From the IMG/VR virus record IMGVR_UViG_3300025896_000027: DNA of 20,000 nt. One strand, written 5' to 3'. The DNA comes from an uncultured virus (IMG/VR IMGVR_UViG_3300025896_000027). Lineage: Duplodnaviria > Heunggongvirae > Uroviricota > Caudoviricetes > Schitoviridae. The notes below the pieces were generated by a model that saw only the letters and a program-made list of their open reading frames with translations, made no database searches and was not told the origin of the DNA. Below are positions 1 through 20,000 of this stretch, piece by piece. The number at the start of each line of letters is the position of its first letter. The stretch's first letter is position 1. The position numbers and the translations under genes are program-made.

Positions 1-13
1 CTCTTCTACTCAC

Positions 14-1960
14 TTAGAGAATTTCGCAAACTCCAGCACTACAGGCAAGTTCTCGCACACTGACAGTTTCATCAGTACGTTCGAAGTCACTCAAGGCTTG
101 CCAGTTGAAAGCAGGCATCGTGGCCAGGACAGCCTCGTACTCTTCCTTCGTACATTCGGTGTATGGGGCTTGCTTATAACTGTGATTACTGTGAGGTAAG
201 AAGCTCACACCACCCAGTTGATCGAAGTTCCGATACACCCAATCACCCACACCCAGCCACTCGTGATCCTTCACATAGATCGTGACGGAGACGTTGTGTT
301 CACACCAGTTGGTTTGTACCATCAGGTAATGCTCCAACTGCTCCATGGCTGATCGGTCATTGCGAAACACTGCATGTTCCGGACCAGCTACTGGGAAGCT
401 GAAGACATCGGTGGTTGCACCTTTCAAGTAGCAGTCCTCGACAGGGAATCCTTGCTGACGCATGAGCTGTGCCAGGGGATCCTTCTTGTCGGCACGTACC
501 GTCCGGATGTAATGCTGGGCATACCGTGGATGAATGCCACTGGCACTGTCCACAAGCTGGCTCACCGTTCCCGAAGGCTTCACCGTAGTGATAGCCGTAG
601 ACTGGTTGATGCCCAGCTTCTTAGCCCACTTGGCATTGACAGCAATGGCGTGAGCCTTCATCTCCCGAAGCCATGAAGCTGCTTCCTCATTGGTTTGAGA
701 CAGGATCGGGTGATCCATGATCCCAGTGAGGGACACACCCAGCAGGCGCTCTTCTTCCTGGTTCTTCGCCCAGATCTTTCGCACGTAGCGGAAGTCGGTC
801 AACATGGATTGGTAGGTGCCCATGATGGTGGCGACACGAACCTTGTCCTTCAGATCGTCCAGGGTGTCGGTGTGACGAATGACAACTTCAGAGAGGTTGC
901 ACAGCCCTGCTGAGCGAAGCGTGATCTCGGCACAGGGGTTGGTACCTACGATCTTTGTGGGATCCCTGCGGCCACTGTCCACGGCCTTCTGGATGGCTGC
1001 TGATCGATTGAACACACCACGTTCACCAGATTTGGATTCCACAAGTGAAAGCCATTCCTTCATGAACACTTCCATCTCTGGACGTTCGGTGTATGCAGCC
1101 GAGTTGTTGGCCAGGGCACGCTGAGGCTCGCCCACCCACCATTGGCCGCTCTTGGCAGCACGCATGCGGTCATCGCTGGGGTTGCTCAGACTGATCAGAG
1201 CACTGCGGCGAACGCCTCCCACCACCACGATGTCTGCCACCTTGCAAACCAAGTCATGGCATTCAATGCTGGTGAGCTTTCGACCCACTGCATTCTTGAA
1301 GGTTTCAACGGTGAACTTGAAGAGGTCATCCAATGGTTGAGGGCCACTGGCACGGCCACCGAACACCTTGAGCTTTTCACCGGCTGGCCGGATCTTGGAC
1401 ATATCCCAGGATGGGATGTGGCCTGCGTACAGGTGATCGATCAACTCACGGAAACTGCCTGCCCAACCACCCTTGCTGTCACGCACTACGATGGTGTGAT
1501 CAATGGCTGTGAGGGCATCGACAACGCCTACCGTGGGCTTGTTGTCCTCACCAGCCAATACGGTGGCACCAACAACCGGCAGCTTGTTGACGAACTGCCG
1601 TTCGACACTGAAGCCAACGCCAGTACCACACATCAGGATGTAAAGGATTTCATCGAAAGCTCGGGTGTTGTCAACGGCTACGAACGAACAGTTGAAGCCA
1701 GCCATCGGATCACGTTCCAGTGCAGGGCCTGCGGTCATCAGGGCACGCATGGAAGGCATGGTCTTCAGGGCCAGGATGTGCTGGTAGACCTCATTGGATG
1801 GGTAGTGAGGGAACTTCTGGGCGAAGTAGTCAACGTAGCGTTTGACCGTTTCTGGCCAAGTTTCACGTCGCTGTTCGCTATCGACCCATCGAGCGTATCG
1901 GCTCTTGTGGACGAATTCCTGAAGTGGTGTGGGGAGATGGGCTACTTTGGAATGAGGCAT
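14..1960 (-). CDS. nrdJ: Class II (adenosylcobalamin-dependent) ribonucleotide reductase, monomeric RTPR-like
   Basis: 648-aa ORF with RNR motifs: PSMRALMTAG, FNCSF, GTGVGFSVE, VVVGGVRRSA, GTNPCAEI (thiyl-radical Cys), LCNLSEV, TTVKPSGTVSQL and a C-terminal Cys pair ACSAGVCEI. No ATP-cone and no intein visible. Confidence 0.95.
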   Translation of the reverse strand: MPHSKVAHLPTPLQEFVHKSRYARWVDSEQRRETWPETVKRYVDYFAQKFPHYPSNEVYQHILALKTMPSMRALMTAGPALERDPMAGFNCSFVAVDNTRAFDEILYILMCGTGVGFSVERQFVNKLPVVGATVLAGEDNKPTVGVVDALTAIDHTIVVRDSKGGWAGSFRELIDHLYAGHIPSWDMSKIRPAGEKLKVFGGRASGPQPLDDLFKFTVETFKNAVGRKLTSIECHDLVCKVADIVVVGGVRRSALISLSNPSDDRMRAAKSGQWWVGEPQRALANNSAAYTERPEMEVFMKEWLSLVESKSGERGVFNRSAAIQKAVDSGRRDPTKIVGTNPCAEITLRSAGLCNLSEVVIRHTDTLDDLKDKVRVATIMGTYQSMLTDFRYVRKIWAKNQEEERLLGVSLTGIMDHPILSQTNEEAASWLREMKAHAIAVNAKWAKKLGINQSTAITTVKPSGTVSQLVDSASGIHPRYAQHYIRTVRADKKDPLAQLMRQQGFPVEDCYLKGATTDVFSFPVAGPEHAVFRNDRSAMEQLEHYLMVQTNWCEHNVSVTIYVKDHEWLGVGDWVYRNFDQLGGVSFLPHSNHSYKQAPYTECTKEEYEAVLATMPAFNWQALSDFERTDETVSVRELACSAGVCEIL

Positions 1961-1990
1961 TACAGCTCTGCTTTCTGGTTTCCTGAGGAC

Positions 1991-2034
1991 AAAAAAAGAG
2001 CCAAGCTCTCCAGGAAGGTGAAAGCTTTGGCTCT
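1991..2034 (-). terminator. Rho-independent terminator-like hairpin between thyX and nrdJ
   Basis: Imperfect inverted repeat agagccaagct...agctttggctct next to an A7 run on + (1991-1997), which reads as a stem-loop followed by a U7 tract on the minus strand. Confidence 0.7.
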
Positions 2035-2100
2035 GTAAAACCTCGCAATGGATGTTTTACTTCAACCAAAAGCCAGGAAGGCTTCTGGTTTTCACTCGGA

Positions 2101-2838
2101 TCAGTAGGCACCCTTGGTCAATGCAGCCCAGCTCACAGGAAAGAGGGGTGCAATGATGGCGTCGATTTCAGCCGCCAAAAGTTGGATCTCCATTTGAGCA
2201 TGAGAATCGGTGCGTTGATTCACCATGTTCGAAAAAGCGTAGAGAGAGCCTGTCCACACCCAGTTCACTTCACAGCCTTGAGGTAGGACGAAGCGGGCTT
2301 GTTCTGGGCAGATGTCAGAAGCAACCATCTCTTCATAGAGTTGTACGGCCTTGCGAACAGACATTTCATACTCTGTGAGCCAGAACTCCGATTGAGGGTG
2401 GATGTCCCCACTACCCTGCTTGACGTTCGCAGCTTTGGCTCTCAAGTACGGTGGAATGAATACTTCTGGCTTTGAAGAGATGTAGCGTCGAGACTCTTCT
2501 GACTCCACGAAGCCAATCTTATGCTTAAAACACTGCACTCTGATTGGGATTGGGGCTTGCATACGCAGAGTGATTTGAGGATGCCCGAATGGCACCCAGT
2601 GCTCTGGAATGTTACGCATGTACACAGCCATATCATGGGCTGCTTGTTTAGTATCCAAATGCTGTAGCCCGGCAATCAGAGTTTCCCAGTCACCTGATTG
2701 CATACCTCTGGCAAGGAAGCGAATCAGATTGTTGTTCTGTTCTTCTGAGAAATTCTCAGCCAGCTTGGCAAAAGATTGCCTAGCATAGTTCGCAACATCC
2801 TTATCGGTGAGATAATGATTTTCGTAGATAGCTTTCAT
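2101..2838 (-). CDS. thyX: FAD-dependent thymidylate synthase
   Basis: 245 aa with NYARQSF (cf. NAARVSF), HWVPFGH, a phage-type ThyX motif KHKIGFVESEESRRY, PEQARFVLPQ, WTGSLYAF, HAQMEIQ and FPVSWAAL. Confidence 0.93.
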   Translation of the reverse strand: MKAIYENHYLTDKDVANYARQSFAKLAENFSEEQNNNLIRFLARGMQSGDWETLIAGLQHLDTKQAAHDMAVYMRNIPEHWVPFGHPQITLRMQAPIPIRVQCFKHKIGFVESEESRRYISSKPEVFIPPYLRAKAANVKQGSGDIHPQSEFWLTEYEMSVRKAVQLYEEMVASDICPEQARFVLPQGCEVNWVWTGSLYAFSNMVNQRTDSHAQMEIQLLAAEIDAIIAPLFPVSWAALTKGAY

Positions 2839-2887
2839 TGGTTTCTTTCAGTTGGTGAGGGAAATCCGCTTACTTAGAGGGTGACTT

Positions 2888-5800
2888 ATGTCTGGTACGT
2901 GCGGAACTGGTGGATGGGGCGGCCCGTTACCGGGGGATCCCGATAACAACTCCATCCTGACGGTGACTCCTGCCTTTGGCGGGATTGATGTTTCCTGGAC
3001 CTATCCGACAACCAATCCGTTCGCTGTAGCTCACACGGTTGTTTATCGTGGGCTAACTGACGATCCATTGGGTGCCACGATTCGGTCGATCACTGGTGGT
3101 GATCTGTTCTATGACAAGACAGACAATGAACTGTCTATCGAGTACTTCTATTGGATTAAGCACGTCTCGATCAATGGCACTCAGGGTGAAATGATCGGGC
3201 CTGCTTCGGCCATTGCCCGTCCTACCATCGAACAAACGATGGAGATGCTGGCCAACCGAATCGACACAGGAATGCTGGGTACTGCTTTGAAAGCAGACCT
3301 TGGAAAAATTACTTTGTTGGAGGGCTCTCTTTCTGAAGAAGTGGTTGCTCGTATCGCTTCACGAGATGAGCTGATCGTCGCAGTGGGTAACCTTCAAGGC
3401 ACCATTAATGAAGCCATCACGCTTGTAGAGACTGAGGTCGTAGAACGTACCAGCGATTCAGAAGCATTTGCTGCTTCTTTGAACTTGGTTGTTACTGGTT
3501 TGGGAGATTCCATTGCTGCTGTGGCAGTTGAGATGGAAGCCCTGAGCACTGACACCGCTGCTATTACATCCTGGCAAGCGGTGACGGAGGCCACCCTGAA
3601 CGGTGATGTGGCCTTGGGGGAGATCGGTCTTGTTGCCAAGGTTGAGGAACAGGCTGACAAGACAACTGCCATCGGTGCCCTTTACACGGCCAAGCTTTCA
3701 GTCAATGGTTTGATTGGTGGCTTTGGTGTCTACAACGATGGGACGCTTGTTGAAGCTGGTTTCGATGTAGACAACTTCTGGGTTGGTAGGACTGGCCCTG
3801 ACAAGGTGAAGCCATTTGTTATTGAGGGCGGTGAAGTCTTCATGGACGAAGCTGTCATCAACAAGCTGACCTTCAACAAGCTCAGGTCTGCAGACGGTAA
3901 TGTCATTGTTGAGGATGGCAAGATCAAAGCCGAGTTTCTGACTCTGGAAGGTCTTGAAGTTGTTGATGAGTTGGGCAACGTCATCTTGGGTGCTGGGGTA
4001 GATCTGGACTGGTCACGTATTGGTGGGTCCAATAAGCCAGCCGATGGAGCGACTCGTAACGTAGCCAGAGGTCTTTGGACTTCAGGCACGTTGTACCTTC
4101 CTGGAGATTCAGTATTCGAGGCGGGTTACGGCTGGTCTTGCATCTTCGAACATACCTCTTCCGGTGTGGTGACTCCACCTACTTATCCGGTGACGGAGAA
4201 CACCTACTGGGTGCTTCAAACTATTGGCGGTGCTGACGGTGCCAACGGTAGTCGTACTGCCATCTTGGACATGTACCAGTGGGCTGCTGCTGCACCCACG
4301 ACATTCCCGGTAGGCACCTCAACATACACATGGGCAACGGGGCAATTCACTGCACCCAGCACATTGAATGGCTGGTCCTTGACGCCTTCTGCTGCTGTAG
4401 CAGGGCAGACCTTGTGGACCTGTCGTACAGTGTTTGTGGATTCGCTGACCTCAGCTACTAGCTCGGTAACCTGGGCTGCTACTGTAGCCCGTGCTCAAGG
4501 TGCTGCCGGTACTCCAGGCAGTCCAGGTAGTCCGGGTACTGATGGGGCCAATGGAGCCCGCACAGCGGTTCTGGAGCTGTACAGGTGGGCTGCTGGTACC
4601 CCGGTGACTTTCCCATCGGGGTCGTCTACCTACACCTGGAATACAGGCGCTTTTACTGCACCAGCAACCCTGAATGGTTGGAGTCTGACTCCCGGTGCTG
4701 CGGTGGCTGGACAAACTCTTTGGGGATGCAGCGTCAACTATGTAGACACAGGTACGTCAGCTACTTCAGCAGTTGCTTGGAGTACTGCCACGGCATATGC
4801 CTTGGGTGCTGCAGGTACGAATGGTGCCAATACTATTCTTGGCTTGTTGTCTAATGAAGTACACACGATACCTACTGCCGCAGATGGCAGCGGTGGTGTA
4901 TTCACTGGGGCTAACACAACCCTAACCATCTATAACGGTGCTACGGATGATTCTGCAAACTGGACTTTTTCAGTTACCAAAGTCAATGTGATTTGTACGG
5001 AGAGTTCAACTAGCCGTACTCAAACAGTGACTGCGATGTCTGCAGATACCGGGTACGTGGAATTCACTGCATCACGAGCTGGCTATGTCAATATCGTGAA
5101 ACGTTTTACTCTGACTAAGAGTAAGGCAGGGATTGCTGGCAGCAATGGTCTTGATGGGATAGACGGGGATACGGGTCCAATGGGGCCTGCTGTTCAGATT
5201 ACCTCCAATCGTGCTTCAACCTTTACAGCAACGGATGGAACACTGGATATTGGTCAGTCAATCATCACGTTCACTGCTAATACCAGTGGCTTGACGTTGC
5301 CTACCTATGTATGGACATTCTCTGGTTTTGAGATTACACCTACCAACTTTGGGGTAGCCAATCAATCGGTATCTGCTGCTCAGTTTGGCACGGCTAAATC
5401 TGCCACGGTAACCTGTACGGTCAATGGCACCTATACAGATGTCATTACGATTGTTCGTCTGGAGAAGAGTACTGCTCAAGCTGGGGCTACGGTAGGTGCT
5501 CCTGCTGGTACCAATGTGGGCGGGGTACCTGTAGAGACTCTGGTGGCATCGGTAAGTGCTGCCACTACTGCTCTGACAAATAAGCTAAACAAAACAGGAG
5601 ATACGATCACTGGTCGAATTTCGCTAGGTGTTGCTGATGGCTTGTTTGTTGGTACGGATACCAACAACGGTGTCTATATGGGCAGTGGGGGCTTGGTATC
5701 TAAGAAAGCCGGGGTGACTAAGTTTGTGTTGTCCCCTACAGGGGATGCCTTGTTTGCCGGTTCATTGGATGCAGCATCTGGGACATTTGCAGGAACGCTG

Positions 5801-6244
5801 ACGGCGGCGGCGATTGAGGCCGTTGATTCGGTAAATATCAGGAATAATGCCGTGGTCATTCCTGTTGCTGCAGAATGGGCAGGCACCCTCAATAATAATT
5901 TCGGCTATGTCACAGGAACAGCATCTGTTGATAGTCGCGGCGGTGCCGTATCTATTACATGCTCCGTAACGATGAATGTGATGGGCACGAATACAGGCCC
6001 CGTCAATATCCATATATTCAGAGACGGCTATCCTGTCAAGGTTATTTCTTTTGGCGACGCCCCCCGTGGTGCTAATACATTTGGAGTTGGGAAAAAAAGC
6101 ACAGTTACTGGGGTATTTATTGACAACCCAGGCTCAGGCCCGCACAGCTATCAAATAGGCGGGACCATTTCTGACGCGAGCCTTTTCACGATAACTAAGG
6201 CTGTTATTTGTTGTGTTGTCGCCGTCAAGCTCGGCCCTATTTAA
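2888..6244 (+). CDS. Long tail fibre / host-specificity (receptor-binding) protein
   Basis: 1118 aa with SD GAGG upstream. It has an N-terminal FnIII-like segment (GGIDVSWTYP...YFYWIKHVSING), a helical/coiled region, a lambda-J/DUF1983-like segment (YTAKLSVNGLIGGFGVYN...FDVDNFWVG...PFVIEGGEVFMDEAVI), Gly-X-Y collagen-like linkers, a duplicated ~100-aa domain and a beta-rich C-terminal tip. Confidence 0.85.
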   Translation: MSGTCGTGGWGGPLPGDPDNNSILTVTPAFGGIDVSWTYPTTNPFAVAHTVVYRGLTDDPLGATIRSITGGDLFYDKTDNELSIEYFYWIKHVSINGTQGEMIGPASAIARPTIEQTMEMLANRIDTGMLGTALKADLGKITLLEGSLSEEVVARIASRDELIVAVGNLQGTINEAITLVETEVVERTSDSEAFAASLNLVVTGLGDSIAAVAVEMEALSTDTAAITSWQAVTEATLNGDVALGEIGLVAKVEEQADKTTAIGALYTAKLSVNGLIGGFGVYNDGTLVEAGFDVDNFWVGRTGPDKVKPFVIEGGEVFMDEAVINKLTFNKLRSADGNVIVEDGKIKAEFLTLEGLEVVDELGNVILGAGVDLDWSRIGGSNKPADGATRNVARGLWTSGTLYLPGDSVFEAGYGWSCIFEHTSSGVVTPPTYPVTENTYWVLQTIGGADGANGSRTAILDMYQWAAAAPTTFPVGTSTYTWATGQFTAPSTLNGWSLTPSAAVAGQTLWTCRTVFVDSLTSATSSVTWAATVARAQGAAGTPGSPGSPGTDGANGARTAVLELYRWAAGTPVTFPSGSSTYTWNTGAFTAPATLNGWSLTPGAAVAGQTLWGCSVNYVDTGTSATSAVAWSTATAYALGAAGTNGANTILGLLSNEVHTIPTAADGSGGVFTGANTTLTIYNGATDDSANWTFSVTKVNVICTESSTSRTQTVTAMSADTGYVEFTASRAGYVNIVKRFTLTKSKAGIAGSNGLDGIDGDTGPMGPAVQITSNRASTFTATDGTLDIGQSIITFTANTSGLTLPTYVWTFSGFEITPTNFGVANQSVSAAQFGTAKSATVTCTVNGTYTDVITIVRLEKSTAQAGATVGAPAGTNVGGVPVETLVASVSAATTALTNKLNKTGDTITGRISLGVADGLFVGTDTNNGVYMGSGGLVSKKAGVTKFVLSPTGDALFAGSLDAASGTFAGTLTAAAIEAVDSVNIRNNAVVIPVAAEWAGTLNNNFGYVTGTASVDSRGGAVSITCSVTMNVMGTNTGPVNIHIFRDGYPVKVISFGDAPRGANTFGVGKKSTVTGVFIDNPGSGPHSYQIGGTISDASLFTITKAVICCVVAVKLGPI
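4229..4825 (+). repeat. Tandem duplication of a ~100-aa domain (period 306 nt) within the tail fibre
   Basis: Copy 1 (from 4229): GADGANGSRTAILDMYQWAAAAPTTFPVGTSTYTWATGQFTAPSTLNGWSLTPSAAVAGQTLW. Copy 2 (from 4535): GTDGANGARTAVLELYRWAAGTPVTFPSGSSTYTWNTGAFTAPATLNGWSLTPGAAVAGQTLW. Confidence 0.93.
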
Positions 6245-6253
6245 AAAAACATC

Positions 6254-6838
6254 ATGATCAAAGTTTGCTACTTCACCCAAGCCGACGGACAGGTGTTTTC
6301 AGCCCTCACCGGCCCGTCGCTGGAGGGTATGCCAGAGGCACCGCCCGGTCAGCTTGCAACCCTCACAGATTACAGCGGCCCTCTACCGGCCTACTGGAAT
6401 GGTGAATCGGTCCAAGCAATCCCAGATCAGCCCTCCACTGCACATGTCTGGAACTGGGCCACCAAGCAGTGGATACACAGCCTGACTGAAGCCAGGGTTC
6501 AAGCATGGGACCGTATCAAGGCATCCAGGGATGCTGCTGAGTTCGGCACTTTCACCTGGAATGGTCATGTCTTTGATGGTGATTCAGAGAGTCAACGAAG
6601 GATCCAAGGTGCTGCTCAATTGGCTATTCTGGCTCAAGCCATGGGACAGCCTTTCAGCATTGATTGGACATTAGCGAACAACGCCCAAGTAGCACTGTCT
6701 GCTTCTGACATGGTGGGTGTAGGTAGTGCATTGGGGCAGAAGGTAAGTTCTGTACATGGCACTGCCAGAGGTCTTCGTGAGGTTATTCAAGAAGCACTCA
6801 CTCAGAATCAACTGGATGCAATCCAGTGGCCTAGTTAA
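6254..6838 (+). CDS. DUF4376-like tail-fibre-associated/assembly protein
   Basis: 194 aa directly after the fibre, with QPSTAHVWNWATKQW, WDRIKASRDAAE, FDGDSESQRRIQGA, IDWTLANN and the C-terminus LDAIQWP, typical of DUF4376/tail fibre assembly proteins. Confidence 0.8.
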   Translation: MIKVCYFTQADGQVFSALTGPSLEGMPEAPPGQLATLTDYSGPLPAYWNGESVQAIPDQPSTAHVWNWATKQWIHSLTEARVQAWDRIKASRDAAEFGTFTWNGHVFDGDSESQRRIQGAAQLAILAQAMGQPFSIDWTLANNAQVALSASDMVGVGSALGQKVSSVHGTARGLREVIQEALTQNQLDAIQWPS

Positions 6839-6929
6839 GTTAAATCCGAGATGACATCCTCTATGCACTTACAAAGCTGATAGAGTGCATGCCATCAAGA
6901 ATTGTTTACGCATACACCAAAGGTGCATC

Positions 6930-7247
6930 ATGAAACGTACTGCCCCCATCCTTCAATCCAACGTCACCAAAGCTGAAGCGGGTCTTTGGCATGAGACGGG
7001 GGGTTTTGTTCATTCAGTTGAAGCCATGTTGGCTCCTGGTGCCACGGCTGCTGTGATTGACATCTATGGCAGTAACTTGGGCAAAGGTAAGGGAGTGAAG
7101 TTCGCCACCATTACCTTGTCTGCTGACACTCCTACTGATGGCTTCACTGCTGGCATTCGTGCAGATGGCTGGATGTATGTTCGCTCTACAGTTGTGTCTA
7201 ACACAGGGACTGTTGAAGCAATCGCAGCTTGTGTTGGACAGGAGTAA
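6930..7247 (+). CDS. Small beta-rich hypothetical protein (105 aa), possible spike/fibre adaptor
   Basis: ATG at 6930 with SD-like AAGGTG is preferred over the ORF-track start at 6885. Alternating beta-strand pattern (VIDIYGSN, TITLS, DGF, WMYVRSTVV). Adaptor role is inference. Confidence 0.65.
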   Translation: MKRTAPILQSNVTKAEAGLWHETGGFVHSVEAMLAPGATAAVIDIYGSNLGKGKGVKFATITLSADTPTDGFTAGIRADGWMYVRSTVVSNTGTVEAIAACVGQE

Positions 7248-7249
7248 TC

Positions 7250-7831
7250 ATGTCAGTAACCATCATCGATAAGCAGTTACCTCAGCCTGTTGGCACCTCT
7301 GGCGCGGAGTTCGTGCCTGGGGATGCGGGATCACCCTGGGTATTCGCTGCCTCCAGCTTTGGAACCAAACGCGTCGGCGATGGCACTGCGGATACTGCGA
7401 CACCTGCGGTCATGATCCCTGCCGATGTGGTGATTCCTCCAGGCATTCTGACTGTCGGCACCTGTGTTGAAATCTATTGGGAGATTACGCACACGACGGC
7501 CAGTGGCAACTTCGATCCTGTGGTTTACCCAGTGCTGTCGTCCTACCCGAACAGCTTGGGGTGCGATGGCCTGCGGATTCAGCCTGGTGGTGCAGCCACG
7601 GAGCGTGGCGGCTCCGGACTGCTGCGGTTCGTCGTCGATACCCCAGCGAGCCAGCACATTCTGGCGAACCCGGCAAACCTGGGGGACACGGGCAACCCGC
7701 CGCAGAAGACGACTTGGGATGTCCTGAACAACGGGCTGAACATCAACCTCGTCAGCGAATTCCCTGCCAACGCCCCCGCTTCAGAGTCTGTGACGCTGAA
7801 GTATTACTCCATCACCATCGTGAAGGCCTGA
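7250..7831 (+). CDS. Hypothetical beta-rich virion-associated protein (193 aa)
   Basis: ATG at 7250 with strong SD AGGAG. Beta-rich. N-terminus MSVTIIDKQLPQP resembles that of the 9497 protein. Confidence 0.7.
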   Translation: MSVTIIDKQLPQPVGTSGAEFVPGDAGSPWVFAASSFGTKRVGDGTADTATPAVMIPADVVIPPGILTVGTCVEIYWEITHTTASGNFDPVVYPVLSSYPNSLGCDGLRIQPGGAATERGGSGLLRFVVDTPASQHILANPANLGDTGNPPQKTTWDVLNNGLNINLVSEFPANAPASESVTLKYYSITIVKA

Positions 7832-7832
7832 C

Positions 7833-9290
7833 ATGCCAGATTACAACGCAATTCTTTCTGGGGGCGGTCTTCGCCCAGATACGGTCGTTGACCTCTCCAA
7901 AGTCGTCGGCCAAACGTGGACAGACGGCACAAGTTTCGCCGTGCCGACGGAGGCAGATCAGTTTCTGTCCAACCAACCTGCGGTGCTGGGGATCGTGGAG
8001 ATCCTAAAGTCCAACGCGACCCCGGTCACGGTTACTGATCGCTTTTTCGGCGGTCACGTGAACCCAGACGGATCGGCTCTGGACAAGTACCCTGCGAAGA
8101 TCAAATATCTACGCAGTGTTGACTTCGATCCTGCTGACACCGGGGTGTTCGTCTGGCGTGATATTCAGCCAACAGGCAGTGGTCCTGGTGATGGCGGTCC
8201 CTTTGTGTGGGATGTCGTTGATCGGTACTTGCAGGTCTGCAAGGATCGTGACTTGATCCCGTACATCTGCCTGCATTGCCCGCCTGACTGGGCCGTGGCG
8301 AGCCAAGATTGGGCGCAGGGGGAAGTCATCGGTACCGTCGGCGTCGTTCGTAAACGTGGGTCGTACTACTACACCGCGATCACAACCGGAACTTGTGGAG
8401 CTACCTCGCCGACACACACAGGTGTGTCACCTAGTCCCATTGACGCGTCTGATGGTGGTGTTACTTGGCGTTCGGCTGCTCTGGCTCAGTCTGGTTATGG
8501 CGGCAAGGCCAACCTGCCGTCCACGTTCTCGTCGGACCTGTATATCTACGCGCTTGCAGTCGCTGATCGGGTGAAGAACGTCCACGGCATTACCGAGGCT
8601 GTTTTCGAGCCACTGAACGAAGTGAACCTGCTTGTGCACTGGGCAGGTACAGACGCACAGATGGCAGAGGCTGTACGGCAGGTCTACAACGCAGTCGCCC
8701 CACTTGGCTTCCAAGTCCACGCCCCGAATCTCTGGTTCGGTGGGTCTGTCACGGATGCAGAGTACACAACCATCGTTGACAACTACATCACTATGCTGAA
8801 CACGGTGGTGGTGGGTAATGCGATGTGGAAGTATTGCCAAGGCTTTGGCATCCATACCTACAGTCTGACGCCCGCGAACGTGCGCGACCTGCACCGGGGT
8901 GTGCTGCTGTTGAAATCCCGTATCAACAGTGCGCTGATAGGCAACAACACCCTGGGCACCAGCCGCAACGCCATGCCGATCTTCGACAATGAGCACGGAA
9001 CGAACGGTTGCCCCTGCAAGGCTGCTGCAATCATGCAGCGTTTGGTGATCTTGGCGGGCCTACGCATCAACGCCAGCTTCTACTACGCCATCAATTCGAC
9101 AGATGGTACTGGGCCGAGTCTGGGCCTGGGCAAGTACACCGCCGACTGGAACCGTATCCAGGAGATCCTGCTCAGTGGCCCACTGACGGTGGTCAACATC
9201 CTGCCAAACGGCTCGGTGGCATTCGTGGTCGGCGGCAAGCAGTACCGCATTGATTGGGTTGAAGATAACCCACTTGTTGCATTGACTTAA
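7833..9290 (+). CDS. Clan GH-A glycoside hydrolase (GH39/GH5-like TIM barrel), putative polysaccharide depolymerase
   Basis: 485 aa. Motifs in the order expected for clan GH-A: WRDIQP...FVWDVVDRYL...PPDWA, FEPLNEVN (acid/base Glu, codon 8619-8621), GFGIHTY, PIFDNEHG (nucleophile Glu, codon 8991-8993). Confidence 0.75.
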   Translation: MPDYNAILSGGGLRPDTVVDLSKVVGQTWTDGTSFAVPTEADQFLSNQPAVLGIVEILKSNATPVTVTDRFFGGHVNPDGSALDKYPAKIKYLRSVDFDPADTGVFVWRDIQPTGSGPGDGGPFVWDVVDRYLQVCKDRDLIPYICLHCPPDWAVASQDWAQGEVIGTVGVVRKRGSYYYTAITTGTCGATSPTHTGVSPSPIDASDGGVTWRSAALAQSGYGGKANLPSTFSSDLYIYALAVADRVKNVHGITEAVFEPLNEVNLLVHWAGTDAQMAEAVRQVYNAVAPLGFQVHAPNLWFGGSVTDAEYTTIVDNYITMLNTVVVGNAMWKYCQGFGIHTYSLTPANVRDLHRGVLLLKSRINSALIGNNTLGTSRNAMPIFDNEHGTNGCPCKAAAIMQRLVILAGLRINASFYYAINSTDGTGPSLGLGKYTADWNRIQEILLSGPLTVVNILPNGSVAFVVGGKQYRIDWVEDNPLVALT

Positions 9291-9485
9291 GTAGCCCACC
9301 CAGGCCACATGATTCAAGCACTCACCTGAAAGCCCAACCATGGAACTCTCACTCTCCACCGCCATCGGCCGCAACACCCTGCACTTGGGTCTGACGGGCT
9401 CATCTTAAGTCGTGGCCGGACCCACTGCCGCCTATGAGCAGGGGGCCGTCCTACCAGTAATGCAATACACATGGCTTGCCATGTT

Positions 9486-11488
9486 GAGGTACCCATATGC
9501 CCGTTATTCGTATCGATAAAAAACTGAACCAGCCTGGTAGTCATGGTTCAGATGTGCTCCCTATCAGTGAGTGCCTAAAGGATCTGACAGGCACCATCAA
9601 TCAGCGAGATCAGCTTGAAGCAGCAATGGTTATGTGTGCCTCTACGGGCGACACATTGCTGATTGATGTTCCTGTCTTGGTCGATACGACTGTGCTTGAA
9701 GAGATCTGGGTTCCTACTGGCTTGACTATGGAGTGGGCACCGAAGGGGGAGATTCGCATTCGCAACAACTATCGCCCTGGGATTGTCTTTCTCAACACCA
9801 AGGTGAAACTGCAACAGCCAAAATTTGTGTACATTGGTCCAGGTCTGGATGCTGGCATCAGCCCTCTGGCTGGAGAGCCTTTGGCTACGACAATGGCAGT
9901 CAACGTGCGACTGAAAAACCGCTTGGCCAGTCAGTACAACGTGACGTTCAACGACAATATGGATCCGATGTGGTATGGCCCCAACGTTTTCCACGCCACA
10001 ATTTTGTTGTTGGGTGCGACAGAGATTGACTTCAGTGGTGATTTCAGCGTTCACGCGCCCGCCGGTGTGGCTGCATCTACTTTCTGCCCTTACGGCATCA
10101 CAGCCAAGGGGCAATGGAAAACGAATTCGGTCATTGGGGCCGGGGCCGATATAACTTTGGTAGATTGGCCGATCCTTCGTGGTGACCGCATCTCCTTTGA
10201 TGGGGTGCTGATGGGCATTCAAGGCTCACTCAAACACCTCAAACTCAAAGAGCTGCACTCCAAGCGTTACAGCGACATGATGGGAGCCAATGGAACCAAC
10301 ATGGGCGGTGTTTCTTTATTCTATCCACCCCCTCATTTGATTTACTTAAATGATGGCACTGGCTTGGTTCAGATCGATAACGTCAAGGATGAGGGTGTGT
10401 GGGTAACGACACATGCAGATCCTTCGGTGCGTCGGTCTTCTGCAAGTGGTAACTGCAACTCTTTGAAATTCATGGCAGGCCCAGGCTCCTACATAGGGCA
10501 TGTGCACTGCCTTCGTCCAGACGGCATGATGGACGCCATTGGCGGTGTTACGACCTCAGGTTTCACCATCAATAGCTTTTACGCCGAATACAACAGCAAC
10601 CTCTCCGATGGTTTGTTCCCTTGTGTACGTTGGCCTAATGGCCCATACGTTGGAACAAAGCTGCTGAGTGGCAAGATCGTTGATACGGCTGCTAAGACCA
10701 AAGCTAGGCCTATTGGTTTCAACACGAATGTTAGCAATCGTCGTGTGACGATCAAGAATGTGGAGTACGTGCTCAATGATATTGAACCTAACTACTCTCA
10801 AAGCACCTGGCTTGCCGGAGCTGAGCATGACATTGATGTGACCTTTCGCATCCTGGCTCACACTGCTACAGATGAGTACAAGGGGGTTATCGTTGTTGAA
10901 GGAGGCTCTGCTAACAGTCCAATTGCATCCAGACTGAAAGCCACTGTCATTGGTTGGCGTAACTGGTTTTCGAACTTGAATCTCCGAAATCGGATGATCA
11001 TCAATGGCACGATTAGCGGCAGTACTGCTGGTGCTACTACGGCTGAGATTAACGACCTCACCAATGGCTATACGGTAAAGCAAGACGGCGGATTCAGGCG
11101 TGAACGCTGGACCATGAAGGGTATTGCATCAGCACCTAATGGTGCCTCTGTTGCCCTGACTGCTGTCAAGATCCCTGCTAACTGGACGGTGGTTGAGACT
11201 GCTGTGGCTACGAAGACGGCTCTAGGTGCTACGACAGGATGCACGGGCTATACCGTAGGCTGGTCTGGAACTCCTGCAGGCATTGGCACTGTGGTGGGTG
11301 TGACAACCGCTGGCCGTATCGTCAATAAGACTGAGGTTACTTCTGCTGGTTCAGATCGAGCCATTGTTATCACCCCTACGGGTGGTAACTTCGATGGCAC
11401 TGGTTTGATAGAAGTTAACATCACCTGTGAAAACATTGTGTTTGGCGAATAAACTCGCACCATATCCATAGAGGTACCTATATGCCCG
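9486..11488 (+). repeat. 18-bp near-perfect direct repeat at two consecutive gene starts (9486-9503 and 11471-11488)
   Basis: GAGGTACCCATATGCCCG vs GAGGTACCTATATGCCCG, 17 of 18 identical. Each copy spans SD, spacer, ATG and the following codon. Confidence 0.85.
9497..11452 (+). CDS. Putative tailspike-like (right-handed beta-helix) protein
   Basis: 651 aa with SD GAGGT. An N-terminal capping pattern (QLEAAMVMCASTGDTLLIDVPV) is followed by long Gly/Asn-rich beta-strand runs and a ~100-aa Thr/Gly-rich C-terminal beta domain. Fold is inferred from composition and context. Confidence 0.6.
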   Translation: MPVIRIDKKLNQPGSHGSDVLPISECLKDLTGTINQRDQLEAAMVMCASTGDTLLIDVPVLVDTTVLEEIWVPTGLTMEWAPKGEIRIRNNYRPGIVFLNTKVKLQQPKFVYIGPGLDAGISPLAGEPLATTMAVNVRLKNRLASQYNVTFNDNMDPMWYGPNVFHATILLLGATEIDFSGDFSVHAPAGVAASTFCPYGITAKGQWKTNSVIGAGADITLVDWPILRGDRISFDGVLMGIQGSLKHLKLKELHSKRYSDMMGANGTNMGGVSLFYPPPHLIYLNDGTGLVQIDNVKDEGVWVTTHADPSVRRSSASGNCNSLKFMAGPGSYIGHVHCLRPDGMMDAIGGVTTSGFTINSFYAEYNSNLSDGLFPCVRWPNGPYVGTKLLSGKIVDTAAKTKARPIGFNTNVSNRRVTIKNVEYVLNDIEPNYSQSTWLAGAEHDIDVTFRILAHTATDEYKGVIVVEGGSANSPIASRLKATVIGWRNWFSNLNLRNRMIINGTISGSTAGATTAEINDLTNGYTVKQDGGFRRERWTMKGIASAPNGASVALTAVKIPANWTVVETAVATKTALGATTGCTGYTVGWSGTPAGIGTVVGVTTAGRIVNKTEVTSAGSDRAIVITPTGGNFDGTGLIEVNITCENIVFGE

Positions 11489-11757
11489 CAAACGATTTCC
11501 TCACTCGCTTGAAGAGTGATCTCGCCGGTCCTTCTGCAAGCTTTGAAGCAGTTGTCCCACACAACACAACCAACCTCACTGTTCCTACTCGTGGTTTGTT
11601 CATTGGGGTTGCTGGGAATGTCTCGGTTGTTCCATTGGCTTCACCAAGCACATCAGTGGTTTTCAAGAATGTGGCTGCAGGAAGTGTTCTTCCTGTGGCT
11701 GCTCTTCGTGTCAATGCAACCGGAACAACTGCCACGGATATCGTGGCGTTGTACTAA
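11482..11757 (+). CDS. Head-spike base protein, RcGTA Rcc01079-like family
   Basis: 91 aa matching the recalled family pattern: GPSASFEAVVP...PTRGLFIGVAGNVSV...VVFKNVAAGSVLPVAALRVNATGTTATDIVALY. Confidence 0.85.
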   Translation: MPANDFLTRLKSDLAGPSASFEAVVPHNTTNLTVPTRGLFIGVAGNVSVVPLASPSTSVVFKNVAAGSVLPVAALRVNATGTTATDIVALY

Positions 11758-11759
11758 TC

Positions 11760-13130
11760 ATGGCAATGGGTATCTCAATTGGGCTTAGCTTCACAGCCAT
11801 CGCTGCCGCTGCGGGGGCGGGTGGGGGTCCGCCTGTCACGATCACGGCAACCGGGACCGAGTTCCTGGCCGCTGCGTCCGCGTCGTATCGGGTCACGGCT
11901 GGGAAACTGTATTTGCAAGCCTCGGTGGGCGCAAACTTCTCGGCGTTCACGTTCTTGGTCAAGGGTTCTGATGCCTCCCTGACCATGCAGAACGATGCGG
12001 CGTACTATGACGGAGCCGTGGTGGTTTCTGTTGATGGTGGGGCGTACAGCGTTGCCGCCAATACGGGAGCCGTCTACACCCTGTTCTCCGGCTTGACAGA
12101 CGCATGGCACAAGGTCTCGATCAAAACTGGTGGCATCTGGGGTGCCAACAATCTCCACTTGGTCCCGGCTGCTGCGGTGTTGTCTGTCACGGGTGTTGGT
12201 GCTGGATGGCTGGCACCTAACGCTTGGCTGCATTCTGGCGATGTCAACGCCCTTATCCACACGACCGGCGCGTTGACCGACAACGTGACTGACTACGTGC
12301 CAGCTAAAGCATTGGGCGAGCCCGTCGCATCAACATCAAACGTAGGAACAATTCGATTCCGCTCGGCAGCTACCAAGTTGTTCTTGTTCGCTACAAGTTC
12401 TTTCTCCACAGCTTACGTTTTCTACTCCCGCAATGGCGGAACTCCGGTGCGTATTGCTGTGCCGGGGAACGGTACTGTGGTGGAAGGGTTCGACGGTACA
12501 GCAGCCACCTACAACGTGTGGTCGAACTCAGGTCGGTTCCTCTCTGTTGGCTCTGACGCTGCAATTGTCGATGTCGGCACCAAAAAACGGATGGACCAGT
12601 TCGGTGATTCGATCACCGCAGGTGATTCTGGCGCTGGTGCGGCTGATCAAAATCGGGGGGATGTGGACACGCTCGGTGTTGCCTCCGCCCTGGGCTTTGC
12701 AGGGGCGACTTATGGCCTCAGCGGTCAGACCATTGCAACACTCAAAACCAACATCGTCACCACACTGGCAGCGCTCCCGGCGGCTGGTTCTTTGGATGTG
12801 GCAGTTCTTGCTATTGGGCGCAACAACCTAGTCGATAGCATGGATGCCACCGAACAATCGGACTTCAACATCATTGTTGATGCACTGGTTGCCAAGGGGT
12901 ATGGCCGGGTTATCTGTCGCGGGGTGCTGCCAGAGGCTTTCCCGTTCACGGCATTTAATTCAGTGATGGAGGGCTTGGTCACTGCGCGTGCTGACTCCAA
13001 GGTGGTCTACGTCAACACGAACTCGTGGGCAGGCATCGCAACCGGCGATGGCACTCACCCAACCATCGCAGGCTACGCAACGATCCGAGGCTACGCCATC
13101 CCAGCCTACACGCCGCACATCCCATCATGA
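11760..13130 (+). CDS. Putative head fibre with C-terminal SGNH/GDSL hydrolase (esterase) domain
   Basis: 456 aa starting 2 nt after the spike-base stop. N-terminus MAMGISIGLSF followed by an Ala/Gly linker. SGNH blocks: I FGDSIT (Ser codon 12609-12611), II GLSG, III GRNN, V DGTHP. Confidence 0.82.
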   Translation: MAMGISIGLSFTAIAAAAGAGGGPPVTITATGTEFLAAASASYRVTAGKLYLQASVGANFSAFTFLVKGSDASLTMQNDAAYYDGAVVVSVDGGAYSVAANTGAVYTLFSGLTDAWHKVSIKTGGIWGANNLHLVPAAAVLSVTGVGAGWLAPNAWLHSGDVNALIHTTGALTDNVTDYVPAKALGEPVASTSNVGTIRFRSAATKLFLFATSSFSTAYVFYSRNGGTPVRIAVPGNGTVVEGFDGTAATYNVWSNSGRFLSVGSDAAIVDVGTKKRMDQFGDSITAGDSGAGAADQNRGDVDTLGVASALGFAGATYGLSGQTIATLKTNIVTTLAALPAAGSLDVAVLAIGRNNLVDSMDATEQSDFNIIVDALVAKGYGRVICRGVLPEAFPFTAFNSVMEGLVTARADSKVVYVNTNSWAGIATGDGTHPTIAGYATIRGYAIPAYTPHIPS

Positions 13131-13462
13131 CCCGCCACCTCCCCACCCTAGCCCTGGCCTGCGCTGTGATGAGTGTGCAGGCTGCACCGTGTCTGCCAAG
13201 GCAGCTTGGCGGCACAGGTACGGCTGCCCTTGTGGCATCACCTCCTGCTGGGACGTTCGCTGCATGGCGGTGCGGTTCTCAGACGGTTGTGGTGGCCTGC
13301 GTCACGCGAGAGTGCGGGCTTGTCGGTGCAAAGCGTGCCGTGGCTGCTTGGATGTCCAATCCAGATCCATCAAAGCTGACGTTCGGTAAGGATCCTCATA
13401 CCGATCCAGCTTTGATGGCTGTATGGAAGCCATATGAAACACAGATCAAGGCTCTCAAATGA
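13127..13462 (+). CDS. Small Cys-containing protein with Sec-type signal peptide (111 aa)
   Basis: ATGA overlap with the SGNH gene stop. MTRHLPTLALACAVMSVQA-AP resembles a signal peptide with a V-Q-A cleavage site, and the mature part has 4 Cys. Confidence 0.65.
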   Translation: MTRHLPTLALACAVMSVQAAPCLPRQLGGTGTAALVASPPAGTFAAWRCGSQTVVVACVTRECGLVGAKRAVAAWMSNPDPSKLTFGKDPHTDPALMAVWKPYETQIKALK

Positions 13463-13647
13463 AACAGATCAATCCTGATCTGGAGCAAATGCTCCGTCCT
13501 ATGCCAGTATCAGACGCATTCCGACAAAAGATTGCAGATGAGGTCTGGAAAGGACAACAAGCTCTTTATGAAGCTGGCTTGCTTGACCGATATTGCCGAT
13601 GGATCCCCAAGCCAACAGAGATTCCTAAGGCAGCATCACCAATCTGA
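13459..13647 (+). CDS. Hypothetical protein (62 aa)
   Basis: ATGA overlap with the upstream gene and an AAGG SD-like element. No recognised motif. Confidence 0.55.
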   Translation: MKQINPDLEQMLRPMPVSDAFRQKIADEVWKGQQALYEAGLLDRYCRWIPKPTEIPKAASPI

Positions 13648-13692
13648 TTCTGTAATGTGGCCTAATAGAGTCTCCACACAAAAAGAGTAGTT

Positions 13693-14100
13693 ATGGCAGA
13701 TTTCGCTACACCCGCAGCCGTACTTGCATCAGGAGTTTCATACTCCGTTGCTGTTGGGATTGGTATTCCAGAGTCCTTGGCTTTGCCCGTAGCTATTGCT
13801 GCTGCTGGTGGAGCTTCTTGGGCAATGTCCAACCGTGAACGTGTCAATGGCTGGCATGTCCTTGGGATCCTTGCTGCTTTGTCAGCTTGGGTATTCTCTT
13901 GGCTCTTCGGAGTCTTGTTCGGACACATTGCAGGAGCTGTGATCTTCTGGCTTCTGCCTGTAGAAGCCCGTGTGATCTTGCCTCATGGGGCAATTTCTGT
14001 CGGATGTGCTTTGGTACTTTCAGGCGTGGGCATCAGCCACATCCTGCCTTGGGCAATGAAGCAATTGCCTAGCCGTACAAACGGTAATGGGGGCCAGTGA
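13693..14100 (+). CDS. Multi-pass membrane protein, holin/antiholin candidate
   Basis: 135 aa with 3-4 hydrophobic segments; first gene of the lysis cassette. Confidence 0.65.
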   Translation: MADFATPAAVLASGVSYSVAVGIGIPESLALPVAIAAAGGASWAMSNRERVNGWHVLGILAALSAWVFSWLFGVLFGHIAGAVIFWLLPVEARVILPHGAISVGCALVLSGVGISHILPWAMKQLPSRTNGNGGQ

Positions 14101-14426
14101 TGACTCTATCAACTGTATTGATCTGTGCTCAAGGAATGGTTGGTATCTCTATTGTTGCAGGCACTGCTGTGCTTGTAGCCATGGCGATTGACAAGCATTC
14201 CCCTTGGTTCCACCGAGCTGCTTTAACTGGTTTGGCTGTTTTGGGAATGTGGTTCACCTGGCTGGCTTTCAATAACCAGCCGGACAGTCCACCAGCCATA
14301 GCCTTTGGGGCTTGCCTGGCCTATGTGCTGTTGAGATATGGCAAGCAGTTAAGCCGCTTCCTTGATGGTGAACCTTGGTTTATCAAGACACGCAATCCTT
14401 CAGAGAAAGCCACTGATGTTTCGTAA
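14097..14426 (+). CDS. Membrane protein, holin candidate
   Basis: 109 aa (GTG at 14097 or ATG at 14100) with three hydrophobic segments and a charged C-terminal tail; overlaps the endolysin start. Confidence 0.65.
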   Translation: MMTLSTVLICAQGMVGISIVAGTAVLVAMAIDKHSPWFHRAALTGLAVLGMWFTWLAFNNQPDSPPAIAFGACLAYVLLRYGKQLSRFLDGEPWFIKTRNPSEKATDVS

Positions 14427-14889
14427 TTTCACCTTCAAAGAGTTCACTCATTCAGCTAGGGCTCAAGAACTAAAGATTGATAACTCCCTTCCAGAAGAAC
14501 TGGAAGAAGAGGCGATGAACACCTTGGAAATGGCACAAGCCATTCGAGATCATCTCTCTGCCGTTAAAGGCAAAGACATCCCAGTTGTCATTACCAGTGG
14601 GTACCGCTGTCCTAAGCTCAACACAGCTACAGGGGGTGAGAAGACTTCAGATCATCCCAAAGCCATGGCTTTAGACTTCCGAGCACCTGCCTTTGGAACG
14701 CCCATGGAGGTCGCTAAAGAGCTTTCCAAGCATGTGGATGCCCTGGGTATTGGGCAACTCATCAACGAGTATCCTGAGCGTGGTATGGAAGGCTGGGTAC
14801 ATGTCTCTACACGCAAGCCTGCCAGAGCAGTCAATCGTGTGATTACGATCTCCAAGGCAGGTAAATTCGTAGGGATTCGTAAAGCATGA
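14416..14889 (+). CDS. Endolysin, peptidase M15 (Zn D-Ala-D-Ala carboxypeptidase-like)
   Basis: Probable start ATG 14416 (MFRNFTFKEFTHS). M15-type motifs ITSGYRCPKLN, GG..TSDH.KAMALDF, QLINEY and WVHVS. Confidence 0.9.
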   Translation: MFRNFTFKEFTHSARAQELKIDNSLPEELEEEAMNTLEMAQAIRDHLSAVKGKDIPVVITSGYRCPKLNTATGGEKTSDHPKAMALDFRAPAFGTPMEVAKELSKHVDALGIGQLINEYPERGMEGWVHVSTRKPARAVNRVITISKAGKFVGIRKA

Positions 14890-14933
14890 ATCCCATTGCC
14901 TTTTACATGTGGCTGTCATCGCTTAAAGGATGA
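14886..14933 (+). CDS. 15-aa mini-ORF (MNPIAFYMWLSSLKG) bridging endolysin and Rz
   Basis: Begins in an ATGA overlap with the endolysin stop and ends in an ATGA overlap with the first Rz ATG, filling the intergenic gap exactly. Confidence 0.4.
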   Translation: MNPIAFYMWLSSLKG

Positions 14934-15415
14934 ACATGATCGCACTCACTACGAACGTGAAGCTGATCATTGCTGGTTTGGTCCTGGCTTCTACAGCAGG
15001 GCTAACCTACAAGATCACGGCATGGAGATACGATGCACGCATCTCCAAAATGGTATTGGAAGCTGCCCAGGCTGAAGCCAAGGCAGTGGAAAAAGTACGT
15101 GGCGAGGAACGCCAACTGAATGACCGTCAAGCAAAGGCACTCAATGATGCACTTCAACTCAATGCGAAGCTCATGGCTTCTGGGAACGCTGCTCGTGCTG
15201 AGCTTAGTCGGATGTGGAACACCAGCAAAGAAGCAGAACGCCGATTTGCCAGTGCTACCCAAGCCGCCCAGCTTGAGTACGTCGCTACCCTCGGTGGAGT
15301 ACACCGAGAGTGTGCAGATCGATATACAGAAATGGGACTCAAAGCTCAAGGGCACGCAAATGATGTCCGAACCCTCCTTGACTCCTGGCCAGTCTGGAGA
15401 GAGCCAGTCAAGTAA
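14930..15415 (+). CDS. Rz-like inner-membrane spanin (i-spanin)
   Basis: N-terminal TM (LIIAGLVLASTAGLTY) followed by an Ala/Glu/Lys coiled-coil. Lies after the endolysin and contains an out-of-frame lipoprotein gene. Start may be 14936, where SD AAAGGA is better spaced. Confidence 0.85.
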   Translation: MNMIALTTNVKLIIAGLVLASTAGLTYKITAWRYDARISKMVLEAAQAEAKAVEKVRGEERQLNDRQAKALNDALQLNAKLMASGNAARAELSRMWNTSKEAERRFASATQAAQLEYVATLGGVHRECADRYTEMGLKAQGHANDVRTLLDSWPVWREPVK

Positions 15416-15419
15416 ATAA
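15144..15419 (+). CDS. Rz1-like outer-membrane lipoprotein spanin (o-spanin), +1 frame within Rz
   Basis: Signal sequence MRSSWLLGTLLVLSLVG-C with lipobox LVGC (Cys codon 15213-15215), then a Pro-rich stretch LPVLPKPPSL. Start uncertain (15144, 15147 or 15162). Ends 4 nt beyond the Rz stop. Confidence 0.85.
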   Translation: MMHFNSMRSSWLLGTLLVLSLVGCGTPAKKQNADLPVLPKPPSLSTSLPSVEYTESVQIDIQKWDSKLKGTQMMSEPSLTPGQSGESQSSK

Positions 15420-15430
15420 TCGAACCATCA

Positions 15431-15470
15431 ATGAAGCCCCCTAGTTGTTTAGACCAGGGGGCTTTTTCAT
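15431..15470. terminator. Intrinsic terminator between the converging lysis cassette and rIIB, possibly bidirectional
   Basis: Stem aagccccct...agggggctt followed by a T tract on +; located between convergent genes. Confidence 0.8.
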
Positions 15471-15493
15471 GGCTCAAGCCAATGTGATCAAGT

Positions 15494-17278
15494 TCAGTCC
15501 GTCAGGAGCTTGATCTTGCTGACTTCACCGGAAGGCACACCCAAGACATCCCAGGACTTCTTAGCGCCCTGTTTGATCTTGAGAATGTCCTTGGCGAAGT
15601 CCTTCTTCGCTGCACCCGTGGCAGCTTGGAACAGTGGCAGCAAATGGGCGATTTGCTCTCGTGGTGTCTTCATGTCGGTCTTCTTCTCAGGTTGAGGTTT
15701 GGCCTCTGGCTTCGTCTCGACCTTCTTGGCTTCCTTCACAGGAGTCTTAGGCCGAGCACTGATGGTGCCACCATTGATGTCAGGCAAGCCCAGCTTGTCC
15801 CAGCCAACTTTGGCAGCTTTCTTGAAGGCATGCAGCTCAGCCAAAGCTTTCATCTGCTCATCCGAACCTGCGGGGTGATCCGTCAAAGCATCGTAGAGCT
15901 TCTTGGCTTGTTCCTTGCGGGACAGTTGAGCCTTGACTTCTTGAACCACAGCCTTGGGATCCATCTTTTCATCCAAGGCTTCAGCAGCAGCATCTTGCAG
16001 AGCTTCAGCCATCTTTGGCTTGGGCACTACCTTGACGATGGCTTCTTTGATCTCAGGATGCAGAGCTGAGGGCTTTTGATTGGTCATTTTCTTCATAGGT
16101 GTGATGACCAAACCAGTGCCTTTCTGACCTGTGATCTTCACCTCTTCGATGATGCCGATGTGGTCACCAGCCAATGCCCTGCCCAACAGAATCTTGCCAG
16201 CTTCGCTATTGGTGATCGGCTGATTGGTCCTCAGCACGCGATACTGTTCCTCAGTCAGCTCAAAGATGATGTGATAGGCACACACACGCATCTTGTTGGC
16301 ATCGTACTGAGGCACTGCGATGACATCCTCAGGAGCCAGCTTAGCCATGACACACACGTCACCAGAGAAGCTACCGATGTAACCACGACGAGCCACATGG
16401 AGACCATTGGAGCACTCGTTGTTGCGGTTGTGGTCCACCAGAGAAGCATCCATGCAGACCTTCGAACCAACACGTTGAGGCACATTTTTGGTGTGGCAAT
16501 CCACGTAGGTGCTGTTTGCCTCGTCCTTGAACTTCAGCACCTTGTAGATGATGATGCTGCCATCTTCAGCGATTGGCAGATCAGCACGTTCCATGAACTT
16601 CAGCAGATCTTCAACCGAGTGCTTGCGCTCACCGATGACACTGCCCAGGCGACGAAGGAAGTTCTCCACCCCGGTCGTAGAACCGAGTCTGGCAGCACGA
16701 GCGAACTGGCTTTTGATCTTCTCCATGCCGGGAATGATCTTACCGTCCACCACAGCGATGATGGTGTCATCAGCCGTCTCAGGTGTATGTGCATTGGGAG
16801 TACGACCGTCTTCCTCAGTGATGGAAGCTTGCTTGTCCAAGTCTCGTTCATGGTAGTCATCACGAGCCACGGGAGTGGCATGCTCCAGGATCTCGTTGAC
16901 AGCATCAACCATGGCTTCCTCCTTGGTCTTCTCAGGACCAGGGACGGGTGCCGGTGTAGGGATCTCACCTACTGAGAATGCTGCTGGCAATACAGGGCCT
17001 TCGAAGAAGTTCTTCAGCTTCTGCTTGGCAATACGGAACAAGCGAACTACACCACTGGATTTCTCTTCGAATTCCTTGAAGGTTTGTTCTGCTTCGATGG
17101 TGAGGTCCACATCAGCGTAGCCACGTTCTGTCAGCATAGGTGTGGCCACAGCCAGGATCTTGCGGACACGGGGATCGCCTTGTGGAATGACGATGGTTTG
17201 CCCATTCTCTTTGTAGAGAACGAGTTCCTTGGTATCGAGCACTGCTGCCACGATACGAGTGAGTTGGGGAGCGGTCAC
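15494..17278 (-). CDS. rIIB: rIIB-like protein
   Basis: 594 aa, GTG start with SD AAGGA. rIIB core motifs: LPIAEDGSIIIYKVL, VDCHT, VDHNRNNECSNGLHVA, PEDVIAVP.YDANKMRVCAYHII. Directly downstream of rIIA. Confidence 0.88.
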   Translation of the reverse strand: MTAPQLTRIVAAVLDTKELVLYKENGQTIVIPQGDPRVRKILAVATPMLTERGYADVDLTIEAEQTFKEFEEKSSGVVRLFRIAKQKLKNFFEGPVLPAAFSVGEIPTPAPVPGPEKTKEEAMVDAVNEILEHATPVARDDYHERDLDKQASITEEDGRTPNAHTPETADDTIIAVVDGKIIPGMEKIKSQFARAARLGSTTGVENFLRRLGSVIGERKHSVEDLLKFMERADLPIAEDGSIIIYKVLKFKDEANSTYVDCHTKNVPQRVGSKVCMDASLVDHNRNNECSNGLHVARRGYIGSFSGDVCVMAKLAPEDVIAVPQYDANKMRVCAYHIIFELTEEQYRVLRTNQPITNSEAGKILLGRALAGDHIGIIEEVKITGQKGTGLVITPMKKMTNQKPSALHPEIKEAIVKVVPKPKMAEALQDAAAEALDEKMDPKAVVQEVKAQLSRKEQAKKLYDALTDHPAGSDEQMKALAELHAFKKAAKVGWDKLGLPDINGGTISARPKTPVKEAKKVETKPEAKPQPEKKTDMKTPREQIAHLLPLFQAATGAAKKDFAKDILKIKQGAKKSWDVLGVPSGEVSKIKLLTD

Positions 17279-17288
17279 GTTGGTTCCT

Positions 17289-19745
17289 TTAGGAGTTGAT
17301 GATGGAGAGCAAGATTTTTAAAGCCTTGTCTTTGAGATGGGAGTGATGGGGATACTTGAAGCATGACTCCAATTGATGGTGATTGAGCAAGTTCAAATGC
17401 TGATTGTCTTTCACCTTGTCCACAAGATCATGAACAGCTTGAGCCAGGGGGATTGCTTCAAGCCATTGGAAAGCTCGCTTCATTGCATCAGTACGTTTGT
17501 AATGATCATCCCAGAGGCTTTGCCATATCGTCAGATATAGCTTGTCCTCTTCGGTCATGTTGTTGACTAAACCAAATGTTGTTGCTAACTCCTTGTTGTT
17601 GAACACTGCCTGAAGTGTTTGCACTTCATATCCACGGGTTACCAGTGCTTCTGCACGAGTACGGCTGTATGCATAGTGCTCCAAGATTGTTGGGCTAGAT
17701 GCGATGTAGTGAATCACCTTGTCGATGACGAACTCCATCAAATCCTTTGCACCCTTGGCTTTATATACATCGTACTGAATCGTGTTGATAACAGCACCAC
17801 CTTGCTTCCCGAACAATCGGACAATGGCAGTGGATGCCGCACGAGAGAAATCGTCGATCTTATTGCAGTCACTGTCCTTGTTCTTTTTAACGAGGACAAT
17901 GAATTCAGGATCTTCGATCCGAGCAACATCCTCATCAAAGAGGTCATCGGTGTCGATGCTGGAACTTGTCAATGCTGCATCGAGTAATGGCAGTCCTTTC
18001 TTCTTTGGCTTGCGCTCGTAAGTTGTCCGTTCGATAGGAGCATCCCAGCTATAGCGAACCGTGAGGTCCACTACATTGAAGCCAGCCTTTTCGAAGAATG
18101 CTTTTGCTTCCGCACCAGCTTCCTTCTTCCGGCTAACGTGATAGAACAAGAAGCCAGGATTGGTTCCCAGCTTCGTCATCACGTTATGTTGTTCAGCACG
18201 ATCAATGTCCTTCTGGGTTGTCGAGATGACAACGATCTTTCGAAGGTATGGCAGGCCCACCAGTGAATGTCTGAGCTTTGCCATCTTCGCAGGAACAAAG
18301 ACGGCACTTCCTGAGTAGTCACTTGAGATCAGATGTGCTCGGTCGTAGACATAGAGCTTAGACACATCCATGGACTTGTCATTGCTGACTCGTGTCACCA
18401 GAGGTGCAATGACCTGACGCTGGAACCATTCACCTGTGTGTCCAGCAGCAGGAGCAGAGTAGCTATACCTGGTATCGCTAAAAGGCGCATCCACCTTGGC
18501 CAAATCCCGAAGGTAGGTTTGTACCAAGCCACGGTCCAGCAATTGAGCAGCAGCCATCTTCTCCAGACGATGTGTAATGTCCTTCTTTCGGAAGGCCAGA
18601 TCGCTTGGATAGTTGGAGGCCATGAAGGCTTTCGCCATTGCCTTGACCGTGTTGATCCGCAGTTCCACATCCTTTCTGGAGCCATAGGACAAAGGCAACT
18701 GGCTTTCCGTGTTCAGGAGATCCTTGTATCTCGCTGCATTGACAGCTTCGTCAGTTATCTCCGTTGCCACCTTGCTGCACTCATCCTTGAAGGACGTGTC
18801 CAGGAGGGACAGGAAGCTTTTGAACAATCCCAACAAGGTGTTGTTGGTGTGCTCCTGCATCGACAACGATTCACGGCTTGGCGTAACCGAAATGCTGTGT
18901 GGAGGAGCCTGGAAGATCAGGATGTGAGGAGTGCTGTCATACGCTCCTTTCACCAAACTCTTCAGATGCTTCTTGATCAAGTCATACTCATGGTTGATGG
19001 CTTCAGCAGAAGGGATCGGGTAGATCACATTGCCATAGCGAACCACGATAGGTGTCTGATCAGTCAGAACCGTCTGGCTTTTTAGAAGCATCCAATTCGC
19101 TGTGCTCGTATCGAAGTCAAGCGTAGCGATCTTCCCGCCGTTCAAGCTCACATTCATATCGCCATTACTGGCAATACGTGTGATCAGCCCATGGAAGCGA
19201 TGACGATCACTGGAGTTCTTGACTGGGATGCTGACGACCAAGCCAGTCTCAGGAGATGGGAAGCTGGTGATCGGAGTAATCCCTGGCTTGCCCATGGCTT
19301 GAGCTGAAGACTTCGACAAGGCATAGATGGTCTTGGTACCCCCATTAGCCGAGGTCACCTCAAAGTGATCGGTATAGGCAAAGGGAGCTTTGCACCCAAG
19401 ACCAAAGCCACCTGTCTGGTTACCATCATTGGCTTTGGTGGAGTTCCCGTAGGTGCCGTAAATCTCACCGATCAGGTCATGAGGAATGCCCAGACCTTGA
19501 TCTTTGATCGTGAACTTGTCTGAGGTCAGAGTGACCTCAACAGCTTTGTCAGTGCAGCCAGCAACGATGTGAGCATCCCATGCATTGCAGAGCACTTCTC
19601 GGACCACGGCCAAGATCTGGTCGGAATACAAAGTACTCGACAGGATGTTGAAAAACTCAGCACTGTTGCTGATGCCGAACTCGATGGTTTTCTTCCCACC
19701 GATAACAGCATGGGTGACGTGATCTTCTACGTGATTGACTTGCAT
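17289..19745 (-). CDS. rIIA: rIIA-like protein with N-terminal GHKL/Hsp90-like ATPase domain
   Basis: 818 aa with FNILSSTLYSDQILAVVREVLCNAWDAH, IKDQGLGIP, YGNSTK, TGGFGLGCKAPFAYTDHFEV and TPSRESLS; paired with rIIB. Confidence 0.9.
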   Translation of the reverse strand: MQVNHVEDHVTHAVIGGKKTIEFGISNSAEFFNILSSTLYSDQILAVVREVLCNAWDAHIVAGCTDKAVEVTLTSDKFTIKDQGLGIPHDLIGEIYGTYGNSTKANDGNQTGGFGLGCKAPFAYTDHFEVTSANGGTKTIYALSKSSAQAMGKPGITPITSFPSPETGLVVSIPVKNSSDRHRFHGLITRIASNGDMNVSLNGGKIATLDFDTSTANWMLLKSQTVLTDQTPIVVRYGNVIYPIPSAEAINHEYDLIKKHLKSLVKGAYDSTPHILIFQAPPHSISVTPSRESLSMQEHTNNTLLGLFKSFLSLLDTSFKDECSKVATEITDEAVNAARYKDLLNTESQLPLSYGSRKDVELRINTVKAMAKAFMASNYPSDLAFRKKDITHRLEKMAAAQLLDRGLVQTYLRDLAKVDAPFSDTRYSYSAPAAGHTGEWFQRQVIAPLVTRVSNDKSMDVSKLYVYDRAHLISSDYSGSAVFVPAKMAKLRHSLVGLPYLRKIVVISTTQKDIDRAEQHNVMTKLGTNPGFLFYHVSRKKEAGAEAKAFFEKAGFNVVDLTVRYSWDAPIERTTYERKPKKKGLPLLDAALTSSSIDTDDLFDEDVARIEDPEFIVLVKKNKDSDCNKIDDFSRAASTAIVRLFGKQGGAVINTIQYDVYKAKGAKDLMEFVIDKVIHYIASSPTILEHYAYSRTRAEALVTRGYEVQTLQAVFNNKELATTFGLVNNMTEEDKLYLTIWQSLWDDHYKRTDAMKRAFQWLEAIPLAQAVHDLVDKVKDNQHLNLLNHHQLESCFKYPHHSHLKDKALKILLSIINS

Positions 19746-19754
19746 GGTGTTCTC

Positions 19755-19783
19755 AAAAAGAAAAAGCCCCAGTGATGGGGCTT
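19755..19783 (-). terminator. Rho-independent terminator-like hairpin just upstream of rIIA
   Basis: Perfect 8-bp stem aagcccca-gtga-tggggctt adjacent to aaaaagaaa on +, giving a U-rich tail on the minus strand. Confidence 0.75.
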
Positions 19784-19805
19784 ATGTTTTGGTTGTTGGT
19801 TTGGG

Positions 19806-19937
19806 TTAGAGACAGGGATCACCACAGTTACGGCATCCACCGCTCAAGGTACGATCTTCTTTGTCGCAGCAAGGCTCAAAGATAGCCCGCTGATCATCCC
19901 TTTTTCTGGGAGGCGGCGATTGCGTCGATGGCTGCAT
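19806..19937 (-). CDS. Small Cys-rich hypothetical protein (43 aa)
   Basis: Translated by hand: MQPSTQSPPPRKRDDQRAIFEPCCDKEDRTLSGGCRNCGDPCL*. The frame also stays open to the window edge, so the true start is uncertain. Confidence 0.45.
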   Translation of the reverse strand: MQPSTQSPPPRKRDDQRAIFEPCCDKEDRTLSGGCRNCGDPCL

Positions 19938-19998
19938 CAAACTCGTCGCCGCTTTTCGTGTAAACGCCAGTTTCACCAGCCACGTAAATCTCGCCCGA
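19894..19998 (-). CDS. C-terminal fragment of a hypothetical protein running off the window
   Basis: Open frame SGEIYVAGETGVYTKSGDEFDAAIDAIAASQKKG* with protein-like composition. Confidence 0.45.
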   Translation of the reverse strand, partial: SGEIYVAGETGVYTKSGDEFDAAIDAIAASQKKG

Positions 19999-20000
19999 CT

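Follow-up and report, generated by a model that had tools for sequence, protein, structure and literature searches.

A candidate mosaic island of virion-surface glycan-active proteins, with two proposed plug-and-socket modules, in an N4-like phage

An N4-like phage, represented here by 20,000 nucleotides of an uncultured virus assigned to the Schitoviridae (IMG/VR record IMGVR_UViG_3300025896_000027; hereafter the window), appears to have picked up by horizontal transfer, between its tail fibre and its lysis genes, a mosaic of glycan-active proteins of the virion surface, arranged as two plug-and-socket modules. We put the probability of this reading at roughly 0.55. The set comprises six genes, gpA to gpF, all lying where the initial annotation of this DNA had placed them (Table 1). 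The reading builds on homology, folds, peptide conservation, gene coupling, and the swapping of modules between phages, each of them observed directly, and we think it probable that several sugar-modifying enzymes are displayed on the particle.

Table 1. Features of the island and its surroundings (positions in the window; residues given for parts of proteins)
Feature	Positions (nt)	Residues	Strand	Description
Main tail fibre	2888-6244		+	1118 aa; phrog_496, E 4.7e-62
DUF4376 tail protein	6254-6838		+	194 aa; PF14301, E 2.5e-21; phrog_2837 'tail protein', E 1.7e-23
Six-gene island	6930-13130		+	gpA-gpF, between tail fibre and lysis genes
gpA	6930-7247		+	105 aa; all-beta jellyroll (model), proposed socket/adaptor of module 1
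gpB	7250-7831		+	193 aa; N-terminal peptide and beta-sandwich head
gpB N-terminal peptide	7250-7333	1-28	+	disordered
gpB beta-sandwich head		29-193	+	TNF/C1q-like matches
gpC	7833-9290		+	485 aa; probable clan GH-A (TIM-barrel) glycosidase
Direct repeat, copy 1	9486-9503		+	18 nt; spans gpD ribosome-binding site, ATG, and first codons
gpD	9497-11452		+	651 aa; predicted 'pectate-lyase'-type spike
gpD N-terminal peptide	9497-9562	1-22	+	as in gpB
Direct repeat, copy 2	11471-11488		+	18 nt; at gpE start
gpE	11482-11757		+	91 aa; predicted head spike base, Rcc01079 family
gpF	11760-13130		+	456 aa; predicted head fibre with SGNH esterase payload
gpF plug peptide	11760-11792	1-11	+	five hydrophobic residues alternating with small ones
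gpF SGNH esterase domain	12600-13079	281-440	+	Pfam GDSL matches

Judged by its sequence, the gpE/gpF pair of module 2 is a genuine head spike of the gene-transfer-agent type and adds a member to a kind already known. gpE passes the NCBIfam model NF048002 ('spike base protein, RCAP_Rcc01079 family') with a score of 81.9 bits (cutoff 28; E 3e-23; profile positions 7-85 of 85), matches phrog_12296 (E 2.7e-18), and is homologous to two solved spike bases, both jellyrolls: PDB 8cjz_h, 'Spike Base Protein' (E 7e-9), and 6tb9, 'Head spike base Rcc01079' (E 4.8e-5). The 92-residue 8cjz chain is, to judge from name and length alone, gp40 of the Cobetia phage Carin1 (GenBank PQ119497), which is annotated as 'head spike base protein; structurally identified and validated'. 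In RcGTA, the Rcc01079 base sits on capsid pentamers (PMC7296036).

The gene that follows gpE fits this assignment. Residues 1-11 of gpF satisfy both the 4x and the 5x alternating patterns and are followed by an Ala/Gly linker; the alternation resembles that of Carin1 gp39 and P8625 gp24 as well as the alternating hydrophobic and small residues at positions 2-10 of Rcc01080 (PMC7296036). The middle part is beta-rich, with a weak CE2_N-like match. The C-terminal part bears out the SGNH esterase claimed for this cluster, as it matches PF00657 above the cutoff (24.9 bits, cutoff 23.6) and PF13472 just below it (32.3, cutoff 32.9), and has blocks I, II, III, and V complete (GDS 282-284, G322, N355, D430, and H433); the enzyme is thus predicted to be intact and looks active. 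Homology of the gpF body to Rcc01080 was not found in a PDB sequence search at E values up to 10, and it is not needed for a plug mechanism, since fibre bodies differ in general.

Plug peptides of this sort recur behind gpE relatives. Among the best 80 of 435 IMG/VR relatives, the strict 4x motif occurs in the gene after the base in 20 cases, or about 14 distinct sequences (counting genes that start -45 to +75 nt from the base stop, with the motif within the first 14 residues), compared with 27 of 1688 background ORFs, in which the fibres themselves are counted; for a relaxed motif the figures are 26/80 and 151/3313. The payloads behind the motif range from 82 to 976 aa. Seven of 22 scanned motif fibres have a Pfam match (Laminin_G_3 three times, F5/8 type C, GLEYA/PA14, Gly_rich_2, and a weak Ig), and an SGNH domain was found in none of these 22 other fibres. 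On a T7-type contig (L092/L093), a base homologue is followed by a GDSL protein with a gpF-like N terminus and an Ala/Gly linker. With a curated family, two solved bases, and a recurrent plug peptide in front of varied payloads, the RcGTA-type reading proposed earlier for this gene pair holds up well. We consider it very likely that gpE is a base on the capsid vertices with a gpF esterase fibre plugged into it. A gpE pentamer would form a base of the RcGTA/Carin1 type, a single gpF molecule would plug into it via its first ~11 residues, and the linker would keep the esterase off the capsid, so that the head of the particle could de-O-acetylate or transiently bind host surface polysaccharide.

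The surroundings of the island point to an N4-like lineage. The N-terminal ~360 residues of the main tail fibre are, by sequence, a Schitoviridae-type virion anchor: residues 17-358/390 share 43-44% identity with tail fibres of Pseudomonas N4-like phages, and residues 2-356 match PDB 9ze4_N (E 1e-93). Family-typical genes elsewhere in the window include rIIA/rIIB, class II RNR, and ThyX, and relatives of the rIIB gene lie on contigs of 70-78 kb; the virion RNA polymerase that is the hallmark of the Schitoviridae is absent from the window, as is any capsid gene of the phage. An M15 endolysin gene and a spanin-like gene lie 3' of the island. The window shares only the rIIA/rIIB genes and a portion of its tail fibre with N4-like relatives; the island is not shared. 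Neither the gpA family nor the gpE family was found in five complete or near-complete (97-100%) N4-like relatives, with positive controls in place, so the island is not core to the lineage. A megablast search of positions 6200-13500 against 50,697 phage records found no close DNA relatives. The window has a block in common with a T7-type phage, where gpB, gpC, base, and esterase genes lie behind the terminase.

Within the island, gpA and gpB, like gpE and gpF, are separated by 2 nt, and gpC starts 1 nt past gpB. The two copies of a direct repeat, identical at 17 of 18 positions, together flank the gpD cassette; a 14-mer occurs twice exactly where 0.13 matches are expected by chance. A 22-codon ORF at 9340-9408 that resembles a plug peptide was rejected as a gene, since its sequence overlaps a short repeated copy of DNA from within gpC, and is read as a recombination relic. 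Promoter and terminator candidates between 2700 and 15600 were no more numerous than in shuffled sequence.

Module 1 begins with gpA, for which the AlphaFold2 model (pLDDT 92.5) predicts an all-beta protein of seven strands. Together with the homology of gpE to jellyroll bases, this vindicates the description of the two small genes as beta-rich. The suggested kinship of gpA with Rcc01079 fared differently and is rejected at the sequence level (BLASTP E 0.76; hhalign probability 0.2%); no Rcc01079-type or spike-base entry appears among the 50 entries listed in either VIA-align fold search, although a distant likeness of fold may still exist. The best match of the model in those searches is instead to the fold of YomS and the XepA C-terminal domain, at 15-20% identity. 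Pfam XepA (PF27453) matches none of the 14 gpA-family members at E values up to 1, and a XepA-bearing cluster stands among the ESM Atlas neighbours of gpA with a score of only 0.83. We place gpA in an unnamed family that has the fold of YomS and XepA, which are pentameric; gpA is probably an oligomeric ring. Sequence and profile searches of the PDB returned only designed repeat proteins, via one short word; tblastn searches for the family in phages were without match, and searches of IMG/VR (single proteins or query A3) and of JGI metagenomes (A3) returned nothing. Two candidate homologues were dropped: L091, a 29-residue word match in a bacterial ATPase-like gene, and gp92 (107 aa) of phCDa, a Pseudomonas N4-like phage, which occupies the same position after the tail fibre (BLASTP E 0.05; hhalign 0.2%).

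The gpA homologues P0004, P0006, P0010, P0011, P0012, and P0140 lie on contigs of 17-57 kb. gpA homologues also occur in virion modules of other podophages, where the order is portal, scaffold, PF13252 capsid protein, SU10-adaptor-like protein, phrog_437 protein, gpA homologue, and esterase, with a phrog_496 tail fibre further on. In four of four distinct contexts (L090, L095, L096, and L097, the last equivalent to L098 and L099), an esterase gene starts 2-3 nt after the gpA homologue, three of these esterases being called by profile and the fourth from its GDSL motif by eye. The gpA homologues of L095 and L097 are 71% identical, and the esterases behind them (529 and 691 aa) are alike only in residues 1-20, where 10 of 20 positions are identical; none of 2114 background N termini reaches their score of 53.

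Within the island, the N termini of gpB and gpD share 11 identities over 23 residues (Smith-Waterman score 45), a score attained by none of 2054 background ORF N termini and none of 20000 shuffles, and BLASTP detects no further similarity between the two proteins, whose bodies are unrelated. The corresponding DNA is identical at only 37 of 66 positions, and different codons are used at 5 of the 11 identical residues, which points to a peptide under selection rather than a recent DNA copy. The distinctive N-terminal peptides noted earlier are therefore real, here and in gpF with its alternation and linker. The N termini that follow gpA homologues in L090, L095, L096, and L097 score just 11-21 against the gpB/gpD peptide, values equalled by 90 to 1901 background N termini; no plug motif therefore runs through the whole family, and the co-variation of gpA with its peptide rests on few cases.

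The bodies behind these peptides differ in how well they can be placed. gpB has a weak model (pLDDT 61), no profile match in the PDB, and, like gpC, no match in phage records. Its body is 81-95% identical in five relatives that bear three other N termini; in L092-L094 the variant is located after the terminase, in a record (72% complete) without gpA. In L092/L093 the gpB homologue is followed by a gene with 67% identity to gpC. The ten best family-bearing feature neighbours of gpC in the ESM Atlas are all of GH5/GH39/GH42/GH10 type, as are its structure neighbours (TM 0.60-0.65 by query), and candidate Asn-Glu motifs can be picked out by eye in the translation; Pfam and NCBIfam gave no match. 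The GH-A assignment of the initial annotation is probable from the Atlas neighbours. As for its beta-helix-like spike, residues 32-644 of gpD match phrog_11548, 'pectate lyase', at E 1.2e-56 (profile positions 165-774 of 780), and the protein is 24-26% identical to proteins of 28 Cellulophaga phage records that are annotated as structural protein or pectate lyase, in alignments that all begin at about residue 30 or later. Pfam and the PDB gave no sequence match for gpD, which is predicted to be a beta-helix depolymerase of the 'pectate-lyase' type.

These observations suggest that gpA may be a second socket, holding the conserved 23-residue peptide of gpB and gpD. gpB would then be a short fibre with a TNF/C1q-like head and would probably bring along the co-translated gpC, which has no peptide of its own. 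We advance the gpA ring as socket for this peptide tentatively, at slightly under even odds. The proposal of gpA as a second adaptor has indirect support, in that its family directly precedes peptide-tagged enzymes, two of which are alike in their N-terminal 20 residues only; its supposed resemblance to Rcc01079 does not stand. The expected swapping of payloads in relatives is seen behind gpE-type plugs, between L095 and L097, and in the N-terminus variants of gpB, but a common plug motif for the partners of gpA is not. Oligomeric states, protein-protein contacts, presence in the virion, the position of module 1 on head or tail, and substrates are what we infer from this material.

gpA would have no place on the capsid pentons if these are occupied by gpE. 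In relatives, the gpA gene comes after adaptor-like and probable tail-tube genes, and those Schitoviridae esterases whose position has been located are on the tail (PMC11654681), so module 1 may belong to the tail. A rival reading, which we regard as less likely, makes gpB and gpD tail appendages: their peptide would dock directly on the adaptor, on the tail tube, or on the N-terminal portion of the tail fibre, in the manner of the multi-tailspike podophages G7C, Moo19, and B2, and gpA would be an assembly factor, or a small tail or decoration protein in its own right, rather than the socket. Such docking leaves unexplained why gpA-family genes always lie 2-3 nt from a peptide-bearing gene and why gpB has a different N terminus where no gpA lies upstream, and a peptide of 20-28 residues is short compared with the tail-modelled N-terminal parts of the Moo19 and B2 tailspikes (residues 10-74; PMC11654681). 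It is also conceivable, if improbable, that gpA-gpD, or some of them, stay outside the virion as soluble late proteins freed at lysis, either depolymerases or XepA-like lysis helpers, with a common N terminus that serves expression, folding, or targeting. The XepA gene lies between tail-fibre and lysis genes, as gpA does, which would count for this idea. XepA is, moreover, described as a lytic-cassette protein seen during maturation and missing from the mature phage, although YomS by itself has no lytic activity (PMC6834076). Against soluble proteins, neither gpA nor the gpB/gpD peptide looks like a signal sequence by eye in the translations, and the gpA family is located within head-tail structural modules of other phages. 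Swapping of N termini on a conserved body, as in gpB, is in addition the usual mark of virion anchoring in phage receptor-binding proteins.

For module 2, the rival view is that gpF is an esterase tailspike carried on the tail, like G7C gp63.1, with gpE a tail or fibre accessory rather than a capsid protein. PHROG and several GenBank records do label gpE homologues 'tail fiber protein', and N4-like phages typically carry esterase tailspikes (PMC11654681). These labels, however, trace to similarity-based annotation (PMC5026251), both solved gpE homologues were deposited as spike base proteins, and the RcGTA and Carin1 bases described above belong to the head. gpF itself has no sequence match to G7C gp63.1 (4QNL) or any other PDB chain at E values up to 10, and no detectable sequence similarity to the esterase tailspikes of G7C, Moo19, and B2. 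We therefore give a tail-borne gpF very little credence and retain the head spike.

Comparison with known systems shows what would be new here. In the RcGTA head spike (Rcc01079 pentamer and Rcc01080 fibre; PDB 6TB9/6TBA/6TSU/6TUI; PMC7296036) and in Carin1 gp40/gp39, whose bases are sequence homologues of gpE, the next gene likewise lies 2 nt on and encodes five hydrophobic residues spaced by small ones, with the payload behind a flexible linker. Unlike these, the particle is an N4-like podophage rather than a gene transfer agent or small podophage, gpF bears an SGNH esterase where the RcGTA fibre is lectin-like (PMC10218006), and a capsid location that was seen for the RcGTA base (PMC7296036) is deduced for gpE. 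YomS of SPbeta and the C-terminal domain of XepA of PBSX (PDB 6I5O/6I56; PMC6834076) have the fold of gpA; they are pentamers, a state that gpA may share. Coupling to peptide-tagged glycan enzymes, as for gpA, is not known for them, and the nearest phage relatives of gpA that were found infect Gram-negative bacteria, unlike the YomS/XepA setting.

The spikes G7C gp63.1/gp66, Moo19 gp82, and B2 gp48/gp49 come from the same virus family type as the window phage and, like the proposed gpE/gpF, are virion-borne SGNH-type esterases acting on surface polysaccharide, in two-protein complexes with N-terminal anchoring; they are trimeric tail appendages with an anchor of tens of residues (PMC11654681), whereas gpF follows a homologue of a capsid spike base. 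The HFTV1 turret, a gp30 hexamer base with a gp31 trimer head bearing a carbohydrate-binding module and a deacetylase/esterase-like domain, resembles the proposed gpE/gpF as a two-protein capsid projection with proposed glycan modification during adsorption, but it belongs to an archaeal virus, stands on hexamers, is built of unrelated proteins, and has no short plug peptide (PMC12494034). The PRD1 vertex (P31 penton jellyroll and P5 trimeric spike with a TNF-like head; PDB 1YQ5/1YQ8) is that of a tailless membrane-containing virus, unlike here, and the matches of the weak gpB model to PRD1-type heads are tied and middling, with no sequence similarity.

GTA-type head spikes have so far, to our knowledge, been lectin-like adhesins. 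An esterase-tipped head spike would, if true, place a receptor-modifying enzyme on the capsid in a family with esterases known only from the tail. The gpA family, for its part, ties a solved fold of unknown function, that of YomS and XepA, to a testable role as docking base for peptide-tagged enzymes. A more far-reaching and rather doubtful version of this idea is that gpA and its homologues form a new class of virion socket, a ring-forming jellyroll that captures a ~20-residue peptide and so holds interchangeable esterases, glycosidases, and lectin heads, and that the phage runs two orthogonal systems, of gpA type and GTA type, with at least four glycan-active proteins besides the tail fibre and with modules traded with T7-type phages as ready-made cassettes. 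If short peptides suffice for attachment, they would be natural tags with which to load chosen proteins on phage particles, and they would explain how depolymerase cassettes are traded across phage families.

The minus strand of the window carries genes for class II ribonucleotide reductase, ThyX, rIIB, and rIIA, and a single plus-strand block runs from a tail fiber and a DUF4376 tail protein through six genes (gpA to gpF) to the lysis genes, which encode an M15 endolysin and a spanin-like protein. The initial annotation had drawn a gene cluster between the tail fiber and the lysis genes, and all six genes were recovered at the positions given, separated by gaps of 2 nt (A-B), 1 nt (B-C), 206 nt (C-D), 29 nt (D-E), and 2 nt (E-F). 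The source is an N4-like phage. Over its first ~360 residues, the tail fiber is 43 to 44% identical to Pseudomonas Schitoviridae tail fibers, and this part matches a solved 429-residue fiber chain (9ze4_N; E = 1e-93). Five IMG/VR contigs of 70 to 78 kb encode relatives of rIIB (41 to 64% identity). A search of 50,697 phage records gave no close relative at the DNA level. At residues ~450 to 640 of the tail fiber, a ~90-residue segment occurs in two tandem copies; both copies end in a short Gly-X-Y run of the collagen type, and another such run lies near residue 760.

Genes of the plus-strand block and the related block in three IMG/VR loci
Feature	Location	Strand	Product
Tail fiber	2888-6244	+	
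DUF4376 tail protein	6254-6838	+	
gpA	6930-7247	+	105 aa
gpB	7250-7831	+	193 aa
gpC	7833-9290	+	485 aa
gpD	9497-11452	+	651 aa
gpE	11482-11757	+	91 aa
gpF	11760-13130	+	456 aa
Terminase-adjacent gpB-gpC-base-GDSL-lysozyme block	L092 1675-6376; L093 1-4282; L094 3672-4271		

We put the probability that gpE and gpF form an RcGTA-type head spike at about 85%. In the description of RcGTA that we draw on, the spike is a Rcc01079 pentamer on the capsid penton plus one Rcc01080 molecule, and the plug, an alternating hydrophobic/small N-terminal peptide, takes a five-point star arrangement in five hydrophobic pockets (PMC7296036). This reading, already offered by the initial annotation, is well supported by the score of gpE against NCBIfam NF048002 ("spike base protein, RCAP_Rcc01079 family"; 81.9 bits, cutoff 28), by its matches to two solved bases (8cjz_h, "Spike Base Protein," E = 7e-9; 6tb9, "Head spike base Rcc01079," E = 4.8e-5), and by gpF residues 1 to 11, which show the same alternation as the RcGTA plug and have an Ala/Gly linker behind them. 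Carin1 gp39 and Verrucomicrobia phage P8625 gp24, each encoded directly behind the base, start in the same style. Homologues of gpE occur in 78 phage records (tblastn), among them gp40 of Cobetia phage Carin1, annotated [quoted passage not shown]; it has 92 residues, the length of the 8cjz chain, and we infer that it is the protein of that chain. A literature search found no publication on Carin1 gp40. In Rhizobium phage RHph_Y25, a spike-base homologue (L002 4986-5638; 35% identity) lies just upstream of a 130-aa gene and the large terminase gene, with no plug-bearing fiber after it.

The payload of this probable spike is a predicted esterase: gpF has GDSL matches in Pfam and complete catalytic blocks (GDS 282-284, Gly322, Asn355, Asp430, and His433). 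Relatives of its body in Pseudomonas phages phiK7A1 and Lebethron and Nitrincola phage 1M3-16 (28 to 37% identity) all align only past gpF residue 42 and have different N-termini, and no base gene lay upstream in the two regions inspected. On this reading, the pair belongs to a known kind of head spike; its enzymatic payload and the virus family are unusual. Literature searches gave no paper on a head spike that bears an esterase; among published structures, the capsid turret of HFTV1, the head of which is described as deacetylase-like, comes closest (PMC12494034).

The link between plug and base extends to other phages. An IMG/VR scan with the gpE-family alignment gave 435 relatives, the best 80 of which were analyzed for a gene starting −45 to +75 nt from the base stop and bearing a strict four-fold alternating motif within its first 14 residues. 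Such a gene follows the base in 20 of these best 80 (~14 distinct sequences), against a background of 27 in 1,688 ORFs of at least 100 aa in the same loci, the fibers themselves counted in; with a relaxed motif, the figures were 26 of 80 and 151 of 3,313. The remaining loci have other neighbors, some with a gap of at least 130 nt to the next long ORF. The bodies that follow the motif are 82 to 976 aa long, and Pfam matched 7 of the 22 scanned (three Laminin_G_3, F5/8 type C, GLEYA/PA14, Gly_rich_2, and a weak Ig), with an SGNH domain in none of the 22. Because the bodies vary behind the motif, the payload swapping anticipated by the initial annotation is borne out as real for gpE-family spikes. 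At four loci (L023 5206-5454, L024 542-790, L071 4201-4449, and L076 5206-5454), the post-base gene is just 82 aa and encodes little beyond a Gly-rich stretch and the plug motif; its product may be either a mini "plug" protein or a fiber that has been split.

The cluster looks mosaic in origin. The gpA and gpE families are both absent from five N4-like relatives that are 97 to 100% complete, and positive controls found the families where expected (3/3 and 2/2, respectively); the segment between rIIB and the tail fiber differs in all five. An 18-nt direct repeat (9486-9503 and 11471-11488; 17/18 identical) brackets the whole gpD gene, each copy spanning the ribosome-binding site, ATG, and first codons, of gpD in one case and of gpE in the other. 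Since a T7-type relative has the matching junction without gpD, these repeats fit the insertion of gpD as a cassette, with the repeat as the insertion or exchange junction. The gap at 9291-9496 contains a 22-codon ORF (9340-9408) with a faintly plug-peptide-like start; it overlaps an 18-nt repeat of a gpC-internal stretch (8937-8954 versus 9364-9381; 83%) and is for that reason probably the relic of a recombined gene.

The gpB body recurs in five environmental proteins (81 to 95% identity) behind N-termini of three other kinds, about 50 to 95 residues long. In three IMG/VR loci, one of these gpB variants directly follows a T7-type terminase; behind it come a homologue of gpC (67% identity), a homologue of the spike base, a GDSL protein that resembles gpF in its N-terminus and linker, and a lysozyme. 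The gpB-gpC-base-GDSL cassette is common to two unrelated podophage types. This block lacks gpA and gpD, and a gpA-family profile search of the 31-kb record that holds it (72% complete) gave no match. No profile matched gpC. In the ESM Atlas, it falls among GH5/GH39/GH42/GH10-type clusters both by features, with one clan common to all ten best matches that have a family, and by predicted structure (TM, 0.60 to 0.65). Its sole PDB sequence match pairs a short insertion (residues ~150 to 215) with a segment of a cyanophage tailspike receptor-binding domain (7eea; E = 8.1e-5), and this insertion in the putative TIM barrel may be a small carbohydrate-binding hairpin. Because gpC lacks the shared peptide and is kept together with gpB in two phage types, we infer that gpB carries it. 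The gpD body (residues 32 to 644) aligns with phrog_11548, "pectate lyase," starting at profile position 165, and, from residue ~30 or later, with proteins in 28 Cellulophaga phage records that carry the labels structural protein, tail protein, or pectate lyase; in gpD, too, the alignments indicate that a longer N-terminal part is replaced by a short peptide.

BLASTP finds no similarity between gpB and gpD. Their first 23 residues align with 11 identities and one gap, a score of 45 that was reached by 0 of 2,054 ORF N-termini from the fetched loci and 0 of 20,000 shuffles. The peptide-coding DNA is identical at 37 of 66 positions, and different codons encode 5 of the 11 identical residues; this points to conservation of the peptide itself and speaks against a recent duplication. 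An AF2 model of gpB (six-sequence alignment; pLDDT 61.1, pTM 0.62) has residues 1 to 28 disordered and a beta-sandwich at 29 to 193.

The proposed socket for this peptide is gpA, which has no family assignment in Pfam, PHROG, or NCBIfam. A word search gave just two near-identical relatives, and HMMER, run in full against 1.84 billion representatives, retrieved 15 matches at E ≤ 0.001; the family alignment comprises gpA and 13 matches of 100 to 124 aa, two long proteins (P0016 and P0017) being excluded. The AF2 model of gpA is confident (pLDDT 92.5, pTM 0.84, seven strands). By fold, it best matches YomS and XepA, which PMC6834076 describes as pentamers of unknown function, discussing docking on five-fold capsid vertices and comparing them with PRD1 penton P31. 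Lower, tied fold matches include capsid cement/decoration jellyrolls (KHP40, BPP-1, and Agrobacterium phage 7-7-1), nucleoplasmin pentamers, and SUN-domain trimers. A 107-aa gene of the Pseudomonas N4-like phage phCDa (gp92; L004 6928-7251), in the same place directly after the tail fiber, was rejected as a counterpart, having no detectable relation to gpA.

Homologues of gpA in five IMG/VR loci represent three distinct contexts (subset alignment), and a short JGI contig (L090) makes four. The upstream order is portal, scaffold-like, PF13252 capsid protein, 152-aa protein, SU10-adaptor-like, phrog_437 structural protein, and gpA homologue; an esterase of 424 to 691 aa begins 2 to 3 nt farther on, followed by a sigma factor, an internal virion protein, and a phrog_496 tail fiber. 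The esterase calls come from PF13472/PF00657 in L097, a weak PF13472 match in L095, phrog_8480 in L096 (E = 5.6e-62), and, as sole support for the cut gene of L090, a GDSL motif seen by eye. The gpA homologues of L095 and L097 are 71% identical, and their esterases have just residues 1 to 20 in common (10/20 identical; BLASTP E = 0.007), with a Smith-Waterman score of 53 reached by 0 of 2,114 background N-termini.

The second adaptor system of the initial annotation is plausible. A peptide common to otherwise dissimilar proteins speaks for it; the likening of gpA to Rcc01079 fell at the sequence level, the two profiles being unrelated (hhalign probability, 0.2%), and the N-termini behind the gpA homologues in L090, L095, L096, and L097 bear no significant likeness to the gpB/gpD peptide (scores, 11 to 21). 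We rate a role of gpA as second adaptor slightly below even odds. For its site, the tail is at least as likely as the capsid, since in the relatives the gpA gene adjoins adaptor-like genes and the location given for Schitoviridae esterases in PMC11654681 is the tail; if the pentons are taken up by gpE, gpA has to be located somewhere else. If gpA does prove to be an adaptor, this would be the more novel part of the system because it would give the YomS/XepA fold a role.
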